In this document: piece by piece, positions 1 through 64,000 of the stretch
How the letters are laid out: every line of letters begins with the position of its first letter
Numbering within the stretch: the stretch's first letter is position 1
NCBI GenBank assembly: GCA_902569245.1
Contig: CACFTO010000001.1
Location: 12,066 to 76,065, forward strand
DNA length: 64,000 nucleotides
Direction: 5' to 3'
From: an uncultured Pelagibacteraceae bacterium
GTDB lineage: Bacteria > Pseudomonadota > Alphaproteobacteria > Pelagibacterales > Pelagibacteraceae
The notes under the pieces: model-generated
What the model was told of the DNA's origin: nothing
The model's input: only the letters and a program-made list of their open reading frames with translations
The model's database searches: none
Made by a program: the position numbers and the translations under genes

Positions 1-328
1 TGTCAACTTTTGCTGCAAGTACAAAATCGCTTTCGTGCAAACCATTTATTGCATGAGTTTGTATTTTGATTTTTGCATATCCCCAACCAAACCAAATATC
101 TGGGTGATGTCCTTCTTGTTCAGCAATCTCACCAACTTTATTAACAAAAGATTGGCTTTCTAAAAAATTGTTAAATTTATAACTTTTAACTATATAATAA
201 TCTTTATTGTTATCTGATACCACATTCCATCCATCAACTTTCTTAAGGTATTTATGGATTTCATCTAAATCAAAGCTAGGGATACCTCCTTCACAAGGTA
301 TACACTTTTTGTCTGCTAAATCACTCAT
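1..328 (-). CDS. phhB: Pterin-4-alpha-carbinolamine dehydratase (3' end runs off window)
   Basis: Manual translation from ATG at 328: MSDLADKKCIPCEGG...EIAEQEGHHPDIWFGWG...IQTHAINGLHESDFVLAAKVD; HHPD and THxxxGL motifs; absent from ORF track. Confidence 0.9.
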   Translation of the reverse strand, partial: MSDLADKKCIPCEGGIPSFDLDEIHKYLKKVDGWNVVSDNNKDYYIVKSYKFNNFLESQSFVNKVGEIAEQEGHHPDIWFGWGYAKIKIQTHAINGLHESDFVLAAKVD

Positions 329-1172
329 TTGGATTGTAACCTAAATCATTTAAGTCGTTTTGTAAATTTTTATTTAATTGAGTAAGGATATTTTTTGGTA
401 AAATTTTTTCCCATCTATTATTAAAACCAAGATTAAAAAATGGTTTTTTTTTTCCATTGCTAGAAATTACACTCTCTTCAAATCCTTCATTTTGTTCTTT
501 ATTCTTTAGGTTTGTAAAATTTGTCGATCTAATAGAATTAAGCAACTTTTTTTCGTCTATTTCTAATTTATTACGTTTAATACTATTAATAAACTTTATT
601 ACATTTTTAAACGTATCATATTTATTATTCTCCAAGTCCTCATATTTTATAAATAAAGTTTTAAATTCTGTTGTATTTTTCCAAGATTTATAATGAGTTG
701 ACCAAGACCCAAGGAAAGTAAAATTACTATAATCGTTGTTTAAAGACTTTTCCAATAAAGATGCATTCTCATCCATAATTTTATGGTATGCTTGGTCATA
801 ATTTAATGAATAATGATGAGTCAAAGAACTTACTATATTTCTAGGATCTCTTACAATATATATTGCTCCAAGAGTTTGCTGGTTAGTAGTAAATTTATTT
901 CCATTAAATTTGTCTAAAGTATTGTGAGTTTTAACAAAGTGGACTTTATTATTATTATTTATGAAAAATTGATTTTGATTAAAAATCCAATTCTGACTTG
1001 CCTCATCTTCTGAAAAAATATTTTTTTTTGTAAATTTTAAAGATGGAAACTGAAGAATATTTAAAAGTAAATCAAAATCGAATTTTCCTTTTTTAGAAAA
1101 GAAATATGAAGATATAAAAGATCTTAAATAAGTATTCCCACTTTTGGGATAAGATGCGATCCAAATAATCAT
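321..1172 (-). CDS. PAPS-dependent sulfotransferase (Sulfotransfer_1 type)
   Basis: MIIWIASYPKSGNT 5'-PSB loop, KTH, IVRDPRN 3'-PB motif; start moved to ATG 1172 because the longer ORF overlaps the tRNA. Confidence 0.88.
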   Translation of the reverse strand: MIIWIASYPKSGNTYLRSFISSYFFSKKGKFDFDLLLNILQFPSLKFTKKNIFSEDEASQNWIFNQNQFFINNNNKVHFVKTHNTLDKFNGNKFTTNQQTLGAIYIVRDPRNIVSSLTHHYSLNYDQAYHKIMDENASLLEKSLNNDYSNFTFLGSWSTHYKSWKNTTEFKTLFIKYEDLENNKYDTFKNVIKFINSIKRNKLEIDEKKLLNSIRSTNFTNLKNKEQNEGFEESVISSNGKKKPFFNLGFNNRWEKILPKNILTQLNKNLQNDLNDLGYNPNE

Positions 1173-1183
1173 ATTGATATTTA

Positions 1184-1258
1184 TGGAGCGGGCAATGGGA
1201 CTCGAACCCACGACCTTCTCGTTGGCAACGAGACGCTCTACCACTGAGCTATGCCCGC
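1184..1258 (-). tRNA. tRNA-Gly(GCC)
   Basis: Reverse complement GCGGGCATAGCTCAGTGGTAGAGCGTCTCGTTGCCAACGAGAAGGTCGTGGGTTCGAGTCCCATTGCCCGCTCCA folds as a cloverleaf, anticodon GCC, encoded CCA. Confidence 0.98.
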
Positions 1259-1300
1259 TTATTAAAAATCATTATAGATAGCGGTTTTTATAAATGCAAG
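1218..1300. repeat. 83-bp direct repeat copy 1 (tRNA-Gly 5' half plus promoter); att-like junction
   Basis: 80/83 identical to 2865-2947 by manual alignment. Confidence 0.95.
1271..1299 (-). promoter_or_regulatory. sigma70 promoter of tRNA-Gly
   Basis: TTGCAT-17 nt-TATAAT on minus strand just upstream of the tRNA 5' end. Confidence 0.85.
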
Positions 1301-1331
1301 TATTAGTTAAATTAGTAAAATTTATCACCAA

Positions 1332-1373
1332 CTGTGTCGTGAGTGTGTCGAGATTTTTTTAAAACTTTACATG
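1332..1373. repeat. Putative recombinase arm-type sites, tRNA-proximal end
   Basis: CTGTGTCG (1332) and GTGTGTCG (1343) 11 bp apart, then TTTACATG (1366); the same motifs recur at 2777-2825. Confidence 0.55.
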
Positions 1374-1384
1374 AAAGTTTATGT

Positions 1385-1402
1385 TGGGGGCTAACGCCCC
1401 CA
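1385..1402 (-). terminator. GC-rich hairpin downstream of cargo gene, probable terminator
   Basis: TGGGGGC-taac-GCCCCCA perfect 7-bp stem 17 nt after the stop; U-tract weak. Confidence 0.55.
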
Positions 1403-1419
1403 CAGGCTTAATTTAGTTA

Positions 1420-2670
1420 TTAATCTAAGCTATAAATTGTAACTGATTTTTCTTTGTCAACTTCATTAGCACTTATAAATAAGTTCCGTTGTGGAATAGC
1501 AACCAAACCTTCTGGTCCAATACCCGTTGGTAAAATAGCAACTAATTCTGGGTTTTTCAAATCGTTTGCTTTATAAACGCCGATAGCATTTGCTCTTTCA
1601 GCACCAACAAAGATATAACGTGTATCACCATATATTGCTACTTCAACTGACTCTGGTTCTACACCTTTTTTCTCTGCACGTTTTTCTGGCCAGTAACCTG
1701 CTGAAGCGAGTGCTCTTTCATATGACGAACCTGACTCGTATACCACCGAACCATTTTTATTGAAGATTGTCCATCCACGACTACCACCACGTTTCGCTTG
1801 ACCTGGTGCTTCATGTTTATAGTCACCTTCATTTGCAGTTGCAAAATGATCATCGTCAATCCACTTAACTGCGTCTGGTTCTCTACGAACATTCTCAATG
1901 GTATCAACCATCTTTAGTTCACCATCTTTTTTGTTATCAATACCTACTAATGTTACTAGTCCTGCATCAAACTCTGAAATTACTTTTCCACTTCGATCAA
2001 TAACCGCCATCCAGTTATTCTCTTGCATAGTAACAACTATTTCACCTAAATTATTGATATCAACAAACTCAGGCTCTGGATCGTTAGGAGCAATAGTTGA
2101 AAAACCAACTAAGTCCGCTTTAGTAACACTGTTATCTGCTAAATTAATAATTGCCACAAAACCCCCTGGAAGTTGTGGAATTTTTTCATCGTTGATATCT
2201 TCGTTACGTTCATTTTCAATAGCTACTGCCACAAAAGTTCCATCTGGACTAACTGCAACCGAGTCTGGCTGTCCACCTAGTTCTACTTTTGTAACTTCTT
2301 TTCCTGAGGCAAGATCAACAACTAATAAGTGACCACTTGGCTCTACATAGTTTGGAGAAGTATTAATACCTACAAATGCTTGTCCATTTTTGATTGCAAC
2401 ACTAGTTGGTTCACCACCTAAATTCATGTGGCCTAATGGTTTCGGATTTGCTGGATCAGTAATATCAATCATGCCTAATGCGTTTGCAGGGCTATCGCTA
2501 TATACCAGTTTCATGCCATCTGCTGTTGCCGCAATTATTTCTGCTGATGTTTCTTCTGCACTAGGGTTATTTGCTGGTGTTCCAAATTTCCCAATTTCTT
2601 TAAAGTCTGCATTTACTGTGCTAACAAATGCGGTTGAGGCCAGAAGGCCTGCTAAGATAAATTTTATCAT
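1420..2670 (-). CDS. Secreted beta-propeller protein, choice-of-anchor I / atypical alkaline phosphatase-like
   Basis: Signal peptide MIKFILAGLLASTAFVSTVNA; motifs GGQPDSVAVSPDG, AIENE, DPEPE, ATANEGD, KGVEPE, GPEGL; AAGGA SD before ATG 2670. Confidence 0.7.
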   Translation of the reverse strand: MIKFILAGLLASTAFVSTVNADFKEIGKFGTPANNPSAEETSAEIIAATADGMKLVYSDSPANALGMIDITDPANPKPLGHMNLGGEPTSVAIKNGQAFVGINTSPNYVEPSGHLLVVDLASGKEVTKVELGGQPDSVAVSPDGTFVAVAIENERNEDINDEKIPQLPGGFVAIINLADNSVTKADLVGFSTIAPNDPEPEFVDINNLGEIVVTMQENNWMAVIDRSGKVISEFDAGLVTLVGIDNKKDGELKMVDTIENVRREPDAVKWIDDDHFATANEGDYKHEAPGQAKRGGSRGWTIFNKNGSVVYESGSSYERALASAGYWPEKRAEKKGVEPESVEVAIYGDTRYIFVGAERANAIGVYKANDLKNPELVAILPTGIGPEGLVAIPQRNLFISANEVDKEKSVTIYSLD

Positions 2671-2712
2671 TATATATTCCTTTTTGTTTTTATGGAAAGA
2701 TATCAAAACAAG

Positions 2713-2741
2713 ATGAAAAATTTGTAACAGTTTAATTACAA
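2713..2741 (-). promoter_or_regulatory. Pho-box-like tandem repeats
   Basis: Minus strand TTGTAAT-n4-CTGTTAC-n4-TTTTCAT, exact 11-bp period, resembling the PhoB half-site CTGTCAT. Confidence 0.55.
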
Positions 2742-2776
2742 TTATATTTTATTCCACTCACCATAGTTTTTCTTTT

Positions 2777-2825
2777 CTGTGTCGAAGTGTGGCCGTCAGT
2801 GTGGCCGAAAACATTTACATGTCGA
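2777..2825. repeat. Putative recombinase arm-type sites, distal end
   Basis: CTGTGTCG (2777), AGTGTGGCCG x2 (2786, 2798), TTTACATGTCGA (2814). Confidence 0.55.
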
Positions 2826-2864
2826 ATAAGGATTGATTAGTCTTGCAAAAGGAACGTGGACTAC

Positions 2865-2947
2865 CTCGTTGGCAACGAGACGCTCTACCACTGAGCTATG
2901 CCCGCCTATTAAAAAACATTATAGATAGCGGTTTTTAGAAATGCAAG
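2865..2947. repeat. 83-bp direct repeat copy 2: truncated tRNA-Gly 5' half (2865-2905) plus intact promoter (2918-2946)
   Basis: 41/41 identity to tRNA nt 1-41, no T-arm or 3' acceptor strand; TTGCAT-17-TATAAT retained. Confidence 0.95.
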
Positions 2948-3112
2948 CAATATTAAATTTGAATAAATTTTTGATAATCTGTGTAACCTAGTGAATTTAT
3001 ACTTCTTAGAATTTATTTAAAACTAATTAAAATTTTAATTTTAACAATTTTGTGTTGCTGAAATATTAAGCCATTAATATGGATCTCAAAAAAAATATGA
3101 TAAATTCTCATA

Positions 3113-3937
3113 ATGAGTAATATAAAAAAACAGATCTTTAAGCATGGAATTTTCTCCTATTATACAAACGATGAGTACATTGGAAAAAGTTTATCAGAAT
3201 ATGGAGAATGGTCAGAAACTGAGGTTGTTTTATTAAAACAATTAGTAAAAGATAATGAGAATATAATTGAGATAGGATCAAACATAGGAACCCATACAAT
3301 TCCTTTGGCAAAACATGTGTTAAATGGTGGGCTAGTATATGCAATAGAACCTCAATCTCAAAACTATAAACTTTTATCAGAAAACATTAAGGATAATAAA
3401 TTAAAAAATGTTAAAATTTTAAAATTAGCAATTTCATCAAAAAAGGGTGAGGCTTATATGAATATTTTTAATGAAAATTTGTTAAATAATTATGGAGATT
3501 CTAAAATTTTTGAAAATAATTTTCTAAATTCTGAAAGTGTAACAGTGAAAACTTTAGATCAATTATTTTATGTTGATAATAAGAAAAAAGAACCAATAAA
3601 ATTAATAAAATGTGATGCGCAAGGACAAGAGCTTAATATTATCTTGGGTTCAAAGAAAATTATAGATACATATAAACCTTTTCTTTATTTAGAAAATGAT
3701 GAGTTAAACACTTCAAAAACACTAATAGAAAAACTAAAAGGTATGGGGTATATTATGTTTTGGCATCTGCCACCACTATACAATCCAAATAATTTTTTAA
3801 AAAATAAAAAGAACATTTTTCCTAAAATAATTTCTTGTAATATGTTATGTATTCATCAAAGCACAGAGATTAAACTAAGCGAAGATTGGAAAAAATTTAG
3901 AATTAAAAATAGTGATGATCATCCATTTAAAAAATGA
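3113..3937 (+). CDS. FkbM family SAM-dependent methyltransferase
   Basis: EIGSNIGTHT, AIEPQ, LIKCDAQGQE motifs. Confidence 0.85.
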   Translation: MSNIKKQIFKHGIFSYYTNDEYIGKSLSEYGEWSETEVVLLKQLVKDNENIIEIGSNIGTHTIPLAKHVLNGGLVYAIEPQSQNYKLLSENIKDNKLKNVKILKLAISSKKGEAYMNIFNENLLNNYGDSKIFENNFLNSESVTVKTLDQLFYVDNKKKEPIKLIKCDAQGQELNIILGSKKIIDTYKPFLYLENDELNTSKTLIEKLKGMGYIMFWHLPPLYNPNNFLKNKKNIFPKIISCNMLCIHQSTEIKLSEDWKKFRIKNSDDHPFKK

Positions 3938-4011
3938 TATTTATATGAATTATTTAATATATCTTGAATATAATACAATCTCAAATACTATCATTAATAC
4001 GTATACTAATC

Positions 4012-5304
4012 ATGAATTTTCCTAATGAATTTAAAGATATTGTAATCAATTATAATAATAAAAATTTCAATGAAGCACTTAAACTTTTAAACAATCTTCC
4101 AAAAAAAGAGGAGTTTGAAAAGTTTAAAATTAAACTTTATGCTTCTATATATTTTCTTACGGGAAAATGGATACAATCTCTTACTTATCACAATAAAATA
4201 GTTGAGAAAAATGAGGCAAGTTTTGAAGATTATAACAATTTAGCTGTATCATTATTCAACCTTGGTAGGATAACAGAAACCATAACCTATTTTAAAAAAT
4301 GTATTGAAATTAATAATAAAGCAGAACTTCCTTATCAAAACCTTGGTACATCATATTTACATCTTGGAAATTATGAACAGGCAATTGACTGTTTTACAAA
4401 TGCACTTTCTTTGAATAATAGAAATAATAATTGTAAAATAATGACCATAGATATTTTGAATTATATAGTTCCAAAAACAAATCAAAATAATCTTTTATTA
4501 AAGTTAAACGAGAAAGTACTAAATAATTTCAGCGATGAAAAATTAAACAAGATCCCAAAATATGAATTAATAATTCAACTAATTGATATAATTAAAGACG
4601 ATTTAGGTAAAGAGGAGCATAAAATTATTTATAACAAAACTGAAATTTTCAGAAGAAATACTGAAAATTTGAATTGTGGAAGACATTTTAAAGTTTTTAA
4701 TAAATTTAGCGTTATACCTGAATATTGTTTTAGTTGTTACAAGGTTCAAATAAGCACAAAAAATGTGTTTAGCCTGATAAAACTATTTTTTCTTTTTAAT
4801 ACAAATTATCTAGAAAATAATAATGTTAGAAAATGTATGGTTGAGACTAGAAGCAATGTTAAAGAAAATTTTAAAGGATTTATTTATTGTAGGAGTTTAG
4901 ATGAAGCAAAAAAAATTTTAGAAATTTCAGAGTCTAAATTAATTGAAAATGAAATTGATTATAAAAAAATTGAAATTAAGCATGGATGTACTGAGTATTA
5001 TGAAAAGCATCCAAATTTTAAAAAAATCAACTATAATGGTGAACAAGAAATGTCTTATGAGAAATCATGGAAAAAGTATGAGAAATTAGTTGACGATAAT
5101 TCACCCCCTTTTAGTGAAAGAGTTATAAACCCAACTATAAATAAAATTAATTTATCGGATATATTGATTATTAAAAATTGGTTAGATTATGCTGAGATAG
5201 TTGGTGACAATTCATTTGAAAAAATTTATAGCAGTAATGTCTCGTCAAACTTTTTGTCTCAAATACTAAAAAATCAAATAACTTTTAGAAAACAACAATT
5301 TTAA
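4012..5304 (+). CDS. TPR repeat protein with Cys-containing C-terminal domain
   Basis: YNNLAVSLFNLG / YQNLGTSYLHLG TPR helices; ATG 4012 preferred over TTG 3964. Confidence 0.75.
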   Translation: MNFPNEFKDIVINYNNKNFNEALKLLNNLPKKEEFEKFKIKLYASIYFLTGKWIQSLTYHNKIVEKNEASFEDYNNLAVSLFNLGRITETITYFKKCIEINNKAELPYQNLGTSYLHLGNYEQAIDCFTNALSLNNRNNNCKIMTIDILNYIVPKTNQNNLLLKLNEKVLNNFSDEKLNKIPKYELIIQLIDIIKDDLGKEEHKIIYNKTEIFRRNTENLNCGRHFKVFNKFSVIPEYCFSCYKVQISTKNVFSLIKLFFLFNTNYLENNNVRKCMVETRSNVKENFKGFIYCRSLDEAKKILEISESKLIENEIDYKKIEIKHGCTEYYEKHPNFKKINYNGEQEMSYEKSWKKYEKLVDDNSPPFSERVINPTINKINLSDILIIKNWLDYAEIVGDNSFEKIYSSNVSSNFLSQILKNQITFRKQQF

Positions 5305-5442
5305 TACTTACAAGTTAATGGATCGAAATACAGTTAAAACCTATCCATAATGAATTAAATCATATGCAGCAACTGCATATCCGCATATAGCAATTAATAT
5401 TTGCATTGAAAGACCATTTTGGGTCATATCACAATATGCATT
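5260..5442 (+). repeat. 183-bp dispersed repeat copy A (TPR gene tail plus non-coding module)
   Basis: Ungapped match, about 159/183, to reverse complement of 33033-33215. Confidence 0.92.
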
Positions 5443-5452
5443 TTAAAACATA

Positions 5453-6286
5453 ATGATTGTTTGGATTTCTTCCTATCCGAAAAGTGGTAACACTTGGATT
5501 AGAACTTTTATATCAACTTACTATTTAAGTAGTAATGATAAATTTAATTTTAAAATGTTAAAGAATATTCGGCAATTTCCGCATGAAAAATTCTTTAACA
5601 AAAAAATTACTGACATAAACTCAGCAATAAACAATTGGGATTTAGCTCAAAATAATATCAATCTAAAAAATGAATTGATATTTCTTAAAACTCATGCAGC
5701 TCTTGTAAAAATCAATAATATACCTTTTACAAACAATAAAAATACTTTAGGAGCAATTTATGTTGTTAGAGATCCTAGAAATGTTGTCACTTCTATAGCA
5801 AATCATTATCAATTAACATTCGATGAGTCTTTAGAATTTATGACTAATAAAAAAAAATTTCTAATGAAAAAAAATGATCCATCTAATTTTGGTAATTTTA
5901 CATTTTTAAACTCATGGTCTGAACACTACAAATCTTGGCTACATACAAAACAATTCAATTTACTTTTTATAAAATATGAAGATTTAGAAAATGATACATT
6001 TAATACATTTAAAAAAATTGTAGAATTTTTAAACAAAATCATGAAAAAAAAGGAAAAAATTGATAGCAATCGACTTACCAAAATAATTGATGCTGTCAGT
6101 TTTGAATCACTAAAAAAAAAAGAGAATGATGAAGGTTTTCCAGAAGCAGTAATGAATAATGAAAAACAAAAAATAAGCTTTTTTTATTTGGGTAAAGAGA
6201 ATAAATGGCAAAATCTACTTTCTACAAAACAAATAAACATAATAAATAATATATTTAATCATGATTTAAATAAACTTGGATATTAA
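5453..6286 (+). CDS. PAPS-dependent sulfotransferase
   Basis: MIVWISSYPKSGNTW, KTH, VVRDPRN. Confidence 0.88.
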   Translation: MIVWISSYPKSGNTWIRTFISTYYLSSNDKFNFKMLKNIRQFPHEKFFNKKITDINSAINNWDLAQNNINLKNELIFLKTHAALVKINNIPFTNNKNTLGAIYVVRDPRNVVTSIANHYQLTFDESLEFMTNKKKFLMKKNDPSNFGNFTFLNSWSEHYKSWLHTKQFNLLFIKYEDLENDTFNTFKKIVEFLNKIMKKKEKIDSNRLTKIIDAVSFESLKKKENDEGFPEAVMNNEKQKISFFYLGKENKWQNLLSTKQINIINNIFNHDLNKLGY

Positions 6287-6293
6287 ATTATAT

Positions 6294-7937
6294 TTAGTAT
6301 TTTATATTCTTATCTCTCAAAACTTCCTGCATAGGTACAAGATAATTTTTATACTTTTTCCATTCTACTGAGGTATTCATTTTTATTTTTTCTCTTACTT
6401 GTTGATGTGAAGCTGTAGTGACTGGTCTATTAGTCTTTTGGTATTGTAATAATTGACTTTCCCACTGCAAGTTCAAGTGATCTAAAATTTTTTTGGTATT
6501 TGCTTCAAAGTCTTTAACAAAAATTTCATAATGAATATCTAGAATATTTTTTTTATATTTTTTTGTCCAAAAATCCATTAATTCTAAGTACATTGAATAA
6601 TATTCAGCAACATCTCTTTGATTTAAATTAAAATCTAAACCATTATCTATAAAGAAATTTTTGTAGTTAGACCAACAAACTGCCATTGGGTTTCTTTTTA
6701 TGTGTATAATTTTCGCCTCAGGAAATGCTTTAATAATAAAACCAATCCATCTAAAGTTTGAAGGTAATTTATCAACTATAAAATCAGAGTTAGAAATTTG
6801 AGAAATTTGACTATAGTAATATTTTCTTATTTCATAAAAATAATCTTGAATATTATTTGGTTTTTCTAACCCTGATTTATCAATTATTTTTTGTAAATAA
6901 TTAAGTTCACCAGCTCCATAAATTTTTGAATGTGTGGATAAAATTTGTTCTAGAAGAGATGTGCCTGATCTTGGCATTCCGATAATAAAAATAGGTTTTA
7001 TTCTAATTTTATCTTTAAAATCCAAATTATTATTACTTATATCTGCAAAAAAAGATTTTATTTTATCAAATAAAATTTCTTGTTCTTTCATAGAAAAGCT
7101 AGAATTTTTTCTTTTTAATGAATTACATTTATCAAGACAATCAAATGCAAGATCAATTTTATCCATGTCAAAGTAGCATTTACTTAATGCATCTAGAAAT
7201 AAAATTTTATTTTCATAATTCAAAGTCGATAAGTCTAAGTTTTTGAAAATTTTAAATATAATATTTGATTCATCTATCTTAAGTGTTGAAACATAATTTC
7301 TAAAGCTAGGAATGTTGAATTTATCAATTTTGATTATGTTTTCAAAATACTCTCTTGCTTTTGAGGTATTGCCTAAAAAGAGATGTGTAGTTCCAAGGTT
7401 ATAAAGTGTCTTTAAATTTTTTGGATCTAAATTTAAAATTTTCTCATATATTTCAATTAATTTCTCATAACTATTATTCTCTTTAAGGATTGTTGATAAG
7501 TTTATAAGTGCTGCGATATTATCATTTTTGAAATTAATAGCTTTTTTATAATGATAAATAGCTTCATCTTTTTTATTAAGTGATTTTTTTACATTACCTA
7601 AATTATTATGTGCCTCTGAAAATTTTGGTTTTATTTTTAAAGCGTTTTCAAACGATATGGCAGCTTCTTTAAATTTGTTTAATTTTTTTTGGATATTTCC
7701 TAAAGTGTAATAATTATCAGCATTTTTTTCTATTAATAAAAGTTTTATAAAATATTTTTCTGCTTCAATAAAGTTTTGCATTTGAATTGAACTTATCCCC
7801 AATATTCGGATAATTTGTATATTATTAGGTGAATGTTTAAGTAATTTAGTACCATTCTGTACTACATCTAAAAATTTTTTTTTATTAAAAAAAGTTATTA
7901 GTCTTTTTTTTTCTTTGTCAAAATTATTTGAATTCAT
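6294..7937 (-). CDS. TPR repeat-containing sulfotransferase
   Basis: N-terminal TPRs; PIFIIGMPRSGTSLLEQIL, GAGEL, DKLP, RNPMAVCWS. Confidence 0.88.
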   Translation of the reverse strand: MNSNNFDKEKKRLITFFNKKKFLDVVQNGTKLLKHSPNNIQIIRILGISSIQMQNFIEAEKYFIKLLLIEKNADNYYTLGNIQKKLNKFKEAAISFENALKIKPKFSEAHNNLGNVKKSLNKKDEAIYHYKKAINFKNDNIAALINLSTILKENNSYEKLIEIYEKILNLDPKNLKTLYNLGTTHLFLGNTSKAREYFENIIKIDKFNIPSFRNYVSTLKIDESNIIFKIFKNLDLSTLNYENKILFLDALSKCYFDMDKIDLAFDCLDKCNSLKRKNSSFSMKEQEILFDKIKSFFADISNNNLDFKDKIRIKPIFIIGMPRSGTSLLEQILSTHSKIYGAGELNYLQKIIDKSGLEKPNNIQDYFYEIRKYYYSQISQISNSDFIVDKLPSNFRWIGFIIKAFPEAKIIHIKRNPMAVCWSNYKNFFIDNGLDFNLNQRDVAEYYSMYLELMDFWTKKYKKNILDIHYEIFVKDFEANTKKILDHLNLQWESQLLQYQKTNRPVTTASHQQVREKIKMNTSVEWKKYKNYLVPMQEVLRDKNIKY

Positions 7938-7963
7938 TAATTATTTGTTATAATTTAAAAATA

Positions 7964-8605
7964 ATGAAAAAAGAAGAATTGCCAAAAATTTTACCAGTAT
8001 TCCCACTATCAAACTTCATTATCTTTCCAAGAACCACAGTTCCATTAAATATATTTGAACCAAGATATATTCAAATGGTTGATAAAAGTATGAAAAGTGA
8101 CCGAATTATTGGTATGATTCAGCCAAGAAAAACTGGAGAACTAAAAAAACCTGATCTACATAGTGTCGGCTGTGCTGGGAAAATAACCAGTTTTAATGAG
8201 ACAGATGATGGACGATACCTGATAATTTTGAACGGAATTTGTAGATTTAAAATTATGGGGGAAATAAATAATGAAAATTTATATAGAGAGTGTGAGGTTA
8301 AGTATGAGGAATTTTCAAATGATTTAATAGAAAAATCTGATGAAATCAAATTTTCTGATTTAAGACTAATTTTTCAAAATTTAAAAGGTTTATTTAAAAA
8401 ACAAGGATATGAAATTAATTGGAAAGAAATTGAAAAACAGAGTTTAGATCAAACTATTAATACTCTTTCTATGGCATCGCCATTTTCTTTAGAAGAAAAG
8501 CAGGTTTTGCTTGAAAGCAAAGACTTAAACATGAGAAAAGAAAAATTAGAAGAAATTCTAAATACTTATATTTTAGACAACTTTAATAACAAAACATTAC
8601 AATAA
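7964..8605 (+). CDS. LON peptidase substrate-binding (N-terminal) domain protein
   Basis: LPVFPL...PLNIFEPRYIQMV, VGCAGKI, TDDGRY. Confidence 0.88.
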   Translation: MKKEELPKILPVFPLSNFIIFPRTTVPLNIFEPRYIQMVDKSMKSDRIIGMIQPRKTGELKKPDLHSVGCAGKITSFNETDDGRYLIILNGICRFKIMGEINNENLYRECEVKYEEFSNDLIEKSDEIKFSDLRLIFQNLKGLFKKQGYEINWKEIEKQSLDQTINTLSMASPFSLEEKQVLLESKDLNMRKEKLEEILNTYILDNFNNKTLQ

Positions 8606-8622
8606 ATTAATTTTTAGATAAT

Positions 8623-9684
8623 TTAATTTGAAAAAAACGTAGCGTAATCATTTAAAAATTTATTACCTTTAAAAATTTTAAACATTGGTTCAGACAGATT
8701 GTTTTTAAATTTATTATCAAGATTAAAGAAGGAATTAATTGAGTCTATTCCAACACCGTACATAAAGTTCAAATGTTTATTATTTTGCTGAAATTTTTGT
8801 GCTATTATTTCACCGTTATCAATACCCAATTTTATATTTTCATCCAAAATAAGAGACAGTGATTTAATATCTCTTATAGTCATGTTAAAACCTTGCCCTG
8901 CTAATGGATGAACTTTATGTATTAAATCTCCAAATGATAAAATATTTTTATAAACATATTTTCTTAGAAACGAAAATTTAATTTCAAATTTCTCAACATT
9001 ACTTATTTTATTTATAACGTATTTTTGATTATAATTATTTATAATTTCCAAAAGTTTTTTTTTATTAATTAATTTGTTTGAATTATTTGAAAATACTATT
9101 GAGGTTTGATAATCAGATAATGGAAGAAATGCTAAAGGTCCATTTTTTGTAAAGATTTGTACAGCTATTTTATTTTCAATTTTTTTATGATTAATTATAG
9201 TGGTATAAGCTGAAGCGTTATAATTTTTCTCTATTTTATTTGGAAAAAATTTTTTAGTAATAGGATTATTATGTTCAGAATTAATAATTAAATTATAATT
9301 TCTTTTATTTATAGATTCAAAACTATAATTTTTATATTTAAGAAATTTAAGAAATTTATTTTTTCTTAACAATTTATAAAATTCAATATATTTCAGTAAA
9401 TAAAAATTATTTTCGTTTTTATTCTTAAATTCAAACAGCTCAGAAGATCTATTCTTCTCGGAATAAATTTTAATTATTGATGTTGGCCAACCTAAATTAC
9501 TAAAGTTTTTAATATTTTCTTTTAAAAATTTATAATTCTCGTTTGAAATTGCAATTGTTCTAATTGTATTTTTTAATATCGGTGCAGGAGTTTGTGAAAC
9601 AATATCAACATTAATCTTATTTTTAAGAAATATATTTGCTAAAACAAGGTTTGTTAAATTGTTTCCTAATAAGCAAATATTCAT
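8623..9684 (-). CDS. UbiH/UbiL-family FAD-dependent hydroxylase (divergent)
   Basis: RTIAI, GPLAFLP, GDLIHKVHPLAGQGFNM; next to ftsK as in other Alphaproteobacteria. Confidence 0.75.
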   Translation of the reverse strand: MNICLLGNNLTNLVLANIFLKNKINVDIVSQTPAPILKNTIRTIAISNENYKFLKENIKNFSNLGWPTSIIKIYSEKNRSSELFEFKNKNENNFYLLKYIEFYKLLRKNKFLKFLKYKNYSFESINKRNYNLIINSEHNNPITKKFFPNKIEKNYNASAYTTIINHKKIENKIAVQIFTKNGPLAFLPLSDYQTSIVFSNNSNKLINKKKLLEIINNYNQKYVINKISNVEKFEIKFSFLRKYVYKNILSFGDLIHKVHPLAGQGFNMTIRDIKSLSLILDENIKLGIDNGEIIAQKFQQNNKHLNFMYGVGIDSINSFFNLDNKFKNNLSEPMFKIFKGNKFLNDYATFFSN

Positions 9685-9747
9685 AATATTATTTAATTTT
9701 ATCAATAAAAATTAAATGATACAAAGTGACAAATCATTAATTACAAT

Positions 9748-11835
9748 ATGAAAATAAAAAATTTCGTTGATAAAACAACTAGTTTTCTCTTTCGAAGACT
9801 TTCAGAGCTTTTAGGGGCAGTTTTGTTGAGTTTATCAGTGTTACTCCTTGTATCATTAGTTAGCTATTCACCTGAAGACCCAAACTTTATTTTTCCAGAG
9901 AGTACTGAGATAAAAAATTTACTGGGTTCAAAAGGTAGCTTCACTTCTGATATTTTATATCAGTCAATTGGTTTAACTTCGTTATTAATACCAATTTCAC
10001 TATTTTTTATATCCCTGTCAGTAATAATTGATAAAAAAATTTTATACATAATTGAAAGTTTATTTTTCATAGTTTTATATTCAATTTCTGGTGCATTGTT
10101 TTTTACTGTATTCCACACTGAGACATTCTGGCTTACAATAAATGGAAATAATGGATTTTTGGGTAATCTATTTGAAGAAACTTTTTTAATAAACTTAATA
10201 AATCTAAATCTCCAAATAAGTTATGTAATTTTAGTTATTCTTGTACTAATTTTCTTTCTATTAAGTATGAATTTTAAGTTAAAATCATTTAAGTATCTTA
10301 CTTCTCTTTTTACTAAATCAAAAAAAATTCCCACTAGAAGTATTGCTGAGAATTATAATGAAAATTTAATGGACGAAAATGATTATAAATATAATGAGAC
10401 CAGAGTTCAGGAAAATTTTTCATTTGATAAGAATATGACTCCCTCCAACAAAAAAACTATTAAATATAAATTACCTTCCTTAGATTTTTTAAAAATTCCA
10501 TCCAAAAAAGATAGGAATTTATCAGAAAATAGAATTGACGAAAAAACTTTAGAAAAGATTTTATTAGATTTTGGGGTTGAGGGAGAGGTTAAAAAAGTAA
10601 GCCAAGGTCCAGTAGTTACATTGTATGAATTTGAACCAGCACCTGGTGTGAAAGTATCAAAAATTATTAATCTCTCAGAGGATATTGCAAGAAATACTAG
10701 TTCCGAATCTGCTAGAATTGCAACTATACCTGGAAGTAATACTATAGGTATTGAGTTACCTAAACCATTAAGAGAAAATGTTTTTTTAAGCGAAATAATT
10801 TCTGACACTAATTTTAAAAAAAAAGACATTAAATTACCAATTGCACTTGGAAAAAGTATTTCAGGATTACCAATAACAGGAGATCTGAGTACGATGCCTC
10901 ATTTGCTTATAGCTGGTACTACAGGATCGGGCAAATCGGTTTGTATAAATACAATTATTTTATCACTTTTATACAAACATTCCCCTGAAAAATGTAAGTT
11001 TATATTAATAGATCCAAAGATGTTGGAACTTTCAACATACGAAGGTATCCCACATTTATTATGTCCTGTTATTACTGAAGCAAAAAGAGCTGCCTCTGTC
11101 TTAGGTTGGGTAGTAAAAGAGATGGAAAATCGATACAAACTAATGACAAAAGTTGGAGTAAGAAATATTGACGGATATAACGAAAAACATAAGATTTCTA
11201 TGCCTTATATCATTGTAATTGTTGACGAAATGTCAGATTTAATGCTTGTAGCTGGCAAGGATATAGAAAATTATATTCAAAAACTTTCTCAAATGGCTAG
11301 GGCTGCAGGAATACATATTATAATGGCTACACAAAGACCAAGTGTTGATGTGATAACTGGAACAATAAAAGCAAACTTTCCAACTAGGATATCATTTCAA
11401 GTTACATCTAAAATAGATAGTAGAACAATTCTTGGTGAACAAGGCGCTGAACAATTACTTGGGAAAGGAGATATGCTTTATATGACTTCAGCAAATAGAA
11501 TGACAAGGATTCATGCACCATTTGTATCAGAAGGAGAAATTGAAAAAATAAATAATTTTTTGAGAAATCAAGCTGAACCAGATTATGTAGACGAAATTCT
11601 TAATTTTGTGGATGAAAAAGAAGGAAGTAGTGATGTGAAAGATAATGAAAACTTAGATGAATTGTATAATACCGCTTTAGAAATAGTCAAATCTGAAAGG
11701 AAAGCATCAACCTCTTTTTTACAAAGAAAATTACAAATTGGATATAATAGAGCAGCTAGAATAGTTGATCAAATGGAAGCAAATGGAGAGATAAGCCAGG
11801 CAAATCATGTAGGTAAAAGAGAAGTTCTCAAATGA
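9748..11835 (+). CDS. ftsK: DNA translocase FtsK
   Basis: N-terminal TMs, HLLIAGTTGSGKS, ATQRPSVDVITG, gamma domain LQIGYNRAAR. Confidence 0.97.
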   Translation: MKIKNFVDKTTSFLFRRLSELLGAVLLSLSVLLLVSLVSYSPEDPNFIFPESTEIKNLLGSKGSFTSDILYQSIGLTSLLIPISLFFISLSVIIDKKILYIIESLFFIVLYSISGALFFTVFHTETFWLTINGNNGFLGNLFEETFLINLINLNLQISYVILVILVLIFFLLSMNFKLKSFKYLTSLFTKSKKIPTRSIAENYNENLMDENDYKYNETRVQENFSFDKNMTPSNKKTIKYKLPSLDFLKIPSKKDRNLSENRIDEKTLEKILLDFGVEGEVKKVSQGPVVTLYEFEPAPGVKVSKIINLSEDIARNTSSESARIATIPGSNTIGIELPKPLRENVFLSEIISDTNFKKKDIKLPIALGKSISGLPITGDLSTMPHLLIAGTTGSGKSVCINTIILSLLYKHSPEKCKFILIDPKMLELSTYEGIPHLLCPVITEAKRAASVLGWVVKEMENRYKLMTKVGVRNIDGYNEKHKISMPYIIVIVDEMSDLMLVAGKDIENYIQKLSQMARAAGIHIIMATQRPSVDVITGTIKANFPTRISFQVTSKIDSRTILGEQGAEQLLGKGDMLYMTSANRMTRIHAPFVSEGEIEKINNFLRNQAEPDYVDEILNFVDEKEGSSDVKDNENLDELYNTALEIVKSERKASTSFLQRKLQIGYNRAARIVDQMEANGEISQANHVGKREVLK

Positions 11836-12392
11836 GAAATTATTTAATTTTTTTTTTTATTTTATTTTTTAATTTAAAAGCACATAGTTCTATAAATCAA
11901 GAAATTATAAATCACTTAGAAAACATAAACTCTTTAGAATTTAAATTTATACAAAAGATTGACAATAATAATATTGAAAAAGGTGAATGTATAATTTTAT
12001 ACCCAAAAAAAATTCTTTGTAAGTATTATGATATTTATAATAAAATCTTAGTTTCAAATGGTAAGTCTCTAGTTATTAATTCAGATAAAATCAAAAATTA
12101 TTATAGATATCCCTTAGATAAAACACCTTTAAATTTTATTCTTGATAAAAAATTTTTAGTTTTAAAAATGAAAGAAGTAGGATACGATAAAAATTATCCC
12201 TTTTATTATGTATTTAATTTTGAATATGAAAATAATTTGATAAAAGTTTTCTTTGATAAAGAAACTTTAGATTTAATTGGCTGGGAAACTAAGGATATAT
12301 ACCAAAATCTTATTCAGACTTTTTTAAGTGATATTAATATTAATATTGATGTTGAAGAAAGAATATTTTCAATACAAAATTATATTAATTAA
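11832..12392 (+). CDS. lolA: Outer-membrane lipoprotein carrier LolA
   Basis: Signal peptide, F.Q, YPLDKTPL motif, follows ftsK. Confidence 0.75.
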   Translation: MRNYLIFFFILFFNLKAHSSINQEIINHLENINSLEFKFIQKIDNNNIEKGECIILYPKKILCKYYDIYNKILVSNGKSLVINSDKIKNYYRYPLDKTPLNFILDKKFLVLKMKEVGYDKNYPFYYVFNFEYENNLIKVFFDKETLDLIGWETKDIYQNLIQTFLSDININIDVEERIFSIQNYIN

Positions 12393-12897
12393 CTTCGATA
12401 TTTATTTTTTCAGATTTAAATACCTGCATGCCTCTCGCTAAATAATTTTTAATTGCATTTTCATGATCTAACGAACAAGTATGTAGCCAAACTCTTGATA
12501 TTCCATCATCAAATAACTTATTAATAGCCTCTGAAAGAAGATAGCCTCCACATTTTTTTCCAAAATATTCCTCTAAAACTCCAAAATAAGCAATTTCAGA
12601 ATGATTGTTGTCTGAGTCTAGGATAGTTTCATAATATCCAGCTAGATTGGAATTATCCTTTAAAATAAAGGTTTTTATTCTTGGATTTTCAACATACTCG
12701 ATCCATTTATTATCACCCCATGATAATCTATCTATCCATCTATGTTTTTTTCCAATTTGTTTATAAAAAAATTTGTTTAATTGGAAATCAGGTGGGTTTA
12801 CTTCAATAATTTTAAAGCTAGGTCCAGGGCTTTTTGAACGATTTAGGTCTCCTATTGAATTTATTTCTAAAAAGCTTCTATCTACATTTATTCTCAC
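12385..12897 (-). CDS. GNAT family N-acetyltransferase
   Basis: YFGVLEEYFGKKCGGYLL, RVWLHTCSLDH..A..NY..RG. Confidence 0.85.
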   Translation of the reverse strand: MRINVDRSFLEINSIGDLNRSKSPGPSFKIIEVNPPDFQLNKFFYKQIGKKHRWIDRLSWGDNKWIEYVENPRIKTFILKDNSNLAGYYETILDSDNNHSEIAYFGVLEEYFGKKCGGYLLSEAINKLFDDGISRVWLHTCSLDHENAIKNYLARGMQVFKSEKINIEVN

Positions 12898-13259
12898 GAG
12901 ACCATTTTACCGATTTTCTCTCCACCAAACAAATGAAAATGTAAATGTGGAACTTCTTGTCCCCCATCTTCGCTTATATTTGCGAGCGCTCTATATCCTC
13001 TGCCAGTATCAACAGATATATTTAATTTCTTTGCTACAATATTTATACCTTTTAACAGTCCTACCATTTCTTCAGGAGATGCATTTAAACTAAAATCGTC
13101 TAAATCAACATATTTTCCTTTTGGGATTACTAAGGCATGAATTTTTTTTTGAGGATTTATATCATGAAAGGATAAAATAAATTCATCCTCATAAATTTTA
13201 TTACAAGGTATCTCATTTCTTAATATTTTTGCAAATATATTATTATCATCGTAACTCAT
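12894..13259 (-). CDS. HIT family nucleotide-binding protein
   Basis: IFAKILRNEIP; GQEVPHLHFH histidine triad. Confidence 0.93.
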   Translation of the reverse strand: MSYDDNNIFAKILRNEIPCNKIYEDEFILSFHDINPQKKIHALVIPKGKYVDLDDFSLNASPEEMVGLLKGINIVAKKLNISVDTGRGYRALANISEDGGQEVPHLHFHLFGGEKIGKMVS

Positions 13260-13261
13260 GA

Positions 13262-14149
13262 TTACATTTTTTCTAGAATAGATTTTACAGTATCACCCAT
13301 AACAGATGGATTTTTAGAAATTGTAATTCCACACTCTTTTAAAATTTCAACTTTTTCAATTGCACTTTCACCATAAGCTGAAACTATTGCTCCCGCATGT
13401 CCCATCACTCTCCCTTTTGGTGCAGTTAATCCAGCTATGTAGGCAATAACTGGTTTCTTCATGTTTTCTTTTGCAAATTCTCCTGCAGCTACTTCCTGGG
13501 GGCCACCAATTTCACCAATCATTAATATTACATCGGTCTCGTTATCTGTTTCAAACTTTTCAATTATATCTCTAAAAGAACTTCCATTTATTGGATCTCC
13601 TCCGATTCCTACACTTGTTGAAACACCTATATTTAAATTTTTAAGTTGTTGAGCGGCTTCATAACCTAATGTACCTGATCTACTAATAATTCCGACGTTT
13701 CCTTCTTTATAAATATGTCCTGGCATAATACCCAACATTGATTTTCCAGGACTAATAATTCCAGCACAGTTTGGTCCAACTAATGTCATTTTAGAACTTT
13801 TAGTATATCTTCTCATGTACCTTTTAATTCTTATCATGTCGTGAGAAGGTATTCCGTCAACAATAGCTACACATATTTTAATTCCAGCATCAGCTGCTTC
13901 CATTGCTGAGTCGGCTGCAAAAGCTGGGGGTACAAATAAAATAGATGCATCAGCCCCTGTTTCATTCACAGCATCTTTAACTGTGTTAAATACTGGTAAA
14001 TCTAAATGCTTAGAGCCCCCTTTTCCCGGTGTTACTCCACCCACTACATTTGAGCCATATTTTATCATCTCATCTGCATGAAAAGAGCCCATTTTACCTG
14101 TAAAACCTTGAATAATTATCTTACTATTTTTATCTACGAGTACTGTCAT
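13262..14149 (-). CDS. mtkB: Malate--CoA ligase alpha subunit (SucD paralog)
   Basis: SucD fold (GPNCAG, SRSGTL, MGHAGA); adjacent to mtkA-like and mcl genes. Confidence 0.75.
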   Translation of the reverse strand: MTVLVDKNSKIIIQGFTGKMGSFHADEMIKYGSNVVGGVTPGKGGSKHLDLPVFNTVKDAVNETGADASILFVPPAFAADSAMEAADAGIKICVAIVDGIPSHDMIRIKRYMRRYTKSSKMTLVGPNCAGIISPGKSMLGIMPGHIYKEGNVGIISRSGTLGYEAAQQLKNLNIGVSTSVGIGGDPINGSSFRDIIEKFETDNETDVILMIGEIGGPQEVAAGEFAKENMKKPVIAYIAGLTAPKGRVMGHAGAIVSAYGESAIEKVEILKECGITISKNPSVMGDTVKSILEKM

Positions 14150-15312
14150 GATTTATTTAGTGCTTCAACTGCTTTATTTGCTGCATCCTCTAAAGTATTT
14201 GCCTCTATATAATTTATTTTACTCTCTTTTAAGATTTTATTTCCTTTTTCGACATTAGTACCTGCTAAACGAATAACTAATGGAACCTTAATTTCAATTT
14301 TTTTTAATGCATCTACAATTCCTTCTGCAACCCAATCACATCTATTGATACCAGCAAAAATATTTACAAGAATTACTTTAACTTTTTCATCCATTGTAAC
14401 TAATTTAAAGGCCTTAACTATTTTTTCAGGTGTTGCTCCACCTCCAACATCTAAAAAATTTGCAGGAGCTCCTCCAGCTAATTTTATCATATCCATAGAT
14501 GCCATTGCTAAACCAGCACCATTAATAATATTACCTATATTCCCATCTAAACTGACATAGTTTAAACCTCTATCTGATGCAAATATTTCTTTTGAATCTT
14601 CTTGTGTTTTATCTCTTAGTTCAGAAACTTGACTTCTTCTAAACATTGCATTGTTATCAAAACTCATTTTACAGTCTAATGCTAAAATTTGTTTTTGTTT
14701 TGAAATTACCAAAGGATTAACTTCTACCATTGTTGCATCTAGTTCACTGAAAGCTTTATAACATCCAATAATAGTATCAGAAGCTCTTCTAATTAAGTCT
14801 GGCTCTATACCAAGACCAAATGCTAATTCTCTAGCTTGAAAATTTTGCATTCCAACTGCAACCTCAATTTTAGATCTAATAATTGTTTCTGGTTTTTCCT
14901 TTGAAATTTCTTCAACACTCATTCCACCTTCTGTTGATGCAACAACCATAATACTTTCTGAGCTTCTATCAAAAACTAATCCCAAATATAATTCCTTTTC
15001 AATATCTGTAGCTTCCTCAATATAAATTCTATTTACAATTTTTCCTTCAGGTCCTGTTTGATTTGTAACTAATTTTTTTCCTAATAATTTGTCAGTTGCT
15101 TGAGCAACTTCTAATGGGGTATTACAAACAATTATCCCTCCAGCTTTTCCTCTTGCACCAGAATGAATTTGTGCTTTTACTACCCATCTTGATCCACCAA
15201 TTTCTCTTGCCTTATTCTCAGCATTCTCTGGGCTGTAAACAATTCCACCCGTAGGAATTGTTACTCCAAAGTTTGAAAGTATTTTTTTTGCTTGATATTC
15301 GTGAATGTCCAT
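14146..15312 (-). CDS. mtkA: Malate--CoA ligase beta subunit (SucC paralog)
   Basis: KAQIHSGARGKAGG and NIFAGINRCDWVAEG, which match MtkA rather than SucC (GGRGKAGG, NIFGGIxRCD). Confidence 0.8.
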   Translation of the reverse strand: MDIHEYQAKKILSNFGVTIPTGGIVYSPENAENKAREIGGSRWVVKAQIHSGARGKAGGIIVCNTPLEVAQATDKLLGKKLVTNQTGPEGKIVNRIYIEEATDIEKELYLGLVFDRSSESIMVVASTEGGMSVEEISKEKPETIIRSKIEVAVGMQNFQARELAFGLGIEPDLIRRASDTIIGCYKAFSELDATMVEVNPLVISKQKQILALDCKMSFDNNAMFRRSQVSELRDKTQEDSKEIFASDRGLNYVSLDGNIGNIINGAGLAMASMDMIKLAGGAPANFLDVGGGATPEKIVKAFKLVTMDEKVKVILVNIFAGINRCDWVAEGIVDALKKIEIKVPLVIRLAGTNVEKGNKILKESKINYIEANTLEDAANKAVEALNKS

Positions 15313-15320
15313 TATTTTAT

Positions 15321-16259
15321 TTATTTATTATGGATTAACTTGTCGATATTTACAATATTTTCAGCCATTCTAGCCGATGCAGCGTCAATCATCCTGCCAT
15401 CCAGCTGAGCAGCTCCTTTGCCCTCTTTAGCAGCCTTTTCTAACTCTTCTAAGATCCTTTTAGCCTTAGTAACTTCTGCTTCTGGTGGAGAGAATACATT
15501 ATTTGCTAGTTCAATTTGTGAAGGATGGATTGCCCATTTACCCTCGATACCAATTGCAGCACCTCTTTTAGCAGCTGCTATATAAGCGTCTGGATCATTA
15601 AAATCTCCAAAAGGTCCATCAATTGCTCTTATTCCATATGCTCTACAAGTCATAACTAATTCGGATAAACCATGATGCCACTGATCACCTGGATAATTTT
15701 CATTAAGACCGCCTATAACAGTGGTTCTCGCTCTTAAACTAGCAGCATAATCTGCAACACCAAAATGTAATGCCTCTAATCTTTCACTTGAAGTTGCAAT
15801 TTCTTTAATATTTGACATACCTAATGCAGTTTCAATTAAACATTCTATTCCAATTTTATTTTTTAATTTTTTATTCGTTTCAATTTGAGTTAATAAACAA
15901 TCTACCATATAAACATCGCTTGCAGTTCCTGCTTTTGGAACTAAAATTGTATCTACATTTTCCCCAGCTTGTTCAACGATCTCGATTAAATCTGAATACA
16001 TATAATGAGTATCTAAACTATTTATTCGTACAGAAATAGTTTTACCACTTCCTCTCCAATCCATTTCATTCAAAGCTTTAATAACATTTGCTCTAGCAGT
16101 AATTTTATCATTAGGAGAAACTGCATCTTCAAGATCTAAAAAAACATAATCTGCAGCTGAACTTAGAGCTTTTTCAAACATTTTAGGTGATGAACCTGGA
16201 ACTGCTAATTCACTTCTTTGTAATCTTGACCTTGCAGGTTTATAAAATTTATGGCTCAT
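15321..16259 (-). CDS. mcl: L-malyl-CoA lyase (CitE/HpcH family)
   Basis: RSELAVPGS, FLDLEDAV, LDTHYMY, GVADYAAS, DGPFGDF, GKWAIHPSQI as in methylotroph MclA. Confidence 0.85.
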   Translation of the reverse strand: MSHKFYKPARSRLQRSELAVPGSSPKMFEKALSSAADYVFLDLEDAVSPNDKITARANVIKALNEMDWRGSGKTISVRINSLDTHYMYSDLIEIVEQAGENVDTILVPKAGTASDVYMVDCLLTQIETNKKLKNKIGIECLIETALGMSNIKEIATSSERLEALHFGVADYAASLRARTTVIGGLNENYPGDQWHHGLSELVMTCRAYGIRAIDGPFGDFNDPDAYIAAAKRGAAIGIEGKWAIHPSQIELANNVFSPPEAEVTKAKRILEELEKAAKEGKGAAQLDGRMIDAASARMAENIVNIDKLIHNK

Positions 16260-16528
16260 TTTTTTCTTTTATCTAATTCGCTCATTACATCTTCAATTTT
16301 AATATTATTTGCCTCAAGGTATATTATTAAATGATAAAATACATCAGCTGCCTCATGAATTTTATTTGAATCCTCTTCTACAGCTTCAATAAGTTCATTT
16401 ATTTCTTCTAAAACTTTAGCTTTACTCAAAGATTTATCGCTCAGAAGTTTGTTAGTATACGAACCATCAACGGGTGAGAATTTTCTTTCTCTTGCAAGTT
16501 TAAATAGGCTCTCAAGGGTATTTAGCAT
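16256..16528 (-). CDS. hisE: Phosphoribosyl-ATP pyrophosphatase
   Basis: SYTNKLL, KVLEE..E, HEAADVFYH; ATG 16528 directly follows the hisF stop. Confidence 0.9.
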   Translation of the reverse strand: MLNTLESLFKLARERKFSPVDGSYTNKLLSDKSLSKAKVLEEINELIEAVEEDSNKIHEAADVFYHLIIYLEANNIKIEDVMSELDKRKK

Positions 16529-16529
16529 C

Positions 16530-17285
16530 TCAAATCCTAACAGGTATTCCTTTTGAGTCCAAATATTCTTTAGCTTCTTTGACAGAATATTTACCATAGT
16601 GAAATATAGATGCTGCTAAAACTGCACTAGCATTGCCTAATTTGATGCCATCCACTAAGTGGCCAAGATCACCAACTCCTCCTGACGCTATTATTGGTAT
16701 GTTTACCATTGAAGAAATTTTATACATAAGATCAATGTCATAGCCCACCTGAGTACCATCTCTATCCATTGAGGTGACCAACAACTCACCTGCACCACTC
16801 TCTTCCATCTTCTTTGCAAACTCTAAAGCATCAATTCCTGTATTATTTCTACCTCCATGGGTAAAAACTTCCCATTTCTCTCCATTTTTCTTTGCATCAA
16901 TTGCAACGACGATACATTGAGAGCCAAATTTTTTTGAACTTTGAACTATAACATCAGCGTTTTGTACTGCTGCTGTATTAATTGAAACTTTATCAGCTCC
17001 ACAGTTTAAGAGTTTACTAATATCATCTATACTTCTTACTCCTCCACCAACAGTTAAAGGTACAAAACATTTTTTTGAAGTATCTTTCACTACTTCGTAA
17101 ATAGTATCTCTATTTTCATTTGAAGCTGTTATATCTAAAAAACAAATTTCATCAGCCCCACCATCGCTATAAATCTTAGCTTGCTCAACTGGATCACCTG
17201 CATCTTGTAAATCAACAAAGTTAATACCTTTTACAACTCTTCCATTTTTAACATCTAAACAGGGTATAATTCTACTTTTAAGCAT
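16530..17285 (-). CDS. hisF: Imidazole glycerol phosphate synthase cyclase subunit
   Basis: [28 protein letters not shown]. Confidence 0.97.
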
Positions 17286-18003
17286 CTATTTCCTTTGCAA
17301 GCTCATCTAATTTAATATCACCATCATATATAGCTTTACCAACGATAATTCCCTCAATTTTTTTATTTCCTAATTCTTTTGCTTTTTTAATATCATCTAT
17401 TGATGAAACACCTCCAGATATAATTACAGGACAGTTTGAATTATTGGCAACATTTTCTGTTTCATCGAAATTTGGACTTAACTTCATTCCATCTCTATTA
17501 ATATCGGTGTAAATTAATCTACTAGCTCCATAATTATTTATATCCTTTAAGAAATCTAAAGTTTTTAAATTAGAATTTTCCCTCCATCCAGATATGGATA
17601 AATAACCATCTTTAGCATCTAAACCCAAAGCAATCTTATCTGGAAATTTTTCGCATGCTTCTTTTAGAAAGTTTTTATCTATTATCGCAGCACTTCCTAA
17701 AATTACTTTCTCAACTCCAGCATCAACATATTTTTGAATACTTTCAAAAGTTCTTACTCCACCACCTATTTCAATATTAAGATCAAATTTGCCTACTATT
17801 TCCTCAATAATATTAATATTAACGGTCTCTCCGGTTAATGCTCCATCCAGATCAACTATGTGTAAATTTTTAAATCCGTGGTCTTTATATTTGCCAGATT
17901 GTTCAACTGGTGACATTTCATATTCGATTTTATTATCAAAGTCTCCTTTTACTAATCTAACACACTTCTTATCTTTAATGTCTATTGCAGGGAATATTTT
18001 CAT
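17278..18003 (-). CDS. hisA: ProFAR isomerase
   Basis: [28 protein letters not shown]. Confidence 0.96.
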
Positions 18004-18022
18004 AAAATTATGTTCATTATTT

Positions 18023-18823
18023 TTAATTTATATTTGAAAAAACATAGTATGAGGTATTTTTAAAATAATAAGTTTGTTTATAATCTAAACTTTTAAAAAA
18101 TTCGTTTACTTTATTAAAATTAAAATCAAAAATTTCTATTAAAATTAAACATTTATTATTTCTTAAATTATTTATAAAACCTCTCAAAGTATATATTTCA
18201 TGACCCTCTACATCTATTTTGAAGCATAAGAATTTGTTTTTGAAATTAAGAATATTGTCTCCAACTTTTACAATAATATCCTTAATATCTATACTCTTCT
18301 TATTAAAATTCATCATATCATCCACGTCTTTTGAATTAATATTACTTTCTAAAATAGTTAAATTCGACTGAATATAGCCATTTTTAACTATAGCTTTTGT
18401 TTGAATTTTTTTTTCTATATCAGATAAACCAAATTTAAAAAGTTCTACATTTTTAAAAGAATTTTTATATAAGGTTTTTAAAAATTTGTTATAAGCATCT
18501 GCATTTGGTTCAAAAGAATTAATTTTTAGTTCTTTGAATTTATTTGCAAAATAAAAAGTATAATATCCAGAATTTGATCCTATATCAATTAAGTGAGAAA
18601 AAGAGTTTTTACTCATTTTTTTTTCTATGTAATTAACCTGATCATACTCATAATTTTTATATAAAATTATTTCTCTATCCATAGGATCTAAAAAATCCAA
18701 AAAAAAGTTTATATCTTTAATTTGATAATATTTTCTGCTTTTTTTTGTTACCCTATAATATCTTGTGAGAATTGATGGTATCAGTCTTTTTAATAAAGGG
18801 AACTTTATGAGTTTTTCAATCAT
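18023..18823 (-). CDS. FkbM family methyltransferase inserted in his operon
   Basis: DIGSNSGYY, SFEPN, KIDVEGHE. Confidence 0.85.
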   Translation of the reverse strand: MIEKLIKFPLLKRLIPSILTRYYRVTKKSRKYYQIKDINFFLDFLDPMDREIILYKNYEYDQVNYIEKKMSKNSFSHLIDIGSNSGYYTFYFANKFKELKINSFEPNADAYNKFLKTLYKNSFKNVELFKFGLSDIEKKIQTKAIVKNGYIQSNLTILESNINSKDVDDMMNFNKKSIDIKDIIVKVGDNILNFKNKFLCFKIDVEGHEIYTLRGFINNLRNNKCLILIEIFDFNFNKVNEFFKSLDYKQTYYFKNTSYYVFSNIN

Positions 18824-18828
18824 CTTAA

Positions 18829-18858
18829 TCAAATGTCTATGGTTAAGAATATTTTCAT
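18829..18858 (-). pseudogene. Remnant duplicate of hisA 5' end (MKIFLTIDI*)
   Basis: ATGAAAATATTCTTAACCATAGACATT vs hisA ATGAAAATATTCCCTGCAATAGACATT, 22/27 identical, 3 nt after the hisH stop. Confidence 0.7.
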
Positions 18859-18861
18859 TTT

Positions 18862-19488
18862 CTATATGTTAATAAAGTTATCAATTATTTTAAGTCCAGT
18901 TTTATCACTCTTTTCTGGGTGGAATTGTGTGCCAAAAATATTGTCTTTTTCAACAGCACACACAATTTTAGAAGAGTAATCGGTTGTTGCTGTAATTACT
19001 GATTTATCATCTGGTGTAAATTCATAGCTGTGAACAAAATACATATGAGATTTATTCATTATATCTTTAAAAAACTTATTATCCTTAACTATATTTATTT
19101 CGTTCCAGCCAATATGTGGAAGTTTAAATTTACCACCTTGGTTGTCAATTTTAGATACTTTGCCTGATATCCATCCCAAGCCTTTTGTTTCAATTTCCTC
19201 GTAGCCAATATCAGCGAACATTTGAAGACCAACACAAATTCCAAGGAGTGGTTTTTTACTTTCTAATGCAAGTTCATTAAGAGTATCAATTAAACCATTA
19301 ATACTATTGAGACCATCAATACAGCTTTTAAAGGAGCCTTGTCCAGGTAATACAACCTTATCACTAGCTTTTATTATTGCAAGATCTGACGTTACCTCAA
19401 TGTTTACTTTATCTTTTGCGACTTCTTTAAAAGAATTAATAACAGAACTTATATTGCCTGAATTGTAGTCAACAATTGTGACATTCAT
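18862..19488 (-). CDS. hisH: Imidazole glycerol phosphate synthase glutaminase subunit
   Basis: LPGQG, GICVGLQ, PHIGWN, YFVHSY, QFHPEKS. Confidence 0.96.
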   Translation of the reverse strand: MNVTIVDYNSGNISSVINSFKEVAKDKVNIEVTSDLAIIKASDKVVLPGQGSFKSCIDGLNSINGLIDTLNELALESKKPLLGICVGLQMFADIGYEEIETKGLGWISGKVSKIDNQGGKFKLPHIGWNEINIVKDNKFFKDIMNKSHMYFVHSYEFTPDDKSVITATTDYSSKIVCAVEKDNIFGTQFHPEKSDKTGLKIIDNFINI

Positions 19489-19493
19489 TAAAT

Positions 19494-20084
19494 TTATAAA
19501 GAACCTTTTGTAGAAGGTATTGTAGTTTTATTTCTTGGATCCATTTCTAAAGCAGCTCTTAATGATCTAGCTAATCCTTTAAAGCAAGATTCGATTATGT
19601 GGTGGCTGTTATCACCATAAATATTTTCAACGTGCAGAGTAATTCCCGCAGCTTGTGAAAAGGCCTGGAACCACTCTTTAAATAGTTCTGTATCCATCTC
19701 ACCTAACTTTTCTACTTTCAATTTTACTTTCCAAATTAAATAAGGTCTATTTGAAACATCGATTGCAACTCTAGTTAATGTTTCATCCATCGGTATCATC
19801 GCATGTGCATATCTTTTAATACCAATAAATTTTTTAGATGCTTTTTTCAAACATTCACCAATTGCAATTCCTGTATCTTCAGTTGTGTGATGAAGATCAA
19901 TGTGCGTATCACCTTTAGCTTTAATATTCATATCCATCGAAGAGTGTTTCGATAATTGCTCAAGCATGTGATCTAAAAATCCTATACCTGTGTCAACTTT
20001 GTACTTACCCTTACCATCAATATTTAAATCAACACTGATGTTGGTCTCTTTTGTTTTTCTACTTATTTTGGCTTTACGTTTCAT
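19494..20084 (-). CDS. hisB: Imidazoleglycerol-phosphate dehydratase
   Basis: [29 protein letters not shown]. Confidence 0.96.
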
Positions 20085-20140
20085 AATTTGAAAAAGGTAT
20101 ATATCTATTATTCAATTATGGCAATAATTCTAGCCTTGGT

Positions 20141-20169
20141 CTTGAACTATTGTATTTAGTATCCATCTA
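20141..20169 (+). promoter_or_regulatory. Putative RpoH (sigma32) promoter of hslVU
   Basis: CTTGAA-16 nt-CCATCTA upstream of hslV. Confidence 0.6.
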
Positions 20170-20175
20170 TATCCC

Positions 20176-20691
20176 ATGACAACAATAGTATTAGTAAGAA
20201 AAAACAATGAAGTAGTAGTTGCTGGTGATGGCCAAGTTAGTATGGGAAATACAGTAATTAAGAAAACTGCAAATAAAGTTCGTAAGATTGAGAAAAGAAA
20301 TGTGATTGCAGGATTTGCCGGATCTACTGCAGATGCTTTAACATTATTTGAGAGATTAGAGTCTAAGTTAGAAAAACATGCTGGAAATCTAGCTAGAGCA
20401 GCTGTCGAATTAGCTAAAGATTGGCGAACAGATAAGTATTTAAGAAGATTAGAAGCCTTAATGGCTGTTGGTGATAAAGAAAATAGTTTTATTATTTCAG
20501 GAACTGGTGATGTTTTAGAGCCTGAAGGTGATGTCATTGGAATAGGATCAGGTGGAAATTATGCATTGGCTTCAGCAAAAGTATTGATGGACACAGATTT
20601 ATCTGCAGAAGAAGTTGCAAAAAAAGCAATTAAAGTTGCATCTGAAATATGTGTTTTCACAAATGATAATTGCAATATAGAGAAAATTTAA
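20176..20691 (+). CDS. hslV: ATP-dependent protease subunit HslV
   Basis: N-terminal [28 protein letters not shown]. Confidence 0.97.
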
Positions 20692-22062
20692 ATGGAAAAA
20701 TCAAACGTTACAACACTACCAAACGCTAAAGTAAAAGAAAAAAAAAATAATATTCAAAATTCATTATCTCCAAGAGAAATAGTTTCTGAATTAGATAGAT
20801 TTGTTGTTGGGCAAAATAATGCCAAAAGAGCTGTTGCAATTGCATTGAGAAATAGATGGAGAAGACAAGCTTTAGAAGGCGACATGAAAGACGAAGTTCT
20901 TCCAAAAAATATTTTAATGATGGGACCAACTGGTGTCGGTAAAACAGAAATATCTAGAAGATTATCAAAACTTGCTGAAGCACCATTTGTAAAAGTTGAA
21001 GCAACAAGATTTACTGAAGTAGGTTATGTTGGAAGAGATGTAGAACAAATAATAAGAGATCTTTTAGAAATTGCTATTGCGATGGAAAAAGTGAAAAAAA
21101 GAAAAGAAGTTCACGCAAAAGCACAAAAATTAGCAGAAGATAGAGTTCTTGATGCAATTGTAGGTAACAAAGCAAGTGTAGCAACAAGAGAGAGTTTTAG
21201 GAAAAGATTGAGAGATGGTGATTTGGATGACAATGAGATTGAAATAGCTGTAACAGAGAGTGGTGGTGGAATGCCTTCATTCGAAATTCCTGGTATGCCT
21301 GGTGCTAATGTTGGAATGATTAACATTTCTGACATGCTTGGAAAATCTATGAGCCAAAAAGCCAAAAAGAAAAAAATGTCAGTAAAAGAATCTCATGAAA
21401 TATTATTAAATGAGGAGGCTGATAAATTAATCGAACAAGACAAAATTATTAAATCTGCAAAAAACACAACTGAGAACAATGGTATTGTATTCTTGGATGA
21501 AATAGATAAAATTTCAGCAAGAACTGATAGAGTTGGTGGAGATGTATCAAGAGAAGGTGTTCAAAGAGATTTACTTCCATTAATAGAAGGAACAACTGTA
21601 AGTACTAAGTACGGTCCAATTAAAACAGATCATATATTGTTTATAGCTTCTGGTGCCTTCCAATTAGCAAAACCGTCAGATCTTTTACCTGAGCTTCAAG
21701 GACGACTGCCAATTAGAGTTGAGTTAGATGCATTGAATAGTGAAGATTTTAAGCGAATTCTAAAAGAGCCAGACAATAGCTTGATTAAGCAATACAAAGC
21801 TTTGCTTAAAACAGAAAATGTTGACTTAGAATTCACCGAGGATGGAATTGATACTATCGCAACAATCGCTAGTGAAGTGAATACGACTGTCGAAAACATT
21901 GGAGCTAGAAGATTGCACACAATTATAGAAAGAGTTTTAGATGAAATTAGTTTTACAGCAACAGACAGAGCTGGAGAAAAAATTAGTATAGATTCAGATT
22001 ATATTAAGAAAAATATTGGTGAACTAGTCAAAGACGCAGATCTATCAAAATTTATTTTATAA
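20692..22062 (+). CDS. hslU: ATP-dependent protease ATPase HslU
   Basis: [27 protein letters not shown]. Confidence 0.97.
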
Positions 22063-22065
22063 TTT

Positions 22066-22482
22066 TTATTTTTTTTTTCTTAAATAAATATCAAAATTGC
22101 CTACAGATGGATTTTCAACAGCCTCAAAATCAATACTTATAATTTTACTCATTAAATGATCACTACCTTTAATAAAATTAGGTACTGAGTGTTTTAATAT
22201 ACTCAAATCATTAGATTGATATGGATCATTTAAATTTTTAGATCTTAGACCCTTCCCTGTAATAACATTAATTTTATTAACTCCATTAATAAAACATTCT
22301 TCTATGTAGGAAGTCATCTTTTGATTTGCCTCCTCTAAGGTATAACCATGCAAATCAATGGATTTTTCAATATATCTTTTTGGTGATGAAGAAATTTTTT
22401 GATCTTTATTTTCTAGTTTATCAGTACTATTTAAAAAATCTTGCCAGTCTTGTTTATCTTTATCTGATATTTTTTTATTCAA
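22066..22482 (-). CDS. Smr/MutS2 C-terminal domain protein
   Basis: IDLHG...VITGKG. Confidence 0.85.
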   Translation of the reverse strand: MNKKISDKDKQDWQDFLNSTDKLENKDQKISSSPKRYIEKSIDLHGYTLEEANQKMTSYIEECFINGVNKINVITGKGLRSKNLNDPYQSNDLSILKHSVPNFIKGSDHLMSKIISIDFEAVENPSVGNFDIYLRKKK

Positions 22483-23073
22483 CTAAGCCTGGGTGTCCAC
22501 TATTAGCCAGTTAGGATTTTTAGATGTACTATCTTTTGTAAATTTCCAAGTATCTAAAACTTTTTTAACTTTTTGAGCATCACCAGATACAACTTTATTA
22601 TCTTTATCTTTAATGCAAGATATAATTTCACTTACAAATTCAACGCTTACCTCAAGCATATTTTTATTTTGATTATGCTCTTTTATTTCTGCAGAATTAA
22701 TACCGATGAAAGTGGTTTCAGAAGTTACATTTCTTGCCTTTTTGTCTTTGATGGCTTCATCAAATTGATCATATACATTTTTTGCTAAAAGATTTTTAAT
22801 TGATTTTAAATCTCCTTTAGAAAAGCTTGTAATAATGCTTTCATAAGCGATCTTCGCACCGTTTAGAAAATCTTTTTTTGCTTTATCATCAAAAGTTTCA
22901 GCATTAAGAATAGGAGAAGCTTTAGTCTCTTTAACTTCTTCGTGAGGAAAGCTTGAATTAATATTTTTCTCAAAACCTGTTTTTTTACCCAAAATTCCTC
23001 TTAATCTAAGGAAAATGAAACCAGCAATCATTGCTAGTAATATTATATCAATGTACTCGAAGCTATAACTCAT
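22483..23073 (-). CDS. Tim44/TimA family protein
   Basis: LRLRGILGKKTGFE, FLNGAKIAYESI, DTWKF...PNW. Confidence 0.85.
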   Translation of the reverse strand: MSYSFEYIDIILLAMIAGFIFLRLRGILGKKTGFEKNINSSFPHEEVKETKASPILNAETFDDKAKKDFLNGAKIAYESIITSFSKGDLKSIKNLLAKNVYDQFDEAIKDKKARNVTSETTFIGINSAEIKEHNQNKNMLEVSVEFVSEIISCIKDKDNKVVSGDAQKVKKVLDTWKFTKDSTSKNPNWLIVDTQA

Positions 23074-23131
23074 ATAGTAATAATATTTACTATGTTGATT
23101 AATTTCAACCTGCAATTTACATTATAGACAA

Positions 23132-23545
23132 ATGAACACAGCAATAATTCTAATTTTAGGTATTCCTCTAATTGAAATCTACTTATTCATAAAAGTTGGG
23201 TCTCAAATTGGAGCTTTAAACACCATTTTGTTAATATTAGCTACTGCAGTTGTTGGTATTTGGTATGCAAGGTATGAGGGTTTTAATACTTTAAAATCAG
23301 GAATGTCTCAACTAGTGAAGAACGAACTACCCCTATATGAGATGGTTTCCGGGGCAGCAATTGCTTTTGCAGCTTTACTATTAATTTTACCTGGATTTGC
23401 TACAGACATAATAGGTATACTTTTAGTTTTTCCAATAACTAGAAAAGTAATTCTAAGGAAGTTTTCAAAAAAAAATTCATCCAAAAAGGAAAAAAATTTT
23501 ATTGAAGGTGAATATGAGGATATAGAGGATAAAGATGGAAAATAA
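23132..23545 (+). CDS. fxsA: FxsA family membrane protein
   Basis: PLIEIYLFIKVG, LLILPGFATD. Confidence 0.88.
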   Translation: MNTAIILILGIPLIEIYLFIKVGSQIGALNTILLILATAVVGIWYARYEGFNTLKSGMSQLVKNELPLYEMVSGAAIAFAALLLILPGFATDIIGILLVFPITRKVILRKFSKKNSSKKEKNFIEGEYEDIEDKDGK

Positions 23546-23957
23546 ATATAAAATTATTGTAAGTTACATACAAGATTTATCAGTTGAGATACCTAGCCCA
23601 GAAACTTTGGTAACAGTAAGAAATACTATCCCAGAATATAAAATGAAAGTTAATATAAACTCAAAACCTCTTAAAAGAAAAATGATTGAAGTTTTAACAA
23701 CTCTAACTTACGAAAATGAAAATAAAAAAAAGGCAAAAGGAATTTTTCAAATCAAGTATGCTACTGTAATAGATATTTTAGACTTAGAAATTAAAAAAGA
23801 TGAATTAGAAAAAATTGTTTTATGTGATTTACAAATTAAAATTTACCCTGAACTAGAGAAAAAATTTCTTACAATTCTAAGTGAGGCAGGTTTACCAGAT
23901 TTAAAATTTGGGAAAAAAATAGATTTCGAAAGCCTATACAAAGCAAGGCTAAATTAA
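23535..23957 (+). CDS. secB: Protein-export chaperone SecB (divergent)
   Basis: YIQDLSVEIP, IDFESLY; conserved fxsA-secB-dnaQ context. Confidence 0.75.
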   Translation: MENKYKIIVSYIQDLSVEIPSPETLVTVRNTIPEYKMKVNINSKPLKRKMIEVLTTLTYENENKKKAKGIFQIKYATVIDILDLEIKKDELEKIVLCDLQIKIYPELEKKFLTILSEAGLPDLKFGKKIDFESLYKARLN

Positions 23958-24619
23958 AAATAATTTTTTTTAAAATTTTTTTTTAAGAAATTCTTATGGT
24001 TTAATAATTCCTTCTGAGTAGGTTTAATCACTTTTTTAAAATAATCCAATTCACTCTTTCTTGCTTGAGATTTGTAAATACTTTCATCAACCAAATTTAA
24101 GGTTGGTTCTTTTTGATCAATCAAATTTATATAAACTTTTGCAAGTAAATCACAATCAATTAAAGCAGTATGTTTTTCCCTTTTAGAATTATCAATTCTA
24201 AATCTTTTACATAATGCATCTAAACTTATTCCTGAACCTGGGAATTTATTCCTAGCTAATTCCAAAGTATCAATAACATTCGAATTATTTATTTTTGGCT
24301 TACCTATTAAAGACAATTCATTATTTAAATGTCCAATATCAAACTCTGCATTATGAATAATAATTTTTTTATCTTTAATAAAATTTATAAAATCATCTGC
24401 AATTTCAGAAAATTTTTGCTTGGAAGATAAAAATTCATCTGAGTATCCATGAACTTCAAACGCCTTTTCTGATACTTTTCTTTCAGGATTTAAATAAAAA
24501 TGAAATATATTTTTTGTGGGTATTAAATTATCAAGTTCAATACATCCAATTTCAACAATCCTATGACCATCTCGAACAGATAAACCAGTTGTTTCAGTAT
24601 CTAGAACTATTTCTTTCAT
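23954..24619 (-). CDS. dnaQ: DNA polymerase III epsilon subunit
   Basis: LDTETTG, HNAEFD, SLDALC, H.ALID. Confidence 0.95.
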   Translation of the reverse strand: MKEIVLDTETTGLSVRDGHRIVEIGCIELDNLIPTKNIFHFYLNPERKVSEKAFEVHGYSDEFLSSKQKFSEIADDFINFIKDKKIIIHNAEFDIGHLNNELSLIGKPKINNSNVIDTLELARNKFPGSGISLDALCKRFRIDNSKREKHTALIDCDLLAKVYINLIDQKEPTLNLVDESIYKSQARKSELDYFKKVIKPTQKELLNHKNFLKKNFKKNYF

Positions 24620-25187
24620 TCAAAATTTCTTCTTTAATTAGTTTAACTTTTTTTTTCATTATATGTGCAGAAAAATTATTATTAATAACATAGTCAGATA
24701 ATTTTTTTTTTTTAGAAATGATAAGTTGATTTTCTTTTAAACTCCTGATCAATTTTTCATTAAAATTAGGTCTTTTTTTTAATCTATCAATGACTTTAGA
24801 CTTTTTAGAGTTAATAAAAATTATTATGTCATTTTTTTTATTTAGTTTATTTTCAATTAACAAGGGAATATCGAGAATAATCATTTCACTCTTTTTGTTT
24901 TTCATTATGAAACTTTTCATTTTTTTTCTTACTAATGGATGAACAACAGAAGATATTATTTTAATATTTTTTTTATTTGAGCTAACAGCTGATATAAGCT
25001 CTCTTTTTCTAATTGGAAATGTTTTAATAAATTTTGGTAATTTTTTTCTTAATTTGGTGTAGCATTTTTTATTTTTTCTATAAATTAATTTTACTTCAAG
25101 ATCTGCATTAAATACTGGGTATCCAAAAAGCTTTGAAATAAAAGATTTTCCTGAACCTATACCGCCAATTATTCCAACTCTAATCAT
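24594..25187 (-). CDS. coaE: Dephospho-CoA kinase
   Basis: GGIGSGKS, VHPLV, DIPLL.E. Confidence 0.9.
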   Translation of the reverse strand: MIRVGIIGGIGSGKSFISKLFGYPVFNADLEVKLIYRKNKKCYTKLRKKLPKFIKTFPIRKRELISAVSSNKKNIKIISSVVHPLVRKKMKSFIMKNKKSEMIILDIPLLIENKLNKKNDIIIFINSKKSKVIDRLKKRPNFNEKLIRSLKENQLIISKKKKLSDYVINNNFSAHIMKKKVKLIKEEILNERNSSRY

Positions 25188-25210
25188 TTTTAATTTTAAA
25201 TCTCATAATT

Positions 25211-26005
25211 TCATTTTTTTAGAAATTCAATTAATTCTTTGTTAATTTCAGGTTCAACATTATGCCAAATATTGAAAGCTTGTTGGCCCTGAAATAAAAA
25301 CATATTTAAACCATTTTCAATTGAATTACCCTTTACATTTCCTGCCTCTGAAAACTCTGTTTGAAATGGTGAGTATATAACATCATAAAAAAGCTTATTT
25401 TGACCAGTCTGAGAAAAGTCTATGTTAAATTTATCTGAGTTATTTAAACCTAAAGTAGTAGCATTTATTATCATATCAAACTTTGGTAGATCACCCCATT
25501 CCAGAATATTAATCTCGTTGAATAAATTTTTTAAATTTTCAGCCTTTTTTTTAGTTCTATTACTCAAAAATATTTTTGATACTTTCATCCTTAACAATGA
25601 AAAAATTATTGACGGCACAACACCACCAGCACCTAATATAAGAATTGTCTTGTCACTAACATCATAATTCAATTTTCTAATACTTAATTCAAACCCATTA
25701 ATGTCAGTGTTATCTCCAATTAAATGACCTTTATTCAACGAGATAGTATTTACAGACTGTGTTCTTAATGCATTACTACTTAAAATATCCAGGTGAGGTA
25801 TTATAGATTTTTTAAAAGGAACAGTAACATTTAAACCATCCAAATCTCCCTTTTTGATAGATTTGCATAGTTCAGACAAATCATTGTCATAGGTTTCCAG
25901 TTTCCCATAGATTGCATCTAAACTATTTTTTTTTATCCAATAATTATGCAACTTTGGAGATAAAGAATGTTCAATTGGATTACCTATTACTAAAAATTTT
26001 TTCAC
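25211..26005 (-). CDS. aroE: Shikimate dehydrogenase
   Basis: HSLSPKLHN, NVTVPFK, NTD..GF, GAGG. Confidence 0.94.
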   Translation of the reverse strand: MKKFLVIGNPIEHSLSPKLHNYWIKKNSLDAIYGKLETYDNDLSELCKSIKKGDLDGLNVTVPFKKSIIPHLDILSSNALRTQSVNTISLNKGHLIGDNTDINGFELSIRKLNYDVSDKTILILGAGGVVPSIIFSLLRMKVSKIFLSNRTKKKAENLKNLFNEINILEWGDLPKFDMIINATTLGLNNSDKFNIDFSQTGQNKLFYDVIYSPFQTEFSEAGNVKGNSIENGLNMFLFQGQQAFNIWHNVEPEINKELIEFLKK

Positions 26006-26586
26006 TTTTGAAGTTCCAAATATTCCTTAATTTTTTTGATAGGCAAGCCCATTATAGTATCTTCATCTCCATCAATATTTGAGAATAAGGCTCTTCCTTC
26101 TCCTTCAATTTGATAAACATTATAAGCATATAAAGCTTCATCACTTATTTTATTTAGATAAGTAGTTAATTCATTTTCAGAAAAATCCTTCATGGTCAAG
26201 TAAGCTTTGTCAGTATAGTTCCAAACCATAGATCCATTTTTAGATATACAAACTGAACTGATCAAAGAATGTTTTTTTCCATTGAGTTTCTTTAAAATAT
26301 TTAAAGCCTCTTCTCTACTTTCTGGTTTTGAGATCAATTCTCCAGTTAAATCGATGACGCTATCTGCTCCTAATACTAGAGTATTGTTAATTTTTTGACT
26401 TACCTTGTTTGCTTTTAATTCTGCTAGATTCTTAGAAATAATTTCTGGTGAAGCTCCTTCCTTTAATAAACTTTCTTTTATAGGGTCTTCATCTACATTT
26501 GAGGCTTCAACCTTACTGTTAATATTATGATTATCTAGTATTTCTTTTCTAACTTTACTTTTTGAAGCTAAAATTATGTTAGGCAT
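26002..26586 (-). CDS. maf: Maf family nucleoside triphosphate pyrophosphatase
   Basis: ILASKS..R, LGADS, SKP, IMGLP. Confidence 0.9.
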   Translation of the reverse strand: MPNIILASKSKVRKEILDNHNINSKVEASNVDEDPIKESLLKEGASPEIISKNLAELKANKVSQKINNTLVLGADSVIDLTGELISKPESREEALNILKKLNGKKHSLISSVCISKNGSMVWNYTDKAYLTMKDFSENELTTYLNKISDEALYAYNVYQIEGEGRALFSNIDGDEDTIMGLPIKKIKEYLELQK

Positions 26587-27406
26587 TTTTTTTATTCTTT
26601 ATTTCAAAAATTTTTATCACCGACGCAGCAGTTTCTTCAACCGATTTTCTTGTTACATCTATCGTTGGCCAATTATTCTCTTTGAATAGTTTTCTAGCAC
26701 TATTTAGTTCATCTTTAATCTTATCAATATTTACATATTCACTATTTTGATCTTCCTTTAATAAATTCAATCTATTTTTTCTTAAATCATATAATCTCTC
26801 TGCTTCTGTAACTAAACCAACAACGCACGGTTTAAAATTTTTTTCAGTAACTTTAGATGGTATAGAATTTTTATTTACTAGTGGAATATTTGAAGTTTTA
26901 AAACCTCTATTAGCTAGATAAATGGAAGTGGGCGTTTTACTAGTTCTACTTACACCTAATAAAATAATATCTGATTTCTCTATATCTTCGGTTTGATTAC
27001 CATCATCATGGTTCATCGTAAATTGAATAGCTTCTATTCTATCATAATATTCTTCATTTAAAATATGCTGTCCACTTGGCTGATGAGAGGCTTTTTGATT
27101 TAAGACCTTAGAAAAATTTAAAATCAAGTCTCCAAGAACTCCAAAACAAGGTATATTTCTTTCGAAGGCTTTTTCTGTAAGATATTTTGCTAATTTACTG
27201 TTAACAATAGTATATAAAATAATTGAATTTTTATCTTTTTTTGCTTGTTTTAATATAGCTAGAGTTTGGCTTTCGGTACGAGTAAAAGAAAAATGATTTG
27301 TCTCGTATTCGAAATTAGGAAACTGCGCTTTCAAAGCAAGAAAAATTCTATCAAGTGTTTCGCCGGTGGAGTCTGATATTAAGTATATTTGATATAAATT
27401 TCTCAT
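26579..27406 (-). CDS. Pyruvate, water/phosphate dikinase regulatory protein (DUF299 kinase/pyrophosphorylase)
   Basis: ISDSTGET, HDDG, GVSRTSKTP, SVEETA. Confidence 0.92.
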   Translation of the reverse strand: MRNLYQIYLISDSTGETLDRIFLALKAQFPNFEYETNHFSFTRTESQTLAILKQAKKDKNSIILYTIVNSKLAKYLTEKAFERNIPCFGVLGDLILNFSKVLNQKASHQPSGQHILNEEYYDRIEAIQFTMNHDDGNQTEDIEKSDIILLGVSRTSKTPTSIYLANRGFKTSNIPLVNKNSIPSKVTEKNFKPCVVGLVTEAERLYDLRKNRLNLLKEDQNSEYVNIDKIKDELNSARKLFKENNWPTIDVTRKSVEETAASVIKIFEIKNKKNA

Positions 27407-27690
27407 GTATAAAGTGTTTATAATCTATAAGTAAAATAAGAAAAATTCAGATTTATCCTTCTGAATAATAATAGTTAGTTTTTTTTCCATAAAATTAACT
27501 AAATTGTAAAATGTTAACAAACTTATACATAATATACATAAAATATGAGAAATCTTAATTAATCCTTATTAAATAAAGCTAAATAGAGATCTAAATTCTT
27601 AATAAAAAGTTAACAAACTGTGATAATTGACTAATTTACGTTATCCACAATACATAATACTAATAAAGTAAATAATATATATCTATTTAT
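27407..27690. other. Predicted chromosomal replication origin oriC
   Basis: AT-rich 284-bp intergenic region between DUF299 gene and hemE (the Caulobacter/Rickettsia-type oriC position); perfect DnaA box TTATCCACA at 27641-27649, near-box TTATACATA at 27523; parS/parAB about 10 kb away. Confidence 0.8.
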
Positions 27691-28692
27691 ATGAGTCCCT
27701 TAACTAACTGTATAAAAAATAAAGACACTAAAACCAATCCTATATGGTTAATGAGACAAGCAGGAAGATATTTACCTGAATTTCGAGACATAAGAAAAGA
27801 AAATACAGATTTTATAAAACTTTGTTTAAATAGCGATTTAGCATCTGAGATTACGCTTCAACCTATAAAGAGATTTGGATTTGATGGTGCAGTAATATTT
27901 TCCGATATTTTGATGTTACCATATGGTCTTGGTCAAAAAGTAGAATTTGAAAAAAACTTTGGGCCAAAACTTGGAGAAATAGAATTAGATAATATTAAAA
28001 ATGTTGATGAAATTAACTTTACAGAAAAAGTTTATAAAGTTTATAAAGCAATTTCTAAAACTTCTCAGGACCCTTTAATGAATAATAAAGACATGATAGG
28101 ATTTGTTGGGGCTCCATGGACTATTCTTGTATATATGATTAATAGATCATCCCCAAAAAAAGGTCTTAAAGGTGAATTCTTTAAAGATGAATTTTTAATA
28201 AATAGACTACTACAAATCATTGAAAAATTTTTAAAGGTTCATATTAAAAATCAAGTTGAAGCCGGGGCTAAAGTAATTCAAATCTTTGATAGCTGGGCAG
28301 GATTATTAAATGATAAAATTCCTGAATATATTTATATACCCACATTAAATATTGTAGAATATGTTAAACAATTAGGCGTGCCTGTAATTTGTTTTCCAAG
28401 AGGTATTAAAGACTACAAAAATTTTTGCGAAATAGTTAAACCAGATGCGGTAAATATAGATTATGATGTTAATCCAGAAAAAATAGTAAAAGAAATAAAA
28501 ATTCCCATCCAAGGCGGGCTTGATCCTAAAATACTATTAACTGATAAGGAAACTCTAAAAAAAGAAGTGGAAAAATATCTCCATATTTTTAAGGATCATC
28601 CATACATATTTAATTTAGGACATGGAATCTTACCAGAAACTAAAATTGAAATGGTCGAAGATTTGATTAAAATCGTAAGAAACTTTAAATGA
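27691..28692 (+). CDS. hemE: Uroporphyrinogen decarboxylase
   Basis: PIWLMRQAGRYLPE, FSDIL, QIFDSW, NLGHGI. Confidence 0.97.
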   Translation: MSPLTNCIKNKDTKTNPIWLMRQAGRYLPEFRDIRKENTDFIKLCLNSDLASEITLQPIKRFGFDGAVIFSDILMLPYGLGQKVEFEKNFGPKLGEIELDNIKNVDEINFTEKVYKVYKAISKTSQDPLMNNKDMIGFVGAPWTILVYMINRSSPKKGLKGEFFKDEFLINRLLQIIEKFLKVHIKNQVEAGAKVIQIFDSWAGLLNDKIPEYIYIPTLNIVEYVKQLGVPVICFPRGIKDYKNFCEIVKPDAVNIDYDVNPEKIVKEIKIPIQGGLDPKILLTDKETLKKEVEKYLHIFKDHPYIFNLGHGILPETKIEMVEDLIKIVRNFK

Positions 28693-29681
28693 AATCAGAC
28701 CACCCAAAAGTTAATTATGGCAAAACAGGGGTTTTAATTATAAATCTTGGAACACCTGATTCCACTAGTTGGCTAGATATAAGGAAATATTTAAAGGAAT
28801 TTTTATCTGATAGAAGAGTTATTGAAGTAAATCCTCTTATTTGGCAAGTAATTCTTAACTTATTTATACTTACTTTCAGGCCATCAAAGACCGCTAAAGC
28901 CTACAAAGAAATATGGATGAAGGACAAGAACATGTCACCATTAAGATATTTTACTGAAAGTCAAGCACAAAAATTGTCTAAACAAATTGGTAATGAAAAA
29001 ATAATAGTAGATTTTGCTATGAGATATGGGAACCCAAGCATAAAAAGTAAGATTAATGAACTTCATGAAAAAGGTTGTGAGAATTTAATAATACTACCTC
29101 TATATCCTCAATATGCAGCAGCAACTACTGCAACTGTTTGTGATGAAGTATATAGAACTTTAATGAAAATGAGGTGGCAACCAAATTTAAAAATAATTCC
29201 TCATTACGAGTCTGAACCTCTTTATATAAATGCTATTAACAATAGTATTGTAAAAAAAATTAATGAAATTAATTGGAAACCAGACCTAATAGTAGCTTCG
29301 TATCATGGAATACCAAAAAAATATTTTGAAAAGGGAGATCCCTATCATTGCTATTGCCATAAAACTACTAGACTAATTTCTGAAAAATATTCAGATATTA
29401 AAATTATGACAACATTTCAATCTAGATTTGGTCCTCAAGAATGGCTGCAACCCTATACAGATAAAACTTTTGAAGCCTTGCCTAAAGAGGGAAAAAAAAA
29501 TATTTTAGTAATATGTCCTGGTTTTTCATCTGATTGTGTTGAGACTTTAGAAGAAATATCCATCCAGGGGAAAGAAAGTTTTATCAAATCAGGCGGTGAA
29601 AACTTTGAAATGATACCTTGCTTAAATGATAATGAAGATCATATTTCTTTATTCAAACATCTTATTTCAAAAAATTTATAA
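28689..29681 (+). CDS. hemH: Ferrochelatase
   Basis: NLGTP, AMRYGNP, PLYPQY, SYHGIP, WLQPYT, DCVETLEE. Confidence 0.96.
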   Translation: MKSDHPKVNYGKTGVLIINLGTPDSTSWLDIRKYLKEFLSDRRVIEVNPLIWQVILNLFILTFRPSKTAKAYKEIWMKDKNMSPLRYFTESQAQKLSKQIGNEKIIVDFAMRYGNPSIKSKINELHEKGCENLIILPLYPQYAAATTATVCDEVYRTLMKMRWQPNLKIIPHYESEPLYINAINNSIVKKINEINWKPDLIVASYHGIPKKYFEKGDPYHCYCHKTTRLISEKYSDIKIMTTFQSRFGPQEWLQPYTDKTFEALPKEGKKNILVICPGFSSDCVETLEEISIQGKESFIKSGGENFEMIPCLNDNEDHISLFKHLISKNL

Positions 29682-29684
29682 TCA

Positions 29685-30119
29685 ATGAGTGGATATCTTT
29701 TATTTAAATCACTTCATCTAATAGCAGTAATTTCTTGGATGGCAGGTCTTTTATACTTACCAAGAATATTTGTTTACCATGTTGAAAATTTTGAAAAAGA
29801 ACAAGCAACTGAAATTTTTGAGACAATGGAGAGAAAGCTCTATAATTACATAATGCGTCCAGCCATGATTTTATCTTGGGTTTTTGGTATCATACTAATC
29901 TGGATTAATGGCGTTGAAAGTTTTGGTTATTTATGGCTACAAATAAAAATTCTTTTAGTTATAATTTTGACGATTTATCATGAATACCTTGGAAAATGCA
30001 TGCGTTTATTAAAGCTAAAAGAAAATACAAAAACTTCCAAATTTTTTAGGATAATTAATGAAATACCAACAATTTTGCTGATTTTTATAGTTTTTATTGT
30101 AGTTTTTAAACCTATCTAA
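29685..30119 (+). CDS. hemJ: Protoporphyrinogen oxidase HemJ
   Basis: [31 protein letters not shown]. Confidence 0.94.
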
Positions 30120-30177
30120 GGTTGAAATTTTTAATTCAGTATATATATTTGTCTTATCTTTAAAAAAATTTCCACAC

Positions 30178-31449
30178 ATGAATATTCAAGAATTAAAAGA
30201 AAAAAGCTCTGAAAAGTTAATTACTGAGGCTGAAAAACTAGGTATTGAAAACGCTAGTACTTTAAGAAGACAAGAGATTTATTTTGCAATCCTAAAAAAA
30301 CTTGCAGAAAAAGGTGAGGAAATTACTGGGGGCGGAGTTTTACAATTACTCCAAGATGGATTTGGATTCTTACGAGCAATGGAGTCAAATTATTTGCCTG
30401 GAGCGGATGATATATACGTTAGCCCAAGTCAGATAAGAAGATTTGGACTTAGAACCGGTGACACTGTCGAGGGACCAATAAGATCTCCAAAAGATGGAGA
30501 AAGGTATTTCGCACTTTTGCAAGTAAGTAAAATTAATTTTGAAGAACCAGATAAATTTAAGCATAAAATTGCTTTCGATAACTTGACTCCTCTTTATCCA
30601 AATAAACAGTTAGGAATGGAAGTTGAATCAAATAAAACTGAAAAGAAACCTGATTTAACCCCAAGGTTAATCGATTTAGTAAGCCCAATCGGGAAAGGTC
30701 AAAGATCACTAATAATCTCACCACCAAAAGCTGGTAAAACAATGATTTTACAAAGTATAGCTAATTCTATCACTGCTAATCATCCAGAGTGTTACCTAAT
30801 GGTTTTATTAATTGATGAAAGACCAGAGGAAGTAACGGACATGCAGAGAACAGTTAGAGGTGAAGTAATAAGTTCTACATTTGACGAACCTGCACAACGC
30901 CACGTTGCTGTTGCTGAGATGGTGATTGAAAAAGCTAAAAGACTTACAGAACACAAAAAAGATGTAGTTATTTTATTAGACTCAATTACAAGATTAGGAA
31001 GAGCATATAATGCTGTTGTACCTAGTTCAGGAAAAGTTTTAACTGGTGGTGTAGATGCTAATGCCCTTCAAAGACCCAAAAGATTTTTTGGTGCAGCCAG
31101 AAATATTGAGGAGGGTGGTTCTCTCACAATTATTGCAACAGCTCTTATCGATACAGGAAGCAGAATGGACGAAGTGATTTTTGAGGAATTCAAAGGAACT
31201 GGTAACAGTGAAACTATTTTAGATAGAAAGATTTCCGAGAAAAGAATTTATCCAGCTATAGATATAACTAAATCAGGAACAAGAAGAGAAGAACTTATTT
31301 TTGATAAAAATGATCTCCAAAAAATGAATGTTTTAAGAAGAATTATTGCTCCAATGGGATCGATGGATGCAATTGATTTTATAAACTCAAAATTAAAAAC
31401 AACTAAAAATAATGCAGAATTTTTTAATTCAATGAATAAACCATCATAA
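30178..31449 (+). CDS. rho: Transcription termination factor Rho
   Basis: [30 protein letters not shown]. Confidence 0.98.
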
Positions 31450-31460
31450 TTAACTCTTAT

Positions 31461-33032
31461 CTAAAAACTTTTATTCAATTCTGTACTTACTTCTTTTATG
31501 ACCTTATCCCACTTTAGGTCAGACCCTTGCCTAAAAATCTTTAAATTCTTGTACCATTTAAATAATTTTATATTTATATGCCATCTCCAATCTGGACTAA
31601 AATTTAAAAGTAGCCATGTTTTTATCTCCATGGTTGATGCTAGATGTGCAATTGCGGTATCAGAAGTTATAAGTAAATCAAGATTTTTTAATATAGCAAT
31701 TGTATCTTCAAATGAATTATCATTATTATCTATATCTTTAGAAAAATTTAAAACGTTTTTTTTTAAAATAATTTTATCTAATTCTATTTCACCATGACCT
31801 TTGACCAAACTTATAAAATTTAAATTATTTTGCAAAAATAGATCTTTAAAAGAATTAAAAGGTATAGATCTTGATTTATCTAATATATAACCTGGATCTC
31901 CTTGAAAATTAAAGCCGATCTTTGGTCCTTTTATAGTCTTAATTTTTTCAGACCACTTATTTAAAATAACATTATTTATTTTGATAAAATTTTTATTTTC
32001 TACAAATTTTTTTTCAAGTTTATAAAAAATACCTGGTAGACTTAACAAATATTGAAAATAATCAAATTTAATATTTAAGTTTTGCTTTTCAACTACGTCA
32101 ATACCATCAAAATTAAATAGATGTTTGAGATTTTTATTAACTGCAAAAATAATTTTTACTGAATATTTTTTTTTTAGCGAGATTAAATATCTTGAAAATT
32201 GTATTATATCCCCAATACCCTGTTCAGAAATTACATAAATAACTTTCCCATTTAAATCTTCTCCCTTCCATTCTTTATGATTTTTATTAAAATTTAGCTC
32301 ATAATCTTTTTTATTCTTTCTCTTCTCATAAAGTTTAAACCCATCGTCAAAATTGCAATCTGACAGTTCAGAGATACTAAAGGCAAAAGAAATGAGGTTA
32401 TTTTCAGGAAATATTTCTAATCCCTTTTTTAAAATTTTTTTACTTTCTGATAAGTCGTTTTTTAAAAAAAATGAGGTTCCAAGATTTGCATAGGTATATG
32501 AACTTTTTGAATTGCGTTCTAATGCTATTGATAAAAATTTAATGGATTGATTAATATCCGCATTTAACAGATATGCATAACCTAAATTGTTTATTAAATC
32601 AAAATTGTTAGGATCTTTTTTAAGTTCCATTTTTAAGATATTTATTGCATTATCGTAATCTCTAGTTTTAATTAATACTTTCGCAAATAAATTTGCTACA
32701 TTTGAATCATTAGTATTTAAATTATAAATTTTTTCCAAATAATTTTTGGCATTATCAAATTTATTTTCATTATAACTCATCATACTAAGTAAGAAGTTTG
32801 CATCTCTATGATTGTCTTCAATTGATATTACTTTTCTTAATCTTTCTTGTGATAAACTGAACTTTCTGTTTTCGAAATAAGCAGCTCCTAAAAAAAAGTT
32901 TACTAAGATATCTTCTGGTTTAAGTTTAAAAATTTTTTGGAAAATTTTTTCAGCTTCTGTAAATTTCTTTTTTTTGAATAATTCTAGTCCATCTTTAAAC
33001 TTGATGGAAATCATATTGTCATCTAAAAACAT
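31461..33032 (-). CDS. TPR repeat protein with glycosyltransferase (GT9-like) C-terminal domain
   Basis: TPRs then EQGIGDIIQFSRY, LDLLITSDTAIAHLA, DWRW. Confidence 0.82.
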   Translation of the reverse strand: MFLDDNMISIKFKDGLELFKKKKFTEAEKIFQKIFKLKPEDILVNFFLGAAYFENRKFSLSQERLRKVISIEDNHRDANFLLSMMSYNENKFDNAKNYLEKIYNLNTNDSNVANLFAKVLIKTRDYDNAINILKMELKKDPNNFDLINNLGYAYLLNADINQSIKFLSIALERNSKSSYTYANLGTSFFLKNDLSESKKILKKGLEIFPENNLISFAFSISELSDCNFDDGFKLYEKRKNKKDYELNFNKNHKEWKGEDLNGKVIYVISEQGIGDIIQFSRYLISLKKKYSVKIIFAVNKNLKHLFNFDGIDVVEKQNLNIKFDYFQYLLSLPGIFYKLEKKFVENKNFIKINNVILNKWSEKIKTIKGPKIGFNFQGDPGYILDKSRSIPFNSFKDLFLQNNLNFISLVKGHGEIELDKIILKKNVLNFSKDIDNNDNSFEDTIAILKNLDLLITSDTAIAHLASTMEIKTWLLLNFSPDWRWHINIKLFKWYKNLKIFRQGSDLKWDKVIKEVSTELNKSF

Positions 33033-33215
33033 AATGTATTTTGTACTTTGACCTAAAATGGTCTTTCAATACAAATATCAATTGCTATATGCGGATATGC
33101 AGTTACTGCATAAGATTTAAATCATAATGAATAGATTTAAACTGTATCCCGTGACATTAACTTGTAAGCGTTACAATTTTTGTTTTCTAAAAGTTATTTG
33201 ATTTTTTAGTATTTG
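33033..33215 (-). repeat. 183-bp dispersed repeat copy B, including orphan 3' fragment of a TPR gene (QILKNQITFRKQKL*)
   Basis: Reverse complement aligns ungapped to 5260-5442. Confidence 0.92.
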
Positions 33216-33220
33216 TTTAA

Positions 33221-34081
33221 TTAAATATATCCCAACTCTTTCATTTCTGATTCAAACCTTTTATTTATTTCATCAGAAATACTTCCATCTAGAATATTTC
33301 TCCAATCATTTTTAGGACCTAAATTAAAAAAAGTTTCTTTTTTTCCAGTTTCTAAATTTGTCACACTTTCAAAAAAACCTTCTTTCTCTTCAATTTTTTT
33401 AAGCCTATCAAAACTACTTAATTCAATTGCTTTAGTAATATTTTCATTAGTAAATCTTACTTTTAATAAAGGTTCTAAATAATTAGCTATCCTTTTAAAT
33501 TCCGATTCCGGTTTTTCTATTAGATCTTCATATTTAACTAGAAGATAATTTTTTTTTATTAATTTCCATGAATTGTAATGAGTTTTCCATGAACCGATAA
33601 CTTGGGGAAGTGTAAAAATATTACTCTGCTCAATTTTAGATTTATTGAATATCCCTTTTCTTTCATCAAGAATAAATTCTTTAGATTCTTCCAAACTTTT
33701 ATGATGAAAATGATTGTTTACTGATGAAAGGACATTTCTTGGATCTCTTACAATATGAAGTGTACCAAGGGTATTTTCTTCATTAGTAAAAATACTATTG
33801 TCTAACTTACATAGTGCATTATGAGTTTTGAAAAATCTAATTTTGTTATCAGAGTTAATTATTTTCTGTGCAGCAGTCCAATATTTACAAATTTTATTCA
33901 GATTTCCAAGATCAGGTTTTGACAAATTGAAACCCCTAAAATGATAGTTTGTAGGAAACTGTTTAATACCCTCTAAGTGTTTTAAGCTTACTTCATTATT
34001 TTCTTTTAAAAGAAGAGAAACTACAAAAAATCTAAGCCATGTGTTTCCACTTTTAGGATAAGATGCTAACCAAATTATCAT
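33221..34081 (-). CDS. PAPS-dependent sulfotransferase
   Basis: MIIWLASYPKSGNTW, KTHN, IVRDPRN. Confidence 0.88.
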   Translation of the reverse strand: MIIWLASYPKSGNTWLRFFVVSLLLKENNEVSLKHLEGIKQFPTNYHFRGFNLSKPDLGNLNKICKYWTAAQKIINSDNKIRFFKTHNALCKLDNSIFTNEENTLGTLHIVRDPRNVLSSVNNHFHHKSLEESKEFILDERKGIFNKSKIEQSNIFTLPQVIGSWKTHYNSWKLIKKNYLLVKYEDLIEKPESEFKRIANYLEPLLKVRFTNENITKAIELSSFDRLKKIEEKEGFFESVTNLETGKKETFFNLGPKNDWRNILDGSISDEINKRFESEMKELGYI

Positions 34082-34128
34082 TAATAAAATTATATAATTT
34101 TGGTTAATATAAAACTATAATAATTCTT

Positions 34129-35460
34129 ATGACAATATATGCCCTATCATCTGGAGCTGGAGTTTCAGGTGTAGCTGTTATTAGAGTCTCTGGAATTGGA
34201 ACTAAAGAAATAATTCAAAGTCTCATTAAAGATGAACTGCCCTCACCAAGATTGGCTACACTTAAAAAAATCAGTAAAATCAATACTTCTGAACTAATTG
34301 ATGAGGGATTATTATTATGGTTTCCAGGCCCTGAGAGCTACACAGGTGAAGATATGGCTGAAATACATGTCCATGGTAGTATTGCTGTAATTCGATCAAT
34401 TTTAGACCAATTATCAAAATTAGAAAATTGTAGACTTGCAGAGCCTGGAGAATTTACAAAAATTGCTTTTCAAAATGGAAAAATAAATCTTCTTAAAGCT
34501 GAGAGTATATCCGATCTAATTTCTGCAGAAACTGAAATTCAAAGACAACAAGCACTAAAAATAATGAGTGGTAGAAGTTCTGATAAATTCAATTCTCTTC
34601 GTGAAATGCTTTTAAAAATTTTATCAAACGTTGAGGCTAAAATTGATTTTCCTGAAGATGATCTTCCAGAAGATGTGATAAAAAATATTAAAATAGATTC
34701 TGAAAAAATAAGAAATGAAATTGAAAAAATTTTAAATGATGAAAAAGTTGGAGAAAGAATTAGAGAAGGTTTTAAGATTGCAATTATCGGACCGGCAAAT
34801 GCAGGAAAATCTTCTTTGTTAAATTATCTTTCTAACAGAGATGTGGCTATCGTTTCAGAAATTGCAGGAACAACAAGAGACGTTATCGAAGCTCATTTAA
34901 ATTTGGATGGTTATCCAGTTGTTATCTCTGACACTGCTGGTATTAGAGAGTCTAAAGATGAAATAGAAAAAAAAGGAATTAAATTAGCTCTTAAACGTGC
35001 TGAGGATGCCGATTTAAACATAATAGTAATTGAGCCAAAAAGTATAGATTTTACTGGATTTTTGAATGATTTAGTAAGTGAAAAATCGATAATTGTTATT
35101 AACAAAATTGATCTTGGTTATAAAAATATAAATCAACAAATTGAAAAGTTTAATCCAATTTTTTTATCAATTAAAAATGAAACAAACTTAGATGAGTTAA
35201 TAACCAGAATTAAAGATAAACTAAAAAATAAATTTGTTAGTTCAAACGAAACTCTAATTACTAGAGAAAGACATAGACAAAGTTTAGAAGCTTGTGTTCA
35301 AAATTTAAAAAATTTTGAGGAAAAAAATTCGAAAGAAGATTTTGATAAAGCTGCAGAGGACTTAAGGTTAGCAACAAGACATCTAGGTATGATTGTTGGT
35401 AAAGTAGATGTTGAAGAAATATTAGGTTCCATTTTTAGTGATTTTTGTATAGGCAAATAA
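34129..35460 (+). CDS. mnmE: tRNA modification GTPase MnmE
   Basis: SYTGED, GPANAGKSSL, GTTRD, DTAG, FCIGK. Confidence 0.97.
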   Translation: MTIYALSSGAGVSGVAVIRVSGIGTKEIIQSLIKDELPSPRLATLKKISKINTSELIDEGLLLWFPGPESYTGEDMAEIHVHGSIAVIRSILDQLSKLENCRLAEPGEFTKIAFQNGKINLLKAESISDLISAETEIQRQQALKIMSGRSSDKFNSLREMLLKILSNVEAKIDFPEDDLPEDVIKNIKIDSEKIRNEIEKILNDEKVGERIREGFKIAIIGPANAGKSSLLNYLSNRDVAIVSEIAGTTRDVIEAHLNLDGYPVVISDTAGIRESKDEIEKKGIKLALKRAEDADLNIIVIEPKSIDFTGFLNDLVSEKSIIVINKIDLGYKNINQQIEKFNPIFLSIKNETNLDELITRIKDKLKNKFVSSNETLITRERHRQSLEACVQNLKNFEEKNSKEDFDKAAEDLRLATRHLGMIVGKVDVEEILGSIFSDFCIGK

Positions 35461-35536
35461 GTATTGAAATTGCTTGTTTTTTGAGCATTTTTAAGTGTTT
35501 TCTTGTAAATTTTAAGATCAATAATAAATTAAAGCT

Positions 35537-37408
35537 ATGAAAAATGAGTTGTCATTTGATGTAGTTGTGATTGGTGGTGGTCATGCTGGCTGTGAAGCAG
35601 CAGCAGCATCTGCTAGATTAGGAGTAAATACAGCCTTATTTACACATAAATTTGATACTATTGGTGAGATGTCATGTAATCCAGCTATAGGTGGATTAGG
35701 TAAAGGTCATCTTGTTAGAGAGATAGATGCGCTAGATGGCGTAATGGGTGAAGTTGCAGATAAATCAGGAATACAATTTCGATTATTGAATAGAAGCAGA
35801 GGCCCTGCAGTGCGTGGGCCAAGAACTCAAAGTGATAGATCATTATATAAGAAATATATGCAAGAAAAACTCGTAAATTACTGTAATTTAAGCATTTTTT
35901 CAGATCCTGTAACAGAGTTTATTTTTGTAAAAAACAATATAATTGGTTTTATTACACAAGAAGGTAAAAAAGTACTATCATCTAAAGTAATCCTTACAAC
36001 TGGAACTTTTTTAAATGGTTTAATTCACATTGGTGAAGAAAAAACACCTGCAGGAAGATTTAATGAAAAACCTTCAACAGGTTTAAGTGAACAATTAGAA
36101 AAATATGATTTTAAAATTGGAAGATTAAAAACAGGTACACCTCCAAGATTGGATGCAACGACAATTAATTTCGAAAAACTCGAAGAGCAGCATGCAGATG
36201 AAGATCCATATTTTTTTTCTTTCCTCACAAAAAAAAATATCAACAGACAAATTTCATGTAGGATGACTTATACCAATCAAGCAGTGCATAAGATTATTTC
36301 TAAAAATATAAAAAGTAGTGCTATGTATTCTGGCAGCATCAAAGGAGTTGGTCCAAGATATTGTCCCTCAATAGAAGATAAAATTGTAAAGTTTGCTGAT
36401 AAGCAAAAGCATCAAATATTTTTGGAGCCAGAGGGTTTAAATGATGAAACTATTTACCCTAATGGAATTTCAACTTCTCTTCCAGCTAATATACAGCAAG
36501 AAATATGTAATAATATCAATGGTTTAGAAAATGTTAAGATTTTAAGGCCTGGATATGCAATAGAGTACGATTTTGTGGATCCTCGCGAGCTATTTCTAAC
36601 TTTAGAGACAAAAAAAATAAAAAATCTTTACCTTGCAGGACAAATTAATGGAACCACAGGCTATGAAGAAGCAGCAGCACAAGGACTGATAGCTGGAATA
36701 AATGCTGCTCTCTCTATTAAAGTTAAAGAACCATTTATCCTTGATAGATCTGAGGCATACATAGGTGTTATGATAGACGATTTAGTTACAAAAGGGGTTG
36801 CAGAACCATATAGAATGTTCACATCAAGGGCAGAATATAGGCTATCTTTGAGATCTGATAATGCAGATATTCGACTTACCCAAAAAGGAATTGATATTGG
36901 TTTAATATTAGATGAAAGAAAAATTATATTTAAAGAAAAAGCTTTAAAATTGGAAAAAAGTCTTGAAAAGATGGAAAATTCGCTAATTTCCCCATCTAAA
37001 GCATCTAAATTTGGAATTAACATTGCAAAAGACGGCGTTAAAAGAAATGCAATAGAAATATTAAGGCAAAAGTCAGTAAATATGAGTAAAATTAGGGATA
37101 TTTGGCCAGAAATTGAATATGTTTCACGTGAAATTGATGAGCAAATTGAGATAAAGGCTCATTATAAAGGTTATTTAAAGAAACAAAATGCAGATATTTT
37201 AGCATTCAAAAGGGATGAAAATCTTAAAATACCAGAAAATCTAGACTATGATCAATTTTCTGGATTATCAAATGAAGTTAAGTCAAAATTTAAGATAATA
37301 AAGCCAAAAACACTTGGTCAAGCACTAAGAATAGATGGAATTACTCCAGCAGCAGTATATATTTTGTTGTCTCATGTCAAAAGAAAGTCTATTAAGCATA
37401 TAGCTTGA
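35537..37408 (+). CDS. mnmG: tRNA uridine modification enzyme MnmG (GidA)
   Basis: [42 protein letters not shown]. Confidence 0.98.
37120..37135. promoter_or_regulatory. parS site (within mnmG)
   Basis: TGTTTCACGTGAAATT, 14/16 to consensus. Confidence 0.75.
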
Positions 37409-38049
37409 TTGATTCGAAAATAATAAAAACTAATAAAATTTATATCCCAAATGTTTCACGTGAAACACTTAAGGAGTTAGGAGAATATTCTCAGTCAATA
37501 TTAAGCACAAACAAGAAAATAAATTTGATAAGTTCAACTACAGAAAAGTCAATAAATACAAGGCATATTTATGATAGTGCACAAACCGTTGAATTTATTG
37601 ATAAAAATGACATCAAGGTATGTACTGATCTCGGCTCAGGTGCAGGGCTTCCTAGTATAGTTTTAGGTATTTTGATGAAATCTAAAAAGCAAGGTTTTAA
37701 GCTAATTTTTTATGAGAAGAGCTATCATAAGAGCAATTTTTTAAAGGAGATGGTAGAAAAATTTAAATTGGAAGCAAAAGTTTACCAAAAAAATATATTT
37801 GAAGAGAAAAATTTAGTTACAGATGTAATAATTTGTAGAGCATTCAAACCTTTACCTGTGATTTTTGATATAGCAACAAAAAATTTTAAAAATTTTAAAT
37901 ACATAGTCATGTATTTAGGAAAGAGTGGAAAAAAAATTTTAAAAGAAGTCTCAACAAAATGGAAATTTGATATAGAGGAAATGAAAAGTCTTACAAGTAA
38001 TGAGTCATCAGTAGTAAAAATTTCTAATTTAAAAAAAAAATATGAATAA
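37405..38049 (+). CDS. rsmG: 16S rRNA m7G527 methyltransferase RsmG (GidB)
   Basis: [19 protein letters not shown]; operon position. Confidence 0.9.
37452..37467. promoter_or_regulatory. parS site (within rsmG)
   Basis: Perfect palindrome TGTTTCACGTGAAACA. Confidence 0.92.
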
Positions 38050-38842
38050 AAAAATTATTTCAGTCATAAATCAAAAAGGTGGAGTAGGAAAGACCACAAC
38101 CGTCATCAATCTTGCGGCTGGTCTAACCATGAAAGGAAAAAAAATTCTTGTAATTGATCTTGATCCACAAGGTAATGCTTCAACGGGACTTGGATTATCT
38201 AACGCAACAAGTTCTGATCAAACAATTTACAATGTATTAAATGGAAATAAAAAAATTTCTGAGGTAATCCAGTCAACAAGCTTTGAAAATTTAGATTTGA
38301 TATCTTCAAATGTTGATTTGTCGGGGCTAGAAGTGGAGACAGCCGGAGACAGCCGAAGAGCCTTTAAATTAAAAGACGAATTAACCCCTATTTTAAACAA
38401 TTCTGAGCCATCCTATGATTATGTCATAATTGACTGTCCACCATCTTTAAGCCTCCTAACAATAATGGCATTGGTAGCCTCTGATGCGCTCGTGGTACCA
38501 CTTCAGACAGAATTCTTTGCTTTGGAGGGGCTTACACAGCTCTTGAAAACAATTGAGAGGATAAAGTCAAACTTAAATCCAAATTTAGACATAAGAGGAA
38601 TACTACTGACAATGTATGATAAGAGAAATAAATTATCTGGAGAGGTAGAGACAGAGGCAAGAAATTATTTTAAGGATAAAGTTTATAGCACTGCTGTTCC
38701 AAGAAATGTTAGATTATCAGAAGCACCCTCACACGGTGTCCCAGTTTTAATTTATGATAAGTCATGTCCAGGTAGCAGAGCATATTTTAGTTTTACAGAG
38801 GAATTTCTAAACCAAGATAAACCAGTGGAGAGTGCAGCATGA
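38042..38842 (+). CDS. parA: Chromosome partitioning ATPase ParA
   Basis: NQKGGVGKTTT, DLDPQGNA, DCPPSL, PRNVRLSEAPS. Confidence 0.96.
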   Translation: MNKKIISVINQKGGVGKTTTVINLAAGLTMKGKKILVIDLDPQGNASTGLGLSNATSSDQTIYNVLNGNKKISEVIQSTSFENLDLISSNVDLSGLEVETAGDSRRAFKLKDELTPILNNSEPSYDYVIIDCPPSLSLLTIMALVASDALVVPLQTEFFALEGLTQLLKTIERIKSNLNPNLDIRGILLTMYDKRNKLSGEVETEARNYFKDKVYSTAVPRNVRLSEAPSHGVPVLIYDKSCPGSRAYFSFTEEFLNQDKPVESAA

Positions 38843-39690
38843 TCAATCCGTTTAAATCAAAAAAAGGACTTGGAAGAGGATTGTCTTCCTTAATAGGCGA
38901 TAGTGAAAAAATTGATGATAAAAAAAATATGTCTATAAGTTCACTAGTTAGAAATAAGTATCAACCCAGAAAAAAATTTGACGAGATTAGCCTAGAGGAG
39001 TTAACTAATTCTATAAGAGAGCGAGGCATTATCCAACCTATTATTGTAAGACCATCTTCTGATGAAGAAGATAAATTTGAAATAATAGCTGGAGAAAGAA
39101 GATGGCAAGCAGCACAATATGCAGGACTTCACGAAGTACCAGTAGTTGTTATAAATGTTGATAATCTTAAATCTCTAGAATTTGCCATTGTTGAGAATGT
39201 TCAAAGAGAGGATTTAAATCCAATTGAGGAAGCTGAAGGTTATAAAAGATTAATTGATGAATTTAGCTATGATCAAGATAAAGTTTCGAAATTTATAGGA
39301 AAGAGTCGATCTCATATTTCAAATTGTTTACGACTTTTATCTCTTCCACAAGAAATTATAGAATTAATAATTGAAGAAAAATTATCTCAAGGTCATGCAA
39401 AAATTTTAGTTGGATTGGATAATGCTATTCTTTTAGCAAAGAAAATTATTTCAAAAAAATTATCTGTCAGACAAGCTGAAAGTTTAGTACGCATGTTGAA
39501 ATCTAGTTCTAATAGTCCTTCTAGGAAAAAAGATCCAAATATTGTAAATCTTGAGCAAGAGTTAACAGATAAAATTGGAATGCGAGTTTTTGTTAAAAAT
39601 AAAAAAAATAACTCTGGAACTATAAGCTTAGAGTATAAGGGAGCTGATCAACTTGATAGATTAGTGGAGATTATTAAACAAAATTACTAG
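38839..39690 (+). CDS. parB: Chromosome partitioning protein ParB
   Basis: LGRGLSSL, QPR, AGERRWQA, ENVQREDL, HTH. Confidence 0.96.
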   Translation: MINPFKSKKGLGRGLSSLIGDSEKIDDKKNMSISSLVRNKYQPRKKFDEISLEELTNSIRERGIIQPIIVRPSSDEEDKFEIIAGERRWQAAQYAGLHEVPVVVINVDNLKSLEFAIVENVQREDLNPIEEAEGYKRLIDEFSYDQDKVSKFIGKSRSHISNCLRLLSLPQEIIELIIEEKLSQGHAKILVGLDNAILLAKKIISKKLSVRQAESLVRMLKSSSNSPSRKKDPNIVNLEQELTDKIGMRVFVKNKKNNSGTISLEYKGADQLDRLVEIIKQNY

Positions 39691-40664
39691 TAATTACTTA
39701 CAAAATTAGAGACAAAAAGTATTGAGTTTGATGTATTTTTCTTAACTAAGGCCTCTAAATCATTAATTTTAAATATTATTTCTTTCACCTGATCAGTTGA
39801 CCATGATTGAGCTTGTTTTTTAATGATATCTTTTTCTTTCCAAAATATAGGAGGCTTGAAACTAGATATAACTTGATCAATATTTGAATTATTGTCTATT
39901 TCTGTCCTTATTTTTAAAAGTCTTTTAGATTTATTAAGTATTGTTCTTATTATTAAGATGCAGTCATCCGAAGAATAATTATTTTCATTTAGAATGTTGG
40001 AAACTTTCTTTGAATTTTTAGCTAAATAGTTATCAGACAACTCAAATACACTATAATTTTCTGCAAGATTTGAAAGTTTGAGCACATCCTCTGCGCTTAT
40101 TTTATTTTTACTAATTGATAAATTTTTCAATTTTATCAATTCGTTTTTTAAATTAATCCTATCTCCTTTTGACCTTTCAATAAGTATATTTTTAATTTCT
40201 TGAGATAAATTAAAGTTTTGCTCTTTTAAAAAAATATTAATTACTGAATTCAATGAACGACTATCATCTTCATAAACTGGTGTACAAACTGCTTTTTTTT
40301 CTTTTTCAAATAAATTCCTAAGTTTTGATTTTTTTTCAAGATTTGATGATTTTATTATAATTTTTGTTTCTGTTATCTCATTTTCCAAAATTTCTGCTAA
40401 CAAATTTGATAATTTATCAGAACATCTTGAAACAATAATTAATTTATTGGTCTCGAAAAGAGATTTTGTTAATAAACTCGAAATGAATTCATCCTTACTA
40501 TTTAAAAGTTCTTGCTCTTCATATTTTAACACCTCACCACTAAAATCTTTTAGATACTTATTATTTATAATATCGTCTTTTATTCCCTCATTGTTTCCAT
40601 AAATTAAGTGTAAATTGAAATCATATGAATTTAATTTATCTAACTCAAAGCTTTTAATTATCAT
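39687..40664 (-). CDS. holA: DNA polymerase III delta subunit
   Basis: YGNNEG, LEKKSKLR..FEK, PPIFWK; holA-lptE-leuS synteny. Confidence 0.82.
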   Translation of the reverse strand: MIIKSFELDKLNSYDFNLHLIYGNNEGIKDDIINNKYLKDFSGEVLKYEEQELLNSKDEFISSLLTKSLFETNKLIIVSRCSDKLSNLLAEILENEITETKIIIKSSNLEKKSKLRNLFEKEKKAVCTPVYEDDSRSLNSVINIFLKEQNFNLSQEIKNILIERSKGDRINLKNELIKLKNLSISKNKISAEDVLKLSNLAENYSVFELSDNYLAKNSKKVSNILNENNYSSDDCILIIRTILNKSKRLLKIRTEIDNNSNIDQVISSFKPPIFWKEKDIIKKQAQSWSTDQVKEIIFKINDLEALVKKNTSNSILFVSNFVSNY

Positions 40665-41130
40665 TTAAATTTATAATTGAGGATATTATACTATCACTAA
40701 TTTTTTCAGATAAATTAGTTATTATATTTTTTTCGTTTTGTTCAAGCTCAAACTTATCAGATTTATTGTTATATATGTTACTCTTTTCTATCTCTCTTTC
40801 TAAAATTATTTTTTCATTCTCCAATATTTCATAACTTACGAGAATATCAATTTCAAACTTGAGTGGGTCACCTTTGCTATCGTTAGAAATTATTTTTTTA
40901 TTTTTTATCGAATTTATAAATACAGAAAATTTCTTTTTATCTAAATTTTTACTTTTTTTAATCATTGTAAATTTTCTATCAATCACTCTATTTATATCTT
41001 TGTCACCGGTTAGAATAAGTTTATCAATTTGAAAATTATAATTTTTTTCTGAGAAAATTGGTTTATATGAACACGAGGTCGTAAATAGAATAAGAAAAAT
41101 AATTACTATTTTTGAAAAAATTTTATTCAT
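40654..41130 (-). CDS. lptE: LptE-like lipoprotein
   Basis: Lipobox TSC-SYKPIF; located between leuS and holA. Confidence 0.65.
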
Positions 41131-43672
41131 TTATTAATAAATTTATTAATCTGTTTTTCACAAATATTATTTTTTTAATAGTTTTGTTTTTTAAATATTT
41201 ATTTGATAGCTTATTTGTTTTTACTTTAGATAAAAGGCTTTCTTCATTGATATCTCTATTTTCGTTTAAAATCGCTCTTTTTTTTCCATTAATTTGAATT
41301 ACATAATCTATTTTATTTTCATTTAGTTGGCTCTTATCTATTGATGGCCAACTCAATGACTCGAAATAGCCTAGATCTTCCAAACACTCATGACTAAAAT
41401 GAGGTATTGCAGGTGCCATCAGAGTTAAAATTTTAATGTAGTTTTCTCTTAAAAGATTATTATCAATATCATTTACTATTTCTTTGTTGAAAAAATTATA
41501 TATTTCATAAATATTAGCTATGATCACGTTGTAGTTAAAATTTTCAAGATTATTTGTGATTTTACTAATCATTTGATTTGTAAATTTATCTAACTTTCTA
41601 TTTTGATTTTTATTTTCTATTTTAATTTTGTTTTTTATTTTTTGGTGAAGTGTCCATAGTTTAAGTAAAAATTTGTATGAAGCAGTCATTCCTTGTTCTG
41701 ACCATTGGACATCTTTTTCAGGTGGACTATCTGACAATATGAATAATCTCACAGCATCAGCACCATAATTATTTATTATATTTTCTGGATCTATAACGTT
41801 TTTTTTTGATTTTGACATTGACTCAGATGGTCCGACAATAATTTTATTATTTGACTCTCCTTTTTTAAAAAATTCTCCCTCAATTAACTCTATCTCGTCA
41901 GGACTTATCCAATTATTTCTTTGATCTTTATAAGTCTCATGACATACCATACCCTGAGTAAATAAACCTTTGAATGGTTCCGTAAATGAAAAATCTTTAT
42001 TTTTATAGCCAAGAGCTTTCATAAAAAAACGAGAATACAAAAGATGAAGAATTGCATGTTCTACCCCACCAATATATTGATCGACAGGCATCCAATAATT
42101 AATATCTTCATTTTTGTATCCATATTCAGTTTCTTTAGGTGAACAGAATCTAAGATAATACCAAGATGAACAGACAAAAGTATCTAGTGTATCTGTCTCT
42201 CTAGTATATTTTTTTCCATTAATTGTTATATTTTTCCAATCTGTTTCTGAATCTAATGGATTACCTTTACTATTTAAATTTATATTTTCTGGGAGTGTTA
42301 CTGGCAAGTTTTTTTTTGGAATTGTAATTACGTTCCCAGCCTCGTCATATGCGATAGGTATTGGACATCCCCAATAACGCTGTCTGGAAACTCCCCAATC
42401 TTTAAGTCTAAAATTGACTTGTTTTTTTCCAATCTTTTTTTTCTCCAAAATGTCAATTGTATTAGTAATTGACTCTTCAGGAACTTTTAAACCATTTAAA
42501 AATTCAGAATTTACTATTACTCCTGATCCTGTATATGCCTCTGTTTTGACAATAAAACTTTCATCTTCCTCTTCAGGTCTTACAACAGTTTTAATGTCTA
42601 AATTGTATTTTGTTGCAAAATCAAAATCTCTTTGATCGTGAGCTGGACAGCCAAATACAGCTCCAAATCCATAATCCATTAAAACGAAATTAGCAAAGAA
42701 AACAGGGACTTTTTCCTTTGGATTTAATGGATTTATTGCCTTCAGGTTCGTTTTAAATCCAATTTTATCACCTATTGCAAGTGCTTCCTCAGTAGTTCCA
42801 GTTTTTTGACACTCTTTTTTAAACTCTTGAAAGTCTTTGTTTTCTGAAAAAAATTTTGAAATTTCATGATCAATTGAAAGAGCTAAAAAGGAAAAACCAA
42901 ACAAAGTATCGGGCCTTGTTGTGAAACACTTTATTTCATCAATTGGTAAATCTCCTTCAGTTTTAAAAGCTATTTCACAACCAAAAGATTTACCTATCCA
43001 GTTTTTTTGCATCACTTTGACTTTATTAGGCCATTCATTTAATTTTTCTAGATCGTCTAAAAGTTCCTGAGAAAATTCTGAGATTTTAAAAAACCATTGA
43101 TTTAGTTTTTTTCTCTCAACTGTAGCTCCTGATCTCCAGCCTTTGCCATCAATAACCTGTTCATTAGCAAGAACAGTTTGATCAACTGGATCCCAATTTA
43201 CATAGTTCTCTTTTCTATAAACTAATCCTTTTTCATATAACTCTAAAAAAAATAATTGTTGATGTTTGTAGTATTCTTCTGAACATGTAGAAATCTCTCT
43301 ATCCCAATCAATTGATAGACCTAGTTTTTTTAATTGATTTTTCATAGTTAAAATATTTTTATTAGTCCAATCTTTTGGATCTAAATTATTTTCACGAGCA
43401 GCATTTTCAGCCGGCATTCCAAAAGCATCCCATCCCATTGGGTGCATCACATTAAAACCTTTTAGTGATTTGTATCTAGACAACACATCTCCAATTGTGT
43501 AATTTCGAACATGTCCCATATGAATTTTTCCTGACGGATAAGGAAACATTTCTAAACAATAAAACTTTTGTTTTGAGGTATCAATTTTACTTAAAAAAGA
43601 CTTATTTTTACTCCACTTTTCTTGCCATTTTTCCTCTATGGTTTTAAAATTATATCTCTCTGAAGAAGTCAC
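41123..43672 (-). CDS. leuS: Leucine--tRNA ligase
   Basis: MFPYPSG.IHMGH, SRQRYWG, GGVEHA, MSKS. Confidence 0.97.
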
Positions 43673-43686
43673 TTTAATTATAAAAC

Positions 43687-44259
43687 CTATTTCGTAGTGT
43701 CGACTGCACTACCTGTATAAGGTTTGAAGTTTTTATCTTTTTTTTGCTTTTTGTAAACAGCGGCTTTACTTAAGATTTCTTTTTTTAACTCTGCAACAAG
43801 TGATCCAGTTTTTTGCTCTATTTTACAATTTGCCACTTGATTACATTTTTTATAAAAAACTTTTATATCTAATGCATCTGTCCTAACCTCATTTGTTAAA
43901 AATCTAATGCTTATCTTTACTGATTCATCAATATTGTTTCCATCTGAGTACCAGTCAGTAATGATTATCCCCCCACTGTAATTTACAGAGGAAAGAGGCA
44001 TAAAATCTATCGTATCTAAAGAGGCCCTCCATAGCTCGTTTGCGCTTGCAAACATAAAATCTCCACCTTTTCCAGTTTGACCACCAAGCATGTTGTCTAA
44101 TCTAAAACCTCTGCCTTCCTCTAAGTTTTTTTTGACCCTTTCTTTTGGATTTGGTGGATATTTCCTGGCATCTCCTCCTGGCATTCCCTCACACGAATAT
44201 AATGCAACCAATGATATTAATAAAATTGAGGTGATTTGTGACTTAAAAAAAAATGACAT
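43687..44259 (-). CDS. DUF3576-like lipoprotein
   Basis: Lipobox YSC; [14 protein letters not shown]...GGIIITDWY. Confidence 0.8.
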
Positions 44260-44477
44260 AATTTTCCTAAAAATTAGTAATAAATGAAAAAACTAAAGAT
44301 TAAAAAGTTTTTTTTAAAATAGATCAAAAAAAACCATATTTAAAGGGATTTTTGGTGATGTAAAAATACAACACTTTAACAAAATTAGATAATTTTAACC
44401 AAAAATTCCGATAATTAATGGAAATAATTGATAAATAAATCCTGTTTAATATTAAACAATTAACGAAAGGTAATAAT

Positions 44478-45422
44478 ATGAACAATCTAAAAAAAATAGG
44501 ATTGACAGCATTAGGTACTGCATTGGTAACAGCGGGATCTGCACAAGCAGCATCTTTAAGTGTATCAGGCGCTACTTCAATCTTTTTCAATGGTGAGGAT
44601 AATTCTGATCTTGGAAATGGTTGGTCAATGACTGACTCAATTAGTTTTGCAGCAAGTGGTGAAATGGATAACGGTTTCACAGTTTCAACTGCATTTGAAT
44701 TAGACAACGGTGCGCTTGACGATAGAAGTATTACTATCGACACAGGTGACATGGGTAAACTGACTTTCTCAGGAAGTGGAACTTCAGGACCTATCGGTGC
44801 ATGGGATGATGTAACTCCTTCTGCAAACGAAGAAGCTCATGGAACTGCTACAGCTGGAACAGCTGCTGGTGCTGCAAATGCTGCTAGCTCTGCTAACAGA
44901 TTTGTATACGACTACACTGCAATGGATGGTTTAGCGATTAAAGCTGCTTACACTCCATCAGGTGGTGTTGGCAAAGTTGAAAGCTCAACAGAAATCGGTG
45001 CATTGTACACTGGTATTGATGGTTTATCTATCTATGCTGCAATGGGTGAAAACAATGACCAACCTACAGCTGGTATCACAGGTAAGTCAGACTTAACTGC
45101 TTTTGCTGTTACATATGCAATGGGTGCGATTACAGTTGGTTACCAAGCTAATGAAACAGACTCAGGTACTGCGTCTCAAGACGAAGACTTTACAGCTATT
45201 GGTGTTTCATATGCGATAAGTGACGATCTATCAGTATCTTACAACGTATCAGAAATTGATTTTGAGTCAGGTTCAAATGATCAAGAAGCTACAGGTGTAA
45301 GTTTCTCTTATACTTCAGGTGGATTGACTGTTTCAGGAACTCACTCAACAATTGATAACGTAGCTGGATCTGCTTCTGCAGATAACTCTGGTTATGAAGT
45401 CAATTTCTCATTTGCATTCTAA
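44478..45422 (+). CDS. Major outer-membrane porin
   Basis: Signal peptide, amphipathic beta strands, C-terminal Phe, strongly biased codon usage, strong terminator. Confidence 0.85.
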   Translation: MNNLKKIGLTALGTALVTAGSAQAASLSVSGATSIFFNGEDNSDLGNGWSMTDSISFAASGEMDNGFTVSTAFELDNGALDDRSITIDTGDMGKLTFSGSGTSGPIGAWDDVTPSANEEAHGTATAGTAAGAANAASSANRFVYDYTAMDGLAIKAAYTPSGGVGKVESSTEIGALYTGIDGLSIYAAMGENNDQPTAGITGKSDLTAFAVTYAMGAITVGYQANETDSGTASQDEDFTAIGVSYAISDDLSVSYNVSEIDFESGSNDQEATGVSFSYTSGGLTVSGTHSTIDNVAGSASADNSGYEVNFSFAF

Positions 45423-45444
45423 TTAAAGGATCAAATATTGATAT

Positions 45445-45475
45445 AAAAGGGCCCCTTTTTAGGGGCCTTTTTTTT
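45445..45475 (+). terminator. Rho-independent terminator, probably bidirectional
   Basis: AAAAG-GGCCCCT-tttt-AGGGGCC-T8 between convergent genes. Confidence 0.9.
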
Positions 45476-46001
45476 ATTTAAAATATGAAATTCCAGCAAA
45501 TCCAACTGATTTTGTAAGATTTATTAAATTGATATTTTCCTTAGAAATACCACCTAAGGCGATAACACCTTTTTTAGTATAATTTGATAATAGATAAAAT
45601 TTATTTAAACCTAAAAAATTTCCATTATCTTTAAATAATGAAGACAAGAAAATTTCTTTTACCTTTTGTCTCTCTTTTATTCTAATTTCTTTTAAATTAT
45701 GAGCTGACCCAAGAAGTATAAAATTCTTTTTAAAACTATAATTTAAATGAACTAAGCTCTTATTAAATGATGGCAAATATACTCCATCTAAATTTAAATT
45801 AATGGATAGTTTAATATTATTCGATAAAAAAAACTTAATATTTTTTTTTCTACAATAATCTCTTATATAAATTATCTCACTAATTTTGTAATTTTTTTTG
45901 TAATTTCTATAAATTATTGCAGTATTTTTACTTTGTTTATCAATGATACTTTTTTTAAATTCCTCTATAAAGTAATATAATTTAAAAAATCTTTTATGCA
46001 T
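45474..46001 (-). CDS. Thiamine-phosphate synthase-like (TMP-TENI) protein, divergent
   Basis: DGVYLP, GSAHN..E, ALGGI. Confidence 0.7.
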   Translation of the reverse strand: MHKRFFKLYYFIEEFKKSIIDKQSKNTAIIYRNYKKNYKISEIIYIRDYCRKKNIKFFLSNNIKLSINLNLDGVYLPSFNKSLVHLNYSFKKNFILLGSAHNLKEIRIKERQKVKEIFLSSLFKDNGNFLGLNKFYLLSNYTKKGVIALGGISKENINLINLTKSVGFAGISYFK

Positions 46002-46658
46002 GAAACAGTTAAAAATTTAATATCAATTCAAAGCTTAATCAATTCAAAACTACTAGAATTAAAAGAAAAAAGTAGAATCCCAAAAATAATAGCAGTTTCT
46101 AAAACTTTTAAAATAGATCACATTTTACCATTAATTCAGTATGGTCATTTAGACTTTGGTGAAAATAAAGTTCAAGAGGCAATTGAAAAATGGACAGATA
46201 TCAAAAATCAAAATAAAGATATCCGTTTACATTTGATTGGAAAACTTCAAACAAATAAAGTCAAATTTGCTGTTAAAATTTTTGATTATATACATTCACT
46301 TGACAATGAAAAATTAGCAAAAAAAATTGCTGAAGAACAAATTAAACAAAATCTTAAACCTAAAATTTTTATTCAACTAAATCTAGGAAATGAAAGTCAA
46401 AAATCAGGAATAATAAAAGAAAACTTATTAGATTTTTATAATTTCTCAAAAAATTTGGATCTTAACATAATAGGAATTATGTGTATTCCACCATTTAATG
46501 AGGACTCCACTAAATATTTTTCTCAAATGAGTGAACTTAATGAATTAATTAATCTCAAGGAATTAAGTATGGGAATGTCATCAGATTATTTAAATGCGAT
46601 AGAGCACAAGTCAACTTATTTAAGAATTGGATCTAATATCTTTGGTCAAAGAGGCTAA
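45996..46658 (+). CDS. yggS: PLP homeostasis protein YggS
   Basis: IAVSKT, FGENKVQE, HLIGKLQTNK, SMGMSSDY, RIGS.IFG. Confidence 0.95.
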   Translation: MHETVKNLISIQSLINSKLLELKEKSRIPKIIAVSKTFKIDHILPLIQYGHLDFGENKVQEAIEKWTDIKNQNKDIRLHLIGKLQTNKVKFAVKIFDYIHSLDNEKLAKKIAEEQIKQNLKPKIFIQLNLGNESQKSGIIKENLLDFYNFSKNLDLNIIGIMCIPPFNEDSTKYFSQMSELNELINLKELSMGMSSDYLNAIEHKSTYLRIGSNIFGQRG

Positions 46659-47149
46659 GCTATCCTAATTTTTGTATTCTTATTGATAAGTTTTAATAAA
46701 ATTAGAAAATCTTTTTTTTGAAGTGCTATACATCCGGCTGTCGGATTATATTTTTTTGTTAAATGAATAAAAATTGCGCTTCCAGCACCAATTTTGGTGT
46801 TTTTAGTATTGTAATTTATTGGAACTAGAAAGTCATATTTGTAGTCTCTTCTATATAATTTTTCATGTCGAAGATTTTTTTTTATATTTATTAACTTATT
46901 ATAATATTTTTTACTTTTGATATCATCACACCAACCCATATTTTTTTTAATCGGTATGCACTTTAACTTTGTCAAGGGCTTAGGATTACGATCATTTCTA
47001 TAGAGCAGATTGCTTAAAGAAAATGTTCCAATTGGAGTTTTTTTGTCACCTTCAATCTTACTTTTAGTTAATCCACTTTTACCAATAGAGCATTTGAAAA
47101 TAAAATCATCAAAAAGAAGAGTTGCTTTATTTTTTAAAATAATTGTCAT
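46655..47149 (-). CDS. L,D-transpeptidase (YkuD-like) family protein
   Basis: EGDKKTP.G, GSAIFIH...TAGCIA. Confidence 0.85.
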   Translation of the reverse strand: MTIILKNKATLLFDDFIFKCSIGKSGLTKSKIEGDKKTPIGTFSLSNLLYRNDRNPKPLTKLKCIPIKKNMGWCDDIKSKKYYNKLINIKKNLRHEKLYRRDYKYDFLVPINYNTKNTKIGAGSAIFIHLTKKYNPTAGCIALQKKDFLILLKLINKNTKIRIA

Positions 47150-47163
47150 ATTCTTTATTATAT

Positions 47164-47718
47164 ATGAATAATCAAACTTTAGTAATTTATGATTTTAAAA
47201 TCCTATATGAAATACTTAGTGAATTAGAAAATCATATCAATTTTAGCTTGTTGCATACAAAAAAATTGTCTGATCTTAATTTTATAACTTCAAATGATTA
47301 TCTCATTATATCAAGTAAAAAACAAAATATTGAAAACCAAATTATAATTGATCCATTACCAATTGATATAAATAAATTAGTAGAACTTATTAATATAAAT
47401 TTTTTAAAAAAAAAATATAATCAGCAATCAGAAATAGATCTTGGTACTTATAAATTAAACTTGAATTCAAGAAAAATATTTAATGAAAAAAATAGTCTTA
47501 ATTTAACTGAAAGAGAGGCGAATATTATAATATTTTTATATAATTCCAAAAAACCTGTTAAAATAAGTAAATTACAAACAGAGGTATGGGGACATAATTC
47601 AAAATTAGAAACTCATACTGTTGAGACGCACATTTATAGATTAAGAAAAAAAATAAATAACATCTTTAGTGATGAAAACTTTATAAAAAGTTCCAAGGCA
47701 GGTTATATTATTCAATGA
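47164..47718 (+). CDS. OmpR/PhoB-type winged-helix regulator with degenerate receiver domain
   Basis: LTERE, VWG, THTVETHIYRLRKK, GY; N-terminus lacks receiver motifs. Confidence 0.8.
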   Translation: MNNQTLVIYDFKILYEILSELENHINFSLLHTKKLSDLNFITSNDYLIISSKKQNIENQIIIDPLPIDINKLVELININFLKKKYNQQSEIDLGTYKLNLNSRKIFNEKNSLNLTEREANIIIFLYNSKKPVKISKLQTEVWGHNSKLETHTVETHIYRLRKKINNIFSDENFIKSSKAGYIIQ

Positions 47719-47822
47719 AAAAAAAAAATCTTATTGCAAAAGATTTGTTAACACCAAAATATAAAACCCGTGTTGTTAAACCAAAGAAGGGCAAGGGTAG
47801 TTTTAAAAGAAAGAAAAAATAA
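47715..47822 (+). CDS. arfA: Alternative ribosome rescue factor ArfA-like small protein (35 aa)
   Basis: Manual translation MKKKNLIAKDLLTPKYKTRVVKPKKGKGSFKRKKK*; KKGKGS core; ATGA overlap with upstream stop. Confidence 0.75.
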   Translation: MKKKNLIAKDLLTPKYKTRVVKPKKGKGSFKRKKK

Positions 47823-47826
47823 TCTT

Positions 47827-48756
47827 TTACAGTCTAGCACCTATTTGTTGTATAACTTTTGAAGACATTTCAGTTCCTTTATCTAAACTTTCTTTCAATG
47901 ACATTTTATTTACTTGGCCATGTAAAAAGCCTGCTGCAAAAAGATCACCAGCTCCAGTCAAATCAACAATCTTAAGACCATGATTAATACCACATTCAAC
48001 AACTTCATCCCCACTAATTGCTACTGCACCTTTTTCACCTCTTGTTAAAACAATTATTTTACCAAGAGACTTTGAGAAACTAATTACCTCATCAAAAGAT
48101 TTTGCATCTATCAAAGACATTATCTCTTGTTCATTTGCAAAAGTTATATCTAATTTGTTTTTAACCAGTTCTAAAAAATGAGGTTTGTGTCTATCAACGC
48201 AAAACTGATCAGATAAAGACATTGCTACTTTTTTTGCGCTTTGAATTGCTTTTTCAAAAGCTTTTTTGGGCTCACCTTCGTCCCAAAGATAACCTTCTAG
48301 AAGTATTGTCTCACTTTGTTTAATTGCATCTGCACTTACATCATTTTCGTTTATTTTACCAGCAGTTCCTAAAAACGTACACATTGTTCTCTCAGAGTCA
48401 GGTGTAACTAATATTAAACATGTTCCGGTAGGTAGCTCTTCTTTTTTCTTTGAATAAAAATATTTAACATTCTCCTGCTTTAGACCATCTTCATATTTTT
48501 CACCAAGGTCGTCATCATTTACTTTACCAATAAATCCAACTTCGTTCCCCAACTGAGATAAACCAACTATTGAGTTAGCAACTGATCCACCTGAAACTGT
48601 TTTTTCAATTTTAAGATTTGATAATAAATCTTTAAACTCTTTATCATCAAAAATTAACTTCATGGTACTTTTAGTTAAATTATTTTTAATAATAAAATCA
48701 TCTTCTACTTTGCAAATTACATCTACAATTGCGTTTCCAATTCCTAATATTTTCAT
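47827..48756 (-). CDS. PfkB family carbohydrate/adenosine kinase
   Basis: GIGNAIVD, GGSVAN, ERTMCTFLG, DLTGAGDLFAAGF. Confidence 0.9.
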   Translation of the reverse strand: MKILGIGNAIVDVICKVEDDFIIKNNLTKSTMKLIFDDKEFKDLLSNLKIEKTVSGGSVANSIVGLSQLGNEVGFIGKVNDDDLGEKYEDGLKQENVKYFYSKKKEELPTGTCLILVTPDSERTMCTFLGTAGKINENDVSADAIKQSETILLEGYLWDEGEPKKAFEKAIQSAKKVAMSLSDQFCVDRHKPHFLELVKNKLDITFANEQEIMSLIDAKSFDEVISFSKSLGKIIVLTRGEKGAVAISGDEVVECGINHGLKIVDLTGAGDLFAAGFLHGQVNKMSLKESLDKGTEMSSKVIQQIGARL

Positions 48757-48759
48757 TAA

Positions 48760-49413
48760 TTATGCTTTCTTGGTTATAAGTGGTTTTTTTCTCTTAGGAT
48801 AACAAGTAGTACAGATTTTACAAGATAAACCATAGCACTCTCTTGCTTTACAATATTCTCTTCCATAATATATAATTTGAAGATGTAGCTTATTCCAATA
48901 TTTTTTAGGAAACAGTCTTTTAAGATCTTCTTCTGTTTGAACGACATTTTTTCCATTAGTTAACCCCCATCTTTGTGCTAGCCGATGAATATGGGTGTCG
49001 ACTGGAAAGGCAGCATATCCAAACCCTTGAGACATCACTACGCTGGCTGTTTTGTGCCCAACACCTGGTAATTCTTCAAGTTGTTCAAATGTTTTTGGAA
49101 CTTTACCATTATACTTTTCAACTAAAGTTTTTGATAAATTGTAAACACTTTTTGCCTTAATTCTAAAAATACCAATACTTCGTATTAGTTTTTCAATTTT
49201 TTTTCTTCCCAACTTAACAAAGTGTTCAGGCTTATTATATTTTGGATATATATTTTTAGTAACATTATTAACATTTACGTCTGTACACTGTGCAGATAAA
49301 AGAACTGAAACTAGTAAAGTAAAAATATTTCTGTGTTTAAGAGGAATTGGCGTCTTTGGATATATTTTGTTTAAAGTTCGAAGAACAATTCTTGCTCTTT
49401 GCTCCTCACTCAT
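48760..49413 (-). CDS. nth: Endonuclease III
   Basis: LSAQCTD, LPGVGHKTA, VDTHIHR, C-terminal Cys cluster. Confidence 0.94.
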   Translation of the reverse strand: MSEEQRARIVLRTLNKIYPKTPIPLKHRNIFTLLVSVLLSAQCTDVNVNNVTKNIYPKYNKPEHFVKLGRKKIEKLIRSIGIFRIKAKSVYNLSKTLVEKYNGKVPKTFEQLEELPGVGHKTASVVMSQGFGYAAFPVDTHIHRLAQRWGLTNGKNVVQTEEDLKRLFPKKYWNKLHLQIIYYGREYCKARECYGLSCKICTTCYPKRKKPLITKKA

Positions 49414-50187
49414 TTAAAAATTTAAAACATCACGCATCGAATATAAACCTGGTTTTTTTTTCATTAACCATTTTCCAGCCGTTAAAGCTCCTTCACTGTA
49501 TAAAGACCTATCAAATGCTTCGTGATTTAATGTAATAATTTCTTTTCCACTTGAAAATTTAACTTCATGTTCACCAACTATTTTGCCTTTTCGTATTGAG
49601 TTAAAATTTATTTTTTTTCCATAAGGAAAACTTTTTTTATTAAGATATTTTCTTCCAAGTAAATTATAAAAATCTTTATTTTTTCCAACAGCAATTCCTT
49701 TACCCAACATCAGCGCTGTTCCTGATGGATAGTCTATTTTATATTTATGATGAACCTCATATACTTTACTTAAAAAATTATTTCCTAATGATTTAGATGC
49801 TACTTCAGTTAAATACATTAACAAATTTATGCCTAAACTCATGTTTCCAGCTTTCAGTATTGGAATTTTCTTTGAAAATTTTTTAATAAGACTTTCTTCT
49901 TTTTTGGTAAATCCAGTTGTACCAATAATAACTCTTTTTTTAAGTTTTGATGCAATTTTAAGAATTTCAAAAGTACAATTAGGGACAGTAAAATCGATAA
50001 TTAAATCAACATTTTTGAAGGAATTTTCATTATTTAAACTAGGTTTAATTCCAGAAATTTTTTTTTTTATTAATCTATTTTCTGTGAGGGTTGTTAGTTT
50101 AAAATCTTTATCAACTCTTGAAGATTTTACTAGTTGTTGGCCCATTCGTCCCATGCAACCAGATATCGCTAAATTTACTTTGCTCAT
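49414..50187 (-). CDS. dapB: 4-hydroxy-tetrahydrodipicolinate reductase
   Basis: GCMGRMG, IDFT, GTTG, EVHH..K.DYPSGTA. Confidence 0.94.
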   Translation of the reverse strand: MSKVNLAISGCMGRMGQQLVKSSRVDKDFKLTTLTENRLIKKKISGIKPSLNNENSFKNVDLIIDFTVPNCTFEILKIASKLKKRVIIGTTGFTKKEESLIKKFSKKIPILKAGNMSLGINLLMYLTEVASKSLGNNFLSKVYEVHHKYKIDYPSGTALMLGKGIAVGKNKDFYNLLGRKYLNKKSFPYGKKINFNSIRKGKIVGEHEVKFSSGKEIITLNHEAFDRSLYSEGALTAGKWLMKKKPGLYSMRDVLNF

Positions 50188-50228
50188 TAAATTTTTTTAA
50201 TATATTTTTTTAACAATATACAACAATT

Positions 50229-51668
50229 ATGGTTATTAAATACCTTTTAAAATTATTTTTGGTTTTTATTTTTTTCGTGTCTATCAATCAATCTAAAGCT
50301 GACTTTTTTAAAGATATTACATCTTTGATTGAAAATAATGATTTTAGACTGAGTTACGGTGTGTCTGTTACAGACATAAATCAAGATAATAAATATGAAT
50401 TTGTCGTTACTGGGTTTGGTTTTTCAAACTTAGCGTTATCTTACCAAAATGGGAAACTTGTAAATATAAATAAAAATGAAATCTTTGATGATGCTAAAAG
50501 AAAAACTATCGGAGTTGCTGCTTGCGATATTGACCAAGACGGTTATGAAGAAATTTATTTTTTAAATACTGATACCTATAGCGGAGAAAAAAAATATTCA
50601 GATAGATTGATTGATGCTACTAGTGATGGTTTTATTGATATATTTGAAAAAGGAATTAATAAAAAAAATTTAAACCTGACTGCAGGTAGATCTGTTGTTT
50701 GTGTGGATAGAAATGGTGATGGAAAATATGGCATATATGTTGCTAATTATGGAGGTCCGACTAGGTTTTATGAACAAAGTTCTGGACAAATACTAGATTT
50801 AGCAGAGCAGCTTAAAATTAATAAAATAACTGGCGGAAGAGCTGTAGTTGCAGGAAATATTTTATCAGGAAAAACTGATATATTTGCTGCAAACGAAAGA
50901 GGAAAAAATTTTTTATATTATAATTCTGATGGTTTCTTTCAGGATATAGCTAAGGATTATAAAATTGATGATCAATATGAAAATGGAAGAGGTACAACTT
51001 TATCAGACATACTTTATAGAGGGAGATTAGATATAATAACATCTAATTGGAACGGTTATCATAGGGCTTTTGTATTAGAAGATAATAAATTTAAAGATAT
51101 CGCAACCCCAACTTACAATATTCCTACTAGAATTAGAACAGTGATATCTGCGGATTTTGATAATGATGGCTATGATGAAATATTTATGAATAATATTGGC
51201 GAACCAAATAAGTTATTCAAAATAAAAGAAAATGGTTTTTTTGAAGAGATAAATATTCAAAATGCTTACGAATCTAACGGATTGGGAACAGGAGCAGCAG
51301 TTGCGGATATAGATGGTGACGGAATTTTAGAATTATTAGTTTCTCATGGAGAATCTGGCATGCAACCACTAACAATGTATAAAGCTGATATTAAAAAAGA
51401 CTTCAATTATCTAAGAATTAAACCTTTAAATAAGCATGGTGCACCTGCAAGAGGAGCAACTGTTATACTAAATTCTAACTTAAGAGATCACGCCAAAACC
51501 ATTGATGCTGGTTCTGGATATTTATGTCAAATGGAACCCATTGCTCATTATGGCATTAGAGAGAGTGAAAAAAATATTTCAGTAAAAATAGTTTGGACTG
51601 ATGGTTCCTCGCAGTCGCTAAAAATAAATGAGTTTAATAAAACAATAGAAGTAAATCAAAAAAGATAG
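50229..51668 (+). CDS. CRTAC1 family protein (FG-GAP/VCBS repeats plus ASPIC/UnbV domain), secreted
   Basis: Signal peptide; DINQD, DIDQDG, DRNGDG, DFDNDG, DIDGDG Ca-binding repeats; IDAGSGYLCQMEP.AHYG. Confidence 0.88.
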   Translation: MVIKYLLKLFLVFIFFVSINQSKADFFKDITSLIENNDFRLSYGVSVTDINQDNKYEFVVTGFGFSNLALSYQNGKLVNINKNEIFDDAKRKTIGVAACDIDQDGYEEIYFLNTDTYSGEKKYSDRLIDATSDGFIDIFEKGINKKNLNLTAGRSVVCVDRNGDGKYGIYVANYGGPTRFYEQSSGQILDLAEQLKINKITGGRAVVAGNILSGKTDIFAANERGKNFLYYNSDGFFQDIAKDYKIDDQYENGRGTTLSDILYRGRLDIITSNWNGYHRAFVLEDNKFKDIATPTYNIPTRIRTVISADFDNDGYDEIFMNNIGEPNKLFKIKENGFFEEINIQNAYESNGLGTGAAVADIDGDGILELLVSHGESGMQPLTMYKADIKKDFNYLRIKPLNKHGAPARGATVILNSNLRDHAKTIDAGSGYLCQMEPIAHYGIRESEKNISVKIVWTDGSSQSLKINEFNKTIEVNQKR

Positions 51669-51724
51669 GACAATAGAACTCAATTCAGTAATAAAAATAA
51701 TTAATGTATTCTAATAGGAATATC

Positions 51725-52426
51725 ATGAATAAATTAAAATATTTTATAGTTTTTTTTCTTTTAATAACTTTTAGTTCGATAAAACCAACATATTCTAATC
51801 AATTTAATTATTATGCTGATTTAGTAAAAGATTGGCCAAAAATTTTTCCCGATCAAAATAGAAATGCTGCAGGTCCAAAATTTTTCAAACATATTTTAAC
51901 AAAAGAAATCACTTACCAAGATTTTATAGAATACAATAAGTTATATTGTGCTGTGTCTGGATCATTGATTGATCCAAACAGCAAACCAGAATTTGTTTAT
52001 CTTAAAAATACAGAAAATGACGAGAGAATTTGCGGATTTTATCACAAGTGTTGTTATCCATGTTCATGTGATTTGATGAAATACTCTAAAGTAAAAAAAA
52101 TGAAATATAATTTTACAGATGGTGAAAAAGAATTTTTTGTTCTGACAATAAAAAATCCTTGCGGTAAAAAAGATTTTCCAAGAGAAGTAAATAAGGATTA
52201 TTTTTGTGATGGAAATAAACTCGATAATAATCAAGTATTTGTATTAGATGAGAGACTAGTAATTGGTTTATTTCATAACGCCACAAAATGTAATTCTCAA
52301 AGTATTGCTGCTATTGATAGTCATGACGTTACTGGGCAATACTGTAAGCTAAGAAATAATGCTCCCCTTGATGAAGTACAAGGTGGTATGGGTAATATAT
52401 TTATAAGATTAGCAAAAGATAATTAA
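51725..52426 (+). CDS. Secreted cysteine-rich hypothetical protein
   Basis: AGGA SD, signal peptide, 10 Cys including CCYPCSCD. Confidence 0.7.
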   Translation: MNKLKYFIVFFLLITFSSIKPTYSNQFNYYADLVKDWPKIFPDQNRNAAGPKFFKHILTKEITYQDFIEYNKLYCAVSGSLIDPNSKPEFVYLKNTENDERICGFYHKCCYPCSCDLMKYSKVKKMKYNFTDGEKEFFVLTIKNPCGKKDFPREVNKDYFCDGNKLDNNQVFVLDERLVIGLFHNATKCNSQSIAAIDSHDVTGQYCKLRNNAPLDEVQGGMGNIFIRLAKDN

Positions 52427-52525
52427 ATTATTCCAATTCCTTCTTTATAAAAATAAGCGCCCAGAATTAGAATTGCTAAAACATAAATAATTCCAAAAAT
52501 TGTATATTTAATTTTTTTTTTTCAT
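52423..52525 (-). pseudogene. Small single-TM ORF frameshifted in an A11 run
   Basis: ATG directly after dnaJ TAG; removing one A gives MKKKIKYTIFGIIYVLAILILGAYFYKEGIGII*. Confidence 0.5.
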
Positions 52526-53656
52526 CTAATTTTTCCAAAAACTTTTTGCTTTTTTAAAGAATTTTTTAATACTTGGATTTGACTTTTCATTTTCAATTTC
52601 TCTAAATTTTTCAAGTAACTCTTTTTGCTCTTTATTTAAAGATACTGGCACTTCAGTGTTCACTTGTACATAAAGGTCTCCATAATCATTTCCTCTCATT
52701 AATGGCATTCCTTTTTCTCTCAATCTAAACTGTTTTCCACTTTGTGTTCCAGCTGGAATTTTTATCTTTGCTTTTCCACCATCGATAGTAGGTATTTTTA
52801 ATTCAGTTCCAAGTGCTGCATCTGCAATAGATATTGGGCATTCAAAAAACAAATTTTCTTCAGATCTTTTGAAAAGTTCGTGAGAATTAACATTAATAAA
52901 TAAATAAAGATCACCATTACTAGCTCCCCTGGAACCTGCTTCCCCTTTACCAGATAATCTGATCCTAGTTCCATCGTCTACTCCTTTAGGAATAGTCACA
53001 GAAAGGCGCTTACTTGCTTGTTTTTTACCTTGACCACCACAACTTGTGCAAGGATCAGTTATTTGTTCGCCTGAACCAGCACATTGAGGGCATGTTTGTT
53101 GAACAGTGAAAAAACCTTGGCTAGAACGAACTTGTCCATGGCCGCCACACATAGAGCATGTACTTGCACTTTGACCTGGTTTAGATCCTGAACCACTACA
53201 AGTATCGCACCTATCAGATGTTGAGAATTTAATATCTTGTTTCTTTCCAGCATAAGCTTCTTCTAGGCTTATAGATAGGTCATATCTTAAATCAGAGCCA
53301 CGGTTATTAGATCTTCTTGATCTTCTTCCACCACTACCAAAACCTTCGCCAAAAAAGTCTTCAAAGATATCTGAAAAAGAGCCAGAAAAATCAAAATTTC
53401 CAAAACCACCTCTTCCACCTCCTCCACCATTTTCAAATGCAGCGTGACCAAAATTATCATAATTTTGTTTTCTCTCTGAATTTGATAGAACGTGATAAGC
53501 TTCTGAAGCTTCTTTAAATTTTTCTTCTGCTCCTTTGTCGCCTTTGTTTTTATCAGGATGGTATTTTACAGCTTGTTTTCTATAAGCCGCTTTAATTTGG
53601 TCTGGACCTGCGCTTTTTTCAACACCCAATACATCATAGTAATCTCTTTTTGCCAT
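52526..53656 (-). CDS. dnaJ: Chaperone DnaJ
   Basis: HPD J-domain, G/F region, four CxxCxGxG. Confidence 0.98.
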   Translation of the reverse strand: MAKRDYYDVLGVEKSAGPDQIKAAYRKQAVKYHPDKNKGDKGAEEKFKEASEAYHVLSNSERKQNYDNFGHAAFENGGGGGRGGFGNFDFSGSFSDIFEDFFGEGFGSGGRRSRRSNNRGSDLRYDLSISLEEAYAGKKQDIKFSTSDRCDTCSGSGSKPGQSASTCSMCGGHGQVRSSQGFFTVQQTCPQCAGSGEQITDPCTSCGGQGKKQASKRLSVTIPKGVDDGTRIRLSGKGEAGSRGASNGDLYLFINVNSHELFKRSEENLFFECPISIADAALGTELKIPTIDGGKAKIKIPAGTQSGKQFRLREKGMPLMRGNDYGDLYVQVNTEVPVSLNKEQKELLEKFREIENEKSNPSIKKFFKKAKSFWKN

Positions 53657-53684
53657 AACTAGTTATAGACAAATGGTTGATAGT

Positions 53685-55604
53685 TTAGGCGCTTTTTTCT
53701 TTATCGTCTTTTACTTCTTCAAAGTCTGCATCAACAACATTATCGTCTTTTTTCCCTTCATCTTTTGCATCTTTAGGAGCATCACCAGGTTTTGTACTTT
53801 GTTGTGATTTGTAAATAGCTTCTCCTAATTTCATAGAAGCTTGAACCAAATCTTGGGTTTTCTTTTTAATTTCTTCAACATCAGTTCCTTTTAATGCATT
53901 TCTTACATTTGCAGATGCATCTTCAATAGCTTTTTTATCTGCATCAGAAACTTTACTACCATGTTCTTTTAAATTTTTTTCAGTAGAATGAAGCAAAGTA
54001 TCAGCTTGGTTTCTAGCATCTACAGCTTCTCTTTTCTTTTTGTCAGCTTCTTTATTTGTCTCAGCATCTTTAACCATTTGATTTATTTCCTCATCACTTA
54101 AACCACCTGACGCTTGAATTTGAATCTTTTGCTCTTTACCAGTCCCTTTGTCTTTCGCAGAAACATTTACAATTCCATTTGCGTCAATATCAAATGTAAC
54201 CTCAATTTGAGGAACACCTCTTGGAGCTGGAGCTATACCTACTAGTTCAAAATTTCCTAAAACCTTGTTGTCAGAGGCCATATCCCTTTCACCTTGCAAA
54301 ACCCTAATTGAAACTGCAGGTTGGTTGTCTTCTGCCGTTGAGAAAACCTGACTTTTCTTGGTTGGTATTGTTGTATTTTTTTCTATCAATTTAGTTGAAA
54401 CTCCACCTAAAGTTTCTATTCCTAGAGATAGTGGTGTAACATCTAATAATAGTACGTCTTTAACGTCTCCTTGCAATACTCCTGCTTGGATAGCAGCACC
54501 CATTGCAACAACCTCATCAGGATTTACAGATTTGTTTGGTTCTTTTCCAAAGAAATTTTTAACTTCTTCTATTACTTTTGGCATCCTCGTCATTCCACCG
54601 ACAAGTATTATTTCATCAATTTCGCTTGCACTTAAACCAGCATCTTTAAGAGCTGTTTCACAGGGTGGAATAGTTCTAGAAATAAGATCTTCAACAAGAG
54701 CCTCAAGTTTTGCTCTAGTCATTTTCATATTAATATGTTTTGGACCAGTTTTATCAGCTGTAATAAATGGTAAATTTATCTCAGTTTGCGTAGCAGATGA
54801 TAATTCAATTTTTGCTTTTTCTGCAGCTTCCTTAAGTCTTTGTAATGCTAATTTATCTGATTTTAAATCAATACCATTTTCTTTTTTGAATTCAGTTAAT
54901 AGGTAATCAACAATTGTATTATCAAAATCTTCACCACCTAGGAAAGTATCACCATTCGTTGATTTAACCTCAAATACTCCATCTCCTAACTCAAGAATTG
55001 ATACATCAAAAGTACCTCCACCTAAATCATAAACAGCAATTTTATTGTTTGTTTTCTTATCTAATCCATATGCAAGTGAAGCTGCTGTTGGTTCGTTAAT
55101 AATTCTTAAAACTTCTAAACCTGCTATTTTACCAGCATCTTTAGTTGCCTGTCTTTGTGCATCATTAAAATATGCTGGAACAGTTATTACAGCTTGAGAA
55201 ACTTCTTGGCCTAAATATTTTTCAGCAGTTTCTTTCATTTTCTGAAGTGTAAAAGCAGAAATTTGAGATGGTGAGTATTTGTTACCTTTAGCTTCTATCC
55301 ATGCATCTCCTTTATCAGAGTTAACGATCTTAAAAGGTGCTGTCTCAACATCTTTTTTTACAGAAGGATCATCAAAATTTCTTCCAATTAATCTTTTAAC
55401 AGCAAATATTGTATTTTCTGGATTGGTTACCGCCTGTCTCTTTGCAGGCTGTCCAATTAATTTTTCATCATTATCTGAAAATGCAACTACAGAAGGAGTT
55501 GTTCTTGCTCCCTCAGCATTTTCTAAAACTTTAGCTTGTGCACCCTCCATTACAGCTACACATGAGTTCGTTGTTCCTAAATCTATTCCTATTACTTTGC
55601 TCAT
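53685..55604 (-). CDS. dnaK: Chaperone DnaK
   Basis: [23 protein letters not shown]. Confidence 0.99.
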
Positions 55605-55623
55605 TATTTAATACCTCTTCGAC

Positions 55624-55651
55624 ATATAAGTGCTAATTATAAGACTACAAC
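55624..55651 (-). promoter_or_regulatory. Putative RpoH promoter of dnaK
   Basis: Minus strand GTTG-17 nt-CTTATAT followed by GAGG SD. Confidence 0.5.
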
Positions 55652-55683
55652 CGTCTATAAAATTTAAATTTTTGTTGTTTTTA

Positions 55684-56343
55684 CTAGTTTTTTTCATCTT
55701 TTTGCTCCTCTTTTTCTACCTCTTTAGCTTTTTTCTTTGAAACACCTACTAAAGAAGGTCTTAATAATCTGTCTTTCATCATGAAGCCTCTTTGAATTTC
55801 TTGTACGATGGTCCCTGGATCTTTTGTATCATCCTCAACTTCCATCATTGCTTGGTGAAGATTTGGGTCAAGTTTTTCATTAATTGATTTTATAGGATTA
55901 ATATTATTTTTCTTAAATATTGAAAGCATATCATTACTAATAATATTTAAGTGTTCTACAATTTTTTCAAGTGCATCTGAATTTTTTAATTTCTCATCAT
56001 TTTCTAATGCAGCTTTTGATCTTTCAAGGTTATCTAATAAGTTTAGTGCTTCTTTGGCAAAAGAATATCCACCATATTCGTAGGCGTCGTCTCTTTCTTT
56101 TTCAAATCTTCGTCTCTGATTTTCCATTTCTGCAAATGTTCTTGCTAATTTGTCTTTAAGAGCTTCTAACTCTTCTTCGGGGGTCAGTTTTTTAACTTCT
56201 TTTATTTCAGACTCTAATTTTTCAGACTCTATATGTTTTTCTTCATTTGCTTGATCTTCATTATCATTTTCTTTGGATTGGGTATTTAACTCCTCCTCAG
56301 TAGTATTTTTGTCCAGGTTTTTGTTTAATTCTTCCTTATCCAT
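55684..56343 (-). CDS. grpE: Nucleotide exchange factor GrpE
   Basis: AEMENQRRR, DNLER, DPNLHQA, RLLRPSLVGV. Confidence 0.95.
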   Translation of the reverse strand: MDKEELNKNLDKNTTEEELNTQSKENDNEDQANEEKHIESEKLESEIKEVKKLTPEEELEALKDKLARTFAEMENQRRRFEKERDDAYEYGGYSFAKEALNLLDNLERSKAALENDEKLKNSDALEKIVEHLNIISNDMLSIFKKNNINPIKSINEKLDPNLHQAMMEVEDDTKDPGTIVQEIQRGFMMKDRLLRPSLVGVSKKKAKEVEKEEQKDEKN

Positions 56344-56350
56344 ATTGTTT

Positions 56351-56378
56351 ATATGGTAAGAAAAAGTATAATTTCTAG
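56351..56378 (-). promoter_or_regulatory. Putative RpoH promoter of grpE
   Basis: Minus strand CTAGAA-16 nt-CCATAT. Confidence 0.5.
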
Positions 56379-56981
56379 GTGCCTAAAAAAAAAATTAGAG
56401 AGATATTCATTGGCTCAAATAATAAAGGAAAACTGAAGGAAATAGCAGATCTATTACCCAAAAGTTTAAAAATTTATTCAAATTTGGACTTTAAAATACC
56501 TAGCCCAAAAGAGACGGGTGCCTCATTTGAACAAAACTCTCTTCTAAAAGCAAAATATTTTTCAGGAAAAACTAAAAAAATTTGTATGTCAGATGACTCA
56601 GGCATTGAAATTGATATTTTAGATAAAGCTCCTGGGGTGTATTCAGCAGATTGGTCAGGAAAAAAAAGAAATTTTAATTTAGCTATTAAAAAAGTTTACA
56701 AAGAAATTTCTAAAAAAGATAAAAATTGGAAAAAAAAGAAATTAAGTGCTAGATTTATTTGCGTACTCACTATCTTTTGGCCAAATGGTAAATTTATAAG
56801 CAAAATTGGTAAAATTGAGGGACGAATATCTAATTTAAAGAGAGGAAAAAATGGTTTTGGATATGATCCAATCTTTATACCTAAAGGAAAAAGATTAACT
56901 TTTGGTGAGATGGAACCTCATAAAAAATATAGTATAGATCATCGTTTTAATGCATTTAAAAAAATTAAAAAATTTTTTTAA
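56379..56981 (+). CDS. rdgB: Non-canonical purine NTP pyrophosphatase RdgB/HAM1
   Basis: SNNKGKLKE, DDSG, PGVYSA, GFGYDPIF, HR. Confidence 0.93.
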   Translation: MPKKKIREIFIGSNNKGKLKEIADLLPKSLKIYSNLDFKIPSPKETGASFEQNSLLKAKYFSGKTKKICMSDDSGIEIDILDKAPGVYSADWSGKKRNFNLAIKKVYKEISKKDKNWKKKKLSARFICVLTIFWPNGKFISKIGKIEGRISNLKRGKNGFGYDPIFIPKGKRLTFGEMEPHKKYSIDHRFNAFKKIKKFF

Positions 56982-58116
56982 ATTTTTTATCTTCAATGCT
57001 ATAAAAGTTTAGTTGGTGAGTAATAGTATTTTTGCTTATTTCAAAAACTCCTATTTTGCCTTTAAACTTATTTTTTTTATAGAATATTTTTTTTGAAATT
57101 TTAAAATCGTTTTCATAAATTAAAAAATAAACCAAACCTATTAAATCATAACTTAAAAATGAAAGTTGATCTCCATCTAAACCATAAGCCTTTTTAAAAT
57201 CATTCATAAATAGTTCATAATTATCTTTATTAATTGAGGGAAAATATATTGGATGTAGGGAAACATCTTTTAAAAGACTTTCATCAAACCATTGATTTAA
57301 GGTTATATAAGAAATTCTTTTTGATGAGACATCTGTATATAGAAGAGATGTAGCAACACTTTTCAAATTTTCATCAAAATCAGCTATAACAACTGAGTCA
57401 AAATTAATATTTCCAAGTGTATCTTTTTTCTTTAAATTTTGTATTTTTTTATCTTTGTCTTTAAATGATAAACCCTCAAGTCTTTGTATTTCAAATTTAA
57501 GATTATTTTTCCTTATTTGATATTTAGTCAGTTCTTCAATTTGCTTGGTAAGTTTCGTTGGCTCTCTGTCATAGTAGAATACTTCTTTATGTATAATTTT
57601 TGTTTTATTAATTGCTTCTTCTATTTCTTTTTTAAATTGTGCTCTTGGAATTAAAATAATACCTTTTGATAAATTTTTTCTATTATTAAATTTTTTTATT
57701 GTTTGTACTTGTGATATAGCATTGACACCAGCACTGATTACATTTTTTGGATTATCAATTAATTTATTGGTAAAAGATATAAAAGTTACGTCTGTTAAAT
57801 CATCTAGATATTTAGTACTTTCGTTAAAGACTGGGCCAATTATTATTTTTACTCCATCTTTATATAATTCTCTGGACACTTTTAAAGCATCAATAGGATT
57901 TGATTTTGTATCTTTTGGAATTATTTCCACCCTTTCATCATTAATTTTATTTATTGCCATTCTTATTGATTTTATAATTTTTTCACCAATTAAAGAATTT
58001 TCACCACTTAAAGGAACAATTAATCCAATCCTAATTTTTTCAGACGCAAATATGTTTTTATTAAAAAGACAGATACTTAATGCAATAATTATTAGCAATT
58101 TAATTAAAGTTTTCAT
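56965..58116 (-). CDS. LppC/penicillin-binding protein activator-like periplasmic binding-fold protein
   Basis: IGLIVPLSG, IIIGPVF; divergent from rsmI as in other Alphaproteobacteria. Confidence 0.7.
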   Translation of the reverse strand: MKTLIKLLIIIALSICLFNKNIFASEKIRIGLIVPLSGENSLIGEKIIKSIRMAINKINDERVEIIPKDTKSNPIDALKVSRELYKDGVKIIIGPVFNESTKYLDDLTDVTFISFTNKLIDNPKNVISAGVNAISQVQTIKKFNNRKNLSKGIILIPRAQFKKEIEEAINKTKIIHKEVFYYDREPTKLTKQIEELTKYQIRKNNLKFEIQRLEGLSFKDKDKKIQNLKKKDTLGNINFDSVVIADFDENLKSVATSLLYTDVSSKRISYITLNQWFDESLLKDVSLHPIYFPSINKDNYELFMNDFKKAYGLDGDQLSFLSYDLIGLVYFLIYENDFKISKKIFYKKNKFKGKIGVFEISKNTITHQLNFYSIEDKKFKKIF

Positions 58117-58152
58117 TTAAGTTTTAATAATATATTTATTTAGAGAATTCAT

Positions 58153-59004
58153 ATGAATTTAAACAATAATAAATTTAAACCTGGGCTATATTGTGTTGCA
58201 ACACCAATTGGAAATATGGGTGATATTTCATTTAGAGCCGTAAAAATCCTTCAAGAATCTGATTTAATTTTATGTGAAGATACAAGAGTTACAAAAAAAA
58301 TACTTCAAAAGTTTGAAATTAATAAAAAACTAATTTCAAACCATAAATTTAATGAAAAAAAAAATTTAGAGAAAGTTATAGAAATACTTAAAAATAATAA
58401 AATAGTATCATTGGTCTCAGATGCTGGAACACCTGCTGTTTCTGATCCAGGTAGAGTACTGGTTAAAGAGTGTATTAAAAATAAAATTAATATTTTTCCA
58501 ATTCCAGGAGCATCAGCGGTTAGTTCAGCAATATCAATAAGTGGATTTTCTGATAATTTTTATTTTTGTGGATTTCTCCCTGAAAAACAAAATCAGGTAA
58601 AAAAACTATTTAAGAACCTATCATTATTTGAAAGTTCAATTATTTTTTTTATATCGCCAAATAAACTCATTAAAAGAATAGATGATTTAAAAGAATTTTT
58701 TTCAGACAGAGATATTCTAATTTGTAGAGAAATTTCAAAATATCATGAAGAATATATTAGAACCTCTGTAGAAAAGTTATCAGATGTAAATTTTTCAAGA
58801 AAAGGCGAGATTACCATAGTCATTTCTGAAATAAAAAAAGAAAAATTAAGTTTTAAAGAACTAGAAGAATCAGATAAAAAAAAAATTAATAAATTAATTA
58901 AAAAAATGTCTATAAAAGATATTGTTAAAAAAGTTTCAGAAGATAGAGAAATTTCTAAAAAACTAATTTACAAATATTGTCTAGAAATTAAGAATGAAAA
59001 TTAG
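58153..59004 (+). CDS. rsmI: 16S rRNA C1402 2'-O-methyltransferase RsmI
   Basis: VATPIGN, CEDTR, SDAGTPAVSDPG, REISK.HEE. Confidence 0.95.
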   Translation: MNLNNNKFKPGLYCVATPIGNMGDISFRAVKILQESDLILCEDTRVTKKILQKFEINKKLISNHKFNEKKNLEKVIEILKNNKIVSLVSDAGTPAVSDPGRVLVKECIKNKINIFPIPGASAVSSAISISGFSDNFYFCGFLPEKQNQVKKLFKNLSLFESSIIFFISPNKLIKRIDDLKEFFSDRDILICREISKYHEEYIRTSVEKLSDVNFSRKGEITIVISEIKKEKLSFKELEESDKKKINKLIKKMSIKDIVKKVSEDREISKKLIYKYCLEIKNEN

Positions 59005-59587
59005 AAAAGTTATAATATTATTAATTTTTGTTTTACTCTCTAGCTGTGTTGGTTACTCTTCTACAGGTGTATTAGGCACTGGAGTTTCAATTGCTTTAGA
59101 TCCAAGGAGCTTAGGAACGCAAATAGATGATTCACTTATGCAACAAAATCTTAGAGCAAGGTTAATTTCAGCAGATAAAAGTTATATAATTTCAGTAAAA
59201 ACTAAAATTCTTGATGGTAGGATATTTCTTACTGGGAAAGTAAACTCTGTTGAAGATAAACTGAAAATTACAAAATTAGCTTGGGAAATTAAAGGTGCCA
59301 GATCAGTAAATAATGATTTACAAATTAGAGAAAAGTTTGATTTTAAAAGTTCAGCGAAAGATATACTTATAACCTCACAACTAAGAGCAGCTATGATTTC
59401 CAATAAAAAAATTAAATCGGTTAATTACAATATTGATACTCATAAAAAGAAAATTTATGTATATGGAATAGCACAAAATAAAGTTGAAAGGGACGAGATA
59501 ACTAAAGAAGCTAAACAAATTTTAGATGTTGAGGATATAATAACTAGTATTTTTTTGGTTGATGACTTAAGGGTAGTAAAAAAATAA
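58994..59587 (+). CDS. BON domain lipoprotein (DolP/YraP-like)
   Basis: Lipobox LSSC, DPRSLGTQIDD, two BON domains. Confidence 0.85.
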   Translation: MKIRKVIILLIFVLLSSCVGYSSTGVLGTGVSIALDPRSLGTQIDDSLMQQNLRARLISADKSYIISVKTKILDGRIFLTGKVNSVEDKLKITKLAWEIKGARSVNNDLQIREKFDFKSSAKDILITSQLRAAMISNKKIKSVNYNIDTHKKKIYVYGIAQNKVERDEITKEAKQILDVEDIITSIFLVDDLRVVKK

Positions 59588-59592
59588 ATATG

Positions 59593-61884
59593 TTAATAAC
59601 TTGACTTTTTGTATTTAATAACTCCAGCTGAATAAGCTGCAACAGAAGCTAAATCTAATATTTCAGAAGTAGAGGATCTTAACGGTGCAATTTCTATTGG
59701 TTGAGCTAGACCTATTAATAGTGGACCTATAACTTTAGCGCCTCCTAGTGTTTTCATAATTTTGTTAGAAATTGCTGCACTATGTTGACCAGGCATTATT
59801 AAAATATTGGCATTTCCCACTATCTCTGAAAATGGATACAAATCAGAATACTCTTCATTAAGAGCAACATCAGGCTGCATGTCTCCATCAAATTTAAAAT
59901 CCACTTTTCTGTCCTTTAATATTTCTACAGCATCTCTTATGTGTTTTGTTCTACTAGTTATTGGTTGCCCAAACGTTGAATGGGATAAAAATGCTACTTT
60001 AGGATCAAATCCAAATAATCTTGCTACTCTCGCTGATGAAACAGCTATATCAGCTAATTCTTCTGAAGAAGGATACTCATTCACTGAAGTATCACCAATA
60101 AAAATAGTTTTACCTTTGCTTACCACCATATTTAATCCAAACATTATTTCTCCTTCTCTGGGAGGGATCACTTTTTTTATTTTTTCAAGTGATTGAGAAT
60201 ATCTTCTAGTATTACCTGTCACCATTGCATCTGCATCACCACACTCCACCATACATGATGACCAAATAACTCTATCATTTCTTATCATTCTATCACAATC
60301 TCTCTCAAGTAAACCATGGTTTCTGTGCATTTTTTTAAAAAGCAATTTAACATATTTTGCTCTCAACTTTTTATCAGTAGAATTTACGATTTTAATATTT
60401 AGGTTTTCTCCATAACCAATTTCTTTTAGCCGTTGTTTTATAATATTCTCTTTTGCAACAATTATTGGAGTTCCTAGACCACTATTTTTAAATGCAATTG
60501 CAGCTTTAAGTGTATTTTCATCTTCACCATCTGCAAACACAACAGTTTTTTGGTTTTTTTTAACTTTAGAATTTATCCCTTGAAGAATAGTTACTGATGG
60601 ATCCAATCTTTGTTTCAATTGTTCTGAGTATAAATTAAAATTTTCAATTTTTTTTCTAGCAACACCACTTTTTATTGCGGCTTTTGCTACTGCTACTGGT
60701 ATTACACTTATTAGTCGTGGATCAAATGTAGACGGAATTATGTAATCTTTGCCATACTTTGGTCTATCTCCACCCATTGCTGCTGCAACTTCATCTGGTA
60801 CTCTTTCTCTAGCTAAATTTGCAATTGCATTAGCTGCAGAAATTTTCATTTCTTCATTTATAGTTTTTGCTCTTACATCAAGTGCTCCTCTAAATATATA
60901 TGGAAAACCTATTAAGTTATTAACCTGGTTTGCATAATCTGATCTACCAGTTGCTATTATTGCGTCTTTTCTAATCTTATAAGCTTCCTCTGGTAATATT
61001 TCTGGATCTGGGTTAGCACATGCAAATATAATTGGGTTTTTTGCCATTTGTTTAATCATTTCTTTTTTTAGGATACCTGCTGATGATAGTCCTAAAAAAA
61101 CATCCGCATTTTTTAATGCATCACTTAGAGTTATATCTTTTGTTTTTTTTGCATATTTTAATTTCCACTTATTTAATCCTTTTCTATCTAAACTAATTAC
61201 ACCTTTGCTATCAATCATTGTCAAATTTTGTTTTTTTACTCCTAATTTTATAAATAAATCTGAGCAAGCCATAGCAGATGCTCCAGCACCGTTTACAACA
61301 ACTTTTATTTTAGAAATTATTTTTTTAGTAATATGTATTGAATTAATGAGTGCCGCTGATGTTATAATTGCCGTTCCATGTTGGTCATCATGAAAAACCG
61401 GTATATCAAGTATTTTTTTTAAATTTTCCTCAATAATAAAACACTCTGGGGCAGCAATATCCTCAAGATTGATACCTCCAAAACTTACAGCAAAATTTTT
61501 TATACTATTAACTATTTCTTCAGGATCTTTACTGTCAATTTCTAAATCAATAGCATCTATATCTGCAAATCTTTTAAATAATACCGCTTTACCTTCCATT
61601 ACAGGTTTTGATGCAATTGCTCCTAAATTACCCAATCCTAAGATTGCAGATCCATTACTTATCACTGCAACCAAATTTCCTTTAGTAGTATAATCATATG
61701 CTCGCTCTGGATTTTTAAAAATCTCTTTAACTGGAGCTGCCACACCTGGAGAGTAAGCTAAAGCCAAGTCTCTTTTTGATGTCATTGGTTTTGATGAATT
61801 TATCTCAATCTTGCCAGATTTATTTGAATTATGAAATTCAAGAGCCTCTTTATCTGAATAATGTTCAATTTTGTTTTTTTTCAT
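59593..61884 (-). CDS. maeB: NADP-dependent malic enzyme with PTA-like domain
   Basis: LAYSPGVA, KPVMEGK, NLEDI, FHDDQHGT, C-terminal phosphotransacetylase-like domain. Confidence 0.95.
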   Translation of the reverse strand: MKKNKIEHYSDKEALEFHNSNKSGKIEINSSKPMTSKRDLALAYSPGVAAPVKEIFKNPERAYDYTTKGNLVAVISNGSAILGLGNLGAIASKPVMEGKAVLFKRFADIDAIDLEIDSKDPEEIVNSIKNFAVSFGGINLEDIAAPECFIIEENLKKILDIPVFHDDQHGTAIITSAALINSIHITKKIISKIKVVVNGAGASAMACSDLFIKLGVKKQNLTMIDSKGVISLDRKGLNKWKLKYAKKTKDITLSDALKNADVFLGLSSAGILKKEMIKQMAKNPIIFACANPDPEILPEEAYKIRKDAIIATGRSDYANQVNNLIGFPYIFRGALDVRAKTINEEMKISAANAIANLARERVPDEVAAAMGGDRPKYGKDYIIPSTFDPRLISVIPVAVAKAAIKSGVARKKIENFNLYSEQLKQRLDPSVTILQGINSKVKKNQKTVVFADGEDENTLKAAIAFKNSGLGTPIIVAKENIIKQRLKEIGYGENLNIKIVNSTDKKLRAKYVKLLFKKMHRNHGLLERDCDRMIRNDRVIWSSCMVECGDADAMVTGNTRRYSQSLEKIKKVIPPREGEIMFGLNMVVSKGKTIFIGDTSVNEYPSSEELADIAVSSARVARLFGFDPKVAFLSHSTFGQPITSRTKHIRDAVEILKDRKVDFKFDGDMQPDVALNEEYSDLYPFSEIVGNANILIMPGQHSAAISNKIMKTLGGAKVIGPLLIGLAQPIEIAPLRSSTSEILDLASVAAYSAGVIKYKKSSY

Positions 61885-61932
61885 TAGGTAAATTAAATAT
61901 ACTATTAGGGTAAATTTAGACTAATATGATTT

Positions 61933-63462
61933 ATGAACCTCATTAAGTCAACAAGCACATTTAGTCTATTTGTTCTGTTAAGTAGGGTTCTTGGTTACAT
62001 AAGAGATTTTTTCATAGCAATATACCTTGGTTCGGGACCTTTAGCAGATGCTTTTTTTGTAGCCTTTAGAATTCCAAATACTTTTAGAAGATTATTTTCA
62101 GAGGGAACTTTTAATGCTGCATTTGTTCCCTCTTATTCCTCAGAACTTCTTAAAACAAAAAAAAATGCAAGCTCTTTTGCAAGTACAATTTTTAATTTAT
62201 TGTTATTAGGTCTGTTCTTTACGATCTTAATAATTGAAATATTTATGCCAGCTTTTATTAAAATAATTGCACCAGGATTTTCAAATGACCCAGAAAAATT
62301 AAATATTGCAATTGACCTAACTAGAATTACATTTCCTTTTTTATTTTTTATTAGTCTTGCATCTTTTTTTTCAGCAATTTTAAACTCACATAATAAATTT
62401 GCTGCTGCAGCTGCAGCACCAATAATTCTGAATATATTGTTAATAATTTGTTTACTATATGCTGAAAATTTAAATGATAATTTGGTTTATTACTTATCTT
62501 ACACTGTTACGATTGCTGGGCTCCTACAATTTATTTTTTTATTAATATTTGTAAAAAAATATTTTGTAATAAAAATAAACTTTAATTTTAAAATAAACAA
62601 TAAAGTTAAAAACTTTTTTAGTAAACTTTTACCAAGCATATTCTCATCAGGTGTAACTCAAATAAATATCTTAGTTGGAACAATTATTGCTTCATTTCAA
62701 GCAAGTGCTGTTTCATATTTATATTATGCAGATAGAATTTATCAGATAAATCTAGCAATAGCTGGTATTGCTATAGGTACTGTGATACTTCCAAACTTAA
62801 GTCGACATATTAAAAGTAATAACTCGTTAAAAACGAGAGAATTACAAAATAAAGCTTTAGAATTGAGTTTATTTTTAAGTTTACCGGCATCACTTGCTCT
62901 AATCGTCGGTTCAGAGCAAATAACATCTGCTTTATTTGGATATGGTTCTTTCGACAAGGTAAGTGTTAGTAATTCTGCAAAAGCCTTGTTCTATTTTTCT
63001 TTTGGGCTTCCAGCATTTTCTTTGATCAAAATATTTTCAACTTTTTTGTTTGCAAGAAATGATACTAAAACACCATTTAAATATTCTTTGATTTCTGTAA
63101 TTTTAAATATCACAATTAGTTTAATGTTTTTTTCAAAGGTTGGATTCATTATAATACCAATCGCAACCACTATCTCATCATGGTTTAATGGAATTATCTT
63201 ATTAGTCTTTGTAATTAATAAAAATTACTTTAAATTTAGTTCAAATTTTATTATTCAGATATCAAAAATTATTTTCTCAAATATAATTGCAATCTTCATA
63301 TTTTATTTTTTAATAAATCTTTTAGAAAGCTCTTTAGTCTATGTAAATAATTATAAATTTATTTTTATTGTTTTGATTGTTTTATCAACTTTTGTTTCAT
63401 ACATTGGAATTTCAATTATTATAAAAGCCTTTAAAATTTCAGATATTAATTTAAAGTATTAA
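61933..63462 (+). CDS. murJ: Lipid II flippase MurJ
   Basis: SRVLGYIRD, AFRIPN.FRRLFSEG, LYYADR. Confidence 0.95.
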   Translation: MNLIKSTSTFSLFVLLSRVLGYIRDFFIAIYLGSGPLADAFFVAFRIPNTFRRLFSEGTFNAAFVPSYSSELLKTKKNASSFASTIFNLLLLGLFFTILIIEIFMPAFIKIIAPGFSNDPEKLNIAIDLTRITFPFLFFISLASFFSAILNSHNKFAAAAAAPIILNILLIICLLYAENLNDNLVYYLSYTVTIAGLLQFIFLLIFVKKYFVIKINFNFKINNKVKNFFSKLLPSIFSSGVTQINILVGTIIASFQASAVSYLYYADRIYQINLAIAGIAIGTVILPNLSRHIKSNNSLKTRELQNKALELSLFLSLPASLALIVGSEQITSALFGYGSFDKVSVSNSAKALFYFSFGLPAFSLIKIFSTFLFARNDTKTPFKYSLISVILNITISLMFFSKVGFIIIPIATTISSWFNGIILLVFVINKNYFKFSSNFIIQISKIIFSNIIAIFIFYFLINLLESSLVYVNNYKFIFIVLIVLSTFVSYIGISIIIKAFKISDINLKY

Positions 63463-63465
63463 AAA

Positions 63466-64000
63466 ATGTCCAAAAAAATATTTTCTGGTGTTCAACCTAC
63501 TGGCAATCTACATTTAGGTAACTACCTTGGAGCTATTAAAAATTTTGTAGATTTAAATAATGATAATCAAAATGAATGTATTTTTTGTGTTGTAGATTTA
63601 CATGCAATAACTGTTAAGCAAGATAAAGATCAATTAAAGAATAATATTCGTGAAACAACTGCAACATTTATAGCAAGCGGTATTGATCCAAGTAAAAGTA
63701 TTATTTTTAATCAATCAAAAGTTCATGCACATGCAGAGGGCTCATGGATTTTGAGTTGTATGGCTCCAATGGGTTGGCTTAATAGAATGACACAATTTAA
63801 AGAAAAAGCTGGTAAGGATAAGGAAAAGGCTTCAGTTGGTTTGTATATTTATCCTATATTAATGGCTAGTGATATATTACTTTATGATGCTACGCATGTA
63901 CCTGTTGGAGAAGATCAGAAACAACATTTAGAATTAACAAGAGACATAGCTCACAAATTTAATAAAGATTTTGACTGTGTAGATTTTTTAAGGGTTCCAG
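63466..64000 (+). CDS. trpS: Tryptophan--tRNA ligase (partial, runs off window)
   Basis: Manual translation [23 protein letters not shown]...VDLHAIT...[12 protein letters not shown]...[12 protein letters not shown]. Confidence 0.95.

Follow-up and report, generated by a model that had tools for sequence, protein, structure and literature searches.

How does SAR11, the ocean's most abundant bacterium, acquire the variable genes of its genomic islands? These genomes hold almost no classical mobile elements. SAR11 islands lie beside tRNA genes and four of them carry a partial tRNA repeat that marks an inserted cassette (Molina-Pardines et al. 2025, PMC11796062); that paper reports no canonical mobile elements in these islands and only one integrase. 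The window analyzed here, a stretch of 64,000 nucleotides from an uncultured Pelagibacteraceae bacterium, raises the question in a compact form. We favor the reading that a 1647-bp unit at its tRNA-Gly(GCC) gene descends, by loss of the integrase gene, from a family of Pelagibacter integrative elements that target this one gene, and that it is probably moved by the integrase of a related element. Membership in this family and horizontal transfer as a unit are very probable from the comparisons below, and movement by an integrase acting in trans is slightly better than an even bet.

The sole tRNA gene of the window, located with ARAGORN, encodes a functional tRNA-Gly(GCC) (1184-1258; this and all other features described lie on the minus strand) with a cloverleaf fold at z = -2.8. 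A repeat search found one direct repeat whose two copies begin at 1218 and 2865, 1647 apart. Pairwise alignment gave 83 bp (1218-1300 and 2865-2947) with 3 mismatches, none within the 41 tRNA bases, just as the original prediction had described it. The repeats bracket a 1647-bp unit (1218-2864) whose contents are one cargo gene. Past the 83 bp, a weaker similarity runs upstream for another 35 bp or so (86% over 120 nt). The repeat had also been said to end with the anticodon arm. Identity does stop inside the palindrome CTCG-TTGCCAA-CGAG, after tRNA nt 41, but this is one base short of the end of the anticodon stem; relatives break at the same place after nt 41, as had been anticipated.

The proximal repeat (1218-1300), on the attR side, holds tRNA nt 1-41 (1218-1258), supplied by the element, followed by an element-borne promoter whose letters read as predicted: a -10 TATAAT (1271-1276), a 17-nt spacer and a -35 TTGCAT (1294-1299). 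A generic promoter scan did not flag this tRNA promoter because TTGCAT fits only 3 of the 6 positions of TTGACA. The remainder of the tRNA, nt 42-75 (1184-1217), is host-derived, a division drawn from near-identical cassettes that are joined to two different host T-arm versions. The distal repeat (2865-2947), on the attL side, consists of an orphan copy of tRNA nt 1-41 (2865-2905) and the earlier resident promoter (2906-2947), and no 3' half of the tRNA was found after it. While the element-borne promoter is nearly identical in 19 of 19 carriers compared, outer promoters vary between carriers and in most other carriers are unrelated to it. The promoter part is duplicated in this genome because its outer promoter happens to resemble that of the element; the essential repeat is the 41 tRNA bases and not the promoter part.

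Assembly of a repeated tRNA sequence could in principle create such a duplication, and the genome is fragmented (31 contigs, 75% complete). Yet about 19 other single-cell assemblies, all independent, show the same arrangement, with the repeats spaced by 1645-1648 (1689 in one copy), and so do metagenome contigs, among them the GOS contig L150, which covers the outer tRNA fragment together with the beginning of the cargo gene. The arrangement is therefore not an assembly artefact, a worry raised along with the original prediction and one to which we now give practically no weight.

No recombinase was found in the unit, which has only one ORF (416 aa), and there was no PF00589 match on the contig that contains the window. 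This agrees with the claim of one cargo gene and no recombinase in unit or window. The 1.05-Mb assembly holds two Phage_integrase matches, both on other contigs, and both were rejected as integrases of the element family: one is Xer-like (70 bits) and the other is a 551-aa protein without an NCBIfam match. Among five genomes with integrase-less cassettes at the tRNA-Gly site, no element-family integrase was found in G000, G251, G218 or G179 (99% complete), and the one in G211, which lies beside a tRNA-Met fragment, is only 45% identical.

Integrases of this family are found at the same tRNA elsewhere. In G188/G108/G087, G333, G395, L074, L080 and L090, tyrosine integrases of 316-335 aa (PF00589 plus Int_N) start some 100-150 nt past the orphaned 5' part of a tRNA-Gly, and at least 33 of 79 metagenome contigs have an integrase placed in this way. 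Broad-family integrases occur in 17 of the 301 species representatives searched, so the earlier remark that mobile elements are otherwise lacking does not extend to the genus. In a phage collection, the element integrases were matched best by those of Acinetobacter and Pseudomonas phages, at about 33% identity, and Pelagibacter phage records came only among the weaker matches. Contig L091 from IMG/VR has an exact 123-nt terminal repeat, as expected of a 5875-bp circle or concatemer, and contains an intact attP together with genes for the integrase, an HTH protein, a replication protein (AAA_25) and a small terminase (Terminase_2). It comes from a viral-contig collection, a provenance that alone is no proof of packaging. 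A single-protein search of viral contigs with integrase P0002 returned no relative; a DNA junction pattern then recovered L091. Terminal repeats are also present in six metagenome contigs, integrase elements stand in tandem at the tRNA-Gly site in L119 and L165, and the P and P' arms are fused in the cargo-less L153, with a spacing of 193 bp. Searching for the same core, as had been suggested, thus succeeded among integrase-bearing elements, including the circular L091 with its intact attP. In the curated phage collection no phage carried the repeat or the element ends, and only generic tRNA-Gly genes and cyanophage phoA matched.

The ends of the unit have the layout of a lambda-type attP. The inverted repeats of the anticodon arm close the identity block in both copies, and tandem repeats unlike the core in sequence flank it on both sides. 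The P' arm at the inner right end has two tandem CGACACA-type repeats (1332-1352), and the P arm (2777-2807) has tandem arm-type repeats of the GGCCACACT variant, identical to the P arm of the integrase-bearing L074, L147, L158 and L169. The CGACACA-type motif occurs four times on the minus strand of the window, three of them within the two arms. Related integrases carry Pfam Int_N, a predicted N-terminal arm-binding domain. Arm motifs of integrase-bearing contigs fall into distinct classes, and in 24 of 25 such contigs 8-mers of the P-arm window recur in the upstream window of the same element (mean 4.4, versus 1.6 with other elements). The two arms of the unit are different motif variants, GGCCACACT and CGACACACT, and this mismatch could weaken recognition.

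At the left end of the unit, the 88 nt that take in the core and the P arm are identical to those of the integrase-bearing L074 and L169. The core and P-arm side are common to cassettes and integrase-bearing elements over 88-110 nt, and the left end of the majority cassette is almost identical to that of L092. The proposal of a minimal, non-autonomous cassette, with a promoter and the 5' half of the tRNA in its attP, is supported. The right end is not a simple copy of a known attP, since the P' arm lies about 40 nt nearer the tRNA than in integrase-bearing elements and the cassette promoter resembles the native Pelagibacter tRNA-Gly promoter. Between core and P arm lies an element spacer (2808-2864) that starts with GTAGTCC and aligns gap-free with elements retaining tRNA nt 42-53 (G333) or nt 42-66 (G188); it is a decayed relic of nt 42-66. 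On the cargo side of the P arm, an RBS-like stretch, an ATG and about six codons (2745-2776) align with the start region of the integrase gene of L074, L080, L083 and L092, which is suggestive of a scar left by a lost integrase gene. Integrase loss recurs: other contigs show independent series of truncation, with integrase genes cut to 129, 73, 67, 35 and about 10 codons. No integrase-bearing contig carrying the same cargo, that is, no autonomous parent, was among the loci fetched.

The same cassette is present at the same spot in about 20 Pelagibacter species-level genomes, and other cassettes on the same backbone have other cargos between the same ends. The empty site is the rule: the tRNA 5' half was seen in 121 of 150 genus representatives and was a single copy in 116 of these. 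An empty allele and a change of cargo were the two signs of mobility that the original prediction had called for. Cassettes have a median pairwise identity of 96.8%, compared to 74% for their downstream flanks, and the flank was as similar as the cassette in none of 107 comparable pairs. Some species pairs had 1-4 differences in 1606 cassette nt, non-coding parts included, but 47-62 differences in the 100 nt immediately upstream of nt 1 of the distal copy. In the 100 nt after the proximal tRNA there were 38-65 differences in five of six pairs and 13 in the sixth (L071/L069), and in two pairs with differing host T-arms the first differences fell at proximal tRNA nt 49. On one side of the cassette the similarity breaks down exactly at tRNA nt 1, and on the other it has gone by nt 49. 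The host T-arm type needs three or more changes on the cassette tree and is not linked to the cassette. In four marine metagenomes, Logan contigs near-identical to the cassette were recovered with little cover of the source genome's flanks. The comparisons between genomes show that the cassette has spread horizontally, and recently, between species.

Could the cassette instead be what is left of a single ancient insertion, immobile, passed on by vertical descent and held similar by purifying selection? The lack of a recombinase would fit, and constraint on the cargo protein is obvious. Selection on the protein does not account for non-coding parts that are equally conserved next to unalignable flanks, nor vertical descent for outer promoters and host T-arm types that differ among carriers and for the empty site of most relatives. 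The orphan 5' half is perfect, with no decay, in 18 of 19 carriers, and it is decayed in the older G327 relic. The flanks, outer promoters and T-arm types contradict an immobile relic, which we regard as very improbable.

The attP of the family is ordered as P' arm repeat pair, promoter, tRNA nt 1-41 core ending in the anticodon-arm palindrome, GTAGTCC spacer, P arm and integrase gene. For the insertion itself we propose that recombination in or near the anticodon loop would split the resident tRNA gene. Its promoter and 5' half would be left as an orphan at the outer end, and the promoter and 5' half of the element would fuse to the host 3' half, so that a complete tRNA gene persists. The cassette has lost the integrase gene and kept both arms, core, promoter and one cargo gene, and most likely the integrase of a related satellite-like or cargo element would act on it, alone or as a tandem co-integrate.

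An alternative with the same descent has the cassette now spreading without any integrase: it would circularize via the 41-83-bp tRNA repeats or invade directly, and RecA would insert it into the single tRNA-Gly of the recipient. This route predicts a unit bounded by the tRNA repeat equally well. Homologous recombination is high in SAR11, and the arm fusion of L153 shows that short element repeats recombine. A RecA route also fits the tested carriers, which have no family integrase, and the search for an excised form. The circle junction expected since the original prediction (the cassette's own promoter, tRNA nt 1-41 and GTAGTCC) failed to appear, with 0 matches in an exact scan of 241 million metagenome records. 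With no mini-circle and no family integrase in five carriers, movement by a borrowed integrase is therefore something that we infer. On the other hand, two recombination events on 41 bp would be inefficient, yet near-identical copies are present in at least 11 species. Arm repeats are retained at both ends of cassettes with unrelated cargo and are decayed in the old G327 relic. The left end of the window unit is a hybrid with an integrase-bearing element, which indicates past residence in tandem. We consider the RecA route rather unlikely, and prefer movement by the integrase of a related element. Separately, three joints (1355 to 2858, 1351 to 2862 and 1289 to 2942) from Logan contigs, which could not show the circle junction, were rejected as products of excision or deletion; allelic arm and promoter variants match both ends.

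How new is such an arrangement? Restoration of the tRNA 5' end had been thought to depart from known integrases. This is not the case: HTVC019P-type pelagiphages restore the 5' end of a split SAR11 tRNA (Zhao et al., 10.1101/410191), so tRNA 5'-end replacement is already known for pelagiphages. As proposed here, their tyrosine integrase acts in mid-tRNA and the incoming partial 5' end beside the integrase completes the gene (10.1101/410191). These phages are 35-45-kb podoviruses at tRNA-Cys, tRNA-Leu and tRNA-Arg (10.1101/410191), whereas the cassette is 1.65 kb, sits at tRNA-Gly and has neither an integrase nor phage genes. Partial-tRNA cassettes in SAR11, the marine phage satellites called VEIMEs, and tycheposons are also already published. 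For the SAR11 island cassettes, the passages located in PMC11796062 give no att anatomy, orientation, integrase-bearing relatives or evidence of transfer across species. VEIMEs, reported as integrated in Pelagibacter, combine integrase, replication and packaging-interference genes in 5-10 kb (Eppley et al. 2022, PMC9618062). The circular 5.9-kb L091 (integrase, AAA_25, Terminase_2) and L074, which has a primase-polymerase, fit that description, but the cassette itself lacks integrase, HTH, replication ATPase, terminase and primase-polymerase genes and falls outside it. The terms tRNA and attP have 0 occurrences in the text of PMC9618062.

Tycheposons (Hackl et al., 10.1101/2020.12.28.424599) resemble the SAR11 system in their tRNA targets, partial-tRNA flanks, and satellite-like and cargo forms, as well as in tandem stacking, degenerate remnants and nutrient-acquisition cargo that includes phosphate genes. 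They differ in host (Prochlorococcus) and in their set of integrases, and the text of the preprint makes no mention of promoters. The cassette shares tRNA integration and a partial tRNA flank with them but has neither the hallmark recombinase nor replication and mobility genes. Tycheposon remnants are by description decayed debris, in contrast to a conserved integrase-less unit that is near-identical across species.

Integron cassettes are likewise small, mostly one-gene units without their own recombinase that use one fixed site and stack in arrays. They have an attC hairpin, IntI and an attI platform with a resident integrase, none of which the SAR11 cassette has; its ends are lambda-type, with arm repeats around a tRNA core, and lie within a tRNA gene, and the element integrases score 20 bits against the 265 cut-off of the integron-integrase model. 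CIMEs of the Streptococcus thermophilus ICE families, reportedly described by Pavlovic in 2004 and Bellanger in 2011, are said to be flanked by att sites and to lack recombination and transfer genes. After tandem accretion, a related element that has an integrase can move them. The cassette, too, is flanked by att sites of an integrase-bearing family and is without its own recombination and transfer genes. CIMEs differ in their recombinases, Gram-positive hosts and use of conjugation, and they are not known to replace a tRNA 5' half or promoter.

The locus offers a concrete, testable mechanism for the gain of variable genes in SAR11, with a defined anticodon-arm attachment site, candidate helper integrases with matching arm repeats, and circular satellite-like relatives. 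Its short, known ends open the system to tests in vitro and to tracing in metagenomes. Incoming DNA swaps the promoter and 5' half of the tRNA, so every insertion would rewire the transcription of an essential tRNA gene. The next gene, an integrase or in this cassette the cargo, comes to lie downstream of the former tRNA promoter. A broader and tentative extension, which we hold as somewhat doubtful, is that SAR11 runs an integron-like, tRNA-anchored economy of small integrase-less cassettes, each with a complete attP made up of the tRNA 5' half, a tRNA promoter of its own and arm repeats that act as an address. Rare satellite-like elements would supply the integrases that move them from one species to another, probably in helper phage capsids, and repeated insertion at tRNA-Gly would build the adjacent island. 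That island has genes for sulfotransferase, methyltransferase, pilin, restriction and phosphorus uptake. Upstream of the outer promoter, weak and decayed similarity to the P' arm and spacer (2948-2990) may be the trace of an older insertion. A search of the window upstream of 2990 for further relic tRNA fragments or arm motifs gave nothing convincing, so serial accretion in the window has the weak 2948-2990 similarity as its one sign.

The cargo gene (1420-2670) fills the unit, and its product matches Pfam PF22494 (E 2.7e-10) and NCBIfam NF038117, which predict a secreted beta-propeller of the choice-of-anchor I family; solved structures gave weak beta-propeller repeat matches only. The gene is 66-68% identical in nucleotides to phoA of Synechococcus myophages, cyanophage relatives that are annotated as alkaline phosphatase, and its GC content is 35-43% compared to 18-30% in the flanks. 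The protein is 100% identical in many genomes. Probably it serves phosphorus scavenging, and a phosphorus-related cassette would then have moved very recently among about 20 species. A Pho-box-like direct repeat, TTGTAAT-N4-CTGTTAC (2722-2742), was read upstream of the gene; it persists when the cargo is exchanged, standing ahead of a phosphonate-transporter cargo in L070 and of a different one in L130, and it may function as a Pho-box. The tRNA promoter described above and a GC-rich hairpin 3' of the cargo gene (1386-1401) were recognized from sequence and conservation, neither having been flagged by the promoter and terminator scans. The hairpin, missed because no T-run follows it, folds at -16.2 kcal/mol (z = -3.3) and is likely the end of the transcript.

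The tRNA-Gly(GCC) gene at 1184-1258 (-) is the single tRNA gene of the window. Direct repeat copies begin at 1218 and 2865, a spacing of 1647 bp, and when aligned they have 83 bp in common with 3 mismatches, none of them within the 41 tRNA bases; looser similarity extends about 35 bp further. Identity ends past tRNA nt 41, within the anticodon-arm palindrome CTCG-TTGCCAA-CGAG. Outside the tRNA bases, the repeat carries a promoter (TTGCAT and TATAAT, 17 nt apart) that lies 12 nt before tRNA nt 1. Read on the tRNA strand, the order is outer promoter, orphan tRNA nt 1-41, insert, inner promoter and complete tRNA. The sole ORF between the repeat copies encodes a cargo protein of 416 aa (1420-2670, -) with a GC-rich hairpin past it, and short tandem repeats lie at the inner ends of the insert (1332-1352 and 2777-2807). 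GC content of the insert is 35-43%, compared to 18-30% in the surroundings. The repeat, its mismatches, the promoter and the single cargo gene are as the original prediction described them.

At the DNA level, the cargo gene shares 66-68% identity with genes that are annotated as phoA (alkaline phosphatase) in the Synechococcus myophages Syn30, S-SM1 and S-SM2, which hints at a marine gene pool that phages, cyanobacteria and SAR11 may have in common. A Pho-box-like direct repeat, TTGTAAT-N4-CTGTTAC, lies upstream of the cargo at 2722-2742 (-).

Promoters and T-arms were compared in 19 genomes with the same insert. The inner promoter was almost identical in all 19 carriers while the outer promoter took about a dozen unrelated forms, and the tRNA 3' half behind the insert occurred in two host T-arm versions (type A in 12, type B in 7). 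Because the inner promoter is uniform and the outer promoter and T-arm vary, the inner promoter and tRNA nt 1-41 are the part that travels with the insert, and the outer promoter and tRNA 3' half are the host's own. That the repeat reaches 83 bp in the window is exceptional and due to a chance resemblance of the outer promoter to that of the element; the part that stays constant is the 41 tRNA bases. The T-arm of tRNA-Gly(GCC) (1184-1217 in the window) is dimorphic in the genus, GTGGG...CCCAT or GAGGG...CCCTT, and the former is over-represented in cassette carriers (12 of 19) and rare in the empty sites sampled. A sulfotransferase gene (321-1173, -) begins 10 nt past the tRNA 3' end; it is absent here in the other genomes compared, which have a conserved 114-aa gene directly after the tRNA instead, so the 3' side of the tRNA is variable too.

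The tRNA 5' half was seen in 121 of 150 species representatives of the genus and was single-copy in all but 5 of the 121, which supplies the empty alleles that the original prediction called for. Among bacteria and archaea, scanned with a single genome for each species, the junction occurred in 24 genomes, all Pelagibacterales. This cassette was present in 18 of them, or about 20 carriers with G218 and the genome of the window. Median pairwise identity was 96.8% for the cassette and 74% for the downstream flank; the upstream flank was alignable in only 12 of 171 pairs, and in none of 107 pairs was the flank as similar as the cassette. Species pairs differed at 1-4 of 1606 nt within the cassette, at 47-62 of the 100 nt directly upstream of distal nt 1, and at 38-65 of the 100 nt directly past the proximal tRNA in 5 of 6 pairs (13 in the pair L071/L069). 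In two pairs whose hosts differ in the T-arm, the first differences fell at nt 49 of the inner tRNA, and the cassette tree required at least three changes of host T-arm type. The cargo protein was 100% identical in 10 other species representatives, and the orphan tRNA half was perfect in 18 of 19 carriers; it was decayed in the older relic of G327. The contrast in identity between cassette and flank, the T-arm changes, the identical cargo and the undecayed orphan half show that an integrase-less unit, bounded within the tRNA gene, was transferred horizontally, recently and repeatedly. Near-identical cassette contigs from four marine metagenomes (four studies), which hardly covered the flanks of the window's genome, agree with this at the contig level.

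Other Pelagibacter genomes carry an orphan tRNA-Gly 5' part followed, after about 100-150 nt, by a tyrosine integrase of 316-335 aa with a phage-integrase N-terminal domain. These include a 5.2-kb element in G188, G108 and G087 (with cytochrome c, cupredoxin, DUF4396 and Rieske genes), elements of 8.4 kb (G333) and 6.1 kb (G395), and the loci L074, L080 and L090. A junction scan of metagenomes gave 79 contigs, at least 33 of them with an integrase directly after the junction, 6 with terminal direct repeats and 2 with a tandem pair of integrase elements. The ends of the IMG/VR contig L091 repeat each other exactly over 123 nt, so that it is a 5875-bp circle or a concatemer; its order is arm repeats, upstream region, tRNA-Gly nt 1-41, GTAGTCC, arm repeats and integrase. 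L091 is thus direct evidence that attP in this element family carries the tRNA 5' part. Its further genes encode an HTH protein, an AAA_25 replication ATPase and a small terminase subunit, matching what is published on VEIMEs, marine phage satellites that are integrated in Pelagibacter (PMC9618062).

Metagenome contigs L119 and L165 each contain two different integrase genes of the tRNA-Gly family, each behind its own junction in L119, with L165 looking alike; accretion at tRNA-Gly is common. Related integrases elsewhere in the genus (L047-L064) adjoin the 3' parts of tRNA-Met, tRNA-Asn, tRNA-Thr and tRNA-Leu, but the 5' parts (nt 1-57) of another tRNA-Met, so both orientations occur within one Pelagibacter integrase family. 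In G087, complete in one contig (L043, L044), the orphan 5' part and integrase lie about 550 kb (the shorter way round the circle) from the complete tRNA with its element-type upstream region, in opposite orientation, as though a large segment had been inverted or translocated through the element.

The 88 nt after the orphan tRNA fragment of the window (spacer and P arm, the repeats on one side of the core) are identical to those of four integrase-bearing loci (L074, L147, L158, L169), and the left end of the commoner cassette version is almost identical to that of integrase-bearing L092. Past the P arm, the cassette aligns with the integrase start over a stretch resembling a ribosome-binding site, an ATG and a few codons; the Pho-box-like repeat and the cargo come next. 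Integrase genes cut down to 129, 73, 67, 35 or about 10 codons in other contigs show that the integrase has been lost repeatedly, and the cassette is most readily understood as a product of such a loss. The spacer, which begins GTAGTCC, gives a gap-free alignment with tRNA nt 42-66, still intact in the G188 and G333 elements. It is what is left, in decayed form, of a tRNA fragment that was once longer, consistent with a crossover upstream of nt 42. Arm repeats fall into classes (CGACACA, TGGCACA, GGCCACAC, GGGACGCA and others) that are the same in the P and P' arms of any one element. The cassette kept both arms, in the window as two related variants, as would be expected if a tandem L169-type element had been deleted by recombination between arm repeats. 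The right end of the cassette differs from integrase-bearing attP sites in spacing and promoter.

An exact scan of metagenome contigs for an excised or tandem junction of the mini-cassette, including the circle junction foreseen in the original prediction, found none, and no integrase-bearing parent with this cargo was among the fetched loci. Five genomes with integrase-less cassettes at this tRNA-Gly, one of them complete, had no family integrase there; G211 had only a 45%-identical integrase, at tRNA-Met. General recombination through the 41-bp repeat could also insert the cassette and would yield the same unit limits; it is a serious, though less likely, rival. We lean slightly towards movement by an integrase acting in trans or in a co-integrate. 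The earlier view of a minimal non-autonomous cassette is largely supported, the unit being an integrase-less relative of integrase-bearing elements with the same att halves, while its mobilization in trans is something we infer.

Pelagiphages of the HTVC019P type restore the tRNA 5' end on integration (10.1101/410191), and partial-tRNA cassettes lacking mobile-element genes are described for SAR11 islands (PMC11796062). The general logic is covered by Pelagibacter satellites (PMC9618062) and the Prochlorococcus tycheposon picture (10.1101/2020.12.28.424599). New here are the reversed orientation at tRNA-Gly, in which a tRNA promoter moves with the element, the nucleotide-level map of the transferred unit, the att halves identical between integrase-bearing and integrase-less members, and a phosphorus-related cassette that has just swept over many species.

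Different cargos between the same ends, also anticipated, were found in integrase-less cassettes at the tRNA-Gly site: a phosphonate ABC transporter with a methyltransferase (L070, which shares the backbone and the Pho-box-like stretch), sulfotransferases (G327, L152), FkbM methyltransferases (L123, L146, L115), a PhyH dioxygenase (L146), a pilin-like protein (L155), an MmeI-like restriction-modification enzyme (L164), a DUF4379 protein (L112) and proteins without assigned identity (G179, L136). The Pho-box-like repeat is kept whether the cargo is the phosphonate transporter or something else (L130), as if a regulatory module had been retained and the gene swapped. The metagenome contig L153 (52-320) holds a cargo-less cassette in which only 193 nt separate the tRNA-Gly 5' halves and a single merged set of repeats takes the place of the P and P' arms; this looks like a deletion between the arms. 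A search of the window for further relic sites found none. The genes directly outside its cassette are of like kinds (an FkbM methyltransferase, a TPR protein and sulfotransferases), which fits growth of the island by such insertions.
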